A stretch of 64,000 nt of DNA from Nitrospirales bacterium. GTDB taxonomy: Bacteria; Nitrospirota; Nitrospiria; Nitrospirales; UBA8639. A program made the translations under genes and the position numbers. The stretch spans positions 992,001 to 1,056,000 of the forward strand of contig CBDCWC010000002.1 in NCBI GenBank assembly GCA_965223295.1, written 5' to 3'. The notes under the pieces are model-generated. The model saw nothing but the letters and a program-made list of their open reading frames with translations. It was not told the DNA's origin and searched no databases. Positions 1 to 64,000 of the stretch are shown piece after piece (positions within the stretch are counted from its first letter, which is position 1; every line of letters starts with the position of its first letter).

Positions 1-144
1 ATACTGCGGGCATGACAAGAGAAAAACTCTTTAACATGTCAGAGAGCAATGAATCTGACACTGTCTGTCAACTGAAGTACAAGTTTTTACAGATGAGGAA
101 ATCCAGAAAATGCTTATCACCTTCTCTCTATATAGCTCTTTCAG

Positions 145-372
145 ATGAATCCCTCTTCCAATATCACATTGGCTGAATCTCTCCGAAGCCGCCAACGTCT
201 CGCCTTTTATGAGCGCCGTAAAGATATTGCCAAGATCATGATTATTGTGGTGTTTGTCTTGCCGCTTTTTGGAGTCTATATAAGCGGATTGCTGGGCGCA
301 GCCTTCGGCACGATGATTTCAATTGTCGCTTATTTTCTTACTCCCTACGCTATTTTCAAACTTGGGACATAA
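145..372 (+). CDS. Small hypothetical membrane protein (two hydrophobic segments)
   Basis: 75-aa ORF with two TM-like stretches (IMIIVVFVLPLFGVYI; LLGAAFGTMISIVAYFL); no recognisable family. Confidence 0.55.
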   Translation: MNPSSNITLAESLRSRQRLAFYERRKDIAKIMIIVVFVLPLFGVYISGLLGAAFGTMISIVAYFLTPYAIFKLGT

Positions 373-556
373 AAGCTTCAGACCTCATCCTTATCATCAT
401 CTTGTTTCGGCACAAACCTCGGCAAAAAATTCACTCAAAAAATATCTAAGAATTATGCTGTGAAAATTAAACTTATACATTAATTTATGCTTTATATTTC
501 AATTTAATAAATTTGTAATTCTATTATTATCATTGATCAATATGTAAGCTTCCCCG

Positions 557-1417
557 TCAAGCGGACAGGTCATAACTAGAGTGTTCTGGTGTTGGTTGAT
601 AATAGGCACAGGGCGGTGTTCCCCGTAGCGCGTCATGTGGGCGGTGTTCATTGTAGATGGTCATCCACTCGGACGTGAGTTCCCGCACTTCCTCTAAACT
701 CCGAAACAGATAGAGATTCAGCACTTCATTCCGATAGGTGCGATTGAATCGTTCAATAAATGCATTCTGTGTGGGACAACCGGGTTGAATGTGATAGATC
801 AACACGCGATTGGCTTTTCCCCAATCTTTTAGTGCCTGTGAGAGAAATTCTGGTCCGTTATCAACCCGAATCATGTGAGGTAACTCCCGCTCAGTCTTCA
901 AGCGGTCCAACACGCGGATAATCCGTTCAGCTCTTAGAGAGGTATCAATCTCAATCGCCAAGACCTCCCGATTGAAGTCATCGAGGATATTGAAGGTGCG
1001 AAACCGCGTGCCGTGATACAAGGTATCGCTCATGAAGTCGGCTGACCACACCTCATTGGGACCTTCTGGCACAAACACCGGCCAGGAAGGACGCTTGGGC
1101 AGCTGGCGTCTGGTGCGACGAGGCTGATTGTGTCCTAACTGCCGATAGACGCGGTACACCCGTTTGTGATTCCAGACATGTCCGAGGACTCGCAATCGCC
1201 GGATATATTTCCAGATGCCCCAGCGCGGGTACTGCTCCACTAACTGATTCAGGGCCTCAATAATTTCCTGATCACGGATCTGCCAATCAACGGGCGCTTG
1301 GTAATACGCCGACCGAGAAAATTTGAGAGCCACACACCCTCGTGTGATCGAGACGCCATGTGTCTCTTGTAGGGACTGAATGGCCTCCCGTTTCTCCGCC
1401 GGCGTTAGAGCTTTTTT
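557..1417 (-). CDS. IS3 transposase OrfB (DDE/rve), reached by programmed -1 frameshift
   Basis: WSADFMSD, RVDNGPEF, PTQNAFIERFNRTYRNE motifs; the frame stays open upstream of 1333 to the A7G slippery site at 1411-1418 (KKALTPAEKREAI...). Confidence 0.93.
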   Translation of the reverse strand, partial: KKALTPAEKREAIQSLQETHGVSITRGCVALKFSRSAYYQAPVDWQIRDQEIIEALNQLVEQYPRWGIWKYIRRLRVLGHVWNHKRVYRVYRQLGHNQPRRTRRQLPKRPSWPVFVPEGPNEVWSADFMSDTLYHGTRFRTFNILDDFNREVLAIEIDTSLRAERIIRVLDRLKTERELPHMIRVDNGPEFLSQALKDWGKANRVLIYHIQPGCPTQNAFIERFNRTYRNEVLNLYLFRSLEEVRELTSEWMTIYNEHRPHDALRGTPPCAYYQPTPEHSSYDLSA

Positions 1418-1671
1418 TCGATCAAATCCTTCAGCGCCCGATTCTCTAAGGCCAGATCCGCATACATCCGTTTAAGCTTCGAGAGTTCGCCTTCTGTTTC
1501 TTTGAGGCGTTTCAGATCCGAGGCTTCTAAGCCCCCGTACTTCGCTTTCCAATTGTAATAGGTCGCATCACTGATGCCATGCTCCCGGCACAAGTCTTTG
1601 ATCTTGATGCCGGCGTCACCTTGTTTCAAGATGGCGACGATTTGGGTTTCGCTGAATCGACTCGTTTTCAT
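1405..1671 (-). CDS. IS3 transposase OrfA (HTH)
   Basis: MKTSRFSETQIVAILKQ...CREHGISDATYYNWKAKYGG...LKRMYADLALEN is typical IS3 OrfA. Confidence 0.95.
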   Translation of the reverse strand: MKTSRFSETQIVAILKQGDAGIKIKDLCREHGISDATYYNWKAKYGGLEASDLKRLKETEGELSKLKRMYADLALENRALKDLIEKKL

Positions 1672-1951
1672 GAGAACCTCCTGGGATCATTCTGCCAGAA
1701 CGCTCTACTTTTGGTCTGTTCGGATTTAGGGGAAGCTTACAAATAATTGTTTTAAGTCTAGCAATGATAACGTATCTAAAGCGGCCATGCCACTCGAAAA
1801 ATCTTAATTATTTACATTAATTTCATGCTTAAAAAAACTTCTACTCTCGACATTAGTTACCTGTTGGTCAACCAGCTTCTAATACAATCTACCCTTACTT
1901 ATCTATTACAATTTTAATTTCCGCAATCGGTTACGAAATACTTTCTTCAAA

Positions 1952-2614
1952 ATGAATGCACTCTACTACCCCTTTCATCTTTGCCATGAACGAACTCTCA
2001 TGCGGCTGCTAGAAGAATACGAAAGTATTCATTTTCGTGATTTCATGGCTCTCCAATTGACACCCATGATGGGCACAACAGCCTTTCCCGATCGCATGGG
2101 GGACTATTATCCTGCCTTCAAAGAGACTGGCCGAATCATCCAAGGACATAATCTAAGTGGTGCGATAGGATCGACTACCATGCTCGCGATCAATCGAGAT
2201 TTGGCTGATGCGACTTGGCGGAAGCTTTTTCAGAATTTTCTTCAGACTGATCCTCGTTTCCAACGAGGCTTGTTTCCCAAACCCAAAGAGACAACATCCT
2301 CTCAAAAAGGAGCTGCTGCAACACCTCAATGGCTGCAATTTGGTGGGAAACAGTGGGCAACAACTTCAGTCGACGTGGAGACAATACAACAATTGAGCAT
2401 GCAACACCTCCAAAAAAAAGATGCTGCTTACTTTGACTACGGGTGGGCAATGATTAAAACTGCCGCATCATTGATCTATACCATTCAGCTCTGCCACACA
2501 CTCAATTTGGTGGCAGTCACAGATTCCATGTCACACTACACCTTACTTGAACAGACTTATCACCGAGAACAGATGAAGCTCAAGAATGCCTTGGTAAAGC
2601 CAGAAAGATATTGA
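1952..2614 (+). CDS. Hypothetical protein
   Basis: 220-aa ORF, natural composition (MNALYYPFHLCHERTL...); family not identified. Confidence 0.75.
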   Translation: MNALYYPFHLCHERTLMRLLEEYESIHFRDFMALQLTPMMGTTAFPDRMGDYYPAFKETGRIIQGHNLSGAIGSTTMLAINRDLADATWRKLFQNFLQTDPRFQRGLFPKPKETTSSQKGAAATPQWLQFGGKQWATTSVDVETIQQLSMQHLQKKDAAYFDYGWAMIKTAASLIYTIQLCHTLNLVAVTDSMSHYTLLEQTYHREQMKLKNALVKPERY

Positions 2615-2630
2615 TGCAAAACCAACCTGG

Positions 2631-3815
2631 TTACTGTGGAGAAGATTGTTCATCCGAAGCCACATGGCCGCGCATAGATTTTTCAATGATCTGATGCTCG
2701 ATTTCCAATGCAATGACTTGCGCTAATTGCTCAGTCGAAAGGGCACCCATGGGCGAACCATTGGTAAGGGAATAATATGGATCCTCTGGAGCCGCCTTCC
2801 GATGAAGATTAATTAAGATTTTAGCTGGCTGAATGACTCGAAGTTTTTTCCCAGCCTTTACCGCCTTATCTCGTGGTAGCACTCGTGTTCGTGTGGCCCA
2901 ATCACGTGATTCAATATTCACAAACGCCACATTCCAAATTTTCCCATTTAACAAACTTCGAACGGCTTTAGGTGTCTGTTTTTGAAAATGCGATTCACGC
3001 ACAATTCGCTGGAGAGCTTCTCGTACGCGAATATCATAGAACTTTGTCGTGGAATCTTTTTGAGTTGGGTTAACCGGAACAATCGCTCCCACGTCATAAT
3101 ATGGCTGATTCTTTAAGCTGTCATATTCATCAACCGTCGTCAGATACTGCTCGAAGAGCGCATGCAATGCTTTCTCACGTTCCAGTCCGGACATATGATT
3201 GATGTTCTTATTCGTCTGAATAGGGGCATGAGTGAGCTCTCTTCGCACAGCTAACGCTTTTCTTTTTTTTGTGGTATCGGCCTTGCTCAAGACCCATTGG
3301 AACTCTCGAGCAAGAACAGGAATCAACTTTGCTGGATCTTTGACATACCCTCGTTCTTGAAGGTGAGTGACATTTATGAGTAACGTGACCTTGCCCTTCT
3401 GTTTCGTCCGGGCCACAAGAAACAAAAATTCTTTTCCATCACGATTAAATACTCGCGGTTCAAGGGTGACCTTTTTCAAGACTCTCTTTGTAAGGGCCTC
3501 GTCGAAGCGTGGATAGCGAGCTCGATCTGCGACCATCTCACGAAACGCTTTAACTACCGCTTGGATAGCGTCCTGAACCTGTGAGGAAGTTAGTATCTCC
3601 CCCTCATTCGCCGTGCCCTTTGCCCAATACACTTGAAACGGAGCGCCAGGAATAGAATGCCCATCAGATTCTTGAGAGTGCCTTTCTTCAACATGAGCAT
3701 GACCTTCTGACCCTCGGTGGTTGGCCATCAGCAAGCCACTTCCCACCAGCAGCAAGCAAATCACCCCTAAAAGAAGCCCAAGTAACTTACCTCGATATAG
3801 AAAACGTCCATTCAT
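2631..3815 (-). CDS. Hypothetical exported/membrane-anchored protein with two weakly similar halves
   Basis: Long ORF; start moved to MNGRFLY (3815) because it precedes a hydrophobic signal segment and avoids overlap with the SemiSWEET gene. Confidence 0.7.
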   Translation of the reverse strand: MNGRFLYRGKLLGLLLGVICLLLVGSGLLMANHRGSEGHAHVEERHSQESDGHSIPGAPFQVYWAKGTANEGEILTSSQVQDAIQAVVKAFREMVADRARYPRFDEALTKRVLKKVTLEPRVFNRDGKEFLFLVARTKQKGKVTLLINVTHLQERGYVKDPAKLIPVLAREFQWVLSKADTTKKRKALAVRRELTHAPIQTNKNINHMSGLEREKALHALFEQYLTTVDEYDSLKNQPYYDVGAIVPVNPTQKDSTTKFYDIRVREALQRIVRESHFQKQTPKAVRSLLNGKIWNVAFVNIESRDWATRTRVLPRDKAVKAGKKLRVIQPAKILINLHRKAAPEDPYYSLTNGSPMGALSTEQLAQVIALEIEHQIIEKSMRGHVASDEQSSPQ

Positions 3816-3895
3816 TTTAATCACATTTATCCGGTCTTGGTTCTCTGATTTCTCTCGCAACGAAAACATGTGCATTCTCTGTGCTAAGGGCAATT

Positions 3896-4150
3896 TCATC
3901 CATACCGTATTTTTAATATAAGAATCCATCCGGCCAAAATGAGTGTGACACCATTGGCAAGAGCTAAAGGCCAATCATGATTCATAAAGGCATATACACA
4001 CCATAGCACAATGCCTATGGTTAAGATTGAATACATGATCAGAGAGATGTCCTGAGTCTGTTTGGTTTTCACAATTTTAATCGCCTGAGGGAGAAAAGCT
4101 GAAGTCGTACAAATTCCGGCCACGTACCCCATCATCGTCAAAAAATCCAT
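3896..4150 (-). CDS. SemiSWEET / PQ-loop (MtN3-like) transporter
   Basis: 84 aa, three TM helices, AGICTTSAFLPQAIK...T.DIS...LAN motifs. Confidence 0.9.
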   Translation of the reverse strand: MDFLTMMGYVAGICTTSAFLPQAIKIVKTKQTQDISLIMYSILTIGIVLWCVYAFMNHDWPLALANGVTLILAGWILILKIRYG

Positions 4151-4356
4151 TCCATCATCCTCTCGTCATAAAGAATACTCAATCGCCCCTTGAAACTGTT
4201 GCATACATTAGTAGGAATGAGCATCCATCTGTAGATAACGACTATCGATTACCTTATCGTTCGTTTCTAGAAATATCATATTCAAGTTCAGCAAGTGATG
4301 GCGGAGTTCTAACCGTTCTCGTTTATTTTTTTATTTTCAATTTCTAGGAGAGCACC

Positions 4357-5025
4357 ATGTACCAGACAGTGAATCAAGTGACGCGAAAAACTATCTCAAC
4401 AGTTGCATTCACCGGAATACTTTTCAGTGGATTCTGGACCGCCTCAGTACTCGCGCATACCATTACATTTGAAACTGATTTTGAAAATCCAGATGCTGGG
4501 CCAGGAATAATCTTAGACCAAAGTATTGAGAGTCCAGCTCGTATATTTAGTTATGTCGAAGATGATCTTTATGCCACGGCCATTCGTGACCTCGATTCGG
4601 AGAGCCACTACCATCTATTCGGCGACGGCATGGTGATTGGAGGAGACTCTGAAGGCGTTCAATTTACCTTTGGAGGAGTAGAACCTACCACACCCTTCAA
4701 TGTCGAAAGCGTTGAAATTCTAGAGTTTGGGGAAGTTCCTGCCTCGTTTACTCCGTTCTCTGGTGGAGTTGCCGGCCCATCAACCGAAGTGACCACAACA
4801 GGAACGTTAAACTTTGATCCCACTGCCTGGAGTGGAATTTCACATTTTGTTGCCGCCTATGAGACACCGTTACCGGGAGCAGGTGCACGACTCGTCTTGA
4901 CGGATCTCCACCTTCACCCCAGCGACGTACAACCATCTACGGTACCTGAGCCTTCGACTATGATCTTATTAGGCACTGGTTTAGCCGGACTTGCAGCCTT
5001 TCGATACCGTAAACATCGTTCTTAA
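4357..5025 (+). CDS. PEP-CTERM sorting-domain exported protein
   Basis: N-terminal signal peptide; C-terminal VPEPSTMILLGTGLAGLAAFRYRK; AGGAG RBS upstream. Confidence 0.92.
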   Translation: MYQTVNQVTRKTISTVAFTGILFSGFWTASVLAHTITFETDFENPDAGPGIILDQSIESPARIFSYVEDDLYATAIRDLDSESHYHLFGDGMVIGGDSEGVQFTFGGVEPTTPFNVESVEILEFGEVPASFTPFSGGVAGPSTEVTTTGTLNFDPTAWSGISHFVAAYETPLPGAGARLVLTDLHLHPSDVQPSTVPEPSTMILLGTGLAGLAAFRYRKHRS

Positions 5026-5063
5026 GAGCAACAATAAGAAATATTTTTCTACTTTAATACAAA

Positions 5064-5105
5064 GAGGCGGCTTGCAGACAACTAGCAAGTCGCCTCCGTT
5101 TCTTT
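5064..5105 (+). terminator. Rho-independent terminator-like hairpin
   Basis: GAGGCGGCTTGC-9 nt-GCAAGTCGCCTC followed by CGTTTCTTT, between convergent genes. Confidence 0.7.
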
Positions 5106-5202
5106 AAAATCCTCTCCTCCTCTGAACAACTCTTCTTTCTCGGCATTATCCCAGATGGCGGTTAGGTTAACCGCTCGGTTCCCACAAACACACTACTGCT
5201 CC

Positions 5203-6870
5203 TCACACGTCTTCAGTTGTAGGAAGATCATCTGGGTGCGTAGAGCCTGCAGCTTTTGCCGCATGTTGCAACGCTTCTAAACGAGTCCCAAATCGATGCC
5301 GGGGCCGAATATGCGAGAGTACATTCAACCCTTCTAACGTCTTGATCACATTTGGTTGCATGCCCACAAAAAACAAGTGCTGTTCATGGGCTCGTATAAT
5401 CCGCAACATATCATCAATCGCAAGGGCGGCTGTACCATCAATAACCGGCACATCAGAGAGATCCAAGACGCAGCTCATGAACGTGCCCAACCCCGGGACT
5501 GTCTCTAAGCGCTTGACCATATTTTTTGCTGAGCCAAAACTCATAGGACCATCAACATGAATGAGTACAATTTTTCCAGCATTTCGCTCCATGATAGCCG
5601 CCTCTTGAGGCGACAACGGGGTTTCTTCATGAACTTCCGTAATGACGTTCATATTGGCCAACTGTAAATCAGCCATTTCTTTCACAAACAGCAGGCTTGC
5701 CAAGACAACACCTGCCCCCACCGCCGTAATCAGATCGACCGCCACCGTAATGAGAAAAACCACGACCATGATCCCCACATCGGCTCTTGGAGCCTCCATG
5801 ACGTGCCGCAAGAACCGCCAATCAATAATATCCACGCCAACTTTCAACAATATTCCAGCCAGGACCGCAAGCGGAATTTGTTCGGCTAAGGGCCCCAGCC
5901 ACAGTAATGTGGCGAGTAATACCAACCCCATCAATGCACCGGAAATCGGCGTGCGCCCACCTGAACGAATATTGGCCACCGAACGCATCGTGGCACCTGC
6001 ACCAGGTAGCCCGCCGAAAAATCCAGCCACCGTATTGCCAATGCCCTGCCCAATTAGTTCTCGATTTGAATTGTGTTGAGTGCGCGTCATGTTGTCACAC
6101 ACCAAAGAAGTCAATAAACTGTCGATGGCCCCTAGTAATGCCAAAACGCAGGCCCCTTTTACAATTAACGGCAAAAATTCTACCTCAACTGAAGGAAACT
6201 GAAATGGAGGAAATCCCGAGGGAATCGAACCAATCACGGGAGCCTCAGAAAAGAACCAGATGGCTGCTGGCGTGCACACAAACAACGCCAGTAATGGCGG
6301 TGGAATAATTCGCCCAATCACTTTTGGCGTAAAATATACGATGGATAAGGCTATCGCCGCCAAAATTACCGCATCGATAAGAGGTTGTGAAAGAAACTCT
6401 GGCATTCCCAAAATATTAGGAATGACACCACCCGGTTTCGCAGCATGACCCAGGAGCGGCCCTATTTGTAAAATAATAATGATGCCGCCAATACCACTCA
6501 TGAATCCAGAAATCACTGGATAGGGCATAAGACTGATATACCGGCCAACCCCAAGAACCCCTAAGAGAATGAGGCCTATTCCGCCTAAAACCACTGAGGA
6601 AAAAACCAACGATGGATTACTTCCCATTTCTACAAAGAGCCCTGCAAAGACCACGGTCATGGGACCCGTCGGTCCCGACGCCTGCGCGGGAGTCCCTCCA
6701 AATAAGGCCGCGAAAAACCCCACAAGAATTGCGCCGTACAAACCTGCTTCCGCGCCCGCGCCCGAAGCCACACCAAACGCCAAAGCCAATGGCACCGCGA
6801 TAACCGCCGCCACCACACCACCAAAAATATCACCTTTAATATTGTTAAAATGCAGCCCGTGAATCAGCAT
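5203..6870 (-). CDS. SulP/SLC26 anion transporter with STAS domain, BicA-like (probable bicarbonate uptake)
   Basis: GDIFGGVVAAVIAVPLALAFG, GPTGPMTVV, NSNRELIGQGIGN, GATMRSVAN motifs; STAS (GPMSFG, LDLSDVPVID). Confidence 0.9.
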   Translation of the reverse strand: MLIHGLHFNNIKGDIFGGVVAAVIAVPLALAFGVASGAGAEAGLYGAILVGFFAALFGGTPAQASGPTGPMTVVFAGLFVEMGSNPSLVFSSVVLGGIGLILLGVLGVGRYISLMPYPVISGFMSGIGGIIIILQIGPLLGHAAKPGGVIPNILGMPEFLSQPLIDAVILAAIALSIVYFTPKVIGRIIPPPLLALFVCTPAAIWFFSEAPVIGSIPSGFPPFQFPSVEVEFLPLIVKGACVLALLGAIDSLLTSLVCDNMTRTQHNSNRELIGQGIGNTVAGFFGGLPGAGATMRSVANIRSGGRTPISGALMGLVLLATLLWLGPLAEQIPLAVLAGILLKVGVDIIDWRFLRHVMEAPRADVGIMVVVFLITVAVDLITAVGAGVVLASLLFVKEMADLQLANMNVITEVHEETPLSPQEAAIMERNAGKIVLIHVDGPMSFGSAKNMVKRLETVPGLGTFMSCVLDLSDVPVIDGTAALAIDDMLRIIRAHEQHLFFVGMQPNVIKTLEGLNVLSHIRPRHRFGTRLEALQHAAKAAGSTHPDDLPTTEDV

Positions 6871-7066
6871 AGGATGAATTCTCCGCAATCAAATCAGTTG
6901 CCATTGATAATTGTGTATGTGGGTAGGAGAAAGAACAGGAGTCATTCACAGTCTATATAAGGTCGAATAAGGAATACATCAGGTTTCATGGGATTGGAGG
7001 ATCGCTGATTCCGGCAATTAAGAGTCTAAATAATTAACGGCACCCTTCCAGAAAGGAAATTGTACG

Positions 7067-7429
7067 ATGCCTACTTTCATCACACAACCCAGCATCATTC
7101 CTCCTGTCGGCACTAAACCAAAGTTAATTGAGGAATATACAGGCCGTGTCGCCACTCAAAACGAAAACGTGAGTATCGCAAGAATTATTTGCCCTAAGGG
7201 CTGGAGCGAGAATGGACAACAGCCTGAGTTTGCAGAGACCAAAGTGGTCATCAAGGGCAGCATTCAAGTTGAACACCAGGAAGGCACATTGGAAGTTCAA
7301 ACTGGACAGGCCGTGACGAGCCACCCAGGGGAATGGGTACGCTATAGTACACCGGAAGGAGCAGAATATTTTGCGATTTGCATTCCGGCATTTTCACCAG
7401 ATACCGTTCATCGTGACCCAGATGCTTGA
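7067..7429 (+). CDS. Cupin-domain protein
   Basis: KPKLIEEYTGRV, GWSE.GQ.PEF.E, GEWVRYSTPEGAEY.A.C.PAFSP. Confidence 0.85.
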   Translation: MPTFITQPSIIPPVGTKPKLIEEYTGRVATQNENVSIARIICPKGWSENGQQPEFAETKVVIKGSIQVEHQEGTLEVQTGQAVTSHPGEWVRYSTPEGAEYFAICIPAFSPDTVHRDPDA

Positions 7430-7483
7430 AGACTCCAAGGAAAGATCAAAACGTCACAATACTTTCATATAAAAGGACCAGAC

Positions 7484-7798
7484 ATGACCTTACGTGCTCA
7501 CGTTGAAGCTATCTATGAGAGCCTACTTCCTTATCTTGAAGAACATAATGCTGAGGAAGTACAAGCACGGTTAGCGCGAGATTTGCGCCACCTTTCACCT
7601 CAATGGAGTGACGATTTCCCAGACTGTCCTGGGTGGTATTGGCATAAACCACCAGGAATTGGAGAACCGCAATTATTGCTGGTCAATCATGGCCGAATCG
7701 ACACCAAACTCATGGCTGATCTGGGACCACCCAACAATTATGTGGATGTTCAACGAATCAAAGGCCGATGGGCTGGACCACTGCTTCCACCGGGCTAA
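7484..7798 (+). CDS. Hypothetical protein
   Basis: 104-aa ORF with AAGGA RBS; PGWYW and WAGPLLPP motifs. Confidence 0.6.
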   Translation: MTLRAHVEAIYESLLPYLEEHNAEEVQARLARDLRHLSPQWSDDFPDCPGWYWHKPPGIGEPQLLLVNHGRIDTKLMADLGPPNNYVDVQRIKGRWAGPLLPPG

Positions 7799-7809
7799 GG
7801 CCAGCAACC

Positions 7810-8856
7810 TTAATTTCTCAATGAAGCGATATCTATCACAAACCGAAACTTCACAGTTCCTTGAATCACTCGTTCATACGCCTCATTGATTTGAGAAATA
7901 GGAATCACCTCCACGTCTGAAGTCAAACCATGTTCACCACAGAAATCCAACATTTCTTGCGTTTCACGAATCCCGCCAATTAATGACCCAACTAATCGCC
8001 GCCGCCGAAGAATCAGGGAAAACCCACTCACCGACAGCGCATCAGGCGAAGCCCCGACTAAAATATAGGTTCCATCAGTTTTCAACAGTTCAAGATGCGT
8101 GTCTAAATCATGAGGAGCCGATACCGTATCAATCACAAAATCAAATGTTCGAGCCAATCGATTCAATGCTCCCTCTTGCGAGGTCGCGACATAGTCATGC
8201 GCGCCCAGACGTTTCGCATCATCTTGTTTCGCATCAGACCGACTCAAAACGGTCACATCGACACCTAACGCTCGTCCAAGTTTCACGGCCATATGCCCCA
8301 ATCCGCCAAGACCCACAACAGCTAACTTATGGCCTTTGCCAACACCCCATTGGCGCAATGGAGAATAGGTAGTAATCCCGGCACACAACAGCGGCGCGAC
8401 ACCTTCCAATGGAAGCCCACCTGGAACCTTCAAAGCATACCGTTCATCAATAACAATTTGGGTTGAATACCCGCCGTAGGTCGGCTTTCCCTCTTTATCC
8501 ATCCCATTGTAGGTAAAAATCATGCCAGCCTCACAATATTGTTCCTGCCCTTTCGTGCAAGACGGACAAGTTCGACACGAATCCACAAAACAGCCGACGC
8601 CAACGGAATCGCCCACTTGAAATCTCTTAACCTCTGTACCTACCTGCTCGACAGTCCCCACAATCTCATGGCCTGGCACCATCGGAAAGATAGATCCTCC
8701 CCATTCATCTCGTGCCTGGTGAATATCCGAATGACAGACACCGCAATATCGAATCTGGACAAGGATATCGTTGAGTCCCACCTCTCGGCGTTCAAAGGTG
8801 AAGGGTTCAAGCGCAAATCCGGCATGTTGAGCCGCATAACCTTTGGTCGATAACAT
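7810..8856 (-). CDS. Zn-dependent NAD(P)H alcohol dehydrogenase (CAD/YahK-like)
   Basis: CGVCHSDIH, PGHEIVG, CxxCxxC..C structural Zn, GLGGLGHMAVK. Confidence 0.95.
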   Translation of the reverse strand: MLSTKGYAAQHAGFALEPFTFERREVGLNDILVQIRYCGVCHSDIHQARDEWGGSIFPMVPGHEIVGTVEQVGTEVKRFQVGDSVGVGCFVDSCRTCPSCTKGQEQYCEAGMIFTYNGMDKEGKPTYGGYSTQIVIDERYALKVPGGLPLEGVAPLLCAGITTYSPLRQWGVGKGHKLAVVGLGGLGHMAVKLGRALGVDVTVLSRSDAKQDDAKRLGAHDYVATSQEGALNRLARTFDFVIDTVSAPHDLDTHLELLKTDGTYILVGASPDALSVSGFSLILRRRRLVGSLIGGIRETQEMLDFCGEHGLTSDVEVIPISQINEAYERVIQGTVKFRFVIDIASLRN

Positions 8857-9129
8857 GTTCTCCTCCTCCCATACTCATAGCAATCAAAAAGCATCCGACT
8901 TAAGAGGCTCATCATGCCACAAAATAACCTGTCGAGCTATCACCACATTTAGCCTATTACAGTCCCATAGCAGCTTCATTCATGGGCAAAACTTTTCATC
9001 TAAAAAACCGTCTATTGCTCTAACACCAATTTCTCGAAGAAAGCCGTAATTCATTTGGCCTCACAAAATTACGAAAAAACAACAAATAATAGAGATATTC
9101 TTTGGCATTTCAAGTGGCAGTCTTATAAC

Positions 9130-9151
9130 AATAGTGATCTAGATCATTGTT
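9130..9151 (+). promoter_or_regulatory. CRP/FNR-family binding site upstream of nirK
   Basis: AATAGTGATCTAGATCATTGTT with a perfect TGATCTAGATCA core; -10-like TACTCT at 9169-9174 gives class II spacing. Confidence 0.7.
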
Positions 9152-9234
9152 TTTGGGGGATTTTCCTTTACTCTAAACTGAAATAATAAAACCATATTTT
9201 ATTTTCTATAGACTTGCAAAGGAGACCTCCAGTT

Positions 9235-10269
9235 ATGTCATTCGATACTACGGTCACGACGATCACACGCTCTATAACTCAAGTGCTCTTTATCGCCATG
9301 ACGTTCCTAGGCTTATCGACTGTGGCCTGGGCGAACAACCTCCCCTCTGTCGAAGCACAGTTGACCACATTGCCAGAAGTGCCTCAACCTGTAACGAGAA
9401 AAAACCCGGCCAAAGTAGTCGTGAATGTTGAGGCAAAAGAATTTGTAGGGACCTTAGCAGACGGTGTGCAATATAAATTTTGGAGCTTTAACGGTACAGT
9501 CCCTGGTCCGATGATTCGTGTTCGTGAAGGCGATACCGTCGAACTGCATTTAAAGAACCACGCCTCCAGTCAATTTCCACATAATATGGACTTACATGCG
9601 GTGAACGGCCCGGGTGGCGGCGCAGGTGCTAATTTAGCCGCTCCAGGACAAGAAGGGGTTTTTTCATTCAAAGCCCTAAACCCAGGCTTATATATTTATC
9701 ATTGTGCCTCTCCTGTCCCAAATATTCCGGCACACATAGCCAATGGCATGTACGGGATGATTCTTGTTGATCCTCAAGGCGGCCTTCCTAAAGTTGATCG
9801 TGAATATGCGGTGCTGGAAAGTGAGTTTTTCACACAACCCAGTGCTGAAAAAGGGATTATGGAACTTTCTATGGAAAAAGGATTAGCCGAGCACCCTGAT
9901 CATGTGGTGTTCAATGGCAAAGCCGGCGCGTTAATGGGCGAAGAACTGCAAGCCAAAACTGGTGAAACGGTCCGCCTCTTTATGGGCAATATCGGCCCAA
10001 ATGGAGCGTCGTCTTTTCACATTATTGGAGAGATTTTTGACACAGTCTATGTGGAGGGGGCCATTGGCGGAACCGTGAATGAAAATGTACAGACCACACT
10101 CATCCCTTCAGCCGGCGCCGCAATTATGGAATTCAAAGTGGACGTGCCGGGCGCCTATCTCCTCGTTGATCACAGTATTTTTCGAGTAGCCAAAGGCGCG
10201 GTGGGCATTCTGACAGTCACCGGAGATGAGAATACTTCAATCTTTAATGCGATGAATCCATCGAACTAG
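9235..10269 (+). CDS. nirK: Copper-containing nitrite reductase (AniA-type)
   Basis: HNMDLH, YHC..PVPNIPAHIANGMYG, SSFHIIGEIFD, VDHSIFR copper-ligand motifs; signal peptide; AGGAG RBS before ATG 9235. Confidence 0.95.
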   Translation: MSFDTTVTTITRSITQVLFIAMTFLGLSTVAWANNLPSVEAQLTTLPEVPQPVTRKNPAKVVVNVEAKEFVGTLADGVQYKFWSFNGTVPGPMIRVREGDTVELHLKNHASSQFPHNMDLHAVNGPGGGAGANLAAPGQEGVFSFKALNPGLYIYHCASPVPNIPAHIANGMYGMILVDPQGGLPKVDREYAVLESEFFTQPSAEKGIMELSMEKGLAEHPDHVVFNGKAGALMGEELQAKTGETVRLFMGNIGPNGASSFHIIGEIFDTVYVEGAIGGTVNENVQTTLIPSAGAAIMEFKVDVPGAYLLVDHSIFRVAKGAVGILTVTGDENTSIFNAMNPSN

Positions 10270-10275
10270 AAAGAC

Positions 10276-10398
10276 GTGAGGGAGTAAGGCGTAAGGAACC
10301 AGAGAAATGCAAGAAGAAAAACCGTATCTTTGGTCGAACAATGTTTTTCCTGGCCTTTGCTCCTTACTCCTTACTTTTCACTCCTAACTAACCTCACC
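10276..10398. repeat. Heptamer-based inverted repeat between convergent genes
   Basis: GTGAGGGAGTAAGGCGTAAGGA (10276-10297) pairs with TCCTTACTCCTTACTTTTCAC (10361-10381); degenerate heptamers continue to about 10398. Confidence 0.65.
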
Positions 10399-10399
10399 T

Positions 10400-10720
10400 T
10401 TATTGAGGATTTGGAGCCATGAAAACGAGCACTCGTAGTCGTTGTTCGGTGTGATTCACAACACCATGTTCTGCACCTGCAGGAGCCATCGTCCCTTGCC
10501 CCTCTCCTAAAACCTGGCTTTCCGCTCCAACTTGGAAGGTGCCCTGTCCTTCTAACACAAAGTACAACTTGTCCTGATCACTATGCGCATGGGCTTTTTG
10601 CACTTGTCCCGGCTCAAAACAATAGACATCACAAAAAAATCTTGGCGTTTCAAACACATTCAGTTTTTTCATTTTCTCAGAAGAAAACGTCTCGAAATCT
10701 TTCAAGCTGACAATCTTCAT
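10400..10720 (-). CDS. Cupin-2 domain protein
   Basis: FEPGQVQKAHAH..QDKLYFVLEGQG...APAGAEHGVVN. Confidence 0.9.
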   Translation of the reverse strand: MKIVSLKDFETFSSEKMKKLNVFETPRFFCDVYCFEPGQVQKAHAHSDQDKLYFVLEGQGTFQVGAESQVLGEGQGTMAPAGAEHGVVNHTEQRLRVLVFMAPNPQ

Positions 10721-10956
10721 TCACTCCCCTCCATTACTTAACAATTCCACATATTTTAAACACACCAGCTACAATATAGGAAAAACAACTCACAATTTCC
10801 TTCGTTTTCAGACTATTATACCTTGAAGCTGCCTAGGCCTGGTCTGATATGATAAGGGATCATTTTTTGTCGTTTTGAATCAATGATGTTACCGCATCGG
10901 ACATCGTTGATTCGAGAGCGACTCCTTCAGAAATTGGCTATGATGAAAGGATTCGC

Positions 10957-11592
10957 ATGAACACACCACTCACACGAACGATATTGCTGATCAGTGTCAC
11001 GTTGTTTTTCGCCTTTACGTCCATTGTCCCTCTAGCATTTAGCGCACTACAAGGCGAATATGAGATGATGGAAGGCGAGCCGTCGCTGCATGAACCAGGC
11101 AAAGTGATTTTGCTTGAGTTTGCCGATTTTTATTGTCCGCATTGCCATATGTTCGAGCGAGTCGTAGTCACCAAGCTTCAAGAGGAATTTGGCGATAAAT
11201 TTGAAGCCCGCATGATTGGATTCCCTGTCATGCCAGGAAAATTACCCACTGCCTTCGAAATGTATAACCAGGCCGTGACCATGGGCAAAGGCCAGAAGAT
11301 GAAGGAGATTCTTTTTCAATCCATACACGAAAAAGACATTCAGAATTTTGATAAGACCATGCGCACCCTGGTGATCAAGGAAGTAGGCTTAGATCCTGTG
11401 GAATTTGAATCTGGCCTGTCGAGCGGGAAACCTTTTCAAACTTTAGGGAAGGGGAAAGCCTGGGGAGAGCGCATTAACGTGACCCATACCCCAACCGTTG
11501 TGTTAGACGGCAATATTCGCATCAAAAACCTGACCTTTGAAAATCTCAAGCTCGTCATCCAAAGCATTCTGGATCAAGAAAATCAATCTTAA
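10957..11592 (+). CDS. DsbA-family thiol:disulfide oxidoreductase
   Basis: Signal peptide, FADFYCPHC active site, HTPT cis-Pro motif. Confidence 0.88.
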   Translation: MNTPLTRTILLISVTLFFAFTSIVPLAFSALQGEYEMMEGEPSLHEPGKVILLEFADFYCPHCHMFERVVVTKLQEEFGDKFEARMIGFPVMPGKLPTAFEMYNQAVTMGKGQKMKEILFQSIHEKDIQNFDKTMRTLVIKEVGLDPVEFESGLSSGKPFQTLGKGKAWGERINVTHTPTVVLDGNIRIKNLTFENLKLVIQSILDQENQS

Positions 11593-11630
11593 ACGATTCC
11601 ATCTCTTTTTTTAACAAAGGAGGCATTCTT

Positions 11631-11846
11631 ATGGGACGTAAGAAAAATGAGGCTGAATTTTTCCCTGAAATGAATGAAATTTTAGAAGGCATGCAAGAAC
11701 TCATGTGCGATGAGGATGGCAAGCCCTTGTCTCCGGATCATCCTCAATACAAGAAATTTACGGGCCTTATGGAAAACATTGCTGCACGTGCCCAACAGAG
11801 GGAACAAGGAGATCCTCCTGTTACAGGGCCTCAGGGCACGGCATAA
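11631..11846 (+). CDS. Small hypothetical protein
   Basis: 71 aa with strong AAGGAGG RBS. Confidence 0.7.
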   Translation: MGRKKNEAEFFPEMNEILEGMQELMCDEDGKPLSPDHPQYKKFTGLMENIAARAQQREQGDPPVTGPQGTA

Positions 11847-12032
11847 GTTAGAGCACAACTCGCTTCCATTCCACGCAAGCAGATTCACGACACCTCAAGA
11901 GGAGGGAACTCTAGAGCATCTGCTGTCAGGATCCCCGATTAAAAATCGAGACATCCTATGGCAGCCCTTCCCTTTCTCCTGTCCTATCAATTTCTGAGAA
12001 AATTATCGACACTTAACCAAAATTAGCGTGAC

Positions 12033-12749
12033 GTGCTTTTTTCCTTCAGAAATATTTTAGCTTTCACCTGGCCATTGCTCATCATGTTCGCCCTGGTCAT
12101 AACCTATGTGATGTGGCCAAAGTTTTTTGTCTCCTACATTTTTCAAATTCAGGAGCGCGAATTTCAATTGGTCGAAATCTTGACATTCTTGGCAGCAAGC
12201 ACGGCAGGTGGCCTCTTACTCATTTCCTTTTGGAACCTCTATAGGAAATCAAATTATTGGGCAGCAGGACTTGTTGGTATCATTGCCATGGCTGCCTTGT
12301 TTTTTGCAGGGGAAGAAATTAGTTGGGGGCAGAGTTATTTCCAATGGCACACCCCTTCATGGTGGACAAAAAACTTTTCAAGTGAGACAAATTTACATAA
12401 TTCTCGACTCCCAGTTCATCAACTCGCAGGATTGTTCATGTTTAGTATTTTTTTCCTCTTACCGCTATCGTGGAATTTTCGGCACATCCTTCATCTTCCT
12501 TCGGATCTGGCTCCTGCTATTCCAGAAGGCCCTGTCATCTCGGCCTTAGCCATCGCATTGGTTATTCGAGAAGTCAAAGGCATCTATCGTGCTTTTTCTC
12601 CACTTTGGTATCAAGAGGTCTATATCCCGTGGGTAGAAGTTCACGATAAATTTTATCAGGAATTTTTATGGGGCATGAATGAATATAGAGAAATGTTGGT
12701 AGCCCTAGCGCTTTTCATGTATGCGAGTTACCGAATAGTTAAATCCTAA
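12033..12749 (+). CDS. Hypothetical integral membrane protein
   Basis: Multiple TM segments; GEEISWGQ...ETNLHN motif of an uncharacterised membrane family. Confidence 0.8.
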   Translation: MLFSFRNILAFTWPLLIMFALVITYVMWPKFFVSYIFQIQEREFQLVEILTFLAASTAGGLLLISFWNLYRKSNYWAAGLVGIIAMAALFFAGEEISWGQSYFQWHTPSWWTKNFSSETNLHNSRLPVHQLAGLFMFSIFFLLPLSWNFRHILHLPSDLAPAIPEGPVISALAIALVIREVKGIYRAFSPLWYQEVYIPWVEVHDKFYQEFLWGMNEYREMLVALALFMYASYRIVKS

Positions 12750-12880
12750 GTCTTTTTGTGAGAAACATTTGCTCACAACTAGCCAACGAAGATGACCGGG
12801 AGTTTTACACACCAAGAATCTTAGACGTAAACTGTCTCACATGTTTTATTTTGATCTAAACTGCCTAGGAAAAGAATACA

Positions 12881-13192
12881 ATGTCACCAGACCCTAATAG
12901 CCTTGAAAGAATTAAAACCTTTATGGAGTTTATCCAAACGGCAACTCACGACGGTATCGAACTATCTTTTTTAAGTACTCCGACTGAGCATGGAGATAAC
13001 ATTAATGTTATGGCCACCATTAACGGTCAACGGGTGAGCCATGGGCTCCTCTTTTGGGATGTGAGCCTTCTTCAAGAACAAGGATTGGTGGATACATTGG
13101 ATGAGGAAGACAAAGCCCTGGGCCTCAACCTTACCGATGGCATGATAGAAGATGTTGAAAAAATTTTAGCCTTTGTTCAATCGGTTGCTTAA
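12881..13192 (+). CDS. Hypothetical protein
   Basis: 103-aa acidic ORF with AGGA RBS. Confidence 0.7.
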   Translation: MSPDPNSLERIKTFMEFIQTATHDGIELSFLSTPTEHGDNINVMATINGQRVSHGLLFWDVSLLQEQGLVDTLDEEDKALGLNLTDGMIEDVEKILAFVQSVA

Positions 13193-13347
13193 AAAAGCCA
13201 AAGGTAACTGCAACCGGCCTTCCAAGTCTCAGGACCTTCATGGTTTTGCGTAGATGGAAATTTGACTTTTTTGTGTTTTCCATTGCATAGTCAGACCAGT
13301 CCTTCCCTCTTTTCTTCCATTTACTCCCCCTCGAAAGGAGAAGCTCT

Positions 13348-13626
13348 ATGCGATACTTTTTGTTCATCGCCGTGGCAAGTCTAATGATATCCGGGTTGAG
13401 CACGATGGCTTACGCCGAACAAGAGACACTGGGAGGCCAAGGGATTCAGCATCAAGATGATGCGCGCGATACGATGAAAGAATTAGAGCGAAAAGGACAA
13501 GAAAAAGTTGATCAAGCCAAAGGCGAAGCCTCTTCACCAACTCGTGCCGAAGAAATTCAGACACAAAACAAGGAGAGCATCAATAATAAAATTGATGCCA
13601 TGAAAGAAGAAGTCATGGGTAGATAG
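13348..13626 (+). CDS. Small exported hypothetical protein
   Basis: AAGGAG RBS; signal peptide ending AYA; charged helical mature part. Confidence 0.75.
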   Translation: MRYFLFIAVASLMISGLSTMAYAEQETLGGQGIQHQDDARDTMKELERKGQEKVDQAKGEASSPTRAEEIQTQNKESINNKIDAMKEEVMGR

Positions 13627-13675
13627 ATCCTGTTCCAATTTCTTTCATTTGCGGATAACTTTCACCAATTTTGAG

Positions 13676-13716
13676 AAGCCCACACTGGATCGTATTCTAG
13701 GTGGGCTTTTCCTTTT
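13676..13716 (+). terminator. Terminator-like hairpin
   Basis: AAGCCCAC...GTGGGCTT followed by TTCCTTTT. Confidence 0.55.
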
Positions 13717-13973
13717 ACCAAAACTTCCGCGATCCCCTACCCTTCCAGATGCTTTTCAAATTGTCCATTTTCTGCCGTACGGCCTACAGGAAGCTCCCAG
13801 TTAACCACTAAGATTAGCGAGAATGAGCCACCTCGTTTTAGCGGCTAGAATCTATCGATATTGCTATTCTTGACCTAGCCAATAATAACCAGGCAATTTC
13901 AACTAGGCACTACAGCCTATTAGCAATGGTGACAGATCAGAGAGAGATGGGATGTGAAAATTTTTGGAGATTT

Positions 13974-14750
13974 TTAGACTTCTACAAGCGGAGCTTTATT
14001 TTCATGCTTTATGACTTGATCTAGAATTTTTCGATATTCCCGAATACGGCTGACGTATTGGACAGGTTCCCAGCCTCGTGCATAGCGATGCGGAAGTTGT
14101 CGATAATATTGTTTTTGGGCCAGAAGGGGAAGCACTTCTTTAATATCTTCCCATAAATTCGGGTTTTTACCTAACTTTCGACTCAATAACCGTGCATCTC
14201 TGACGTGTCCCAACCCGACATTATAAGAGGCTAAGGCAAGGTGCATTCTTTCATCAGGACTTTGAATTGCTTTGGGAAGGCGCTTATACAATTTTGCTAA
14301 GTAACGCGCACCACCCGCGATACTTTTCTTAGGATCGAGTCGATTTTTTATTCCCAAGTCCGAAGCTGTCGACCGCGTCAACATCATAAGGCCCCGTACA
14401 CCAGTTGGACTAATGGCATGCCGATTCCATTTCGACTCCTGATACGCCATCGAGGCCAGGAGCACCCATGGAATTCCCGTTTGTTCGCCAGCTTGTTGAA
14501 ATTCTTCCCGATAATTTGGCAGCCGAGTGGAAATATGCTTCAGAAACATTTGTACTTCATAGGAGGGCAAATTGGTACGTAGTTGCGGGACATGATCTTT
14601 ATGTGAAAGGGCGTTTCCCTCATGATGAGGGATTTCCCACAGCAACAGAACTCCGCCAATCAAGACCAGGACAAGAACTGATTGCCTCACAAGATCCATC
14701 ATGGTTTCTATTGCGTTGGAAAAACCTTTACATCGTTTCATGAGATTCAC
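13974..14750 (-). CDS. Lytic transglycosylase (SLT domain, MltF C-terminal-like); start uncertain
   Basis: AYQESKWN, SPTGVRGLMMLT, GGARYL, ALASYNVGLGHV, YARG.EPV.YV. Confidence 0.9.
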   Translation of the reverse strand: MNLMKRCKGFSNAIETMMDLVRQSVLVLVLIGGVLLLWEIPHHEGNALSHKDHVPQLRTNLPSYEVQMFLKHISTRLPNYREEFQQAGEQTGIPWVLLASMAYQESKWNRHAISPTGVRGLMMLTRSTASDLGIKNRLDPKKSIAGGARYLAKLYKRLPKAIQSPDERMHLALASYNVGLGHVRDARLLSRKLGKNPNLWEDIKEVLPLLAQKQYYRQLPHRYARGWEPVQYVSRIREYRKILDQVIKHENKAPLVEV

Positions 14751-15033
14751 TCACTTAAAACACGATCAAAGATAAAGCAATATTGAAGACCTGCAAGTGT
14801 AATTCTCTATAATCCCACGTTTGCATCAATCAAACAAGACCTATTTCGGCATGATATATGGGAGAATTTACTCACTTTATGCTTTTTTTCAGTTTGAATA
14901 CCCCAGACTTTGATGCAATAGAGGCAAACGAGCCAAAGAAAGTCATAAGATCATAGAAAATCTTGATGAAGCCATGATTTCATATTGTATTCGGTCACCT
15001 GAGGATAAAAATTAAACTACTCAAGGGCATGAT

Positions 15034-15231
15034 TTATGCTCTAGCCTTTTGCTGAGAAAAAACTGTCGCATCACAAGAAAAGTATTTAATCTGTTTGAGT
15101 GGAATAATGGTGACTTCTTTGGGAGTATCAATTTCTAAAATCTCCATATCATCACTAATGGTATGTCGAACCGCATCCCTAAATTCGACTTCTTGACTGT
15201 CCGTAAACACAACCTTTACCCAGTACTGCAC
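15034..15231 (-). CDS. Small hypothetical protein downstream of proC
   Basis: GTG start at 15231 preceded by AAGGAG; VQYWVKVVFTD... Confidence 0.7.
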   Translation of the reverse strand: MQYWVKVVFTDSQEVEFRDAVRHTISDDMEILEIDTPKEVTIIPLKQIKYFSCDATVFSQQKARA

Positions 15232-15290
15232 TGTGGACTCCTTTCGCAAATACGCACTCAACGAGCGTTTAACAAAATAAACAGAATCAG

Positions 15291-16103
15291 TTATTGTCCA
15301 AGCTCACCAGATCGATGGGTTGCCGCTTCAACCGCTTCAATCAATGTGGCTCGCAACCCACCCTCTTCCAATTGTTGAAGGCCGGTGATTGTCGTCCCAC
15401 CAGGTGAAGTCACTCTATCCTTCAGAACGGCTGGATGCTCACCCGTTTCATGCACCATCTTTGCTGCTCCCAAGACAGTTTGTACAGCCAACGTATGTGC
15501 CACGTTCCGTGGAAGGCCGACTCTCACCCCGCCATCGATTAGAGCCTCAATTACCAAGTAGACATAAGCAGGTCCGCTTCCACTCAATCCCGTCACCGCA
15601 TCCATCAAAGATTCCTCGATCACAACCACTTTGCCTACTGACTCGAAAATTTGTTGAGCCACATTCAAGTGACCTAAGCCTAAATCAGCACACCCTGCTA
15701 GAGCCGTCACGCCTTCTTGAATCACCGCTGGCGTATTAGGCATTGCCCGCACGAGAGGAATCGTTCGACCGATGATCGTTTGAATGTTGTGTATGGGAAA
15801 CCCCGCAGCAACGGATATCACAAGTTGCTTCTCTGATAGGCCAGAGTGAATTTCAGCTAAAACTTGAGACATGACTTGAGGTTTCACGCAGAGAATAATA
15901 ATATCGGCCCACGAAGCCGCATCAAGATTTTTGACCCCAACTTGGATATGATAACGATCGCGCAAAACATCTAAACGCGAAGGAGCAATATCCGTGGTCA
16001 ACAGGACATCTGGCTCTGCCAACTTGGAGGTGAGAATGCCAGATACCAAAGCTTCAGCCATATTGCCAGCACCAAGAAACGCGATTTTTAGATTAGAAAT
16101 CAT
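15291..16103 (-). CDS. proC: Pyrroline-5-carboxylate reductase
   Basis: FLGAGNMAEA, VKPQ, RAMPNTP, TGLSGSGPAY, VTSPGGTT. Confidence 0.97.
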   Translation of the reverse strand: MISNLKIAFLGAGNMAEALVSGILTSKLAEPDVLLTTDIAPSRLDVLRDRYHIQVGVKNLDAASWADIIILCVKPQVMSQVLAEIHSGLSEKQLVISVAAGFPIHNIQTIIGRTIPLVRAMPNTPAVIQEGVTALAGCADLGLGHLNVAQQIFESVGKVVVIEESLMDAVTGLSGSGPAYVYLVIEALIDGGVRVGLPRNVAHTLAVQTVLGAAKMVHETGEHPAVLKDRVTSPGGTTITGLQQLEEGGLRATLIEAVEAATHRSGELGQ

Positions 16104-16307
16104 GAGTCGAGTATAGCCGGAGCTTGCAGGGGGTTCAACTCATTCGATTAAGGAATCATCTTTACACAACACGCCGCCAACTAGAACACCATTTGTCATT
16201 GTTGATCAATTCTGACCTGTAGAGGTATATTGAGGAAGCTTCTTCTCATCCTCGACACACTATCTTCGCCAAGCCCCCTTCTTTTATCTCTAAGGAGGAT
16301 TTATCCA

Positions 16308-17438
16308 ATGACCAGATTTTCTACTTCAAACAGAGATTGCTGGAAACCAAGCTGGCTCGTTTGCTTGATTCTCATGTCTTTTTGCCTAACCGGATCTTTT
16401 GCAGAAGCTCGGAGAATTCATCTCACGCCTGAACAAAAAACACAGTTAGCCAAAGCAGAAACTATTCTCGTGAATGTTCTGGCCTTAACAGAAAAAGGCC
16501 CAACTGACAACACAGCTCTTTTAAAAACTGTTTCGTCTCGTCTGGAAGAAATGAACTATGTCGTAACTACAGATTCCAAGCAGCCGCATGACATTAAATT
16601 TAAAGTTAAATGTGAAGAACGCAAAACATGGACAGGGACTTCAGCCACAGGAGGAGATGTGGATTTGCCTGACGCCCCTGATCGTCTTTGGGAGGGCCCC
16701 GCTTGCCTTTTGACCTATCAATTGAACCATCGCGACCTAGAATGGAAAAAAGAAATTCGTACTGAATTTTCTAATGCTCAACAGGCTGCTCAAGAGGCCA
16801 ATGTCGCCAATGCTGGTGACTATGCCATTCAGCAATTAAATAAAGAGTTACAAGTATATGATTTTCCCGTTCTGCTCTCAGCCGAATGGGGCCAGGTCGA
16901 TCGATTGCTTCAACTGTTAGAAAACCCTAAAACCTCCAAACTCCGAAAAGCTAAAATATTGTCTGTCCTCAGTGGATTGAATGCAGAAGAGGCCCTACCA
17001 AAATTAACCCAACTACTTGAGTCAGCAGATCTCCAGCAGGAAACGATCAACGCCATGGCCGGAGCAGGCGTTGATTCCATACCTTTATTAATTGACTTTT
17101 TTCAAACCAGCAAAGAATCTCTAATTCGGGCAGCAGCGGCAAAAGCACTTGGGAATCTCGCCGCAAAAACTGGCGACCCTCGTCCCATTCCTCCTTTGGT
17201 TCAGTACGTTGAAACCATATTACCTCAACTAAAATCGTCCGAAGACATTGACTTTCCTCTCTTAACCGAGGTGGCTTGGGCCATCGGCAAATCTCGCTGG
17301 GAGGGATCATTTAAACCAATCGGAGAATTGCAAGAAAAAATTTGGATTATTTTTGACAACTCAAAGGCCATGGCGGACCTTCGAGAGGCCACAAGCTGGA
17401 CGTACAAACAATTAGATTTAGATGGTCATGTTAGCTAA
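16308..17438 (+). CDS. Exported HEAT-repeat protein, paralog 1
   Basis: AAGGAGG RBS before ATG 16308; signal peptide; IRAAAAKALG HEAT-like motif. Confidence 0.8.
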   Translation: MTRFSTSNRDCWKPSWLVCLILMSFCLTGSFAEARRIHLTPEQKTQLAKAETILVNVLALTEKGPTDNTALLKTVSSRLEEMNYVVTTDSKQPHDIKFKVKCEERKTWTGTSATGGDVDLPDAPDRLWEGPACLLTYQLNHRDLEWKKEIRTEFSNAQQAAQEANVANAGDYAIQQLNKELQVYDFPVLLSAEWGQVDRLLQLLENPKTSKLRKAKILSVLSGLNAEEALPKLTQLLESADLQQETINAMAGAGVDSIPLLIDFFQTSKESLIRAAAAKALGNLAAKTGDPRPIPPLVQYVETILPQLKSSEDIDFPLLTEVAWAIGKSRWEGSFKPIGELQEKIWIIFDNSKAMADLREATSWTYKQLDLDGHVS

Positions 17439-17455
17439 TACAATTTATACCGATA

Positions 17456-18574
17456 ATGCCGAGGAGGTTACGAATGAGGGTTTGGCTCACTACTGCCCTA
17501 TTGGGGTTCATATTTATTGGAATACTGACATCAGAAGGGTTAGCTCGCCGGACGTATTTTACTGCCGAACAAAAAGCTCAGCTCCAAGCAATTCAGACCA
17601 TTTGGGTGAAAGTCTTGGCATTAACCGAACGTGGAAAAGGTGATGGACAAGCCATCCAGGACATTATCCGAAAACGGCTCACTAACCTTGGCTATGATGT
17701 TGTCACAAGTCGGGACGACAAATCAGATGTCATGCTGATGGTGAAGTGTGAAGAACGAAAGAAATGGTCAGGCACGACACGTGCTGGTGGAGATGCTGAC
17801 CATGAAGATTCGCCTGCCCGCCTATGGACAGGACCAGCCTGTCATTTTTCGTACCGCCTCAATGGAAAAGATCTTGGGTGGCAAAAAGAAGCCCGGACGG
17901 ACTTTGAAGATTCTGTGGTCGCCGCGAAGGCGGCCAACGCTCCAAAGTCCGGTCCTTATGCGCTAGACCAGTTGGCCAAACGGTTAGAAACCTTTGATTT
18001 CCCAGTTATGCTTGCAGCCGAATGGGGACACGATACCCATCTTTTCACATTGCTGAAAGATCCAGAGACCCCTAGACCCAGAAAGTTAAAGATTTTATCC
18101 TTGCTGCCTGACATGGAATCTCATGGCGCCCTGCCATTTATCAAATCGTTTTTTCAGGATCCAGAAATGGCAGAACCAGCAATTGTAGCATTAGCCGCTA
18201 CTGGAAGCGAAGCCATTCCCCTGCTCACAGAGGTCTTTCAAACGCACTCAGACTCAAAGATCCGGGCTGCGGCCGCCAAAGGCTTAGGAGAAATTGGGGC
18301 ACATACCGGTGATCCGGCAATTACCCCACCTATCCTTGATTACCTGATTGAAAATTTACGGCATATGAACTCATCCGCTGATATTGATTTTCCGGTGTTG
18401 ACTGAAGTGGTCTGGAGCTTAGGAAAACTCCGCAATGAAAACTCTATTCCACCTATGAGAGAATTAGAAAAAAAGGTGTGGCTGATCTATGACACCTCAA
18501 AAGAAATGACAGAACTTCGAGATGCAACAAATTGGACGATCAAAATGGTGGATATGGATGGCCAAATTCAATAA
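17456..18574 (+). CDS. Exported HEAT-repeat protein, paralog 2
   Basis: Colinear with paralog 1 (VLALTE.G, VKCEERK.W.GT, RLW.GPAC, DFPV.L.AEWG, DIDFP.LTEV.W). Confidence 0.8.
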   Translation: MPRRLRMRVWLTTALLGFIFIGILTSEGLARRTYFTAEQKAQLQAIQTIWVKVLALTERGKGDGQAIQDIIRKRLTNLGYDVVTSRDDKSDVMLMVKCEERKKWSGTTRAGGDADHEDSPARLWTGPACHFSYRLNGKDLGWQKEARTDFEDSVVAAKAANAPKSGPYALDQLAKRLETFDFPVMLAAEWGHDTHLFTLLKDPETPRPRKLKILSLLPDMESHGALPFIKSFFQDPEMAEPAIVALAATGSEAIPLLTEVFQTHSDSKIRAAAAKGLGEIGAHTGDPAITPPILDYLIENLRHMNSSADIDFPVLTEVVWSLGKLRNENSIPPMRELEKKVWLIYDTSKEMTELRDATNWTIKMVDMDGQIQ

Positions 18575-18714
18575 GGGCATCTCTAAAAACTGAAGATTTT
18601 TCTGAGGGCAAGGAAGCGGCGCGCGGAAAACCGCAGTGTATGGGCCGATACATGAGGATTTGAGCATGCGGCTGACGCCACCCTCGGGAAAAAGAACAGT
18701 TTTTAGAGGTGTCC
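18575..18714 (+). mobile_element. MITE-like palindromic element, family A copy 1 (140 bp)
   Basis: Terminal IR GGGCATCTCTAAAAACTG / CAGTTTTTAGAGGTGTCC; AATAA on both flanks (18570-74, 18715-19); close copy at 33921. Confidence 0.85.
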
Positions 18715-18805
18715 AATAAGCAAAGAATTATTCACTCCAAGCTCTCTTACCCTTTTAGGACTTAGCCGCAAAGAGAGGACAAGGCTGGGATGAGGGTTAA
18801 CGTAT

Positions 18806-19363
18806 TTGATGGTTAAGCCACAATATATTCATTCAAAGGGCCCTCATGCCGTATCAACACTCACGCTAATTATTTTTCTCAGCACGACTTTCAGTTCTCC
18901 TCTCCTAACTGATTCCCTCGCACAACGCATGGGAGAACAGGCCGAGATGGATCGGCTTGAGCAACAGGCAGATGATCTTGCCGCCCAACAAGACCCGGAA
19001 GGAGCAGCCTCGGCTATTGGCAAGGCCGCTATGATGGCCGACCTGTTAACAAAAGACTCTCAAGAGCCTACTGCTGAACAAATTTTTCATGGCGCATCCC
19101 ACCTTTTTCGTGCCCAAGAATTAGGCCTGCGGGCACTAGCCCTATTCGAACGAACTGGAGGCCAGCCACCAGCTCCAGCTGGAGTCTGCCACTATCTTGT
19201 CCAGAGTACTAATAAGTTACAGCTAGCTCAAACATTCCTAAAAAGCCCACTCATTATCAAACAAGAAAGTCTTCAGGCAAGACAAAAGAATCTTCTTAAT
19301 AAAAATGATGAATGGAAAAAGTTACTGGTCGGCTTACATGAAGACTTTGCGTGCCCGCACTAA
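18806..19363 (+). CDS. Hypothetical exported helical protein
   Basis: Signal-like N-terminus; GAASAIGKAAMMA; two Cys. Confidence 0.7.
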   Translation: MMVKPQYIHSKGPHAVSTLTLIIFLSTTFSSPLLTDSLAQRMGEQAEMDRLEQQADDLAAQQDPEGAASAIGKAAMMADLLTKDSQEPTAEQIFHGASHLFRAQELGLRALALFERTGGQPPAPAGVCHYLVQSTNKLQLAQTFLKSPLIIKQESLQARQKNLLNKNDEWKKLLVGLHEDFACPH

Positions 19364-19419
19364 CTCAACACACAATTAAGCTCCGCCTCGATCTTACTCC
19401 TGCTGCTCGAGTCACTTCA

Positions 19420-19609
19420 GGGACTGTTGAACAATGATGATAGCAACGACCACATTTCGTGTCTGAGAAATAACATGTCAGAGACCGCAGGTCTGTTCAA
19501 AAAAGTCCGTTCAGCAAGGCCACAGCTCTTTTTGCCCGCGGAGCATACTGGCAGTATGTAAGCACAAAAAATAGCGAGAACGCCGCTGACGGCTTTTTTC
19601 AACAGACCC
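19420..19609 (+). mobile_element. MITE-like element, family B copy 1 (no nested insert)
   Basis: Ends GGGACTGTTGAA / TTCAACAGACCC; homologous to 23480, 29730 and 62006. Confidence 0.85.
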
Positions 19610-19617
19610 CTAACACT

Positions 19618-21141
19618 ATGATGCCAAAACCTCTTATTACAGCTTCAATGCTTTATAACCTCACAAGCTGTGAGCATCGCCTATACCTGGATACGTTTGG
19701 AGATCAATCACAACGAGGGGAACCAAACACCTTCATTCAACTATTATGGGAAAAAGGCACGCTCTTTGAGAAAGAAGTGATGACCCACCTAGAGCTCCCT
19801 TTCCTCGACTTGTCCTCCTACAAAGGAGCTGAGAAAGAATCTCGCACACGGGAGGCAATACAACAACAAGCGCAACTTATTTATGGCGGGCGCCTTTCTA
19901 TAAATCATCTATTGGGAGAGCCTGATTTATTGCGAAAAGAGCAAACGGGTTATGTCGCCGGCGATATCAAATCAGGTGCCGGAGAAGAGGGCAATGAAGA
20001 CAATGGCAAACTCAAAAAATCCTATGCCGTCCAACTAGGACTGTATACTGATATTCTCGAGCAGCTTAACTTTTCCGCTGGTCGGTGGGGTTTCATCTGG
20101 GACACCCATGGGAAAGAAGTACGTTATGATTTTAGCCAACCTCAAGGATTACGAACACCCCAAACTTGGTGGGAGCTCTACCAAACCTATCACCAACAGG
20201 CCCATGACATCCTTAAACAACAGCGTCACACGCAAGCGGCCTATAGTAGTGGAGTCTGTAAACTCTGTGAATGGTATCGACCCTGTTTGCTCCAACTGCA
20301 AAAACGCGATGACCTCACGTTGCTCCCTGAGTTAGGCCGCACTAAGCGTGACATTCTTCAGAAGAACTTTCCTACAGTTCAGGACTTTGCCTCGGCTGAT
20401 CTCAGCGAACTCATTCAAGGCAAGAAAACCCCCTTTCCTGGAATTGGCCAGGGAACCATGAAAAAACTCCATGCTCGCGCCCAACTCATTGCGGAAGGAG
20501 ATCAGGCACGCCCTTACCTGCGAGAACTGATCGACTTACCTCCTCATGAATCAGAGATTTTTTTTGATATTGAAGTAGATCCGCTTCGCGATCATACCTA
20601 TCTTCATGGCTTCATTGAACGTCAGCAACAAGATAATACATCTGAACAGTTTGTCGCCTTTTTCGTTTATCAGCCTACTCCAGAATCAGAACGCACGGCC
20701 TTTGCTCAAGCCATACACTATCTGCGCCAGCATCCCGATTCAAAAATTTATTATTACTCCAAATATGAACGCACGCTCTATCGAAAACTCCAAGTCAAAT
20801 ATCCTGATGTTTGCTCGGCTGAAGAGATTGAAGCCCTCTTTAATCCAGAACGCGCCATTGACTTGTATTTCGATGTGGTCTTAAAGGCCACGGAATGGCC
20901 CACTCGCGATTATTCGATCAAATCACTGGCGAAATATTTAGGCTTTGTTTGGCGAGACACTCACCCCTCCGGCGCCGCCTCGATCGAGTGGTTTCATCGT
21001 TGGGTAGAAAGTGGCGATCATGAGATCAAGCAGCGCATTCTGGACTACAACGAAGACGATTGCCGGGCTACCCGCGTTTTATTAGATGGGATAAGGCAGC
21101 TATCTCCTCGAACGGTCCCTGACTCACCACAGAACATTTGA
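19618..21141 (+). CDS. TM0106-family RecB-like nuclease with C-terminal RNase H-like domain
   Basis: CEHRLYLD, G.PDLL, DIKSG, QLGLY, CKLCEW..PC; FFDIEVDP, YSIKSLA, ILDYNEDDCRAT. Confidence 0.88.
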   Translation: MMPKPLITASMLYNLTSCEHRLYLDTFGDQSQRGEPNTFIQLLWEKGTLFEKEVMTHLELPFLDLSSYKGAEKESRTREAIQQQAQLIYGGRLSINHLLGEPDLLRKEQTGYVAGDIKSGAGEEGNEDNGKLKKSYAVQLGLYTDILEQLNFSAGRWGFIWDTHGKEVRYDFSQPQGLRTPQTWWELYQTYHQQAHDILKQQRHTQAAYSSGVCKLCEWYRPCLLQLQKRDDLTLLPELGRTKRDILQKNFPTVQDFASADLSELIQGKKTPFPGIGQGTMKKLHARAQLIAEGDQARPYLRELIDLPPHESEIFFDIEVDPLRDHTYLHGFIERQQQDNTSEQFVAFFVYQPTPESERTAFAQAIHYLRQHPDSKIYYYSKYERTLYRKLQVKYPDVCSAEEIEALFNPERAIDLYFDVVLKATEWPTRDYSIKSLAKYLGFVWRDTHPSGAASIEWFHRWVESGDHEIKQRILDYNEDDCRATRVLLDGIRQLSPRTVPDSPQNI

Positions 21142-21245
21142 CACACAAGGAAAACAACATGACTTAGGTTTCATACAACGAGACGGGCCGGCACGCATGC
21201 TTTCGCAACTCCGAGAGCCAAAGACAGGCCCTACAGTCTAATAAT

Positions 21246-22037
21246 CTACTCGCCGACGCGGACAAGCATGCCCTTTTCTTTGCACACATTGAAGGTGTGA
21301 TAAAACCAGGTCACAATCACGACGAAGAACAAAAAGTTCAGGCCAGTTGCCCAAAGAATATGATTCACAGGGACCACTTCATCGACCAGGACGGCGCGCA
21401 TACCTTCAAAAATATGGGCAGGAGGAACCATCCACGCAATAGATTGGAGAATAGGAGGGAGAACCTCAAGCGGATAGAACACACAAGAAATGGGCTGAAA
21501 CAAAAAGACCATGCCCCATGCTAAGACTTCGGCTTGTTGGCCAAAACGCATAATAATTGACGTGGTCAGAACCCCAATAATCCAACCCGAGAGCACCAAG
21601 TTCATGACAAATGGAAGAAGGGAAAATCCGATTTTCAACATATCATAGGAATAAAACACCCAGGCAAAAACCATCATGAGACTGGCCACAGCCGTCACCT
21701 TCAAGATACTCATGATCATGGTTGAGGCCAAATATTCTCCAACGGTTAGTGGACTGGCAAAGAGGTTCATGAGATTCCGTGACCACATCTCTTCAAGAAA
21801 TGAGACAGCCACTCCTTGCTGAGAACGAAACAACACATCCCAAAGAATTAATGCACCCAAGAAGAAAGCCACAGCACCATGGAGAGACACTCCTGAATCT
21901 TTCAAGTAGACAGTAATAAATCCCCACACGACCAAATCTAAAAATGGCCAATAAAAGATTTCGAGCATACGTGCAAAACTGCGTTTATAGAGATACAGAT
22001 GACGAGAGAGTAACCCTCCAATACGCCCAATGTTCAT
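21246..22037 (-). CDS. ABC-2 type transporter permease
   Basis: Six TM segments; EEMWSRNL.NLF.SPL, VFYPL.VLP. Confidence 0.9.
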   Translation of the reverse strand: MNIGRIGGLLSRHLYLYKRSFARMLEIFYWPFLDLVVWGFITVYLKDSGVSLHGAVAFFLGALILWDVLFRSQQGVAVSFLEEMWSRNLMNLFASPLTVGEYLASTMIMSILKVTAVASLMMVFAWVFYSYDMLKIGFSLLPFVMNLVLSGWIIGVLTTSIIMRFGQQAEVLAWGMVFLFQPISCVFYPLEVLPPILQSIAWMVPPAHIFEGMRAVLVDEVVPVNHILWATGLNFLFFVVIVTWFYHTFNVCKEKGMLVRVGE

Positions 22038-22771
22038 TGCGCTTTTGCTTCCCGTGCGATTTTCAAAAACACTTCTTCTAAATCACGCTGTCCATATCGT
22101 TGAATAATCTGATCTGCCGTCCCCTCTGCCACAATACGACCATGCTGAAGAAAAATGATGCGATTGGACATTTCCTCCATTTCGCGCATGTTATGCGACG
22201 TGTAGAGAATGCTTAAATTGACCGTTCGCTGATACTCCTTCAAAAACGCTTTAATCTTATTCACGATATCCGGATCTAAACTCGCAGTGGGCTCATCTAG
22301 AAAGAGGATTTTAGGTTGCGTCATCAACGCTTTGGCCAACGTCAGTCTGGACATTTGGCCTGAAGATAATTTTCGAGTCAGTTTCGACCGAATATCCTCC
22401 ATCTCTAAATTTTCGACAATAGCATCAACACGTTTTTGGATATGCTGCAGGCTATAGAGTCGAGCAATCACTTTGAGATTTTCTTCAACCGTCAACGAAA
22501 ATGGCATGGAAATATAGGTGGAAGAAAAATTGACTTGTTGCAGAATCGCTTCCCGATGCTGAGCAAGATCAAGCCCAAACATATGAATAGAGCCTGAGGT
22601 GGGGGATATAAGGCCAAGTAGGGTATGAATGGTTGTCGTTTTTCCCGCACCATTCGGTCCAAGCAGGCCTAAAATTTCTCCTTCATGAATGTCAAAAGAT
22701 ATATCATCGACCGCCGTAAAATCACCAAAGAGTTTGGTCAGATTTCGCACTTCAACTATAGGTTTAGACAT
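22034..22771 (-). CDS. ABC transporter ATP-binding protein
   Basis: GPNGAGKTT, LSSGQ, LFLDEPT, SH switch; start at MSKPIVEV. Confidence 0.93.
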   Translation of the reverse strand: MSKPIVEVRNLTKLFGDFTAVDDISFDIHEGEILGLLGPNGAGKTTTIHTLLGLISPTSGSIHMFGLDLAQHREAILQQVNFSSTYISMPFSLTVEENLKVIARLYSLQHIQKRVDAIVENLEMEDIRSKLTRKLSSGQMSRLTLAKALMTQPKILFLDEPTASLDPDIVNKIKAFLKEYQRTVNLSILYTSHNMREMEEMSNRIIFLQHGRIVAEGTADQIIQRYGQRDLEEVFLKIAREAKAQ

Positions 22772-22779
22772 GGAGAGAC

Positions 22780-23478
22780 TTAGAACAAAAATCCGCCAAT
22801 TTTGTCCGGCAGGTGACATGTTTCGCAACGATTACTGAGGACCTCACCGTCATAGGTTTGCTTTCCATCATGACACCGCATGCAATCAGCCATCGTGTTT
22901 TTCCAAAGTACAGAATTTTGAGGAAAGGCTGGCTCATGAGATTGGTCATCAAGTTTGACATGTCCGCGAGGAATGACAATGGGGTAGTTTTTTATTGGCG
23001 TTCCATGGACCACACGAGCATGACAGGTTGTACAACCTTCTCCCTGTCCACGTTTCTCGAACGCTTGCATATGGTCTCGATGATCCATGATGAGACCCAC
23101 CTCTTTGACAGGAGATGGCAAATCACGTGCTGAGACCTCGCTGACTCGCAGGATTGCCCGATGACAGCCAAGACAGACTTCTGTTGAGACATGGGATTGA
23201 AGGTTATGTGGTTCTGTGGGAGTTCCAAAGAAAGTAATGGCGACATCTTCTAGTCCTGCCAACACCTTATCCTGAATAAAACCGGAGAAGCCAGGTCTGA
23301 CATGGCAATCCACGCAGGTTACATCCTGATGACTAGAACGCGTCCAAGAATCGAAAGACGGCTTAATGGTATGACAACTCGCACAAAAGGTAGGCTGGTT
23401 GGTAAGAGGAATGGCTGCCGCCCCTCCTAAGGCCAGCACGACAAGCGCGGCCAAGATGAGGGTCAGACTTTTACCCAT
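22780..23478 (-). CDS. Membrane-anchored hexaheme c-type cytochrome (NapC/NirT-like N-terminus)
   Basis: N-terminal TM; six CxxCH motifs (CASCH, CVDCH, CLGCH, CTTCH, CMRCH, CETCH). Confidence 0.9.
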   Translation of the reverse strand: MGKSLTLILAALVVLALGGAAAIPLTNQPTFCASCHTIKPSFDSWTRSSHQDVTCVDCHVRPGFSGFIQDKVLAGLEDVAITFFGTPTEPHNLQSHVSTEVCLGCHRAILRVSEVSARDLPSPVKEVGLIMDHRDHMQAFEKRGQGEGCTTCHARVVHGTPIKNYPIVIPRGHVKLDDQSHEPAFPQNSVLWKNTMADCMRCHDGKQTYDGEVLSNRCETCHLPDKIGGFLF

Positions 23479-23479
23479 A

Positions 23480-23704
23480 GGGTCTGTTGAAAAAAGCCGT
23501 CAGCGGCGTTCCCTGCCCTTGCCGAAGCGGCTTCGCGGAGGCAGGTCGCCATTGTTCCGTGCTCACGTCGTGCCAGGACGCTCCGCGCGCAAACATGGCT
23601 GCGGCCTTGCTGAGCGGACTTTTTTGAATCGACCCGAAGTCGCTCATCATCCATGGGTGCCTGGCGAAATATGCCCCTTGATATCTTCACTATTCAACAC
23701 TCCC
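23480..23704 (-). mobile_element. MITE-like element, family B copy 2 (with nested 34-bp hairpin)
   Basis: GGGTCTGTTGAAAAAAGCCG...TTCAACACTCCC; reverse-complement homolog of 19420 and 62006. Confidence 0.85.
23512..23545. repeat. 34-bp REP-like hairpin nested in a family B element
   Basis: CCTGCCCTTGCCGAAGCGGCTTCGCGGAGGCAGG; absent at the same site (GTTC^TCGC) in copies 19420 and 62006. Confidence 0.8.
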
Positions 23705-23713
23705 CAATGAGAT

Positions 23714-24217
23714 CTACAAATCCGCTTGGAGGGGAAACCTAGAGATCAGAAGCTGAGCCAACCCTTGTACATCGTCTCGATCGAACCAAGGAACCTGCAT
23801 CTCAAGAGGCTTTATGGAAGCCACAGCGAGCAAACCTTCAAGCGAAACATCCACTTCTTGGACTTCTTCCCGTACCACAATCACTTTGGGAAATCCTTGG
23901 CTTTTCCATCCTTCGGCAATGATTAAATCGGTATCCTGATTCACAAATCGCTCTCGTACGTCTTCGAGAGGCAACTCTTCGGGCACATCAGCAAACATGG
24001 CAAGACTGCCTTTTGAGAGCACAACCACTTGATTGGCCCCTGCTCGTTTATGCCGCCAACTATCTTTTCCCTCAGTGTCGAGATCAAACCCATGCCCCGC
24101 ATGCTTAACCGTGGCTACGCGATAACCTGCTCGAGTAAGTTCGGGAATTAATCGTTCGATGAGCGTGGTTTTTCCACTGTTGGAATGTCCCACGAAACAC
24201 ACAATAGGGGGTACCAT
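23714..24217 (-). CDS. mobB: Molybdopterin-guanine dinucleotide biosynthesis protein B
   Basis: GHSNSGKTTLIE, VKHAGHGFDLD.EGKDSWRH..AGA, IIAEGWK. Confidence 0.93.
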   Translation of the reverse strand: MVPPIVCFVGHSNSGKTTLIERLIPELTRAGYRVATVKHAGHGFDLDTEGKDSWRHKRAGANQVVVLSKGSLAMFADVPEELPLEDVRERFVNQDTDLIIAEGWKSQGFPKVIVVREEVQEVDVSLEGLLAVASIKPLEMQVPWFDRDDVQGLAQLLISRFPLQADL

Positions 24218-24296
24218 ATTGAAACCTGCATATTCTTGAATAAAGGTGAAACAGGATCAATTCACATCCTATGAAATGACCAGCCAACAAAATGGT

Positions 24297-25529
24297 TTAA
24301 AAATTCCTGGACAACAATTGCACATTGACTACATCACCGGGCTGAAGTTTTTCCACTTCTTCCGGAACATCAATAAACCCATTGGCTTTCACCATCGAGG
24401 TTAAAATCCCAGAACCCTGTTTTCCTGTGGTCCGCACCACCAAGTCACCATTTTCATGCGCCAAAACACCGCGAAGAAAATGACGGCGATCTGTTTGCTT
24501 GGAAAACGTTTCTTGAAAGACGGCCTGTACTTTCGGTCGTTCCCAAGTCGTATGCCCACCCAACTTCAGCATGGCCGGGCGAACCAACTGATCAAAGGTG
24601 ACCATGGACGAGACAGGATTGCCAGGTAAACCAAACGCTAATTTCCCTTGAATTTTTCCAAACGCGACAGGCTGACCGGGCCGAATCGCCAACTTCCAAA
24701 AATTCATATCAGCGCCAAGTTCAGCAAATACTGGCTTGGTAAAATCATAATCTCCCATCGACACACCACCAGACAACACTAAAATATCACAGGTTAACCC
24801 CTGTCGAATCTTATCTTTCAGAGAATCCGGATTATCTTTCGCAATACCTAATAAGACAGGGATCCCCCCCGCTTCTTGCACACCAGCCGCAATACCATAG
24901 CTATTGGAATTCACAATTTTATTTTCATCGAAGGACTCATCCAGATCAGCCAACTCATCCCCGGTTGAAAGAATACCGACACGTGGCCGTTGGTGAACCA
25001 GAACAAATGACTTCGCCAAAATCGCCAACATACCGATCTCTCCCGATCGAAGTGTCGTGCCCTTCGCAATAATACAATCCCCTTCATGAACATCGTCCCC
25101 CTTCGGTCGAATATTGGCGCCTTGTCCATATTCTCGCATCATGATGCGTACCTTACTTGCCTCGGAAAGTTCCGTATATTCCACGCGAACTACCGTATCG
25201 GCCCCTGCCGGCATAGGCGCGCCGGTCATAATTCGAATCGCTTCCCCAGGCCCGACAGTTTTTGTCGCAACCGCACCTGCCGCAACATCTTCAATAATAT
25301 TTAATTCAGGTATAGTTGAAATGGCATGCTCAGAATGGATATCGGCCCATCGGACCGCAAATCCATCCATGGCCGAATTATCCCAAGGCGGATTGGCGCG
25401 AGGGGCAACAATATCCTCTCCCAAAACTCGGCCCAACGCTTCAAGCAAGCCAGTTTTTTCACAACCTAAGACACTTGTCGCATCTAACACGATTTTCTGA
25501 GCCGTGGTTAATGACGTTAAAGCACTCAT
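24297..25529 (-). CDS. moeA: Molybdopterin molybdotransferase
   Basis: PPWDNSAMDGFA, IMTGAP.P.GAD, STGDEL, SGGVSMGD.D, GLPGNPVS. Confidence 0.96.
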   Translation of the reverse strand: MSALTSLTTAQKIVLDATSVLGCEKTGLLEALGRVLGEDIVAPRANPPWDNSAMDGFAVRWADIHSEHAISTIPELNIIEDVAAGAVATKTVGPGEAIRIMTGAPMPAGADTVVRVEYTELSEASKVRIMMREYGQGANIRPKGDDVHEGDCIIAKGTTLRSGEIGMLAILAKSFVLVHQRPRVGILSTGDELADLDESFDENKIVNSNSYGIAAGVQEAGGIPVLLGIAKDNPDSLKDKIRQGLTCDILVLSGGVSMGDYDFTKPVFAELGADMNFWKLAIRPGQPVAFGKIQGKLAFGLPGNPVSSMVTFDQLVRPAMLKLGGHTTWERPKVQAVFQETFSKQTDRRHFLRGVLAHENGDLVVRTTGKQGSGILTSMVKANGFIDVPEEVEKLQPGDVVNVQLLSRNF

Positions 25530-25587
25530 GATGAAACCTAATGCGTTGAAACTACGGTGATTGGAAATTCACAGACATTCAAAACCA

Positions 25588-26553
25588 CTATGGCTTTTTA
25601 AACGGCGCAGGACGGGCCGCCACATTGACCAAAGAGCCCTTTTTCTTGCAAAACTCTTCAATTTTGTTCGCGACGCCATGGATAGCAGCAGCGGTAGGAA
25701 GATCCGAATGAAACAAAGCGTAGGGTTCTCCTCGATCACATTGCAACACCATTTCCGGGTCAAGTGGGACACGACCGAGAAACGGCACCTCCATGTCCGC
25801 AGCCGAGGCTTCGCCACCACCTTTGCGAAACACTTCAATAGCCTTATGGCAATGCGGACAATCTAAGCCACTCATATTTTCTACAATACCAATAATCGGG
25901 AGTTCACTATCTCTCACAAACGTCACAGACTTGCGGGAATCTAAGAGGGCCACTTCTTGAGGAGTCGATACGATCACACAACCTGTCACTTCCCCTATCA
26001 GATCCATAGTGGTGACTGATTCATTCCCAGTCCCAGGCGGTAAATCTATAAACAAATAATTCAAATCTTGCCATTCGATCCCACCCAATAATTGATTGAT
26101 AAATTCAAACTTATAAGCATCACGCCAAATAATAGGATCATCGGAATTCTGAAGAAGAAAGGACATTGATGCAATTTTTAGGTTATACACTTGATGGGGA
26201 ATAATCCCTCCACCTGTACTAATTTTGAGTTTTTCTCCTTCAACACCCATCATTTTGGGAATATTTGGGCCATGGATATCCATATCGCACACACCCACCT
26301 CATAGCCCTTCAACGCAAGACTAATCGCCAAATTGGTTGTCATCGTGCTCTTGCCCACTCCACCTTTATTACTCATGACGAGGATTTTGTTCTCAATGCG
26401 GCCCATCCGCTTGGCGACTAACCATCGACTATGCCCTTCCCGATCTTTCTGACAAGTTTCGGTTTCGTCACAAATTGCACAAGCCCACATATACGTACAG
26501 ACATCGCCACTTGACGAAGGAGAAGGTTGAACCATTTTAAGCTCGGTTGCCAT
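25588..26553 (-). CDS. Mrp/NBP35 (ApbC) Fe-S cluster carrier ATPase with N-terminal Cys-rich extension
   Basis: KGGVGKST, DIHGPNIP, IIWR, DLPPGTG, GIVENMS, CPHC; GGAGG RBS before ATG 26553. Confidence 0.92.
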   Translation of the reverse strand: MATELKMVQPSPSSSGDVCTYMWACAICDETETCQKDREGHSRWLVAKRMGRIENKILVMSNKGGVGKSTMTTNLAISLALKGYEVGVCDMDIHGPNIPKMMGVEGEKLKISTGGGIIPHQVYNLKIASMSFLLQNSDDPIIWRDAYKFEFINQLLGGIEWQDLNYLFIDLPPGTGNESVTTMDLIGEVTGCVIVSTPQEVALLDSRKSVTFVRDSELPIIGIVENMSGLDCPHCHKAIEVFRKGGGEASAADMEVPFLGRVPLDPEMVLQCDRGEPYALFHSDLPTAAAIHGVANKIEEFCKKKGSLVNVAARPAPFKKP

Positions 26554-26926
26554 ATATGCCTCCAACAAAATAAAGCCAATAAATACCTAGAACCCCTAAT
26601 TTACAAAGAAAAGATAAGGTTGTTGTTCTTCTCCACAGACCCAATGTTTTGAATCATATGACCTGAGAAATCCAATCAGGGAACTTGTCTCTGTCGTCCA
26701 AGGGTCAGAATAACTGGTAAAGACCTCGTCTGACAAAGGGCTCATCCCTTGAACAATGTCTCTTTTCACATCAACAGCCTTTCATAGGATAAAAGAGTCA
26801 TTTGGTGATTCGTCCAGATTTTTTTCAAGATTTTCCTTCAACCGTTGGATTCCAAACCGGATTACATTCCGGGCCCACCAAGGCTGAAATACCCATCAAT
26901 ATCTATCGCCGTCTACACATCCTCCA

Positions 26927-27880
26927 TCACCGTGGACCTGTGTCGGGCACACTGACATAGTCATCATCACCGCCAGACCCAACCCCAACCACTTGTGGTT
27001 CAACATTTGGCCGTACCGTTGGCGGTGTGCTGGCAGGAGGAGATGGCGGATCTTCATCGTCACCTTTGGTCTTCTTTTTTCCAAATACCTGGGCACTAAT
27101 AATCCCGACTTCGTAAAAGAAGTACATGGGTAGGGCCATGATACATTGATTAAATGGATCAGGTGTCGGTGTTAAAATTGCCGCAAATAAAAAAGATCCT
27201 AAAAATGCCCACTTGCGATATTGCCTCAAAAGTGTTGCATCCACCCACCCGAGTTTAGCCATCAACGTCAGGGCCAACGGCACTTCAAATATCAGCCCAA
27301 ACACCAGGAGAAACCACAGGATAAATCCTACAAAATTGGCGATAGAAATTTGAGCAATAAACCCTGATTCCAACCCGTAGGACAGCAGAAAATTCAGCGC
27401 AAAGGGGAGAACAAAAAAGAAACAAAAAATTAATCCTAAGAAAAAGGCAATGGTACTAATCACCGTAAATGGAGCCACAAACCGCCGTTCTTGGGCATGA
27501 AGTCCAGGAACCATAAACTGCCAGATTTCCCATAACCAATAGGGAGTGGTCAGGACCAAGGCACACAAACCGGCTACCTTCACATTTTGCCAAAGAGCCT
27601 CAGCCGGCGCGAGAAACACCAACGGGATTTTTGGTAAATCTGAAGGGACCCATTCCCAAGAATCTAAAATAAAATAATTTTGAAGTGGAACTCGCAGCCA
27701 AGTCACCAACGCATCGGCATAAAAAAAGGTCCCAACGAACACCAACGCCATGACCACAACCGCACGAGTCAACCGTTGTTGAAATTCATGAAGATGCTCC
27801 ATAACAGGCATCTTTTTATCTTCCAATGGTTTAAAGACTTTCTCTTCAAACCATTTTCCCCATTTACTTTGATCGGCCAT
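26927..27880 (-). CDS. tatC: Twin-arginine translocase subunit TatC
   Basis: MPVMEHLHEF..RL, EIWQF..PGL...ER, FGLIFEVP, AAILTPTPDP. Confidence 0.95.
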   Translation of the reverse strand: MADQSKWGKWFEEKVFKPLEDKKMPVMEHLHEFQQRLTRAVVVMALVFVGTFFYADALVTWLRVPLQNYFILDSWEWVPSDLPKIPLVFLAPAEALWQNVKVAGLCALVLTTPYWLWEIWQFMVPGLHAQERRFVAPFTVISTIAFFLGLIFCFFFVLPFALNFLLSYGLESGFIAQISIANFVGFILWFLLVFGLIFEVPLALTLMAKLGWVDATLLRQYRKWAFLGSFLFAAILTPTPDPFNQCIMALPMYFFYEVGIISAQVFGKKKTKGDDEDPPSPPASTPPTVRPNVEPQVVGVGSGGDDDYVSVPDTGPR

Positions 27881-27906
27881 CTTTTATGCGTACTCTCTAA
27901 ACAAAG

Positions 27907-27931
27907 AGAGGGAGGCATAAAGCCTCCCTCT
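27907..27931 (-). terminator. Terminator-like hairpin after degP
   Basis: Perfect 10-bp stem AGAGGGAGGC-ATAAA-GCCTCCCTCT with T-rich tails on both strands. Confidence 0.75.
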
Positions 27932-27947
27932 GTTTTCAATCGTGGTC

Positions 27948-29477
27948 TTATTTAGGATTGACCGCCACAAATAGATTGTTACCCCGACGATTGACCAGAA
28001 GCACTACCAATTCATCTTTCCCAATCTTCGAGGCCACTTGTTGATATTCTTCGAGAGTTTTCACCGCACTTCGACTCACTTCTTGAATAAGATCGCCTGG
28101 CTGAATACCAGCAGCTTCCACCGCGCTTCCCGATTCGACTTTCGTCACCACCACACCCTTGGCATCTTCGGGAATACCAAACTGATTACGATTTTCAGCC
28201 GTAATGGCTCCTACAGCCAATCCGGCTAACACATTATCCAACTTCTCCATGGCGGGAGGCTTTTCTCCCGGGGCAGGAGGTGTTGCCTTAGCTAAAACCT
28301 GGTCAGACGGACGTTCTCCTAACACTAAACTGAGCGTCGTTTCCTTACCCTCCCGCAACACCTTAATGTCTTTCTGTTTCCCAACTTTTGTGCGGGCCAC
28401 GATGTTACGAAGATGATTCACATCTTTCACCGATTGGTTGTCATATTCCAAAATCACATCACCACGCTGTAGGCCAGCTTTTGCTGAAGGACCATCCTGA
28501 TGCACTTCACTAATCAGGACGCCTCCTTGCTGGCCTTCCGGTAACTGAAAGGATTGCGCCAATGCTGGGGTCAGCTCTTGAATCGCGACGCCCATCCATC
28601 CACGTACGACTTTTCCCGACTCAATCAAACTTGCCGTAATATCTTTGGCAATACTGACGGCAATGGCAAAGCCAACACCCTCCGACCCACCGGTACGAGA
28701 AAAGATTGCCGTATTGATCCCAATCAATTCACCGTTCATATTGACCAAAGCACCCCCGGAATTTCCTGGGTTGATCGCTGCATCCGTCTGAATAAAATCT
28801 TCATACTCGGTAATCCCGACGCTGCCGCGCCCTAAAGCACTGATAATCCCGAACGAAACCGAAGATTTCAGGCCGAAAGGACTGCCCAATGCAAGCACCA
28901 CATCTCCCACCCGCAGAGTGTCATAACTTCCCCACGGAATGAAAGGAAGCTCTTCATTGTCCAGCTTAACCTTGATAACGGCCAGATCGGTTTTGGGGTC
29001 AGTTCCTACAATCGTGGCAGGCATTTCCCGGCCATCAGTAAACGTGACATTAATATCACTAGCATCTTCAACCACATGGTTATTAGTCAAAATATAGCCC
29101 CGTGAATCAATCACCACACCTGAACCCGCACTCATCCCTGGCCCACCAGGTCCAGGGGGACGTCCGGGAGGTCCTCCGCCACCTGGAGGCGCTCCGCCGG
29201 GAGGTCCTCCAAATGGTCCCGGAGGTAGTTGCCGACCAGAACCGCCTCCACCTGTGACAGCCACATTTACGACGGCTGGCCCAACCTTTTCAACAATATC
29301 TGCGAATCCTTCAACAAACGCGCTTGGTACCGTGGCATGAGATTGAGCGGGAGAGAACCATCCATCGCTTCCCAGTCCACCTATTGGCCCTAGACCAAGG
29401 AGGAAGAACATGAATCCCCCAAAGGGCGCAAGCCATGACTGCCGTGTCGAGCCTGAAAACATCCGTGACATGTGCAT
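27948..29477 (-). CDS. DegP/DegQ (Do-family) serine protease with two PDZ domains
   Basis: LTNNHVV, DPKTDLAV, IQTDAAINPGNSGGAL; Pro/Gly-rich linker; two PDZ domains. Confidence 0.95.
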   Translation of the reverse strand: MHMSRMFSGSTRQSWLAPFGGFMFFLLGLGPIGGLGSDGWFSPAQSHATVPSAFVEGFADIVEKVGPAVVNVAVTGGGGSGRQLPPGPFGGPPGGAPPGGGGPPGRPPGPGGPGMSAGSGVVIDSRGYILTNNHVVEDASDINVTFTDGREMPATIVGTDPKTDLAVIKVKLDNEELPFIPWGSYDTLRVGDVVLALGSPFGLKSSVSFGIISALGRGSVGITEYEDFIQTDAAINPGNSGGALVNMNGELIGINTAIFSRTGGSEGVGFAIAVSIAKDITASLIESGKVVRGWMGVAIQELTPALAQSFQLPEGQQGGVLISEVHQDGPSAKAGLQRGDVILEYDNQSVKDVNHLRNIVARTKVGKQKDIKVLREGKETTLSLVLGERPSDQVLAKATPPAPGEKPPAMEKLDNVLAGLAVGAITAENRNQFGIPEDAKGVVVTKVESGSAVEAAGIQPGDLIQEVSRSAVKTLEEYQQVASKIGKDELVVLLVNRRGNNLFVAVNPK

Positions 29478-29729
29478 TATCTCAATCTCCTGTTTTGAGA
29501 AAAATGTAATTGAACGAGAATCTCAAACAAATCGTTCAAGAATTCATAACCCTGTCTATCTTGGTCCTCACTCGAAGGCAAAAAACCGAAAAAAGGCACA
29601 AGTTCTTGATTCTACAATAATTGTTTCTCTACCTTCAAAGTCAAATCATGCCTTTTTTAAGTCAGAATGAAGATTCTAGCAGCCAGTAGAGATAGGGAGG
29701 TACACAGGATGTACAAATGGGACTCAGAT

Positions 29730-29957
29730 GGGCCTCGTAAAAAAAGCCGCCAGCAGCGTTCCCTGCCTTCGCCGGAGCGGCTTCGCGCAGGCAGGTCGCC
29801 ATTGTTCCGTGCTCACGTAGGACCAGTACGCTCCGCGCGCAAGAATGGTGGCTGTGGCCTTGCTGGACGACATTTTTGAATGGCCCCAATGTTGTTGATG
29901 GCAAACCGCTTTCGGGCGAAATATGGCCCTTGATATCTTCATTACTCAACCACTCCC
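29730..29957 (-). mobile_element. MITE-like element, family B copy 3 (with nested 34-bp hairpin)
   Basis: Colinear with the 23480 copy; flanks CAGAT / AAGAT. Confidence 0.82.
29762..29795. repeat. 34-bp REP-like hairpin nested in a family B element
   Basis: CCTGCCTTCGCCGGAGCGGCTTCGCGCAGGCAGG at the same position as 23512-23545. Confidence 0.8.
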
Positions 29958-30173
29958 AAGATAGGCTTTGACAAGGCAAATCACGCCCACTAGAGAGTTC
30001 TAAAGACGAGACCGGCAAACCTATTTCATCAATCAAAAGTGCAAAAAATATCGGAAAACCTGAGACATGTAAAAAATCCTGAACCTGTTTTAAATAAGAT
30101 AAACAGCACTCAAGAAGGTTGAGACAGAGGAGAAAGAAGTACGTACTGGGGAGATAGATTGTGTAGCGGGCCG

Positions 30174-30524
30174 CTACTCAAGAATATCCAATAACGAACC
30201 CAAAGCTTGTTCTTGTAATCGGATGCTGGCCACATTAGCTTCAACAAGATTCGATGCGCCTAAAGTATTGATGAGCTCTTCCTCTAAAGCCACGTTAGAA
30301 CCTTGCTGGAAGGCAAACGGATCTTCACCAGTGGCAAATTGTACTCCTGGACGCGTGTCAGTACTCAAAGACACCAGCACACCCCCTGAAGCTGACTCTT
30401 CAAGGTTGGCGTGAGTACGCTTAAAATTCTCAGTCTGAGCATTCGCAACATTGTGCGAACTCACTCCAAGAATGCGACTGCCAGCTTGGATGCCTGATAC
30501 GGCTGGAGCAAATCCTGAAAACAC
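30174..30524 (-). CDS. Small flagellar basal-body rod/hook-type domain protein (FlgB/FlgC-like), orphan
   Basis: SG...SSHNVANAQT..FK N-terminal motif; SNV.LEEE...AN...I...LGSLLDI C-terminal motif. Confidence 0.8.
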   Translation of the reverse strand: MFSGFAPAVSGIQAGSRILGVSSHNVANAQTENFKRTHANLEESASGGVLVSLSTDTRPGVQFATGEDPFAFQQGSNVALEEELINTLGASNLVEANVASIRLQEQALGSLLDILE

Positions 30525-30571
30525 GAGAGTCGATCCTTTCTACGAATAAAAAATCTGATTGCCTGTTCTAC

Positions 30572-30598
30572 GTATCGACACATTCCTCAAAAACTTTC
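30572..30598 (-). promoter_or_regulatory. Sigma-28 (FliA)-like promoter
   Basis: Minus strand GAAAGTTT-N11-GTCGATAC versus consensus TAAAGTTT-N11-GCCGATAA, about 48 bp upstream of the flagellar-like gene. Confidence 0.6.
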
Positions 30599-30744
30599 CA
30601 AGGGCATTTTATCCAAAGACATTTCTGTCATGATACGGATGTTTCAAACATTCTATGTTTACCTGCTGAAGGGTATCAATCATTCTGTTACTATTCAGAT
30701 CGTTTTATCATCTTAGTGACAAGAAATGCCTACGCGAGGAGAAT

Positions 30745-31701
30745 ATGCGAGGGTTAATCCGCGAACAAAGCCTAGACCTCAAATCTGACTGTCCAAAACC
30801 AAAAGCCAAACCTGGAGAAGCCATCATTCAAGTCTTACAAGCTGGGATCTGCTCGACAGACCTACATATTGTAAAGGGCTACATGGATTTCCAGGGGATC
30901 TTAGGGCATGAGTTTGTAGGAGTGGTTGAACAGGCCTCGAATCAGTCTTCCCTTGTCGGGCAACGCGTGGTTGGAGAAATCAATGCCGCATGCCGAACGT
31001 GTTCGACCTGCAGGGACGGACGTCCTACCCATTGTCCACACCGCACCACTTTAGGAATTTATGGACGAGACGGAGCCTTTGCAGATTTCCTTAGCCTCCC
31101 TATTGAGAATTTATTCGTCCTACCGGATTCCGTTGCCACAGAACATGCCGTATTTATTGAACCATTGGCCGCAGCCTGTGAAATCCCAGAACTAATTTTG
31201 ATTAAACCAACAGACCGAATTATCGTGATTGGTGATGGAAAGTTGGGGCTACTATGTGCACAAGTCTTAGCATTACAAGGTTGTGAAATCACACTGTTAG
31301 GAAGGCATCCGAAGCAGCTTGATTGGCTCAGTTCAAAAGGTATTGCAGTCACCTCAGAGGCCCAAGATGTTTCGGTCGATGCAGATGTTGTTGTCGAAGC
31401 CACGGGTAGTCCTGAAGGCCTCGCCACAGCGACAAAACTTGTTCGTCCCCGTGGCACCATCGTGCTGAAATCCACCTATCATGGGCAGGTCTCGGTCAAT
31501 ATGACCGACTTAGTCATCAATGAAATTTCAATCATCGGTTCGCGTTGCGGCCCGTTTGCACCAGCGCTTCGCTTATTAGCTGGGGAAAAAGTACAAGTCG
31601 AGCCGCTCGTTCATAGCCGATTTTCATTAACCGATGGAGTGAAAGCCATGGAACAAGCTGCTCAACCTGGAACGTTAAAAGTGCTCCTCAATATGACATA
31701 G
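30745..31701 (+). CDS. Zn-dependent medium-chain dehydrogenase
   Basis: AGICSTDL, LGHEFVG, CxxCxxC..C, IGDGKLG, GSRCGPF. Confidence 0.92.
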   Translation: MRGLIREQSLDLKSDCPKPKAKPGEAIIQVLQAGICSTDLHIVKGYMDFQGILGHEFVGVVEQASNQSSLVGQRVVGEINAACRTCSTCRDGRPTHCPHRTTLGIYGRDGAFADFLSLPIENLFVLPDSVATEHAVFIEPLAAACEIPELILIKPTDRIIVIGDGKLGLLCAQVLALQGCEITLLGRHPKQLDWLSSKGIAVTSEAQDVSVDADVVVEATGSPEGLATATKLVRPRGTIVLKSTYHGQVSVNMTDLVINEISIIGSRCGPFAPALRLLAGEKVQVEPLVHSRFSLTDGVKAMEQAAQPGTLKVLLNMT

Positions 31702-31785
31702 GGCCTAGACGTCAACTTTTTCATATCACCCTTCTAGTCCCATGCCCAAAGCTTTGGTATGATGCGTGTGCCTGTTGAGTCTCGA

Positions 31786-31861
31786 GCTGGCGTAGCTCAG
31801 TCGGTAGAGCAGCGGTTTTGTAAACCGCCGGTCGGAGGTTCGATTCCTCTCGCCAGCTCCA
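31786..31861 (+). tRNA. tRNA-Thr(UGU)
   Basis: Acceptor stem GCTGGCG/CGCCAGC, D arm GCTC-AGTCGGTA-GAGC, anticodon arm GCGGT-TTTGTAA-ACCGC, TTCGA T-loop, encoded CCA. Confidence 0.97.
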
Positions 31862-32056
31862 TTTTTAACCCCTATTCAATAACAGAACAGCTTCAGACAC
31901 CGAAGATAGAAGATTCACATCCCCATCAATCTTCGTAGCTCCCTTTCCTTCACTCTACAAACCAAACACGCGAAGAGCTCCTTTCCTATTTTCCATCGTT
32001 AGCTCACCCACTGTCACACTCCATTCCTGAATCTGCTCCAAAAGTTTTTCTTAATA

Positions 32057-32322
32057 TCTAGATATCTAGAGTCTCTACTCCCCCTTCCTCTATCTAGATC
32101 AAGCTAGTCGCTCTGCATAAATTTTTTTGGAAAATTTTGAGCCGAACCGAGAGTAACGAGCACAAAAATTTACTAGTCTAGACTAAAAGCGAAGGAAATC
32201 TAGATTAAGATGATCGAAATTTCTCCGGACAAAAAAAGAATTGGTTGACTCTGCAAGGTTTGAGAATTTTTGGCGAAACTGAAAAGAATGGCGTGAATCT
32301 CTAGAGTGAAATTCGGTCTAGA
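32057..32322. other. Non-coding TCTAGA/CTAG-dense segment with A/T tracts, function unknown
   Basis: TCTAGA at 32057, 32065, 32093, 32177, 32199, 32300, 32317 plus CTAG at 32104 and 32173. Confidence 0.7.
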
Positions 32323-32369
32323 ACTCTCGACTAAATTTTCGTAATCAAAACGAAGAAGACGCTCAACAA

Positions 32370-32582
32370 ATGCTGAAAAACCTGACACTAACGATCCTTT
32401 TAGTCACGACTGTCGGGTGTGGCACCCAGATGAGCTCACAACACAGTGACCCTAGACCACACAGACCAGAGTTTTTGCGGCCCCCTCAAAAGGCCTCAGA
32501 CACCGAACCTCTCTTGCGGTATGCACCCTATCCGCTCTATCCCGTCGACGAAAATTATACGGTCTATGGACGCTATCAATGA
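32370..32582 (+). CDS. Possible small lipoprotein
   Basis: MLKNLTLTILLVTTVGC lipobox-like signal; 70 aa. Confidence 0.45.
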   Translation: MLKNLTLTILLVTTVGCGTQMSSQHSDPRPHRPEFLRPPQKASDTEPLLRYAPYPLYPVDENYTVYGRYQ

Positions 32583-32923
32583 ATCTCTAGACCACCACCG
32601 ACCGATTCTCCAGAAGGAATCGAGCCAAAACGAAAAGCTTGCTCAGTAACCATTGAGTTTACCTGGCAAACCATAGAACTTCCTAAGAATAGTTATCTCA
32701 TCTACTGCTACAACGTTCTTTTCCTTCCCTTGGATTATCGCCAAAAGGAAGAAAGCTCTTAATCTTTCCCCTTACCTTCATAAATCACTGAGACCAAATC
32801 TGATTCGCCACCTCCTGCATGCCCCTATACGAGTAAAACGTACCTTTACATAAATTCATCAACTTCTGTACTGTATTTTCATGCCGGTTGTTTAATATTT
32901 CCTAAATAAGAGGAGAGTCCTCT

Positions 32924-33264
32924 ATGCTTTATACAATTCTCAGTACAGTCAAAATCGCTACTCTTCCAGTGCTTATTGTTCTTATGACTGGAGGCTTATC
33001 TGAACATGCCCATGCCTGGTTCCCCGAGTCGACTATGGAGACAGATATTTTGATGACTCTCGATACTCTAGAACCATTCGATGATGAAGCTGAATGTTTA
33101 ATAATTTCTTGAATGTCTTTATCGCTGCCTACATTGCCACCGAGGGCAATATGGAGATTATAGTCTTAGACCCCAATACCATTTGCATCTCAGTTCCAGG
33201 TAATCGCGAGGAATGTTTTAGTAATGAAACCCTCTCCACCCTCTCCCTGAATCACTCATTCTGA
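32924..33264 (+). pseudogene. Exported protein, possibly frameshifted near 33093
   Basis: AGGAG RBS and signal peptide (..EHAHA); 62-aa ORF ends at 33112, but a shifted frame continues FNNFLNVFIAAYIATEG... to TGA 33262-64. Confidence 0.35.
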
Positions 33265-33462
33265 ATGCTAATCCAAGCAGATGGCCTATACCACACTAAA
33301 CCCAATAGATGTGATTCTAGCGCTACACGAGGTTTTCTATAGACCGCTAAAATGCCTCCGACAGAAGTACAACCTAGATCTTCTAGCTTCAGCCTTAGGC
33401 AATTGATCCACAGTGCAGGAAAACGCCTTGCCATGTTACGCGCATAAAGGCACGATAGTCAC

Positions 33463-33691
33463 ATGCCCAAAATGATTCAACTGGCATATGTGACAGACAA
33501 ATTACAGCTAACACTCAAGGCGCGAGCCATCTTGGAAGGACTCGCGCGCCGAATATCTGTTAGGACATAGTCAAGAGTTAGCCGAACGTCCAACCCTCAT
33601 CGAAATGCGCGAACACCTTCGTCATCGAGAATCTGCAGAGGGAACCTTCTCGCCAACTGAGATTCTCCGACAGGAACAGCAACAACGGTGA
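33463..33691 (+). pseudogene. Frameshifted FitA/VapB-like ribbon-helix-helix antitoxin
   Basis: MPKMIQLAYVTDKLQLTLKARAILEG then, in a shifted frame, EYLLGHSQELAERPTLIEMREHLRHRE...SPTEILRQEQQQR*; the stop overlaps the next GTG (GTGA). Confidence 0.75.
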
Positions 33692-34214
33692 TCGTCTTGG
33701 ACATTTCAGCCAGGCTGGAGCAACTGTTGGACACCCAAAAGAGCAGCTCGTCTGTGAACGTTATCTGATAGAAGACGAATCATTTCACGTCCCTCACCTC
33801 TTCGATGTGAAAATCGTTCAAATTCTTCGACGCTATGCCCATCAGAACTTGCTCGCCAAATGACGTATCATAGAAACCCGCAAAGATTTCCGAGACTTTC
33901 CACTCATCCCGTATTCTTATGGGCACCTCTAAAAGCTGATGTTTTTTGAGGGCAAGGAAGCGGCGCACGGAAAACCGCAGTGTATGGGCCAATACATGAG
34001 GATTTGAGTACGCCGCTGACGCCGCCATCGGGAAAAAGGACGGTTTTTAGAAGTGTCCTTATGATCTTTTCCTTTCACGCATTTGGCCGTTGCGAGATAA
34101 TTGCACGGCCTATGATGCCGTAGATGTGACCTTAGCCGAGACATTCAATATTCCCTTTGTGACTGTGATACATGGTTTGCCACTGCTTCTGGTCATTCTG
34201 CCAATTTGTTCTGA
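33688..34214 (+). pseudogene. VapC PIN-domain toxin pseudogene interrupted by a MITE
   Basis: Pieces MIVLDISA..., HVPHLFDVKIVQILRRY, DFPLIPYSY|DLFLSRIWPLRDNCTAYDAVDVTLAE, CD...A.ASGH; frameshifts and a TGA at 33861. Confidence 0.8.
33921..34058 (+). mobile_element. MITE-like palindromic element, family A copy 2 (138 bp)
   Basis: GGGCACCTCTAAAAGCTG / CGGTTTTTAGAAGTGTCC; TTAT on both flanks; removing it rejoins the vapC frame. Confidence 0.88.
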
Positions 34215-34407
34215 TATAATATTCATTCATTGATACTGTTGAACGCACATACAAAGAAAAATGGATCCTGAACAATGAATGGTTAACTTCCGTTCTACAA
34301 TCTCATCCAGGCAATCATCTACTTTTCACACAATTCGTGGACACGGCCAAACCGCTCAAACGTTCCCAATCACATTGTTCATTCATTAACGATAGCAAGG
34401 AGTGAGT

Positions 34408-36171
34408 ATGTCATCCACGTTGCCATCATGGAACTTGAAACATTTGTTGCGTGATCCGCAAAAGGACTCTCAGCAAATCGAGAAGGAGTTAGAGTCAAGA
34501 ATTTCATCTCTTGAAAAGCACCGTGGTCGTCTGACTTCTTCCATAACACCTCAAGTATTTCGACGAATATTGCAGCAGATCGAAGACATAACCGAACACA
34601 TGAATGTTCTTGGAGCTTTCGCTTTTTTATGGTTTGCTGAAAATACAAAAAATCAAACCGCCAGAGCCTTTGAACATCAAATCCAAAACCGCCTCGCTCA
34701 ATTTTCTCCACGACTGTTGTTTTTTGACTTGTGGTGGCAGAGCCTCCCATCCAAGCACCTGAAACGCCTTTCGAGAACAGCCCCACGTTATCGGTATTAT
34801 CTGGAGACTCTCACCCGATTCAACCCTCATACGCTGACTGAATCAGAAGAACGTATCGTGACCATGAAGAATACGACTGGCCGACAGGCTCTTGAAGCCT
34901 TATACGGCGTCGCAACGAATACTATGAAGTTTCCACTGAAATATCAAAGCCGCACCAAGCAACTCACTCGTGAGCAACTCATGAGCTATGTTCGTCATCC
35001 CTTGCCTGCGGTCCGGCGCGACGCCTATCAGTCTTTATTTAAAGTGTATGGGGCACAGCGAGATATCTTAGGAGATCTGTATAAACATCTCGTACAAGAT
35101 TGGGGAAATGAGGGTCAGCAATTACGTCACTATGCGTCACCGATAGCCGTCCGCAATATGGCCAATGACATCCACGACCAAGCCGTGGATGCGTTGCTCA
35201 CCACTTGTCGAAAGAATGTCGGCATCTTCCAAGAGTATTTCCGCCTCAAAAAGCGCCTCCTGAAACTTAAAACATTTCATCGCTACGATCTGTATGCTCC
35301 CTACGGCGCGAAATCACGTCGCTATACATTTTCTCGTGCCCAAAACATGGTCATGGAATCCTATCAGAATTTCTGTCCGACTCTGGCCGAACTAGCGTCT
35401 CGTGTGATTGACGAGCATCATCTTGATGCGGCCATCCGTCCAGGGAAAATGGGTGGAGCGTTTTGTTATAGCGTCAAACCCAAGCAAACGCCATATGTGT
35501 TAGTGAATTTCACGGGAGAAGCGCGCGATGTCTCAACTCTAGCCCATGAGTTGGGACATGCCATGCATGCAATGCTGGCGGAGGCTCATCCCGCCTTGAC
35601 GTTCCATTCCGCCCTGCCTTTAGCCGAGACAGCGTCGATTTTTGGAGAACAATTGCTCTCAGATTCTTTACTGGCTCAAGAACGGAACCCGCACACAAAA
35701 GTCAGTCTTTTGCTGAGCCAACTCGACGATGCCTATGCCACCATTCTCCGTCAGGCCTATTTTGTACAATTTGAACGTGAGGCTCATCGTCGTATCCAAA
35801 CCGGAGCGACAATTGACGAGCTGGCTGAAACGTATCTGAAGCTACTCCGTGAGCAATTTGGGCAAGCAGTGAAGGTTGGTGAGGAATTTCGTTGGGAGTG
35901 GCTCGCCATCCCGCATATTTTTGCCAGTCCGTTTTATTGCTATGCCTACAGTTTTGGGAATTTACTTGTCTTGTCGTTGTTTCAACAATACAAAAAGGAA
36001 GGAAATCCATTTATCCCACGCTATCTTGAGCTACTAGCGGGAGGAGGATCAGCCAGTTCGCAAACTTTGCTGGCTCCTCTCAAGGTCGATGTGAATTCAC
36101 GGAAATTCTGGGAAGGAGGGTTTACCCGCATTCACGCTTTGGTAAATGAGCTTGAGCAGAATATGCCGTAA
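34408..36171 (+). CDS. Oligoendopeptidase F (M3B)
   Basis: GKMGGAFC, TLAHELGHAMH, LAETAS.FGE, IPHIF.SPFYCYAYSFG. Confidence 0.95.
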   Translation: MSSTLPSWNLKHLLRDPQKDSQQIEKELESRISSLEKHRGRLTSSITPQVFRRILQQIEDITEHMNVLGAFAFLWFAENTKNQTARAFEHQIQNRLAQFSPRLLFFDLWWQSLPSKHLKRLSRTAPRYRYYLETLTRFNPHTLTESEERIVTMKNTTGRQALEALYGVATNTMKFPLKYQSRTKQLTREQLMSYVRHPLPAVRRDAYQSLFKVYGAQRDILGDLYKHLVQDWGNEGQQLRHYASPIAVRNMANDIHDQAVDALLTTCRKNVGIFQEYFRLKKRLLKLKTFHRYDLYAPYGAKSRRYTFSRAQNMVMESYQNFCPTLAELASRVIDEHHLDAAIRPGKMGGAFCYSVKPKQTPYVLVNFTGEARDVSTLAHELGHAMHAMLAEAHPALTFHSALPLAETASIFGEQLLSDSLLAQERNPHTKVSLLLSQLDDAYATILRQAYFVQFEREAHRRIQTGATIDELAETYLKLLREQFGQAVKVGEEFRWEWLAIPHIFASPFYCYAYSFGNLLVLSLFQQYKKEGNPFIPRYLELLAGGGSASSQTLLAPLKVDVNSRKFWEGGFTRIHALVNELEQNMP

Positions 36172-36177
36172 GACTTG

Positions 36178-36612
36178 TTACATGATTCCCGCTTGACGTT
36201 GGAGCCAGCGGACATATCCAATAATCTGCGTCACATCTTCCTGGGTCGCGCCTTTAATTTTTGGCATGTTGCCGAATTTCCAATGATGGGCCCGCACCCC
36301 TTGGGCTGCTGCCCGTTGAAAGGCCATGTCCGCATGATGACTGGGCTCATAAATTTTATGGACCAGTGGTGGCCCATTGTTCGTGCCGCGTCCTTGAGCA
36401 CCATGACAGCGTGAACAGAAGTTATTGAATTTTAACTCTCCTTCTGCAAATTCGTCCGGAACGGACGTCTCAACAGAGGCCGACTGAATAGCTGACGAGG
36501 GTGCTAGAGTACTTTGAGCATTGGAACCACTTTCAGAACAACCTGATAGGAACAGCCATGCCAGACAGAGAATGATGGCCATAGTAAGCTGCGATCCTGT
36601 CCAAGGCGTCAT
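36178..36612 (-). CDS. Monoheme cytochrome c (lipoprotein-like)
   Basis: LSGC lipobox, CSRCH, GPPLVHKIYEPSHH, AHHWKFGNMP; ATG overlaps the queC stop (ATGA). Confidence 0.9.
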   Translation of the reverse strand: MTPWTGSQLTMAIILCLAWLFLSGCSESGSNAQSTLAPSSAIQSASVETSVPDEFAEGELKFNNFCSRCHGAQGRGTNNGPPLVHKIYEPSHHADMAFQRAAAQGVRAHHWKFGNMPKIKGATQEDVTQIIGYVRWLQRQAGIM

Positions 36613-37310
36613 ATTGTTTCTCCTGTTGAGTTGACCTGCATGACGGGATCTGGCAACCGCGCGTCTTGAAACCCTTCTTGACGAATACGACAACTATCAC
36701 AACGGCCGCATGGACGATTGTCAGCCTCAGGCTGATAACAACTGCTCGTGTATTGAAACGGCACCTGAAGCCCTTGTCCTTTTTGAATAATCTCGCGTTT
36801 GGTCATGAAAAGCAAGGGCGCCACGATTTCAACGGCTGCCCCCTCTTGTCCTAACCGGGTTCCCTGTTTTGCTACTTCCGTAAACGCCTTGATGAACTCT
36901 GGACGGCAATCAGGATATCCTGAATAATCACGAATATTCGCGCCAAAGAAAATCTTAAAAGCCCCTAACACTTCAGCATAGGCTAGAGCTAAACTCAGAA
37001 AGATAGTATTACGGGCAGGCACATAGGTTGAGGGAATCTCCCGCTCATTCATGACTCGATCAGTCGGTACGGGAATTTCATCAGTCAAGGCCGAACCACC
37101 AAACACACGCAAATCTAGTTGCAGGATTTTATGATCAAGAACTTCGAACCAGGCTCCAACTTTCTTGGCACATTCGATTTCAAAACGATGGCGTTGCCCG
37201 TAGTCGATTGTTAGAAAATTCAGATCACAACCTTCCCTCTTGGCAATAGCCGCCGTCACAGTCGAATCCAATCCACCACTGGCTAATATTACAACAGGAC
37301 AACCCGCCAT
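36609..37310 (-). CDS. queC: 7-cyano-7-deazaguanine synthase
   Basis: SGGLDS, DYGQRH, TYVPARN, DYSGYPDCRPEF, SCY...CGRCDSC. Confidence 0.96.
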   Translation of the reverse strand: MAGCPVVILASGGLDSTVTAAIAKREGCDLNFLTIDYGQRHRFEIECAKKVGAWFEVLDHKILQLDLRVFGGSALTDEIPVPTDRVMNEREIPSTYVPARNTIFLSLALAYAEVLGAFKIFFGANIRDYSGYPDCRPEFIKAFTEVAKQGTRLGQEGAAVEIVAPLLFMTKREIIQKGQGLQVPFQYTSSCYQPEADNRPCGRCDSCRIRQEGFQDARLPDPVMQVNSTGETI

Positions 37311-37509
37311 CACATACCTTTTCTGGACAGATGAAGACCATGGATTTCCAGAAAAATGTCTGGACAAGGACAACAGGTATTGCCGTGAGGCCAACTCATT
37401 GTTATGAAGGTTAACAGAAAGTCTTAAAAAGCGGGAAGTGGCGATCTCGAACATGCGTGAGAAGAGAACAACGAGAAAGCCCAGACTGAGGGAAAAGCTG
37501 TTCGGTTAA

Positions 37510-38061
37510 CTATGAACGTTGTTCTGATCGCTCAATTTTTTCCATCAGTTCACGTTTTGATTGGCACTCCACGCACAAGCGTGCAAACGGCAGAGCGTGA
37601 AGACGTTTTTCGCTAATTTCTTCTCCGCAGTCGGCACACATGCCATAAGTACCTTCCTCCAAACTATCTAAAGCATCATCAATGAGCTGTCGCTCCCGAT
37701 TCCGCATTTCTTGAAGAGAAATGCCCATCTCACGCTCCAAATCCACCAACGCCTGATCACCGCTATCCATGGCAGCTTCCAGGCGACGTTGCTGCTCTTC
37801 GGTGACCGATTGCCCCAATTGCTGTTTAATTTCTTGGATAATCGCCTCACGTTTCGCCAGCAAAATATCCTTGAGCGCAGCATGACGATCAACTGCTCCG
37901 CCTTTTTTCTTGGCTTTTTTTGAAGCAGGGGCCGACTTCGAAGAAACCTTAGCGGGCTCTTTTTTCTTCGTCTTTTTGGGAGAAGATACTGTCGACTTTG
38001 CCGTTTTTTTCACACGTGTCGTGGTGGGCTTTGTTTCCTTCTTCCCCGATCGTGCGGCCAT
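37510..38061 (-). CDS. TraR/DksA-family regulator with Lys-rich N-terminus
   Basis: DSGDQA coiled-coil tip; GTYGMCADCGEEI..KRL.ALPFARLCVECQ zinc finger. Confidence 0.9.
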   Translation of the reverse strand: MAARSGKKETKPTTTRVKKTAKSTVSSPKKTKKKEPAKVSSKSAPASKKAKKKGGAVDRHAALKDILLAKREAIIQEIKQQLGQSVTEEQQRRLEAAMDSGDQALVDLEREMGISLQEMRNRERQLIDDALDSLEEGTYGMCADCGEEISEKRLHALPFARLCVECQSKRELMEKIERSEQRS

Positions 38062-38181
38062 ACCAATATTCCTTTCCCCATTGGGAGATGAGCCAACTCA
38101 TGACCTTCTTGAGAAGATCATGTCTTCAAAACACCAACACCATAAACATCTACACTTCACTCCATCGTGCCCAACCGTGGG

Positions 38182-38697
38182 TCAGGCATAACTAACTAAG
38201 GAATGGACGTCATACCCATCAATTTTTTTTCGGCCTTCAAGCTCAAGAAGTTCAACTAACACACCGACTCCCGCAATGTTTCCGCCTAACTGTCGGACTA
38301 ATTGGACCGTGGCTGAAGCCGTTCCTCCTGTGGCTAAGAGATCGTCTAAAACAAGAACGGTCTCCCCTTCCTGAATGGCATCACGATGAATCGCGAGAGA
38401 ATTTGACCCGTATTCTAAGTTGTATTTTACTTCAAAAATATCGGCAGGCAGCTTCCCTGGCTTTCGAACAGGAACAAATCCAGCATTTAGGTGATACGCT
38501 AGAGGACTGGCAAAAATAAATCCGCGGGATTCAATGCCAACCACTTTAGCAATATTGGCTCCCTGATAATATTGAACAAGTTCGTCGATAATAGCACGCA
38601 AACATGCCGGTTCCTTTAAGAGTGTCGTGATGTCATAAAACAAAATCCCTGGCTTGGGAAAATCTGGAACTTCTCGAATATAGGACTTGTAATTCAT
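38182..38697 (-). CDS. apt: Adenine phosphoribosyltransferase
   Basis: [44 protein letters not shown]. Confidence 0.97.
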
Positions 38698-38780
38698 TCA
38701 GTAGACTTATCAATACATATCTAAATTTTGACCAGGGCTTAGAACAATATCCCCCTTCTCTAAGGAGAGAATTTTCAAAA

Positions 38781-39065
38781 TTAGTCACGTAGAATGACAA
38801 ACCCTTGAGTGTGCCTGTTTGAATCTTTCCAGTCAACTAATATTTCGGTGACTTCAGAAAATCGAGGACCTTCATTAAGAACTTTCAAGAACGCCTCCAG
38901 CTCTTCCCTTGGACCTTCAGCTTCCAGTTCAACGGACCCATCTGCACGATTTTTCACCCATCCCTGTAGTCTTTTTTGGAAGGCGTGATGCTGAGTAAAT
39001 GCCCGAAAGCCTACACCTTGGACCCGTCCAGTCACGACAGCATGGATACGAACGATCCTGTCCAT
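38781..39065 (-). CDS. acyP: Acylphosphatase
   Basis: GRVQGVGFR, GWVKN..DGSVE. Confidence 0.94.
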   Translation of the reverse strand: MDRIVRIHAVVTGRVQGVGFRAFTQHHAFQKRLQGWVKNRADGSVELEAEGPREELEAFLKVLNEGPRFSEVTEILVDWKDSNRHTQGFVILRD

Positions 39066-39110
39066 ATTTTCTTCCTCGATCTCTAAAAAAAGCAAACGCT
39101 GATGGATTTT

Positions 39111-40577
39111 TCAGAAACTCGTTCCTGGGGATGTATTTTGAAAGGACTGCATCAGACGCTCAGCAACCTGCCCCCCTTCTCGAATACAATCAGGAATGCC
39201 AATTCCGCAGAGCCCCGCTCCGATGATCTGGAGACGTGGGCTTGACGCCATAAGCTCTTTGAGTTTGGCAACCCTATCTTGATGACCGATGACATATTGC
39301 GGCATCCCCCGGACCCAGCGATGCACTTCCCTATAGTTGGGGGGACTGACGATCCCGATGATGGCTTGCAGTTCTTGACGGATGACTTCCACCAGGCAAT
39401 CATCATCTTGGTCTAGAATATGCTCACGACCTCTTCCCCCCACATAGCACCGAATCAGTGTTTCCCCTTTTGAGCTACGGTCTGGCCATTTTAGCGATGT
39501 CCATGTGCCTGCAAAAATGGGCCGTTGCTCTTTTCGAGGGACAACAAATCCGAACCCTCGAATCTGCCCTATTACCGCTTCCGTGGGATAAGCAAGAGAT
39601 ACCGTTGCTGTTGAAGTATAAGGAATTTGACTTAATACCGCTGCGGCTTCCGGCTGAAAATTCTGAAGAAGCTGTGCCGTTTGATAAGCCGGAGTTGTAA
39701 GAACCACTGCATCTGCTAAAAGCTTGGAACCATTTTCTAAATGGAGAGAATATTTTCTATCATTTTCAACAGTCGCTTGAAACGGGAGACATCCGGCACC
39801 AGACATTAATTGTACACCACCTTCCGTGAGCCGCTGAATTAATGTCTTAATAAGGTCTCCTAAACCATTTCGAAGTGTCATAAATAACGAGGACGGTGTT
39901 GACCCCGAAGGCTTGGGGACTTGCTGAGCTTTAGCTTGAACAGCGCGCATACCTTTAATGACGCTTCCATATTCTTGTTCTAATTCTCGAAACCGTGGAA
40001 ACGTCGCTTCAAGACTGAGTTCCTCTGCATCACCCGCGTATATTCCTGCGACCAACGGCTCAATAAGATAATCAAAGGCTTCCGTTCCAAACCGCCGCCG
40101 AAAAAAACTCGCTAAGGATTCCTCTCCCCTTTTCGAAGATGCTTTAGGCCAAAACCGTTCTGCCCCCATACGAAGGAGCCCGCGCCAGGACAACAAGCCT
40201 CCAGAGACAAGAGTATCCACTCGTTGCGGGCGAAAGCTTAGTAAGCCTTGTGGCAACTCCCGCAACGCGCCACGGCATAATGAAAACGTCCGATTATTTT
40301 CTGTAATGGTCGGAATGAGTTGACTCTCAAGTCCTAAGGTCCGGCACAAGGCCAGAGCCCAGGGCTTGGATGTTAAAAATGAATCTGGCCCCCCTTCGAT
40401 GAGAAGGTTGGCAGGATGATTGGTCAGAATTTTCCCGCCCCATCGGGTATCCCGCTCAACAACCGTGCATTGTATTGGCAATTCATGTTTTTTTGCTTCC
40501 TCCATGACAAAAAATGCCGTAGAGAGTCCTGAAATCCCACCACCCACAACGACGACATGATAGGAAGATTGTGGCAC
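39111..40577 (-). CDS. hemG: FAD-dependent proto/coproporphyrinogen oxidase (HemY-type)
   Basis: VVGGGISGL, IEGGPDSFL, GIYAGD, GFGFVVP, MPQY..GH, GIGIPDCI. Confidence 0.93.
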   Translation of the reverse strand: MPQSSYHVVVVGGGISGLSTAFFVMEEAKKHELPIQCTVVERDTRWGGKILTNHPANLLIEGGPDSFLTSKPWALALCRTLGLESQLIPTITENNRTFSLCRGALRELPQGLLSFRPQRVDTLVSGGLLSWRGLLRMGAERFWPKASSKRGEESLASFFRRRFGTEAFDYLIEPLVAGIYAGDAEELSLEATFPRFRELEQEYGSVIKGMRAVQAKAQQVPKPSGSTPSSLFMTLRNGLGDLIKTLIQRLTEGGVQLMSGAGCLPFQATVENDRKYSLHLENGSKLLADAVVLTTPAYQTAQLLQNFQPEAAAVLSQIPYTSTATVSLAYPTEAVIGQIRGFGFVVPRKEQRPIFAGTWTSLKWPDRSSKGETLIRCYVGGRGREHILDQDDDCLVEVIRQELQAIIGIVSPPNYREVHRWVRGMPQYVIGHQDRVAKLKELMASSPRLQIIGAGLCGIGIPDCIREGGQVAERLMQSFQNTSPGTSF

Positions 40578-40686
40578 GTTTTCTTACGTGAGCAAGAGAC
40601 CGGAACTATTGTGAGAAGGAGAGGAGATGATACATCACGAAGGTTCTGACCTGAAAAGCGACCGGAATGTTCACTGAAATTACCAA

Positions 40687-41724
40687 TTAGACAGCCTGAA
40701 CATCTCGGGAGAAGCGATGAACGCAGTCAATCGCAAAGTCTACATTGTGCAATGGCGTGGTTGGGAGAATTCCATGACCCAAATTAAATATATGTCCGGG
40801 CCGCCCGCCAGCTTGTTGCATAATAGCTCGCACACGCCGTTCAATTTCCTTTTCTGATGCAAACAAGACCATAGGATCGAGATTTCCCTGAATTCCCATA
40901 TCATGTCCGACCAAGTTCCATCCTTCATCCAAGCGGACGCGCCAATCAACACCCATGACATCACCTCCGGCTTTGCGCATCAACGGCAGCAATCCAGTTG
41001 TTCCCGTTCCAAAATAAATAAGTGGAATCCCTTCCACTCGCAAGGCCGAAAAAATTGATTGGACATGAGGCAAGACATATTCTTCATAATCGCCAGGGCT
41101 TAAACACCCAACCCAGCTATCAAAGAGTTGGATAGCTTGAGCCCCAGCCCGGCTTTGAACTCGCAAATATTCAATGACGACAGCAGAGAGTTTGGAAAGA
41201 AGCTGATGCCAGACGGTTGGCTGTGAAAACATCAGTTGCTTTGTTCTGGCATAATCTCGAGAGCTGCCTCCCTCTATCGCATAACTCGCTAAGGTAAATG
41301 GCGCCCCCGCAAATCCGATTAATGGAACTCGACTCTCTAAGGCCCCAAGCGCTTGACGGATGGCTTCCCCGGCATAGCCGAATGCTTCACCATCAACGGC
41401 TCGAAGCTCCACAATACCCATCTCTCCCCGAATGGGATTATCAATGACGGGTCCTTTGCCTTCGATAAATTCCAGATGAAGCCCCATGGCTTCTAACGGC
41501 AGCAAAATATCTGCAAAGATAATGGCCGCATCTAACTGAAAACGTTGAATAGGCTGGAGAGTGACTTCCGCAGCCAGTGACGGCGTTTTACAAACTTCTA
41601 AAATAGAATGCCGGCGGCGAATGGCCTGGTATTCTGCCATGTACCGCCCCGCCTGCCGCATAAACCACACCGGCGTCCGGTCCACTGCTTGACGAAGACA
41701 CGCCTTTAAAAATCGATCATTCAT
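40687..41724 (-). CDS. hemE: Uroporphyrinogen decarboxylase
   Basis: PVWFMRQAGRY, DAAIIFADIL, IGFAGAPFTLASY, QGNLDP, HIFNLGHGI. Confidence 0.97.
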   Translation of the reverse strand: MNDRFLKACLRQAVDRTPVWFMRQAGRYMAEYQAIRRRHSILEVCKTPSLAAEVTLQPIQRFQLDAAIIFADILLPLEAMGLHLEFIEGKGPVIDNPIRGEMGIVELRAVDGEAFGYAGEAIRQALGALESRVPLIGFAGAPFTLASYAIEGGSSRDYARTKQLMFSQPTVWHQLLSKLSAVVIEYLRVQSRAGAQAIQLFDSWVGCLSPGDYEEYVLPHVQSIFSALRVEGIPLIYFGTGTTGLLPLMRKAGGDVMGVDWRVRLDEGWNLVGHDMGIQGNLDPMVLFASEKEIERRVRAIMQQAGGRPGHIFNLGHGILPTTPLHNVDFAIDCVHRFSRDVQAV

Positions 41725-41812
41725 GTGGGCATTCTACGAAGCACAAAATACGGAGTCAATGAACGAAGGAAGCCCTAGCCTCACATGCTTGCAATGAGTG
41801 TTCTGGTAATAG

Positions 41813-42259
41813 TTAGGATAAAGACCGCACGATTTGTGGGCCTAACGTTTCATAAATACGTTGAGAGTCTTTATGTACCGTATCCCATTCTGCTTCAGCC
41901 ATCACCCAAGCATCATCTGGTTCCAGTTCAATACGATAATGCTGTTCATCTAGAGAGAACCATTCAAAATAGGGATGAGGGGGAAGCAAAGGGTGCGGAT
42001 CAAAAGAGAGCAAACTCACTTTCCCAATGTGTGGAATGGCAAAATCCTCCAAAAACCCTCCAGCATGAGGATCATCGATAAATTTAGGATTTCTAAACTG
42101 AATAACTTGTCCGGCAAGATCATTATGTAATCCGCCAGCCAGACAAAAATCTACGACTCCTAATGCTGCAAAAGTGACTTGACCAACCACGACATCGCCA
42201 GAGCGATTGTCAAAGAATCCTTCTTTCACCCATCGAGCGTTCCCGAATTTTTGTGCCAT
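41813..42259 (-). CDS. Hypothetical protein
   Basis: Start at MAQKFGNARWVKEGFFDNR avoids overlap with the next gene; FDPHPLLPPHPYFEWFS. Confidence 0.7.
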   Translation of the reverse strand: MAQKFGNARWVKEGFFDNRSGDVVVGQVTFAALGVVDFCLAGGLHNDLAGQVIQFRNPKFIDDPHAGGFLEDFAIPHIGKVSLLSFDPHPLLPPHPYFEWFSLDEQHYRIELEPDDAWVMAEAEWDTVHKDSQRIYETLGPQIVRSLS

Positions 42260-42326
42260 ACAGAAATCCCGTCTACAAAACTTAAGATAATGCTTGGGGC
42301 GCTGGAGTGAAATACGAGAGAGGAAA

Positions 42327-42575
42327 CTACGGCTTACAGACAGGGCATTTAAGTTGGGATGCGGCATCTGTATTTTCCAGCGCATCTAATGCTGAATCTT
42401 TATCGGGATATTCTTCCCACCCACCTTCCCAGAAGTCAGACCGGTGCGGCACGGAAGGCACCTCTAAACATCGATCTTTATGGATCATCGCCTGATCAAG
42501 AGAGCGCTTGAGATGTATCCAATATCCCATCGTGTTCTTCCATATTCTATGCCTTTTCTCATAAATAAAGGGCAT
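42327..42575 (-). CDS. Small hypothetical His/Cys protein
   Basis: 82 aa; IH..RC and terminal CPVCKP suggest metal binding. Confidence 0.55.
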   Translation of the reverse strand: MPFIYEKRHRIWKNTMGYWIHLKRSLDQAMIHKDRCLEVPSVPHRSDFWEGGWEEYPDKDSALDALENTDAASQLKCPVCKP

Positions 42576-42632
42576 ATTGTATGCATATAGAGAGTTTATC
42601 GTGAATGGAAGGAGAAAAACCAGGAAGGGATC

Positions 42633-42812
42633 TTAATCCTCGAGTAGTTGCCATTCATCTTTATCAATAAAGACTTTTTGGCCGGCCTCAAGCTTGGCCT
42701 TACCTTCCTTATCGAAAAATTGCATGTATCGCTCAATGCGATCCGCTTCATCAATACGCTCTTCTTTCATCATGCCTGTGGGCAATTTGAATCGACGAAT
42801 AAGCACTGCCAT
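42633..42812 (-). CDS. 59-aa hypothetical protein (not in the ORF track)
   Basis: MAVLIRRFKLPTGMMKEERIDEADRIERYMQFFDKEGKAKLEAGQKVFIDKDEWQLLED; GGGAGG RBS upstream. Confidence 0.75.
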   Translation of the reverse strand: MAVLIRRFKLPTGMMKEERIDEADRIERYMQFFDKEGKAKLEAGQKVFIDKDEWQLLED

Positions 42813-43009
42813 TGCAAACCCTCCCTATTATTGACGAACGTTGAGTCTATAGGACTACCTAGGAAGCGTCAAGATCTTCAGGCATCATTCTCCCGTAATC
42901 CTAGGAGGGGCGATGCTTCCCTCACCGTATTGGCGGGACGAACTCAAATTCCTATATAATTTGGTGATTATCCTCTTGAGATTTCGTCTTTCATGAAAGG
43001 AGCCACGTC

Positions 43010-43309
43010 ATGCCATTATATGAATATATCTGTGAAACCTGTGAACATGGGTTCGAAGCCATGCAAGCGTTGAGCAGCAAACCGGAAGAAACCACATGTC
43101 CAAAATGTCAAAAGACTCACTGCCGCCGCATCATGTCCTCCTTTGCCTCGAAAATTGTTGGCACCCATAAACCCGGCTTTGCTGAAGATAAAGCTTATGC
43201 CATGCACGATGAACGAATGGAAAAATTCAAGAAACTTCCACCCATCTCGGGGATGCGTGCCGCCCCAACCGAAGCCAACTCTCAGCCAGGGCCAGGCGAG
43301 TCATGGTAA
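43010..43309 (+). CDS. FmdB-family zinc-ribbon protein
   Basis: MPLYEYICETCEHGFE...CPKC; AAGGAG RBS. Confidence 0.9.
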   Translation: MPLYEYICETCEHGFEAMQALSSKPEETTCPKCQKTHCRRIMSSFASKIVGTHKPGFAEDKAYAMHDERMEKFKKLPPISGMRAAPTEANSQPGPGESW

Positions 43310-43511
43310 AGAACCCGCCATTGGCCTAACAGAGCATTGACTGGCAGATTTCCCTCTACCTTTCTCGATCTCAATAATTTTCCTCTTGACATTCATTTCC
43401 TGAAACGGGAAAGATGCCTCGTTTTTGGCATTCATTTTCGCTGTATTGGCATTGCTCTTTTTGTCGCTGATCCTTACTCAAAAATTTTGAAAACCTTCGG
43501 AATCTTTTTTC

Positions 43512-44408
43512 TTGATGCTTCGACTTATACACAGAGATCAACCGATTTCCTTATTGGCCTTCGGCATGGCTGGATTAGTTGTCTGCTTACTCCTCCCCAC
43601 CGCTCCTTTGTCTGCACAAAAAACATTTTCCACCCAACACCATAACAATCAAGAGGATTCCCCTCCTTCGAAAACAATTCTTCTCTCTGGGAACGGCCCT
43701 GAGCGATACCTCATGGAAATCCTTGCCGAGGCCTTTGAGCAAAAACATCCGTCGATTTCTGTGGATTTCTTCTGGCATCCAAATGCGAGACCGATCCGCA
43801 TGTTGGAACTTGGAGAAGCCGATATCGCCATTACTGGAGAAAAAATCCCAGCTATGCGTTCCACGATGATGGCTCGGGATGGAATTGCCGTACTGACAAA
43901 TTTTTCGAATCCCGTCAAAGAAATGACCTCTGAACAATTAGCGGAAGTCTTTTCAGGTAAACTTCGTTATTGGTCTGAGGTCTACGAAGAGGCCCCTCAA
44001 ACCAAAATTGTGTTAGTCAATCGTTCAACGAACCAAAACATCAGACAGGGCTTTGAGGCACAGCTTAGGATTCCCAAGGGAATTCCACGAACAGCCTACC
44101 GTGCAGAAACTGAAAAGGAAGCGATTACCATGGTGAGTGGAAATCTTGAAGCTATCACGTTTGTCTCCATGACCCCTGCCCTTCGTGCCAAAGAAGATGG
44201 GGTTGCGATTAATCTCCTCTTCATTGATAAGGTTGAACCTGAAGTCCAAACCGTTCTTGATAAACGCTATCCTTTGCAACGGCCAATCATGCTCATTTCG
44301 AACACACAACCATCTGAGAACGTGTTGGCCTTTGAACAATTCATTCTCTCTCCAGAAGGCCAGCGTCTCGTCAAAAAAGGCCGATACTATCAACTCAGTG
44401 ATCGCTAG
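43512..44408 (+). CDS. PstS-like (PBP superfamily) substrate-binding protein
   Basis: Signal peptide; ARDGIAV..N.SNPV..LT.EQL..FSG, YPLQRP, FILSPEGQ; canonical phosphate-binding Ser/Gly motifs diverged. Confidence 0.8.
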   Translation: MMLRLIHRDQPISLLAFGMAGLVVCLLLPTAPLSAQKTFSTQHHNNQEDSPPSKTILLSGNGPERYLMEILAEAFEQKHPSISVDFFWHPNARPIRMLELGEADIAITGEKIPAMRSTMMARDGIAVLTNFSNPVKEMTSEQLAEVFSGKLRYWSEVYEEAPQTKIVLVNRSTNQNIRQGFEAQLRIPKGIPRTAYRAETEKEAITMVSGNLEAITFVSMTPALRAKEDGVAINLLFIDKVEPEVQTVLDKRYPLQRPIMLISNTQPSENVLAFEQFILSPEGQRLVKKGRYYQLSDR

Positions 44409-44495
44409 AATAAAAGGAACGACAATTGGGTGCTGACCTGTTAGGATCCAGCGGATACAATTCACGACTCAAATTTTTCACGCGAACAACCTTCT

Positions 44496-45914
44496 ATGTT
44501 TAATAAAGTCTTAGTGGCAAATCGAGGCGAAATCGCCATGCGCATCATCCGCGCATGCCGGGAATTCGGCATCGCCACCGCTGCCATTTATTCTGAAAGT
44601 GATGCGACTGCCATCTATGTCAAAAAAGCCAACGAAGCCTATTTGGTGGGTCCAGGCCCAGTACAAGGCTATTTAGATGCACGGCAGATTGTGGGATTGG
44701 CGAAACGTATTCGAGCGGACGCCATTCATCCCGGCTATGGCTTTCTGGCTGAAAATGCAGAATTTGCTAAGCTGTGTGAAGAAGCTGGCATCAACTTTAT
44801 TGGTCCCTCGCCTTATTCCCTTGATTTGTTAGGCGATAAAGTGAAAGCTCGCGAACTCGCTATCAAAATTGGCGTTCCCGTCGTTCCAGGAACAGACGGA
44901 AGCGTCGACTCACTAGAGGAAGGACTCGCCTTTTCCCGAGGAGCGGGCTATCCCGTCATGGTGAAAGCCAGCGCAGGAGGTGGTGGACGAGGATTGCGAG
45001 TGGTGCGCTCGGATGAAGAACTCAAAGATGCCATGGAAGCGGGCGCTCGTGAAGCTCAAGCTGCCTTTGGCAATGGTGAATTGTTTATTGAAAAATATAT
45101 TGAGCGGCCTCATCATATTGAATTCCAATTGTTAGCAGATAAAAACGGTTATGTGATTCATCTAGGAGAACGTGATTGCTCCATTCAACGGCGGCATCAA
45201 AAACTCATTGAAATTGCCCCTTCCCTTGTCTTGACTCCCCGCCTTCGCGCCGAAATGGGGGAAGCTGCCATTGCCATAGCTCGGGCCGCTCAGTTTTACA
45301 ATGCCGGAACCATTGAGTTTCTCCTTGACCCCGATGGCCGCTATTATTTCATCGAAATGAATCCACGCATTCAGGTAGAACATACTGTCACGGAACAAAT
45401 TACCACAGTTGATATTGTCCAATCACAACTCTGGATCGCCGCCGGACGTCCATTGGTCTTTGGCCAGCATGAGGTCAATCTTCAAGGATATGCCATCCAA
45501 ACCCGGATCAATGCTGAAGACCCGCAAAATGACTTTCGACCCTCTTCAGGGAAAATCACCGCCTATCTTTCTCCAGGAGGAGTTGGTGTACGCATAGACG
45601 GCGCCGTCTATAAGGACTATACCGTCCCCCCTTACTATGATGCCCTGTTGGCCAAGCTCACCGTGCATGGCCGCACTTGGGATGAAACCGTCCGCCGGAC
45701 CCATCGCTCACTTGAAGAATTTATGCTGAGAGGCGTCAAAACCACGATTCCATTTTTAACCAAAGTCATGGAAGAACCCGATTTCCGGGCCGGGCGGTTT
45801 GATACCAGTTACTTTGAAAACCATCCAGGATTATTTGATTATGAAGCAATGGAAGAACCAGAAGATTTAGTTGTTGCCCTTTCAGCGGTGATTGCCGCGT
45901 ATGAAGGCTTATGA
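44496..45914 (+). CDS. Biotin carboxylase subunit of a two-subunit pyruvate/2-oxoglutarate carboxylase
   Basis: VANRGEIA, IHPGYGFLAEN, KASAGGGGRG, ERDCSIQRRHQK, EMNPRIQVEH. Confidence 0.93.
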   Translation: MFNKVLVANRGEIAMRIIRACREFGIATAAIYSESDATAIYVKKANEAYLVGPGPVQGYLDARQIVGLAKRIRADAIHPGYGFLAENAEFAKLCEEAGINFIGPSPYSLDLLGDKVKARELAIKIGVPVVPGTDGSVDSLEEGLAFSRGAGYPVMVKASAGGGGRGLRVVRSDEELKDAMEAGAREAQAAFGNGELFIEKYIERPHHIEFQLLADKNGYVIHLGERDCSIQRRHQKLIEIAPSLVLTPRLRAEMGEAAIAIARAAQFYNAGTIEFLLDPDGRYYFIEMNPRIQVEHTVTEQITTVDIVQSQLWIAAGRPLVFGQHEVNLQGYAIQTRINAEDPQNDFRPSSGKITAYLSPGGVGVRIDGAVYKDYTVPPYYDALLAKLTVHGRTWDETVRRTHRSLEEFMLRGVKTTIPFLTKVMEEPDFRAGRFDTSYFENHPGLFDYEAMEEPEDLVVALSAVIAAYEGL

Positions 45915-45967
45915 GTATCTTGGTCGACTTAACATTTGGCATCCGTTGAACATGTGAAAGGCTGCTT

Positions 45968-47911
45968 ATGCCACGAAAATCAAAGAAAACCCAAAAACGA
46001 CTGCATGCCGGACGTCCAGTTCCCAAGCGCATGAAAACAGACGCCCCTCCTGCACTGGACATTGAAGCGTCACCGAAACGACAAGTGTACTTAACGGATG
46101 TAGCCTTACGGGATGGGCATCAATCTTTATTGGCCACCCGTATGCGGACTGAAGACCTCTTGGCTGTCGGGACTGAATTAGATGAAGTCGGTTTCTGGTC
46201 TTTAGAAGTCTGGGGAGGCGCCACCTTTGATTCCTGCTTGCGATTCTTAAAAGAAGACCCTTGGGAACGCCTCCGTGCTTTTCGTCAAGCGATGCCAAAA
46301 ACCCGGTTACAAATGTTATTGCGTGGCCAAAATTTAGTGGGGTATCGGCATTATGCCGACGACGTGTTAGAAAAATTCATTGAACTCTCCGCCAAAAATG
46401 GGATCGATGTCTTTCGTATTTTTGATGCCTTAAACGATATCCGTAATATCAAACCCGCCATGGAGGTCGTGAAAGCCTGCGGAAAACATATTGAGGCCAC
46501 AATCTGCTACACAGTGAGTCCCGTACACAGTCTGAACCATTTTGTGGAACAAGCAAAACAACTGGAAGACCTTGGCGCAGACACCATTTGCATTAAAGAT
46601 ATGGCAGGATTACTGCCTCCGTTTGAAGCCTATGAGTTAATCAGCCGCCTGAAAGCAACCGTCCGCACGCCCATTCATCTCCATACCCATTACACCTCCG
46701 GCATGGCTTCGATGTCTGCGCTTATGGCTATCATGGGCGGTCTTGATATTTTAGATACTGCTTTATCACCTTTATCCGGCGGCACCTCTCATCCCCCAAC
46801 AGAATCCTTTATTGCCGCACTTCGCAACACCCCTTATGACACCAAACTCAATCTGCAACAACTGGCGCAGCCTGCCGAGAAACTTCGAAAAGCTCGAAAA
46901 CGCTATCGGCAATTCGAAAGCGATTTCACTGGCGTCGATACCGACATCCTGCTTTCTCAAGTGCCAGGCGGCATGCTCTCGAATTTGGCCGCCCAATTGG
47001 CTGAACAAAACGCGCTGGGAAAAATCAAAGAAGTGTTGGAAGAAATTCCACGCGTTCGAAAAGATATGGGCTATCCCCCTCTGGTCACGCCCACGAGCCA
47101 AATTGTGGGAACACAAGCCACGCTGAATACTTTGACCGGCGAACGGTATAAGGTCATTACCAATGAAACCAAGAATTACTTTCAAGGCTTATATGGGAAA
47201 CCCCCTGGAACCTTGAACTCAAAAATCCGGCATAAATCGTTAGAAGGCGACAAACCGGTGTTAGGGCGGCCAGCCGACAATCTCGATCCGGAACTTGACG
47301 ATGCCCAACAAGAATTAGTCGGGAAAGACATCCCTGAAGAAGATATTTTATCTTATGCTTTGCTGCCTTCTGTTGCCTTGCAATTTTTTGATGAACGGGA
47401 GAGAGGGGAACTCAAACCAGAGCCCTTGCAACCACAATCAGAGAGCGGGCCCGCGGTTGCCCACGATTTACATTTGGCTCCGATTGAATTCAAAGTCACG
47501 GTCCATGGAGAGTCCTACCATATTCGTGTCTCCGGATCCGGACAGACAATTGATGGCACCAAGCCCTATTACATTAAAGTGAATGACAAACTTGAAGAAG
47601 TCTATCTTGAGCCTATCCAAGAAGTGTTAGCCGGTGCTCCAGATGCTCCTCCAACATCCACCTCAACGAAGCAAGAAGGTCGGCCTAAACCATCACAAGC
47701 CGGAGACGTCACAACACCCATGCCGGGCCGTGTGGTCAAAATATTAGTGGCTCAAGGTGATACGGTAAAGGTCGGCGACCCCTTACTTGTCGTGGAAGCC
47801 ATGAAAATGGAAAATCGCGTTCAATCTCCTATCGATGGAACGGTCATAACGATCTTCATTAAAGAAGGCGATGAAGTCAATCCGGACGAAACCCTGATTC
47901 ATCTGGAATAA
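45968..47911 (+). CDS. Carboxyltransferase + biotin-carrier subunit (PycB/OadA/CfiA-like)
   Basis: LRDGHQSLLATRM, WGGATFD, IKDMAG, HLHTH, PPLVTPTSQIVG, EAMKM biotin site. Confidence 0.93.
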   Translation: MPRKSKKTQKRLHAGRPVPKRMKTDAPPALDIEASPKRQVYLTDVALRDGHQSLLATRMRTEDLLAVGTELDEVGFWSLEVWGGATFDSCLRFLKEDPWERLRAFRQAMPKTRLQMLLRGQNLVGYRHYADDVLEKFIELSAKNGIDVFRIFDALNDIRNIKPAMEVVKACGKHIEATICYTVSPVHSLNHFVEQAKQLEDLGADTICIKDMAGLLPPFEAYELISRLKATVRTPIHLHTHYTSGMASMSALMAIMGGLDILDTALSPLSGGTSHPPTESFIAALRNTPYDTKLNLQQLAQPAEKLRKARKRYRQFESDFTGVDTDILLSQVPGGMLSNLAAQLAEQNALGKIKEVLEEIPRVRKDMGYPPLVTPTSQIVGTQATLNTLTGERYKVITNETKNYFQGLYGKPPGTLNSKIRHKSLEGDKPVLGRPADNLDPELDDAQQELVGKDIPEEDILSYALLPSVALQFFDERERGELKPEPLQPQSESGPAVAHDLHLAPIEFKVTVHGESYHIRVSGSGQTIDGTKPYYIKVNDKLEEVYLEPIQEVLAGAPDAPPTSTSTKQEGRPKPSQAGDVTTPMPGRVVKILVAQGDTVKVGDPLLVVEAMKMENRVQSPIDGTVITIFIKEGDEVNPDETLIHLE

Positions 47912-48849
47912 TGAGATGGAGTCATGTCATCGTTTTCATCCTGTGGTCCTTCCTCTTTATGGGATGTTCGTCTTCTCATCTGTTCCCTCCTTGGATTGAA
48001 CTCATCCAACGAGTTCCTTTTCACACCCTCACCGTCAATGATCACCGTATGGCCTACCTGGATGTTGGCGAAGGCCAACCAATTATTTTCATCCATGGCT
48101 TCGGCGGATCCATGTGGCATTGGGAATATCAGTATATCCCCTTGGCTCACCACCATCGGGTGATCATCCCGGACCTCATCGGATCCGGACTATCTGATAA
48201 ACCTGAAACCGTTTACAGCCCGGAACAACTTTTGCGTTTTTTTGTAGAATTTATGGATCGCCTGGAGATTACACAGGCCACCTTGGTCGGCAACTCCATG
48301 GGAGCAGGACTGGCCATGGCCATGGCATTGGACTACCCTAGTCGCGTCGCGAAACTTGTCCTCATTTCTGGATTTCCCCCTCGTGTTGAGGAAAGCGTCG
48401 CCTCACCGGAATATCGCCGGCTTTTATCATATCGTCCGCCGTTATGGTTAGCCACTATCGGCAATCAGGTAGCTGGTCGAGGGACCACAGAACGATTCCT
48501 GAAAGAAATGGTCTACGATCCTTCGCTGATCTCCGCGCCTGTCATTGAACGATCATTTCACAATCGTCAACGAGAAGGCTTGCTCACACCCCTCTATTCA
48601 TTATTAGATCATCTTGAGAGTTGGGAGGCTCAATATGGAGAACGTCTGGCAAAGATCTCCCACCCTATCTTAATTCTCTGGGGAGATCATGACCGCGTCT
48701 TCCCAGCAGATGTCGGAAGGCAACTCAAGGATCTAATCGTTCAAGCTGAATGGCATATCATTCCGGAAGCAGGCCATCTACCTCAATGGGAGCAACCTCA
48801 GATCGTCAATCCGCTTATTTCAGCATTTCTGGAAAAACAAACACCATGA
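47911..48849 (+). CDS. Alpha/beta-fold hydrolase (lipoprotein-like)
   Basis: FIHGFGG, GNSMG nucleophile, WG..D, AGH. Confidence 0.9.
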   Translation: MRWSHVIVFILWSFLFMGCSSSHLFPPWIELIQRVPFHTLTVNDHRMAYLDVGEGQPIIFIHGFGGSMWHWEYQYIPLAHHHRVIIPDLIGSGLSDKPETVYSPEQLLRFFVEFMDRLEITQATLVGNSMGAGLAMAMALDYPSRVAKLVLISGFPPRVEESVASPEYRRLLSYRPPLWLATIGNQVAGRGTTERFLKEMVYDPSLISAPVIERSFHNRQREGLLTPLYSLLDHLESWEAQYGERLAKISHPILILWGDHDRVFPADVGRQLKDLIVQAEWHIIPEAGHLPQWEQPQIVNPLISAFLEKQTP

Positions 48850-49514
48850 CATTTTCTGACCATTTACGAGAAATAGCTCAACCCATTTGGGACGCACAAT
48901 TGCATCATCCATTTGTGACCGCCTTAGGAAAAGGGACACTCCCCAAGAGAAAGTTTCGATATTACATTTTGCAAGATGCACGGTATTTAGAGGAACTGGC
49001 CAAGGTATTTGCCGCCGGAGCCCAAAAAGCAGCCGATACCGAGACAGCCCTTCGCTTTGCCAAATTAGTGGAAGAAACGATCATTGTTGAACGAAGTCTT
49101 CACAAATCTTATGGACAACGTTGGAAATTATCCGCGCAAGATATGCATTCGACGCCGCTGTCCCCGACGAATTATGCCTATTGCCGCCACATGCAAAGTG
49201 TGGCTCAAACCGGCAGTCTTGGAGAAATCACGGTCGTGGCGTTGCCATGCGCCTGGATTTATTGTGAGGTGGGCCAACACTTATTACGTCAGGGCCTGCC
49301 AAAATCCTCTCATCCCTATCGTGAGTGGCTAGAACTATATGGATCGCCAGATTTCGCCCGAGTGGCAGCGTGGATGCGGTCAATTGTGAATCAATGCGCC
49401 AATACTGCAGGGAAAGCCGAAAAACTGAGAATGGAGGAGGCCTTTCTTATCAGTTCACGATATGAATGGATGTTTTGGGACATGGCCTGGCGTGAAGAAC
49501 AATGGCCCGTATAG
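48846..49514 (+). CDS. tenA: Thiaminase II / aminopyrimidine aminohydrolase
   Basis: HPFV..L..GTL, YILQDARYL, LPCAWIY, Y.EW..LY, EWMFWDMAW. Confidence 0.92.
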   Translation: MTFSDHLREIAQPIWDAQLHHPFVTALGKGTLPKRKFRYYILQDARYLEELAKVFAAGAQKAADTETALRFAKLVEETIIVERSLHKSYGQRWKLSAQDMHSTPLSPTNYAYCRHMQSVAQTGSLGEITVVALPCAWIYCEVGQHLLRQGLPKSSHPYREWLELYGSPDFARVAAWMRSIVNQCANTAGKAEKLRMEEAFLISSRYEWMFWDMAWREEQWPV

Positions 49515-49633
49515 CTCAGACTTCAAAAAATGTCATAATCCTCTGAAATTCAACAAGCGACCTTTTACATTACAATCACTATTTTCCGCACACAATATTC
49601 TTCAACTTCTTTTTTCTCACTAGGCCGCTATCC

Positions 49634-50317
49634 ATGAAAAGTAGATACCTCCTTACTCTCCTTTCTTTCTTGGCGTGCGGGACACCTTTCTTCAGCCCTT
49701 TTCCAGCCTGGAGTCAAACAAAAGACAGCATCGGCATTCAACCTCTTCAAAAAATCAGGGAAATGCCCATTCATAAACTCATTCCTCCCTCTGTGTCTCC
49801 ACTTTTTTCCGCACATGAGATGGAACATTTTCTTCAGCGATTAGAAGGGACGCCGCCTAATTGGACTCAACAGCATCACGCGGACATCACGAAACAAAGC
49901 GAAAACCTGTTTCAATTTAATCGCCAACGAGATGCCGCACGAAGGACCAAGAAGGAAATACTGGCGCAGCCAATTGCGTTTCTGTGGACGGGCATACTTA
50001 GGCAATTCTTGCCTGAGTATGAAGGGTTTTCTCTTGCATTAGGGCCAAAACTCACGGCCACATCATGGGGCACCATTCGCTTTAAGCCTGGAATCCTTCC
50101 AGACTATCTCATTGCCATTCCAACGTCTGAGACTCGAAAAGAACTTCTCATCAGGCAACAACAAGGGGAACAGATTGAGATTACGATCGTATGTATTGGT
50201 ACCTTGATTCCAGAAGAATCCGTGATCTACGCATTTTCGCATGACAGCCCCCATGAAGGAATGATTTTACCTGTCGTTTCCATTCAGAGGTTGCTGTATG
50301 TCCTTCAACCATCATAA
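49634..50317 (+). CDS. Hypothetical exported protein
   Basis: 227-aa ORF with signal-like N-terminus. Confidence 0.7.
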   Translation: MKSRYLLTLLSFLACGTPFFSPFPAWSQTKDSIGIQPLQKIREMPIHKLIPPSVSPLFSAHEMEHFLQRLEGTPPNWTQQHHADITKQSENLFQFNRQRDAARRTKKEILAQPIAFLWTGILRQFLPEYEGFSLALGPKLTATSWGTIRFKPGILPDYLIAIPTSETRKELLIRQQQGEQIEITIVCIGTLIPEESVIYAFSHDSPHEGMILPVVSIQRLLYVLQPS

Positions 50318-50363
50318 GCACTGGGACTTACATTCCTCCCTCATTCTTCCGAAAACCCATTCT

Positions 50364-50798
50364 ATGGATGACCCAAAGCTTCGCCCATCATCAACACAAC
50401 ATCTGCTCATCACACGCTGGGCCCCTGTCCTCTTCTATTGCAGCATCATTGTATACCTCTCCTCCCAATCCTATCCGGACCTTCATATTCCTTCATTTTT
50501 ATCGGGCGTCAATGATAAACTTGTTCATGCCATTGAATATGGCATTTTAGGAATCTTGCTCTATCGAGCCTTGTACCAACGAGAGAGAACCATCGGACGC
50601 ATAGGCTTGGCAATCATAGGGGCAGTGGCCTTTGGAATATCCGATGAAATACATCAGTGGTTCGTTCCTCAACGGCATGCCGATATATGGGATATTGTCG
50701 CTGACTCATTGGGGGCAGCATTCTTTATTTTCATCTGGGTCTTCATCACAGAAAAATTTGGCTTACGTAACACACCTCATGAAGTCAGGAGGAAATAG
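50364..50798 (+). CDS. VanZ-family membrane protein
   Basis: DKLVHAIEYGIL, SDEIHQ.FVP.R, D..AD..G. Confidence 0.9.
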   Translation: MDDPKLRPSSTQHLLITRWAPVLFYCSIIVYLSSQSYPDLHIPSFLSGVNDKLVHAIEYGILGILLYRALYQRERTIGRIGLAIIGAVAFGISDEIHQWFVPQRHADIWDIVADSLGAAFFIFIWVFITEKFGLRNTPHEVRRK

Positions 50799-50877
50799 AC
50801 ACATGAAGACAGAGGGAGAAAATTTTCTTGTTTCTTCATGACGACATAGTGTAACCACTTGCAGAAAACGACAATAA

Positions 50878-51483
50878 ATGAATACCCTTTTGCATTCTAT
50901 TATAAACAAGCTTTCCGCTCCCCTCACTAAACAAGAAGGCGTCACATACCTTTTTGTCATGATGCTCGTTGTCATGATGAGTATTTCCCTTATGGGAGTT
51001 ACCCAACAATGGTCAGTCATTTTGAAACGAGATCAAGAGGCTGAGCTGCTGTTTCGCGGAACCCGCATTAAGGAAGCCATCGAACGCTATGTCGCAGACT
51101 ATGAAGTTCAAAAGGCTACGAGACCAAATCAGTGGCCTCGCACCCTTGAAGATCTCACAAAGAAAAGCCCCAAACGCTATTTACAGGTTGCCTACACCGA
51201 TCCTATTACAGGAAAAGACTTTGACCTTATCAAAGTAGGGGATCAGCTACATGGCGTTCGTAGTACCAGCACCGATGTCCCCTATGACCAAGTTCACTTT
51301 AAAAATGTGAAAACATATCAGGCTATTCGGTTTGAATCGACAGGCGGTAGCAGTGGCTGCCAACCCAATGCTGTCAATCCCCTTGTTCAACAGAATTGTC
51401 TTCCATCCAACAATGAAACGGCTCCCTCGGCAGACCCGCCAGAATTGAGTCCCAGTCAAAACCCAAGTGCTCCTTCGCTCTAA
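50878..51483 (+). CDS. Type II secretion pseudopilin-like protein lacking Glu+5
   Basis: KQEG|VTYLFVMMLVV; E.ELLFRG..I..AI..Y, P..LEDL, RYL...Y.DPIT. Confidence 0.8.
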   Translation: MNTLLHSIINKLSAPLTKQEGVTYLFVMMLVVMMSISLMGVTQQWSVILKRDQEAELLFRGTRIKEAIERYVADYEVQKATRPNQWPRTLEDLTKKSPKRYLQVAYTDPITGKDFDLIKVGDQLHGVRSTSTDVPYDQVHFKNVKTYQAIRFESTGGSSGCQPNAVNPLVQQNCLPSNNETAPSADPPELSPSQNPSAPSL

Positions 51484-51752
51484 AAGAAGTTTTGGAAAGA
51501 CCCTGGCTTTTTTTGAACGATATTGTCGGACCCAGTAACGATTTCTGTGAATTTCTTTGCAAGGACTCTTCTCAAATCGCTTATTTTCCCTATATTTTCT
51601 TTGTTTAATATTGAAATACCAGCATCCGATAAGGAAAAGAAGCCGGGCTGTGTAACTAGCCCACACCCAAGAAATATGCTATATTGGAGGGGTTTTTAGC
51701 TTAATTGCATTCCCCCGCCAAGCATTCACAAAAAGGACCTCACATCATTCTA

Positions 51753-54116
51753 ATGCCTACGCTTTTTCGGATTGGGACAATTTTTTGTATATCGCTCTTT
51801 GTCGCCTGTGCGACACAAGAGTTGCAACTCGGAGAGGAACTAGAAAAAGAAGGGAATTGGGATGGAGCCGTGGCAGCTTATCGGGAAGCCTTCCGTCAAG
51901 ACCCCTTCAACAAAGAGCTGGAAGAAAAGCTTTCACATGCCAAATCTCGCGCAGCCGAACAACACTTTGCTCAAGGACGTGCATGGCTCAAACAACGCCA
52001 AGTTGCTGAAGCGTTGCAGGAATTTCAAATCGCTCTGGGATTAGATCCTGAGAACCCCGAACATCATGCTGCACTCAATGATGCCTGGCGGCTAAAAACA
52101 GCCAGACAGACCCTTCTTGATGCCAAGCACATTGAAAATTTGGGGAGATTTGATGAAGCACTCGCCCTCTATGAGACAGCGGTAGAACTGGACCCTTCCT
52201 TAGCCGAAGCCGTTGATGGCATTACCCGGGTTGTTCAACAACAACAAAAGATTGAGACCATCGGCGATTCAGCAGAGCCTGTGACCCTGCGCTTTCAAAA
52301 TACTCGGCTCAAACAAGTTTTTGAAATTCTGGCCCGAACGGCCAATATCGATATCTTATTTGACAAAGATGTGAGAGATGACTTGGTGACAATTTTTACC
52401 AAGGACACACCATTTATCGAAGCGCTCAATCTGATTTTGACCACAAATCAGTTATTCGCGAAACGTGCCGGTCCCGACCGTTTGTTAATTATTCCTGATA
52501 CCAAACAAAAACGGGAACAATATGAGGACCTGCAAATTCGCACATTTTATTTGTCCAACGCCAAGGCAAAGGACATGGCCAATCTCTTACGGACAATCTT
52601 GGAAACCAAACGGGTGTATGTAAATGAACCCCTCAATACCGTCGTGATCCGTGATCACCCTCAAAAAATTGCCTTAGCTGAGAATGTGATACTGGCCAAT
52701 GACCGCCATGATGCAGAAGTCGTTTTGGACCTGGAAGTGTTAGAAGTCAACAGAACAAAAACCAAGCAAGTTGGCTTGAATTTTGCCAAACAAGCGGGAT
52801 TTGGGATCTTTCCTGACGGAGTCGGTGACTTCTCAACCGCTGCACAGACTTTCACATTTCAAAATCTCACAAGCATCGGACAAGATTCTTATTTGTTTAC
52901 CTTTCCCAGCAGTATCTTAATGGATTTCTTCAAACAAGAATCTGACGCCAAAACCCTGGCAAATCCCAAGCTTCGGGTGCTCAACAATGAAAAGGCTTCG
53001 ATCAATATTGGAGACAAACAACCCATTCTCTTGTCCACTACAAATGTGTTGCCAGGCCAAGCCACGACCGGAGCACTCTCTACAACCTCAACCGTGACAT
53101 CCATCGAATTTAAAGATACCGGGATTAAATTAACTGTCGAGCCGACGATTCACTTAAATAATTCTATTACCCTCCGCCTCCAAGTTGAAGTCACCCGGTT
53201 AGGTGATCGCGTAGTCCTTCAAGCTGACCCAGAAATTTCGCAATTTCGATTTGGCACGAGAACAGCCGACACGGCTCTGAGCATGCGGGATGGAGAAACC
53301 GTGGTCCTGGCCGGGCTTATTCAAGAAGAAGATCGACGTTCACGCGAAGCTATTCCAGGTGTTGACGACATTCCAGGTGTCGGCGACCTTCTCAGTAATA
53401 GCAATAGCGACAAGATTACGACCGAAGTGATTGTCGTCATTACACCCCGTATTGTACGAGTTCTGAATCCTCCACAATTGGTGAAGCAAACATTGTGGTC
53501 TGGCACTGCCAAACAATACAACACGAAACCACTGTTTTCACACTACCAGCCTGAACACATGGCGTTTCTTGATGAGTCTCAAGGAGACGAGACGAGTCCA
53601 ACAGCCCCTACGGTTTCTCCAAATAATGAACCCTTTTCTGACAGTCCGACTGTTGATCAAGAACCAACTGGCCCTGAACCAGAGGCCCCCAGCCCCCCAG
53701 AGCCTGATGTGTCAGGACTTCAGATTCTTCCAGCTGCAGCGTCATTCAAAATTGGAGAACCCATTTCGTTGACCTTACAAGGGCAAAACTTTTCCGCTGC
53801 CGAACAAGCATCCCTAACGCTCACCTATGATCCAGCCATCCTAAGATTCAAAGAAGCGACTCAAGGACCTTTTTTAACAGGACAGCAGGAGCCTCCAAGC
53901 CTTACTGTTTCGGCAGTGCCAAACACCGGACAATTGGTGATCCAGATGGGTGAACCGGGAAATCCCGTACAAGGAAGTGGACCATTAGCCTCGCTCGAAT
54001 TTGAAGCGATCGGAACAGGAGCATCAACTATTCAGATTCAAAATCCGACTCTGTTAGAAGCCAACGCCCAACCCGTGCCAGTCGTGGTGCAACATGGAAG
54101 AGTATTGGTGGAATAG
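51753..54116 (+). CDS. Secretin (GspD/PilQ family) with lipobox, N-terminal TPR and C-terminal cohesin-like domain
   Basis: FVAC lipobox; TPR repeats; LANPKLRVLNNEKASINIG, DGETVVLAGLI, ITPRIV; tail LTYDP.IL...GSG.LA.L.F.A...G. Confidence 0.9.
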   Translation: MPTLFRIGTIFCISLFVACATQELQLGEELEKEGNWDGAVAAYREAFRQDPFNKELEEKLSHAKSRAAEQHFAQGRAWLKQRQVAEALQEFQIALGLDPENPEHHAALNDAWRLKTARQTLLDAKHIENLGRFDEALALYETAVELDPSLAEAVDGITRVVQQQQKIETIGDSAEPVTLRFQNTRLKQVFEILARTANIDILFDKDVRDDLVTIFTKDTPFIEALNLILTTNQLFAKRAGPDRLLIIPDTKQKREQYEDLQIRTFYLSNAKAKDMANLLRTILETKRVYVNEPLNTVVIRDHPQKIALAENVILANDRHDAEVVLDLEVLEVNRTKTKQVGLNFAKQAGFGIFPDGVGDFSTAAQTFTFQNLTSIGQDSYLFTFPSSILMDFFKQESDAKTLANPKLRVLNNEKASINIGDKQPILLSTTNVLPGQATTGALSTTSTVTSIEFKDTGIKLTVEPTIHLNNSITLRLQVEVTRLGDRVVLQADPEISQFRFGTRTADTALSMRDGETVVLAGLIQEEDRRSREAIPGVDDIPGVGDLLSNSNSDKITTEVIVVITPRIVRVLNPPQLVKQTLWSGTAKQYNTKPLFSHYQPEHMAFLDESQGDETSPTAPTVSPNNEPFSDSPTVDQEPTGPEPEAPSPPEPDVSGLQILPAAASFKIGEPISLTLQGQNFSAAEQASLTLTYDPAILRFKEATQGPFLTGQQEPPSLTVSAVPNTGQLVIQMGEPGNPVQGSGPLASLEFEAIGTGASTIQIQNPTLLEANAQPVPVVVQHGRVLVE

Positions 54117-54630
54117 ACCCGCCACCATGCGTGGCGTGACATTAATTGAACTGTTAGTCACCTTGGTCATTATGTTTATCTTAGCCTCTGTGGCTCTCCC
54201 ATTCACTAAGGTGAGCGCCAAACGTTCACAAGAATTGGAGTTACGGCAAACCTTGAGATCACTCCGTATGTCCATTGATAATTTTCGACGAGATTGGGCC
54301 AGAGATGGCGGGACATTGTTGGGCCCCTTGTGCATCAAAAATCAACTTACTTGCAAGGAAGAAACAGGCGTCACTGGATATCCGAAAACCCTTGAGACCC
54401 TCCTAAAGATCGAATTAACTGGAGAAGAAGCACAAGCTGGAGAACAGTCAAGTATTCGACGGTATTTGCGAAAGATTCCCCTTGACCCTCTGACAAATTC
54501 TACCGAATGGGGGCTTCGCTGTTACCAAGATGAGCCCGATGAATCGCGATGGTGCGGAGAGGACGTTTTTGACGTGTATACGACCAGCGATAGAAACGCA
54601 ATGGATGGGACACCCTATCGTGAATGGTAA
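54094..54630 (+). CDS. GspG-like pseudopilin
   Basis: RG|VTLIELLVTL; GYPKTL..L, RYLRKIPLDP, DVFDV, DGTPYREW. Confidence 0.9.
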   Translation: MEEYWWNRPATMRGVTLIELLVTLVIMFILASVALPFTKVSAKRSQELELRQTLRSLRMSIDNFRRDWARDGGTLLGPLCIKNQLTCKEETGVTGYPKTLETLLKIELTGEEAQAGEQSSIRRYLRKIPLDPLTNSTEWGLRCYQDEPDESRWCGEDVFDVYTTSDRNAMDGTPYREW

Positions 54631-55031
54631 TGGGATCTTTTGTACTTATTGGCAAAAAAGGTTACACTTTACTCGAACTCATGATTGTCGTGGCAATTGT
54701 CGGGATCTTGGTATCTTTGGCTATTCCCAACTTTCAACAATCGGCCATGAAAGCGAAAGAGGTTGCCCTGAAGCAGAATCTTTTTACGATGCGTGCCGTT
54801 ATTGACCAATATTACGCTGATCGTGGAGATTATCCCGACAGCTTGGAATCCTTAGTCGAAGACAAATATTTGCGGTCCATTCCTCTGGACCCATTTACCA
54901 AATCGTCAACGACATGGACCGAAATTTTCGAAGAGCAGGAAGAGGGAGACGACTCACCTCCTGGTGTCTATGATATTAAAAGTGGGAGTGATGACGTCGC
55001 CCAGGACGGCACTCCCTACAAAGATTGGTAG
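54624..55031 (+). CDS. GspG-like pseudopilin
   Basis: KG|YTLLELMIVV; IDQYYAD.G.YP.SL..LV..YLRSIP.DP, DGTPYKDW. Confidence 0.92.
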   Translation: MVMGSFVLIGKKGYTLLELMIVVAIVGILVSLAIPNFQQSAMKAKEVALKQNLFTMRAVIDQYYADRGDYPDSLESLVEDKYLRSIPLDPFTKSSTTWTEIFEEQEEGDDSPPGVYDIKSGSDDVAQDGTPYKDW

Positions 55032-55039
55032 GTTCTGTT

Positions 55040-55990
55040 ATGAAACGTTCTCATTTACAACATTTTATCTTAAGTGGAACTTTAATCTTTGCGTTAGAGG
55101 CCTGTGTCCACAAGCCATCAAAAACCATGAAATCTGAAACCCCAATTGAGGCCGCCTCGCCGCTTCCTCAACCTCCTCAACAAGGAAGCTTTTTACGGGA
55201 AGCCCGCCTGGAAACAGAAAATTTGCGAGCGGAACTGGCTAGCTTAAAAATTCTCATGGCCAAGCAAGCAGGAGAACTCCGATCGTTGCGGAAGCAATCG
55301 CAATCCGTCCAGCAACGGGAACAGGAGCAAGGACAACAAATGCAAAATCTTCGCAGTCAGCTTTTGACTGCACAAGCTGAACGGGATCAGTTGCGAAAAC
55401 ACAACATGGAGTTAGAGGGACAAGTCGCGAATACCCCCGATACATCGCAATTGGTCACAGATATTCAAGCTTTACGCAGCTCGTTTCAAAAAGTTATGAC
55501 GAGTCTCAAGGGGTTGAGTTCAGATATCACACTCATTAAACGCGACATGCAAGTCACGAACAAAAACGGCAAGCCCCGACCGATCAAAATAGCCAAACAT
55601 CTGCCTTCTGCGATCTCACCTATCAAACGCTCGCCCGATGCCAATGGGCGTATTACCATTCAAGAGGGAGACACGCTATGGCACCTAGCCCGAGCCTATC
55701 GTGTGCCTGTCAACCAATTGCGAGAATGGAATAACCTGACTTCGGATCTAATTATGACCGGGCTTCATCTCAAAGTTGCTGACCCGGCTGACTCCCAGGT
55801 CTTGGCTCCAGCTCATGTGAAGGGGCCAACAGAAGTGGTCATTCCCGTTGTCCAACATGAAACGGTTGAAGCCCCCAGCCAAGAAACTCCTCAAGTCACC
55901 AGTAAGCAACCTGAAGAAATCCCCTCGGCGTCAACACATATTCTTTCAATCGGTAATAGTCCTCAAGTAGATTCTGATGAGTCCCCCTAG
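55040..55990 (+). CDS. LysM + coiled-coil lipoprotein
   Basis: LEAC lipobox; long coiled coil; IQEGDTLWHLA..Y.V.V..L..WNNL.SDLI..G..L LysM. Confidence 0.88.
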   Translation: MKRSHLQHFILSGTLIFALEACVHKPSKTMKSETPIEAASPLPQPPQQGSFLREARLETENLRAELASLKILMAKQAGELRSLRKQSQSVQQREQEQGQQMQNLRSQLLTAQAERDQLRKHNMELEGQVANTPDTSQLVTDIQALRSSFQKVMTSLKGLSSDITLIKRDMQVTNKNGKPRPIKIAKHLPSAISPIKRSPDANGRITIQEGDTLWHLARAYRVPVNQLREWNNLTSDLIMTGLHLKVADPADSQVLAPAHVKGPTEVVIPVVQHETVEAPSQETPQVTSKQPEEIPSASTHILSIGNSPQVDSDESP

Positions 55991-57195
55991 TGCCTAGTTT
56001 TCATTACAGAGCTGCTCGTCCCGATGGAAGCATTATTGAAACAGATGCGGAAGGCGAGACTCCTCGTGCCATTCGTTCACAATTAGAATCTCAAGGCCTC
56101 TTAGTTCTTGATTTGAGTGGATCAGGAACAAGTCGCAGTCTCTCATTCACACAACGAAAACGTGCATTAGCCCCGCGGGACTTCCTGGTGTTCAATCAGG
56201 AATTTTTGGCATTAGTCAAAGCCGGATTGCCCATGTTGCGATGCTTTGATCTGCTAACCGACCGGATTGGACAGGGAGGGTTTCAGCAAGCCCTGCAGTC
56301 CGTGCGCGAAAGTATCCGAGGTGGAGCTTCTATATCCGAATCGATGGCCATGCACCCAACATATTTTCCTGAACTATATCAAGCGTCGCTCCGAGCCGGA
56401 GAGCAGGCAGGAAATTTGCCGGAAGTCCTAAAACGCTATATTGACTATTTAAAAATGCTTATCGGGGTCCGCGAGAAAGTGGTGAAAGCCACAATTTATC
56501 CTGTGTTTTTGTTAGGATTTGGTCTTTTGGTCACTTTGGGGCTGTTATTTTTCGTCCTCCCCTCATTCGCAGAAGTGTACAAAGAAAGTCGAGTGGAATT
56601 GCCTTGGGCGACACAATTGCTGTTGGACCTCACCAGTTCAGCAGGTCAATGGATTCCAATACTGTTCATCCTCCTGGGAATCACGGCCGTATGGTTTTAT
56701 TGGTGGCGAACGACTCCTCAAGGGCAATGGCGCCTGCATTGGTTGTTCCTCAATGCTCCCGTTTTCGGCCCATTGTTTTTGAAAAACCAGGTCATTCGTC
56801 TGACCAGAACCCTTTCCACCATTTTGGGCGGAGGCATTCCTTTATTATCCGCACTTGAAGTCACGGCTCAATCCATGCCCAATAAAGTCTTTGCAAAAGC
56901 CCTCAACGCGGTCATCACTCAAGTTCGAGAAGGCGCAAGCCTCTCTGCAGCCCTTAAGAAAGAAAAATTTCTTCCGAGTCTGACATTAGAAATGATCGAA
57001 GTCGGCGAAACAACCGGGTCACTAGAAACCATGTTGTTTGAGGTCGCAGAATTTCATGAGGGTGAATTAGACTTTGAATTGTCCCGCATGATGACCTGGA
57101 TTGAACCCATCTTCATCATTGCAATTGGTATCATTTTGGGCGGAGTCGTGATTGCCCTCTATCTTCCGATCTTTCAAATGGCCGGAGCTGTCTAA
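55990..57195 (+). CDS. GspF/PilC inner-membrane platform protein
   Basis: F.QE...LVKAGLP, AGEQAGNL, A.IYP, GE.TGSL, ALYLPIF. Confidence 0.93.
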   Translation: MPSFHYRAARPDGSIIETDAEGETPRAIRSQLESQGLLVLDLSGSGTSRSLSFTQRKRALAPRDFLVFNQEFLALVKAGLPMLRCFDLLTDRIGQGGFQQALQSVRESIRGGASISESMAMHPTYFPELYQASLRAGEQAGNLPEVLKRYIDYLKMLIGVREKVVKATIYPVFLLGFGLLVTLGLLFFVLPSFAEVYKESRVELPWATQLLLDLTSSAGQWIPILFILLGITAVWFYWWRTTPQGQWRLHWLFLNAPVFGPLFLKNQVIRLTRTLSTILGGGIPLLSALEVTAQSMPNKVFAKALNAVITQVREGASLSAALKKEKFLPSLTLEMIEVGETTGSLETMLFEVAEFHEGELDFELSRMMTWIEPIFIIAIGIILGGVVIALYLPIFQMAGAV

Positions 57196-57220
57196 CAACA
57201 GTCTTACTGAAAATATCGCT

Positions 57221-58951
57221 ATGACCACACCTGTTAAACGCTTGCCTTTCGAAGAGATCTTAGTCAAAAAAGGTCTGATCTTAGAGCGCGAAAAAGACAC
57301 GCTCCTGGAGACAGCCAAGACTTCCAACCAAACCCTCTCCTCGCTACTGCTGGAACGTGGCACCTTAACCGAAGACTCGATGGGACAAATATTGGCAGAC
57401 CAATATGGGTTACCTTGGAATGATCTACAAGAATTCCGAATCCCTGCTGGCCTCATGGAATCTATTCCGGTTGAACTCATGCACCGATATGAATTTGTCC
57501 CCATGGACAAGGAAGGGGACGTCCTCACGATTGCCATCGCCAAACCTCAAGATCTCCGGATGATTGATGAGTTGGAACACCAGCTAGGTTTTGAGTTGCA
57601 ATTAGTCATCTCCTCCAAATCGGCAATCCTCGATGCCCTAAGCAATAGTGAAGGAAACAGTCAAGTCCTCACCCGCATTAAAGCTGAATTAGATCCTGTA
57701 CTCATTAAAGAAGATGAAAAGGGTGAAGAAATTCTTTCCGTTGAACGGATTACCCAAGACCTCAGCCCCGTCGTCAAACTCGTCAATACGATTATTTTAA
57801 CCGCTCTCCAAAAGCAGGCGAGTGATATCCATATTGAGCCAACCGACAAATCGGTGGACGTCAAGTTTCGCATTGACGGTGTCCTCTATTTAGCCATGGA
57901 ACCGTTTGATACCGGGATACACCCTTCTTTGATATCCCGGCTCAAAATCATGTCCGAGCTGGACATTGCTGAACGTCGAACGCCGCAGGACGGCCGGTTT
58001 AAGTTATTGCTGAATCAGCGCACGATTGATTTTCGAGTCTCTATTCTCCCAAGTGTGTATGGCGAATCTGTGGTCATCCGAATTTTGGATAAACAACATG
58101 TCTCGGCTGGCGTCCAAGGTCTTCGTCTTGAAGCCTTAGGCTATACAGGTGAGGACCTTCGGCGATTTCGACGGGCCATTACCAGACCTTATGGCATGGT
58201 CTTAGTTACAGGGCCAACCGGAAGTGGAAAAACCACCACACTCTATGCGGCATTGAATGAAGTGCATAGTGATGAAGACAAAATCATCACAATTGAAGAT
58301 CCAGTGGAATATCAACTCAAAGGCATTGTGCAAATTCCGGTGAATGAGAAAAAGGGCTTGACCTTTGCTCGCGGACTACGTTCCATTTTACGGCATGATC
58401 CCGACAAAATCATGGTCGGAGAAATTCGCGATCTTGAAACCGCGCAAATCGCGATACAGTCGGCCTTGACGGGCCATTTGGTGTTCACGACCGTCCATGC
58501 GAATAACGCCTTTGATGTTCTGAGCCGCTTTGTCAACATGGGCATTGAATCCTATAATTTCGTGGCCTCTTTAAGCTGTATTCTGGCTCAACGGCTCGTG
58601 CGCTCTATTTGCTTGCATTGCCGAGTGCCCGTTGAAATTGACCCAGCTCAATGTCAAGAATCAGGGATTGAGTATGATAACGTGAAACACCATACGTTTT
58701 TTGAAGGAAAAGGATGCAATGAATGCAACGGCTTAGGATTTAGAGGTCGAAAAGCTATTACAGAATTTTTGGATATGCCCGATTCGATTAAAGAAATGGT
58801 GTTAAGCGGGAAATCGTCTTCTGAAATTCGAGTGACCGCGATCGCGCAAGGCATGACCTCCTTACGGCAAGCTGCATTAGAAAAGGTATTCCGGGGAGAG
58901 ACAACCCTGAAAGAAGCGAACCGCGTGACACCTGTTGAAGAAGTATTATGA
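57221..58951 (+). CDS. GspE/PilB assembly ATPase
   Basis: ASDIHIEP, LDIAERR.PQDGR, GPTGSGKTTTLY, LRHDPD.IMVGEIRD, tetracysteine motif. Confidence 0.95.
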   Translation: MTTPVKRLPFEEILVKKGLILEREKDTLLETAKTSNQTLSSLLLERGTLTEDSMGQILADQYGLPWNDLQEFRIPAGLMESIPVELMHRYEFVPMDKEGDVLTIAIAKPQDLRMIDELEHQLGFELQLVISSKSAILDALSNSEGNSQVLTRIKAELDPVLIKEDEKGEEILSVERITQDLSPVVKLVNTIILTALQKQASDIHIEPTDKSVDVKFRIDGVLYLAMEPFDTGIHPSLISRLKIMSELDIAERRTPQDGRFKLLLNQRTIDFRVSILPSVYGESVVIRILDKQHVSAGVQGLRLEALGYTGEDLRRFRRAITRPYGMVLVTGPTGSGKTTTLYAALNEVHSDEDKIITIEDPVEYQLKGIVQIPVNEKKGLTFARGLRSILRHDPDKIMVGEIRDLETAQIAIQSALTGHLVFTTVHANNAFDVLSRFVNMGIESYNFVASLSCILAQRLVRSICLHCRVPVEIDPAQCQESGIEYDNVKHHTFFEGKGCNECNGLGFRGRKAITEFLDMPDSIKEMVLSGKSSSEIRVTAIAQGMTSLRQAALEKVFRGETTLKEANRVTPVEEVL

Positions 58952-60129
58952 ACCTGACCCCAATAAAGAAACCCACTTTTGCGCTCTCCATTTCCGAAGA
59001 CGCCTTGTACTTAATTGAAGCCAAAAAATCCTGGGGGGCAACACGATTACGTCAAATAAGACAGGTCCCGCTGCCAGCAGGAGTTGTTCGCCTTTCCTCT
59101 GCAAAACTTAATATTGAACATGAAGAAACGTTTGTTGAACAATTACGCATTCTGGTCGAACCGCTAAAAAGGCCCCTTTCCATAGCGGTAAGCCTTCCCG
59201 ACCTCTGTGCCAGGACCAATGTGTTTGATTTTTCGACCTTTCCGTCGAAAAAAGCTGAGCAAACAGCTTTATTGACCTGGCGATTCCAACAAGACTTAAA
59301 ACTTGATACGGCTCAATCCCGCCTGTCCTATAGCACATATGCGTCAGAATCCCGTGTTGAGACGTCGAAAGGCAACAGTTCAAAAGAGGTTCGCGTCTTA
59401 GGAACAGCTTTACGCAACGAAATTGTCGAGCAATATGAACGGGTCTGCTTAGACGTCAACCTCATGCCCATTTCTATTAGCATTTCTGGTCTTGATATTT
59501 TCGATCTCTATCATGACACCATTCAACAAGCGTTAAAGGCCCACAACCGGGGAAGCCTCAAGTTTGCAACTGAAGGCATGTTTCTCTTTATTAGTCATTG
59601 GGGATTTACATTTCTGGCTTTCAATGAGGGATGTCCAAATTTCATCCGCACCAAAGCTATGAGTATTCGCCCAGATCCAAAAGGGGCCTTAGAGTTTATG
59701 ACGCTATCTGGACTGGAACAACAAGCAACTCCTTCTCAACACTCAGCAGAGACTAGGCAGACAGCAACTGAGCAACATTCGCAAACCGGAGAAAACCAGA
59801 CCATCCCCTATCCTCCTTATACGGCCAAAAAAGCGGAAAAAGAAATTTTGGCCACGCTTCAATATTATTTTGAAACCTTTCAGCAAGATGCTTCTCTCAT
59901 CTCGACAACCAATCTTTTTGTCGTCAGCGACTTGGAACATGGACATTTATTGTTGCCTGCTTTCGAGGATATGGAACAGACCGCAAAAGTCAGCGGATTG
60001 AACGCTTCACCTATCCACGTCACCCATCTCGCCTACCCTAAGCATTTGGCGAAAAAGAAACGCCGGGTCTCGCAAGAATCGACTATCTGGTCGGCTCTAC
60101 CCGGGTACGCGAGCCTGCAGGTGGCATGA
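58948..60129 (+). CDS. PilM-like protein (divergent)
   Basis: Position after the ATPase; LPAGVV...NI, VSLPD, WRF pattern. Confidence 0.65.
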   Translation: MNLTPIKKPTFALSISEDALYLIEAKKSWGATRLRQIRQVPLPAGVVRLSSAKLNIEHEETFVEQLRILVEPLKRPLSIAVSLPDLCARTNVFDFSTFPSKKAEQTALLTWRFQQDLKLDTAQSRLSYSTYASESRVETSKGNSSKEVRVLGTALRNEIVEQYERVCLDVNLMPISISISGLDIFDLYHDTIQQALKAHNRGSLKFATEGMFLFISHWGFTFLAFNEGCPNFIRTKAMSIRPDPKGALEFMTLSGLEQQATPSQHSAETRQTATEQHSQTGENQTIPYPPYTAKKAEKEILATLQYYFETFQQDASLISTTNLFVVSDLEHGHLLLPAFEDMEQTAKVSGLNASPIHVTHLAYPKHLAKKKRRVSQESTIWSALPGYASLQVA

Positions 60130-60728
60130 TGGTTCCACGAGTTCACCCCAACCTTTCTGCTCCTGGCATCAGACACCTCACGATGACCCAATTCTGGCTC
60201 AAGGTCATCATGGCAGTAGGCATTGCCCTTGCTCTATCTTTCTGGTGGCTGGGCTCTACGTTGCATGAACAAATCGATGCCCTAGAATACCAAACGAATG
60301 TAGTTCACTCACAAACAGCTCAAATGAAATCTGCCGCTCAATCAACTGGAATAGACTTGTCGAACCAAGCTATCCAAAACATTCCCGGGCAAATCTCCTT
60401 TGTGAAACTGGTGCGGGGACGCGTCGGTTTTTCATGGACACAATTGCTGAGTGACTTAGAAACCACCGTCCCAACAAACCTAATCATGAGCGCCGTCTCT
60501 CTGGATGAAAAAACTAACGTGGTTCTCCTCAACGGCTCAACCCCGTCACTTCAGGATTTAAATCAGCTCATTCATCAGTTGGAGCAACATCATGCATTTA
60601 ACGATGTCATCTTGACCCAGCATGCCAATAAAAAAAGGAAACAGACGAAAGGACACCCACCGATCACCTTTTCCATGAAAGTTTCCTATGATCCGAATCA
60701 TCGTCAGACAAAACCTCGTACCTCTTAA
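60126..60728 (+). CDS. PilN-like protein
   Basis: TM + coiled coil; FSWTQLL.DLE..VP, L..LE....F..V.L. Confidence 0.8.
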   Translation: MMVPRVHPNLSAPGIRHLTMTQFWLKVIMAVGIALALSFWWLGSTLHEQIDALEYQTNVVHSQTAQMKSAAQSTGIDLSNQAIQNIPGQISFVKLVRGRVGFSWTQLLSDLETTVPTNLIMSAVSLDEKTNVVLLNGSTPSLQDLNQLIHQLEQHHAFNDVILTQHANKKRKQTKGHPPITFSMKVSYDPNHRQTKPRTS

Positions 60729-60734
60729 AATATT

Positions 60735-61307
60735 ATGATTCCTCTACAAATATTTCAGCAATCTAAAACAACCCTCTTACTCTCACGGTATTTGATGCCT
60801 TTGCTTGGCTTGGCTGGACTGGCTACAGCAGCGGCGATTGCCATGTATGCACTGGTGTTGTACCCTGCACAAACCCAGTTTGAACAAGCGTCGGTAAACT
60901 TTCGTGACGCCCAACAGATCAACAAACAAACCCAAGTCGCCAAACAGACTCAAGTCATCATCAACACAACATGGAAGGGCCTTTCAAATTATCGAGAGTT
61001 CACAGATCTGAGTTTAGAGATCGCGGACTTGGCGAAACACAACCATGTGAGCATTCCTGGCATGGGCTATGACTTCAAACCTCTCTCCAATAAATTGGCC
61101 GCAAAAGGCACATTTGGCTTCGAAGCACAAGGCAAGTACGCATCTATACGTAAGTTTATTTACGAATTAGAAAAACGTTGGCCATACCTCTTTATTGAAA
61201 AATTGTCTGTGGAGCGTTCTAAGAAAAATCGAGGCGTGATCTTTAGAATGACTGTTTCCACATTTCTCAAAGAATTTCCACAAAACCTGAAGAAGTCAAA
61301 AGCCTGA
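60735..61307 (+). CDS. PilO/GspM-like protein
   Basis: TM + coiled coil; GKYASIRKFIYELE motif. Confidence 0.8.
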   Translation: MIPLQIFQQSKTTLLLSRYLMPLLGLAGLATAAAIAMYALVLYPAQTQFEQASVNFRDAQQINKQTQVAKQTQVIINTTWKGLSNYREFTDLSLEIADLAKHNHVSIPGMGYDFKPLSNKLAAKGTFGFEAQGKYASIRKFIYELEKRWPYLFIEKLSVERSKKNRGVIFRMTVSTFLKEFPQNLKKSKA

Positions 61308-61900
61308 TGACCAACCAACAAAAAGGACTCCTCCTCGTGGGATTGTTAGTCGCGTGGGGAGGCGTCACCATCTACCAAGTGTCTGATTTCTCCGGATCGA
61401 GTTCGACCTCACCTTCCTCAAACATGTCAACACAATTAACCAGCCTGCCTTCGATCAAAGAACTCTCTTTAGAGGAATCTTTTCCCAATTCAAGGAATTC
61501 TGTGACATTCACCCAACCACGTAACATTTTTGCTCCAATGAGGAAACGAAAAGTCGTTGTCAAGAAAAAGAAACCCAAGGAAACTTCATCATCAACACAG
61601 ACAATGGCAGCACTTCCTCAAACCCAACCTCCAAAAGGTCCTTCTCCTGAAGATCTTGCCGCGCAACGCGCACGACAACAACTCAACCAATTTCGCTTTC
61701 TGGGATATCTAAAGAAAGGAGGGGAAAGTCAGGCATTTCTCACCAAGGGACAAGCCATCTACATTGTGAAACAGGGAGAAATGCTGGACGGTCAGGTCCA
61801 AGTCAATAAAATCGAGCCTGAAACGATCGTTCTCTCGACTCAAGTTTGGGAAACCGGAAGCCAAGTTCAAGCCACTATTCCTCTAACACCGGAAACCTGA
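61307..61900 (+). CDS. Membrane-anchored PilP/GspC-like accessory protein
   Basis: RNIF motif; FRFLGYL....AFL....IYIVKQGE. Confidence 0.6.
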   Translation: MTNQQKGLLLVGLLVAWGGVTIYQVSDFSGSSSTSPSSNMSTQLTSLPSIKELSLEESFPNSRNSVTFTQPRNIFAPMRKRKVVVKKKKPKETSSSTQTMAALPQTQPPKGPSPEDLAAQRARQQLNQFRFLGYLKKGGESQAFLTKGQAIYIVKQGEMLDGQVQVNKIEPETIVLSTQVWETGSQVQATIPLTPET

Positions 61901-62005
61901 ATTTTACACCCGTAACATAGATATTTCCCCATGTACCCTGTTAAGCTTGGAGATGCTTCCATTCGGCAAACCACACAAAAAATGCCTTAATTTTCAAGCC
62001 ACAAT

Positions 62006-62195
62006 GGGAATGTTGAACCATGAAGATATCAAGAGCCATATTTCGCAGGAAGCCCTTGGCGATCAACAACATCGGATCGGTTCAAAAAAGTCCGTCCGGC
62101 AAGGCCACAGCCATGTTTGCGCGCGGAGGGTACTGGCACGACCTAAGCACAAAAAAATGGCGGGAACGCCGCTAGCAGCTTTTTTCAACAGACCC
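62006..62195 (+). mobile_element. MITE-like element, family B copy 4 (no nested insert)
   Basis: GGGAATGTTGAA...TTCAACAGACCC; ACAAT on both flanks (62001-05, 62196-200). Confidence 0.88.
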
Positions 62196-62198
62196 ACA

Positions 62199-62882
62199 AT
62201 GTATCCTCTTTTACTGCTAATCATAGGTATCATGATGTGGCCTTCCCAGGCATCCACCGCAATGTTTCGCTGCTATGATCAAGTGGGCTCACAAATCTTG
62301 ACCGATAATCCCGCCCAACTAACCGACTGTATACAACTGAAGTCCTCGATCATTTCATCATCCCAAGAATACCAAAATCTTCCCCAACCAGCCCCGGCTC
62401 CAGATGCCCTCCCTGCCCAAGGATATTCAGAATATTCTGAGCCCCAGACATCAGAACAACACAATCAAGGGCCACACTCCGAGACAGATCTGAACATTCC
62501 ACTAGAAAAAATTGGCGGCTCATTCATTGCTCAAGCCATCCTCAATAAGGGACGTGCCGCTAGACTGATCGTGGACACGGGAGCTTCGATGACCGTCCTG
62601 TCAACCAACATCGCCATTGATCTTGGCATTCTTGGAACAACTGATAATGAATTGCTCACGGTTAATACCGCTGGTGGTTCAGTACAAGTTAACATGAACT
62701 ATCTCCGCTCTCTCAATGTTGGAGAAGCAGAAGCCCAGCATGTCGCCGTGGCGATTCATGACCTCCCAGATATCCCTGAACAAATCGATGGTTTGTTAGG
62801 CATGTCTTTTCTGAAACATTTCCTGGTTACCTTAGACGCTGAGCATTCCCGCTTAATCCTTCGTTCTAAACCTACCCCCTAA
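62199..62882 (+). CDS. Exported retropepsin-like (clan AA) aspartic protease with DUF4124-like N-terminus
   Basis: Signal peptide MYPLLLLIIG; LIVDTGAS, TAGG, GLLGMSFL; the ORF-track extension from 61947 reads through the MITE. Confidence 0.88.
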   Translation: MYPLLLLIIGIMMWPSQASTAMFRCYDQVGSQILTDNPAQLTDCIQLKSSIISSSQEYQNLPQPAPAPDALPAQGYSEYSEPQTSEQHNQGPHSETDLNIPLEKIGGSFIAQAILNKGRAARLIVDTGASMTVLSTNIAIDLGILGTTDNELLTVNTAGGSVQVNMNYLRSLNVGEAEAQHVAVAIHDLPDIPEQIDGLLGMSFLKHFLVTLDAEHSRLILRSKPTP

Positions 62883-62948
62883 ACACAAATTTGCCCAATC
62901 GGGCAGTCTTCTTTCACAGCCAAAACGCAGCAACAGGAGAGAAAAGGT

Positions 62949-63983
62949 TTATTCTTGAGCAGGAAGGGGGGGAAGCGCGCCCAAATGAGAGAATGAATCA
63001 ACGTTCCGCAACAAAGAATCCTGTCGTAAGCGAAAGTCACCTTCCTCTACGTTCACAAAGCCTGGAGAAAGGTTGAGATCAGTGGCACCAGCACGTTCAG
63101 GAGCAGGAGTCTGCTTCGTTCCTTGCATCAGATAATTACCCTTGTTGTCGTACAGAGCATTAAACGCCAAGGTCGTCTGACTTTGTGGAGAAAAGACTAA
63201 CCCCGCCGTACTATAGCCAATAATATTGCCACGAACGTCAGCCGTTGCTTGATCCTGAAAAGCAATGCCGCCGCCATTTCGAACGAGGGTGTTCTGAATC
63301 ATCGTCGCTTTAGATTGATCTGTCATGAGCACGGCTTCAAAGAGACTATTCATGATGACGTTTTTTTGAAGCGTCACCTCTGAGATCCCTCCAAGAACGA
63401 CTCCATGATCGTTCCCATAAATCCTATTGCCTGTTAACCTCCCTGTTGAATTGGCAAAAGCTACGCCAGTCGTCTCGCTTTCCCCAATGATGCAATCTTC
63501 AAGGTGGACATTTTTTACTTGTTGACTAAAGATCATCCCCTCCACCCGTACCTGCTTGAGATGAACTCCGCTTCCATTAAAGATTCCAACACCCAACCCA
63601 CCATGCTGAATAACCGTCAAACCTTGTATCGTCACATTAGTAGCGCCGTATGGCCATTTGCCGATATGAAGTGAACCGACTCGTTTTTCTCCCAGGATGA
63701 TGACACGATCTAGCCCTTCGCCAATAATGCGTAAATGGTCTTTACTATGCACCGTGACATCTTCAGCATACCTCCCAGCCTTAATCAAAATGGTATCGCC
63801 AGATGAGGCCTGCTCAATAGCGTCTTGAATCAAGGTAAATTGCCCAGATCCATCTCGAGCCACATGCCAAACTTTTGCTGATTCAGTTGATGATTTTTGG
63901 GGGCTGGGAGAACTCGCCAACAGCCATCCAGGAAAGAAGAATATGATAGAAAGAACAACAAAAAGCAGAGGGATTTTTTTCAC
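62949..63983 (-). CDS. Exported right-handed parallel beta-helix protein (pectin-lyase-like fold)
   Basis: Signal peptide; IQDAI..A.SGDTI.I.AG.Y.E; repeated N.I..N turns; P.FV....GDFRL...S. Confidence 0.85.
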   Translation of the reverse strand: MKKIPLLFVVLSIIFFFPGWLLASSPSPQKSSTESAKVWHVARDGSGQFTLIQDAIEQASSGDTILIKAGRYAEDVTVHSKDHLRIIGEGLDRVIILGEKRVGSLHIGKWPYGATNVTIQGLTVIQHGGLGVGIFNGSGVHLKQVRVEGMIFSQQVKNVHLEDCIIGESETTGVAFANSTGRLTGNRIYGNDHGVVLGGISEVTLQKNVIMNSLFEAVLMTDQSKATMIQNTLVRNGGGIAFQDQATADVRGNIIGYSTAGLVFSPQSQTTLAFNALYDNKGNYLMQGTKQTPAPERAGATDLNLSPGFVNVEEGDFRLRQDSLLRNVDSFSHLGALPPLPAQE

Positions 63984-64000
63984 AATACATGACGAAATGT

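Follow-up and report, generated by a model that had tools for sequence, protein, structure and literature searches.

We have examined a 64,000-nt stretch of a Nitrospirales contig (the window) in which six copies of two families of short repeats, A and B, lie where a sequence-only reading had placed them, the second and third family B copies ending at 23707 and 29959. Copies were scored with three covariance models, R1 built from family B only, R2 from ERIC only and R3 from a cross-phylum sample with no ERIC or B seed, all E-values being taken from a shortened calibration. The copies and their features are as follows.

18575..18714, forward strand: A1, family A MITE of 140 nt with ends GGGCATCTCTAAAAACTG ... 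CAGTTTTTAGAGGTGTCC
18609..18613, forward strand: CAAGG landmark of A1, from the sequence
18630..18659, forward strand: conserved core of A1 (ACCGCAG, stem TGTAT, loop GGGCCG, stem ATACA, TGAGGAT), matching the core pattern
18674..18678, forward strand: GACGC landmark of A1; the consensus of alignment A4 has AACG at the equivalent place
19420..19609, forward strand: B1, family B MITE of 190 nt, R1 128 bits
19540..19562, forward strand: apical module of B1 (GGAG, CATAC, TGGCA, GTATG, TAAG), from the sequence
23480..23707, reverse strand: B2, long family B variant with an insertion of ~34 nt, R1 55.1 bits
29730..29959, reverse strand: B3, long family B variant, R1 49.1 bits
33921..34058, forward strand: A2, family A MITE with TTAT at both flanks, R3 65.1 bits (E 5e-17), R2 15.4 bits
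33974..34003, forward strand: conserved core of A2, from the sequence and R3
62006..62195, forward strand: B4, family B MITE with ACAATG at both flanks, R1 116.6 bits
62125-62147, forward strand: apical stem of B4 with one mismatch, from the sequence

A1 scores 62.2 bits with R3 (E 3.6e-16) and 26.0 bits with the ERIC model R2 (E 1.7e-4). In B1 a hairpin core element of 122 nt is preceded by a 70-nt 5' extension that has an end of its own, and the R3 alignment of this copy spans 19498-19602 (13.3 bits, E 0.069). R3 also finds local matches on the reverse strand of B2 (23562-23585, 8.0 bits) and B3 (29812-29835, 13.0 bits, E 0.085), each of which carries an extra palindromic insertion of ~34 nt, and gives no match in B4 at E≤10. 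The landmarks proposed as common to both families, CAAGG, G(G/C)AG, T(G/A)AG and (A/G)ACGC, are present; genome-wide, a regular expression for them finds 116 B and 19 A places and none elsewhere, and a search of this genome for other shells found the landmark pattern confined to A and B. The apical stems likewise read as originally described, CATA/TATG in B1, CGTC/GACG in B2, CGTA/TACG in B3, GGTA/GACC with one mismatch in B4 and TGTA/TACA in both A copies. A promoter and terminator scan of 18400-19800 gave no signal beyond that in shuffles.

Families A and B are true MITEs, non-autonomous and with different terminal inverted repeats and target duplications. Genome copies were collected with nhmmer, a check proposed by the sequence-only reading, yielding in the 3.78-Mb genome 50 family A loci (44 full length, 141 nt) and 319 family B loci (207 near full length, 191 nt), together 1.6% of the genome. 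Family A duplicates 4 bp, exactly so in 27 of 40 copies, at insertion sites of the form C|WWAW|G, and has twice inserted into family B, at TAAT. The family B duplication is 5 bp and exact in 88 of 162 copies; neighbouring duplication lengths and offsets, the control for this test, gave at most 12 matches in 162. The terminal stem of A is 18 bp long and 82-100% paired across the 44 copies, and the ends of B are GGGnCTGTTGAA / TTCAACAGnCCC. Copies of both families, small, non-coding and high in copy number, are situated between ORFs, with only 7 of 220 B copies falling inside an ORF in a crude ORF call. Thus terminal inverted repeats, target duplications and numerous small, non-coding copies, the attributes by which MITEs are recognised, are found in both families, and for A an autonomous element with the same ends exists in congeners. 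REP/RAYT and IS200/IS605-type hairpin elements, in contrast, lack a target duplication and are biased with respect to the replication strand; the duplications of A and B, together with the orientation of B relative to the leading strand, 113:105 in summed counts and so free of replication-strand bias, rule out assignment of either family to these groups.

The ends of A can be traced to a larger element. In seven congeners A ends occur as pairs separated by ~1255 bp, and one such locus, L205, is an IS5-type element of 1255 bp with a TTAA duplication and an ORF matching DUF772 (4e-24) and DDE_Tnp_1 (7.9e-24). Family A resembles the MITEs of IS5-family insertion sequences in that its ends and 4-bp duplication are also those of a DUF772 + DDE_Tnp_1 element, but shares only ~16-20 nt per end with it, its interior not being derived from the IS. 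R3 detects no core in L205 (best score 6.2 bits), and in elements of 99 nt the A ends enclose an unrelated interior. Since A ends occur on these core-less elements, the 1255-bp IS and the 99-nt elements, shell and core are separable, which bears out the earlier proposal that different MITE shells are involved, the families differing in their ends and in their duplications of 4 and 5 bp. Parent elements are not resident in this genome, in which no A or B end pairs are found 300-4000 bp apart; the 1255-bp IS5-type element is absent from it, having been found in congeneric species. Six IS-like repeats are resident and were rejected as parents, having other ends or, in the case of one with GGGCCTGT ends, 8-bp duplications.

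A mobilising element for family B was found neither in this genome nor in congeners, and two long B-end pairs in congeners proved to be ordinary genes. The B ends begin with GGG and, we presume, resemble Tn3-family ends, and Tn3-derived miniature elements (TIMEs) likewise make a 5-bp duplication. TIMEs are, however, mostly single copy and mostly from Pseudomonas in the accessible text of PMC4133298, as against 319 loci for family B, and this genome has no Tn3-type transposase. A Tn3 origin of B was rejected, there being no PF01526 match in the genome and no support in the accessible text of the TIME paper (PMC4133298).

Covariation was evident along the family B hairpin. RNAalifold returned no structure for 220 B copies and chose a partly different fold for 42 copies, and the minimum free energy hairpin of the B consensus was therefore supplied directly as the structure. 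Among 42 copies, 17 of the 44 pairs had changed on both sides, compared with 8.4 ± 1.9 in shuffles, none of 500 of which reached 17, and 5-8 pairs in slid controls. Changes on both sides were observed in 10 of 26 pairs of helix 1 and 4 of 13 of helix 2, and the G.T closing pair was kept in 175 of 207 copies. The claim that the apical stem covaries thus holds for family B and not for family A, in which the apical stem is invariant. Shared, subfamily-level variants in B stems show an excess of wobble pairs (369 G.T vs 185 A.C), an excess absent from rare stem changes (31 G.T vs 52 A.C), which probably arose after insertion. As the rare changes show no wobble preference, inserted copies appear to be unconstrained.

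Comparison of A, B and ERIC by primary sequence gave no convincing similarity. The core quoted for ERIC in the sequence-only reading is genuine, occurring at 12 places in E. coli K-12 with at most 3 mismatches and at none in a reversed control. Local and global consensus alignments of A with B and of B with ERIC were not significant relative to dinucleotide- and structure-preserving shuffles (p 0.03-0.9 overall, 0.04-0.9 for A with B), and nhmmer profiles of A and B detected no ERIC above noise among the ERIC loci, a chance match in thrA scoring equally. The links among A, B and ERIC consequently rest on covariance models and intermediates. With R1, the four highest-ranking matches within 39 kb of E. 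coli loci are ERICs, and other matches include a Nitrospiria element (52.6 bits, E 3e-11) and elements of Balneolales (45.0), Scalindua (42.6) and Bacteroidales (36.7 bits). With R2, A copies rank first in the window and again across 43 kb of loci, where 9 of 10 A loci score 17-30 bits, all in one orientation; scores were 123-151 bits for ERIC copies, 17-30 for A and 9-20 for B. R1 and R2 reward any long hairpin, and the reverse strand of ERIC itself reaches 19-32 bits with R2.

R3 comprises only 11 base pairs. In E. coli K-12 it gives highest scores to a six-copy repeat (59-73 bits), followed by 12 of 12 ERICs at 14.1-28.0 bits, the top background score being 11.2, so that the second proposed check, in which covariance models were built and ERIC scored against them, places every K-12 ERIC above background. 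Of 40 B copies tested, R3 detects 36 at E≤1, 26 of them also at E≤0.01, the highest score being 28.5 bits; it scores family A at 62-65 bits and matches none of three core-less 99-nt elements. Cross matches between families are all in a single orientation. As judged by these model scores, A, B and ERIC fall within the cross-phylum core superfamily as defined by R3, and the ERIC-like character suggested for the repeats agrees across three independent tests, with the B-only, ERIC-only and cross-phylum models.

The distribution of the core was assessed with a 30-nt degenerate version of the A core, for which an arithmetic estimate predicts ~1 chance match; at least 122 loci were recovered. Among the matches listed are Chlorobiota, Bacillota, Bacteroidota, Planctomycetota, Nitrospirota, Rickettsiales and many other Pseudomonadota. 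The module occurs in repeats of at least 10 phylum-level groups, each time inside different ends, many of the carriers being metagenome bins whose taxon labels may be wrong and the isolates including Chlorobium, Bacillus, Metabacillus and several Pseudomonadota. Whole A elements are near-identical in Nitrospirales and Nitrospiraceae records and share 72-87% identity with elements from records of Gammaproteobacteria and Chlorobiota. The module is made up of the landmark AAGG, a helix P1 in which ACC pairs with GG-U and an A is bulged, an asymmetric internal loop of purines (GSA facing GA), a second helix, P2, with six pairs and a closing G.U, a loop of 4-7 nt and the landmark AACG. Among 48 representatives of cross-phylum clusters, AAGG is placed 17-20 nt upstream of the core, with G at position -18 in 79%. 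A K-turn reading of the purine internal loop is excluded, since the covarying pairs fix another register.

Pairing in the module is maintained by compensatory change. In the 127 matches listed, the outer variable stem pair is TA in 82, CG in 44, TG in 1 and CA in 0, and the inner is CG in 76, TA in 47 and other in 4; outside the pattern, pair 1 is GC19/AU17/CG11/UA4/GU2/1 other and pair 2 AU44/CG6/GC2/UA1/1 other. Across the cross-phylum core, 99.0% of cells are paired (shuffles, 88.1 ± 0.7), and covariation scores 0.337 as against 0.114 in shuffles, none of 500 of which reached the observed value. The sequence-only reading held that fold and not sequence is conserved. Near-perfect covariation in the 127 matches listed upholds the first part of this claim, but the second needs qualifying: the unpaired flanks ACCGSAG and TGAGGAT are also strongly conserved, indicating that sequence and fold are both kept. 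Families A and B each carry a diverged or intact copy of the module at the tip of a long imperfect hairpin, and it looks like one ancient, widely shared folded hairpin module across A, B, ERIC and the repeats of many phyla. Thus the observation made from the window is confirmed, and its interpretation is supported as largely right.

Several named repeats and RNAs share this architecture. ERIC/IRU, with 12 copies in K-12, is like A and B a hairpin MITE (~125 nt) with the same tip layout, GGAG, a 5-6-bp stem closed by G.T, a short loop and TGA, and has AAGG and AACGC landmarks at matching distances in alignment A3; model matches are reciprocal. The central inverted repeat of ERIC, GGAGCTTAC..GTAAGTGAC, has its layout repeated in A and B, which score 9-30 bits with the ERIC model against 123-151 for ERICs themselves. 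Like B, ERIC has lost the ACC/GGAU part of the core. Its ends (TATACTC...) and arms are unrelated to those of A or B, and its flanks are TA in the accessible text of PMC3184786, in contrast to duplications of 4 bp in A and 5 bp in B. A and B thus depart from the ERIC family proper in ends, arms and flanks, and nhmmer detects no similarity. The six-copy K-12 repeat, which is intergenic (ffh-rpsP, pyrH-frr and four further loci) and for which no published name was matched, is a closer relative in E. coli than ERIC, its centre being almost identical to the A core save for compensatory stem changes. It is the best R1 match in the entire K-12 chromosome (25.9 bits, E 0.028), differs from A and B in arms, ends and low copy number, and was matched in 5426 of 5426 E. 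coli genomes at a median of 4 places per genome.

Two Rfam families, which Rfam treats as separate single-genus sRNAs, also align with members of the superfamily. RF02228 sX9, the Rfam name of a Xanthomonas repeat that also contains the module, aligns with the tip and left arm of members from Gammaproteobacteria, Chlorobium and Citrobacter at 24.8-38.3 bits, and RF02818 V_AS5 (Vibrio) matches ERIC at 46.5 bits, every match falling below the gathering scores of 44 and 96, respectively. In an Rfam scan of 10 loci, two A loci (L153, L011) and one B locus (L034) had no match at E≤1, and A and B were not assigned to sX9, for which the gathering threshold is 44 bits. A 75-nt sX9 RNA was seen on Northern blots, as given in the accessible text of PMC3300014; sX9 is read from the strand opposite the ACCGGAG strand. 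Both sX9 and V_AS5 show that superfamily members have been observed as RNAs. Records of Rickettsia, Tisiphia, Jidaibacter and Midichloriaceae contain hairpin repeats of ~130 nt with an intact core and their own ends (TAGACTTCCTGCAAAAGTCGC...). The Rickettsia repeats may correspond to the Rickettsia palindromic elements (RPE). RPEs are often located inside genes according to the accessible text of PMC10969869.

The explanation we consider best, and hold to be probable, is that the A and B MITEs share one separable cross-phylum core which has been re-associated with various transposase ends and kept for its fold. Such a core would repeatedly join ends recognised by any available transposase, the ends supplying mobility only, and would be retained since one strand must fold. 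Elements co-transcribed with neighbouring genes could then present the core as RNA, either a processing or stability hairpin or the binding hairpin of a universal host factor, making insertions tolerable or useful. That the core acts as RNA following co-transcription is, in our estimate, not quite an even call. Copies between same-strand ORFs lean in this direction, with 78 B copies co-oriented vs 51 opposed and 17 vs 10 for A, as do retention of the G.T closing pair in B and the Northern detection of sX9, and ERIC alters mRNA decay via RNase E in Yersinia, as described in the accessible parts of PMC10969869 and PMC3184786. The RNA reading is nevertheless weak, the orientation bias being only ~60:40, sX9 being antisense to the ACCGGAG strand, inserted B copies appearing unconstrained, and B and ERIC thriving without the ACC/GGAU part. 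More tentative still is the wider proposal that a very old lineage of hairpin cores persists across most bacterial phyla, swapping terminal repeats to use whichever transposase is available, IS5-type for A and others for B, ERIC and the Rickettsia repeats, and remaining constant as universal host machinery reads it as RNA.

Alternatively, the core may work as DNA, a single-stranded or cruciform tip nucleating fold-back of the 120-190-nt palindrome and thereby raising transposition frequency, either by joining the ends of an element shorter than the DNA persistence length or through binding of a host DNA factor; selection would then act among element lineages and not on the host. Covariation of B along the whole hairpin, in helices 1 (10/26) and 2 (4/13) beyond the tip, is consistent with such a role, as is the wobble excess in shared and not in rare variants, which fits selection on copies still propagating while inserted copies decay, and conservation across phyla in a selfish element would most simply reflect an advantage in spread. 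We regard it as unlikely, however, since the 99-nt elements and the IS itself are mobile without a core, IS5-type DDE transposases recognise duplex ends and do not require a hairpin in the interior, the 113:105 distribution of B is unlike that of elements using lagging-strand DNA, and it would be strange for fold-back alone to demand a conserved G.T pair and a purine internal loop.

Another alternative is that the core descends passively, with no function today, from the 5' leader that an autonomous ancestor carried, its SD-like GGAG/GAGG and an ATG/GTG start held in a hairpin that blocked read-through translation. The 3' strand reads RTG AGG AT; ATG/GTG is present in all 127 matches listed, though enforced by the pattern, two SD-like purine runs face one another, short open frames follow in many members, and Delihas reported open frames in ERIC (accessible text of PMC2759123). 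Covariation this close to perfect, seen in many phyla and no fewer than 48 flank clusters, would not persist in a relic, the sole autonomous element detected with A ends lacks any vestige of the core, and the frames vary in length, that of family A stopping after 3 codons, making this a very improbable origin. Strongly disfavoured, at a probability lower again, is chance or convergence of GC-rich hairpins, with A and B as unrelated local MITEs. Non-significant consensus alignments, failed HMM searches and the tendency of hairpin models to inflate the score of any hairpin are what such convergence would produce. It does not account for at least 122 loci with a 30-nt pattern expected about once, for flanks outside the pattern sharing AAGG at a fixed distance and covarying pairs, for detection by the 11 base pairs of R3 of 12/12 ERICs and 36/40 B copies but 0/3 core-less elements, or for whole A elements 72-87% identical to those of Gammaproteobacteria and Chlorobiota with cross matches in a single orientation.

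A separable core shared among phyla departs from current descriptions of these repeats. Bacterial MITE families are described as lineage-bound with unrelated interiors in the accessible texts of PMC3184786, PMC10969869 and PMC11602168: a 2011 review finds the core sequences of MITEs from different bacteria dissimilar (PMC3184786), ERIC is limited to Enterobacteriaceae and Vibrionaceae in a review from 2024 (PMC10969869), and a 2024 census confines 97.4% of cMITEs within genus boundaries (PMC11602168). A literature search, with subscription journals outside its scope, found no publication uniting A/B, ERIC, sX9 and Rickettsia-type families. If true, the present interpretation would unite the six-copy E. 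coli repeat and the Rickettsia repeats with ERIC, sX9 and V_AS5 in a single family, whose transcripts would account for many "species-specific sRNAs", RNAs derived from repeats but annotated as if each were a distinct small RNA. Two members of the superfamily, ERIC and the six-copy repeat, are present in E. coli, and the proposal is thus easily testable. P2, the purine loop and the bulged A would provide concrete, mutable targets for the role of a MITE interior, a question dating from the description of ERIC.

The six copies in the window are found where the sequence-only reading had placed them, and their apical stems and four landmarks, CAAGG, G(G/C)AG, T(G/A)AG and (A/G)ACGC, were confirmed on reading the sequence. 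All six are intergenic, lying between ORFs, and A1 and A2 are 91% alike.

Family A and family B copies in the window and related sites in this Nitrospirales genome (G000; C2 and C3 are contigs)
window 18575-18714, + strand: A1, family A copy
window 33921-34058, + strand: A2, family A copy
window 19420-19609, + strand: B1, family B copy
window 23480-23707, - strand: B2, family B copy with an extra palindromic insertion of ~34 nt
window 29730-29959, - strand: B3, family B copy with an extra palindromic insertion of ~34 nt
window 62006-62195, + strand: B4, family B copy
window 19609-19618: B end and neighbouring start codon
window 23478-23480: B end and neighbouring start codon
window 62195-62199: B end and neighbouring start codon
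G000:C2:9400-9539: A within B, TAAT site
C3:1217410-1217550: A within B, TAAT site
window 23480-23707 and 29730-29959, G000:C2:369872-369948, C3:157698-157777 and others: B-end variants with other interiors

Profile search of the genome assembly (3.78 Mb, 47% G+C), in which the window is G000:C2:992001-1056000, detected 50 family A loci, 44 of them full length at 141 nt, and 319 family B loci, 207 of them near full length at 191 nt, the two families combined occupying 60,849 bp (1.6% of the assembly). A and B are true MITEs. A has an 18 bp terminal inverted repeat and an exact 4 bp target duplication in 27 of 40 copies, its insertion site having a preceding C in 24/40 and a following G in 24/40. 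B ends in GGGnCTGTTGAA / TTCAACAGnCCC, with an exact 5 bp duplication in 88 of 162 copies; in controls for both families, duplication matches were few at other lengths and offsets. In B, a 70-nt 5' extension is joined to a 122-nt hairpin element. In two B copies this extension holds an inserted A copy, at the same TAAT site in both, a nesting which indicates that A was active after B. The B hairpin element is present in each of 24 further genomes sampled within the genus, and weaker matches to it occur in other families of the same order. A is present in 6 of the 24. B is a mosaic family. Other interiors are observed within B ends, namely the ~34-nt palindromic insertion of B2 and B3 and a separate variant in which one arm differs. 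In the window, three of four B copies abut the start codon of the adjoining ORF, with a gap of 0-9 nt on the CAACAGACCC side.

Other repeats were also seen. Window 543-1741 (G000:C2:992543-993741) holds an insertion sequence of 1.2 kb, its ends reading TGTAAGCTTCCCC..., which has five near-identical genome copies. A third repeat family, very short, is formed by GGGGTCAGACTCGAATTAATTAATTCGAGTCTGACCCC, a perfect 38-48 nt palindrome with TA-rich flanks, at G000:C2:12917-12964 and about 20 other places. G000:C2:87356-91693 holds long tandem repeats in a ~288-bp register at >99% identity. Contig C1 (64.8 kb) is over its entire length 87-94% identical to part of C3:1,630,000-1,715,000, possible explanations being another, diverged copy, the presence of a second strain within the assembly, or an extrachromosomal twin.

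The compensatory changes claimed for the apical stem hold within B, where both-side changes over the hairpin exceed shuffled and slid controls, but not within A, in which this stem is invariant and which is therefore uninformative on covariation when taken alone. Pairing over the full hairpin reaches 92.1% in 42 diverse B copies (shuffled, 89.9 +/- 0.3), and both-side changes occur at 17 of 44 pairs, including 3 of the 5 apical pairs, compared with 8.4 +/- 1.9 in shuffles, none of 500 reaching the observed value, and 5-8 in slid controls. Among 220 copies, apical pair 126-138 is GC in 149, AT in 17 and GT in 5. G.T exceeds A.C pairs 369:185 in shared variants and is 31:52 in rare ones, counts which are not independent.

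Direct tests of a core shared by A and B fail. The best local match between the consensus sequences is a 16-mer with 14/16 identical (p 0.01-0.04), the global alignment is not significant (p about 0.8), and alignment against structure-preserving shuffles gives p 0.09-0.9. R1, a covariance model built from B only, scores the two A copies of the window at 14.5 and 12.7 bits, not above an unrelated 90-nt hairpin at window 10281-10370 (16.8 bits; 11.5 bits on the - strand), which indicates how far hairpin geometry alone can reach in such models. The link is supplied from outside this genome.

The pattern ACCGSAGYGTAY-N4-7-RTACRTGAGRAT, which has 18 exact positions, 6 twofold ones and 4 gap lengths, was scanned against 596 Gb of sequence in which each species is represented by a single genome. 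By our own arithmetic ~1 match is expected; at least 122 loci with at least 127 matches were obtained. According to record titles, carriers among the matches listed include Chlorobium, Prosthecochloris and other Chlorobiales; Bacillus, Metabacillus and one Bacillota bin; Rikenellaceae, Bacteroidales, Balneolales, Scalindua, Acidobacteria and Deferribacteraceae; Desulfobacula, Syntrophus, Desulfohalobiaceae, Bdellovibrionaceae, Binatia and Nitrospirota; Rickettsia, Tisiphia, Jidaibacter, Midichloriaceae and Holosporales; and many Alpha-, Beta- and Gammaproteobacteria, the proteobacterial carriers including Xanthomonas, Aeromonas, Pseudomonas, Citrobacter, Klebsiella, Pantoea and Photorhabdus. 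Many of the records are metagenome bins, and isolates from three phyla are also included. In the Bacillus chungangensis record (L085, 151-268), a core lies ~45 nt upstream of the 16S rRNA gene 5' end, the Rfam match to which begins at position 223. Two Wenzhouxiangella records (L133, L138) hold three tandem cores within 680-800 bp, indicating arrays of elements in some genomes.

In the core fold, P1 pairs ACC with GG-U around a bulged A, an internal loop sets GSA opposite GA, and P2 has six pairs with a closing G.U and a terminal loop of 4-7 nt. The free stem pairs, unfixed by the pattern, show near-perfect covariation, both states recurring over 48 flank-defined clusters. Over the 127 matches listed, the outer pair is TA 82, CG 44, TG 1 and CA 0 (Fisher p 1.6e-33) and the inner CG 76, TA 47, CA 2 and TG 2 (p 8e-30). 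Two pairs beyond the pattern also covary (GC19/AU17/CG11/UA4/GU2, 1 other; AU44/CG6/GC2/UA1, 1 other). For the 11-pair structure, 99.0% of cells are paired (shuffled, 88.1 +/- 0.7), both-side changes occur in 81 cells (21.8 +/- 8.3), and the covariation score is 0.337 versus 0.114 shuffled, reached in 0/500, with slid controls at or below 0.103. Most of 48 representatives have AAGG on the 5' side of the core at a distance of 17-20 nt (G 79% at -18), and AACG is found on the 3' side; these correspond to the outer landmarks first noticed in A and B.

The decisive test of a shared core was scoring with R3, a covariance model of 11 base pairs built from 54 cross-phylum sequences, with neither ERIC nor B among its seeds. 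R3 gives 62.2 bits to A1, 65.1 bits to A2 and 59-73 bits to a six-copy Escherichia coli family. All 12 ERICs rank directly below the six-copy family, scoring 14.1-28.0 bits with E-values from 3.2e-6 to 0.038; the best background match in 58 kb is 11.2 bits. For B, 36 of 40 copies match at E<=1 and 26 at E<=0.01 (top 28.5 bits), all in element orientation; in the window B1, B3 and B2 score 13.3, 13.0 and 8.0 bits and B4 is unlisted. R1 matches canonical-core elements of Nitrospiria (52.6 bits, E 3e-11), Balneolales (45.0), Scalindua (42.6) and Bacteroidales (36.7), with 86 matches at E<=1 in 100 loci, and Nitrospirota elements have an intact core plus B-type arms. Combined, these cross-matches and B-armed elements join A, B and ERIC via intermediates. 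B and ERIC are family members from which the ACC/GGAU part has been lost.

The ERIC motif cited in the sequence-only reading occurs at 12 places in E. coli K-12 at <=3 mismatches, and its reversed control at none. HMMs of A and B detected nothing in these 12 loci. With filters off, R1 gives its four highest scores to ERICs (20.4, 16.6, 11.8 and 11.6 bits), 6 of 12 reaching E<=10, every one in GGAG..TGA orientation. On the whole K-12 chromosome with strict filters, its sole match, between ffh and rpsP (25.9 bits, E 0.028), is a member of the six-copy repeat, whose centre is near-identical to that of family A, with compensatory stem changes, and which is matched in 5426/5426 complete E. coli genomes at a median of 4 places. 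For R2, built from ERIC only, the top two matches in the 64-kb window are A1 (26.0 bits, E 1.7e-4) and A2 (15.4 bits). On 43 kb of loci its matches share a single orientation and take in 9 of 10 A loci (five genomes; 17-30 bits) and about 20 of 40 B copies (9-20 bits), with flanking DNA at <=12 bits. The reverse strands of the ERICs themselves reach 19-32 bits with R2, a caution that long-hairpin models favour palindromes. The proposed ERIC-like structured core in A and B is thus supported by R1, R2 and R3.

The further proposal of different shells around one core also stands, the ends and duplications (4 versus 5 bp) of A and B being different. This genome yielded no long element bounded by A or B ends, and its six IS-like repeats have ends differing from both. 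In seven congeners, other genomes of the host genus, the A end pattern occurs in pairs ~1255 bp apart. Among these elements, L205 is flanked by a TTAA duplication, and its 361 aa ORF matches DUF772 (4e-24) and DDE_Tnp_1 (7.9e-24), indicating an IS5-type element. A and L205 have only ~16-20 nt in common at each end, R3 detected no core in L205 (best 6.2 bits), and no homologue of its transposase was found in this genome. Three congeners also hold 99-nt elements that combine A ends and duplications with an unrelated interior; R3 matches 0/3. Whole A elements are 124-132 identical of 140-141 to those in Nitrospirales/Nitrospiraceae bins, 120/138 to a gammaproteobacterial bin, 113/138 to Thiotrichaceae and 101/132 to a Chlorobium bin; the ends of other core-family members are quite different. 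For B, no parent element was found in congeners and no Tn3-type transposase in this genome. These observations support the ends of A and B being a separate, exchangeable layer.

We favour a role of the core as RNA as a candidate reading, with points on both sides. Rfam returned no match at E<=1 for A and B loci L153, L011 and L034 in a 10-locus scan; core-family members match sX9 below threshold (24.8-38.3 bits; threshold 44), and ERIC matches V_AS5 at 46.5 bits (threshold 96). In favour of RNA, relatives are known to occur as such: sX9 is a Northern-confirmed 75-nt RNA (PMC3300014), among the most frequently annotated Rfam sRNAs (PMC9029176), and ERIC in Yersinia changes mRNA decay via RNase E (PMC10969869, PMC3184786). 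Also counted for RNA are the excess of sense orientation between same-strand ORFs (B 78:51, A 17:10, by crude ORF calls), the absence of bias of B relative to the leading strand (113:105, summed counts) and retention of the closing G.T pair in 175 of 207 B copies. Against it, the sense bias is mild, sX9 lies on the opposite strand, and rare B stem changes seem unconstrained. A serious rival is a role as single-stranded or cruciform DNA, in which the core would help short elements to bring their two ends close to each other.

The reviews consulted handle ERIC, RPE and other repeats as separate families (PMC3184786, PMC10969869), describe no similarity among MITE cores of different bacteria (PMC3184786) and limit ERIC to two families (PMC10969869), and a 2024 census reports 97.4% of cMITEs as genus-specific (PMC11602168). 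No paper uniting ERIC, RPE and related repeats was found in literature outside subscription journals. By the covariance models A and B, though not ERICs themselves, belong together with ERIC to a wider structured-core family.
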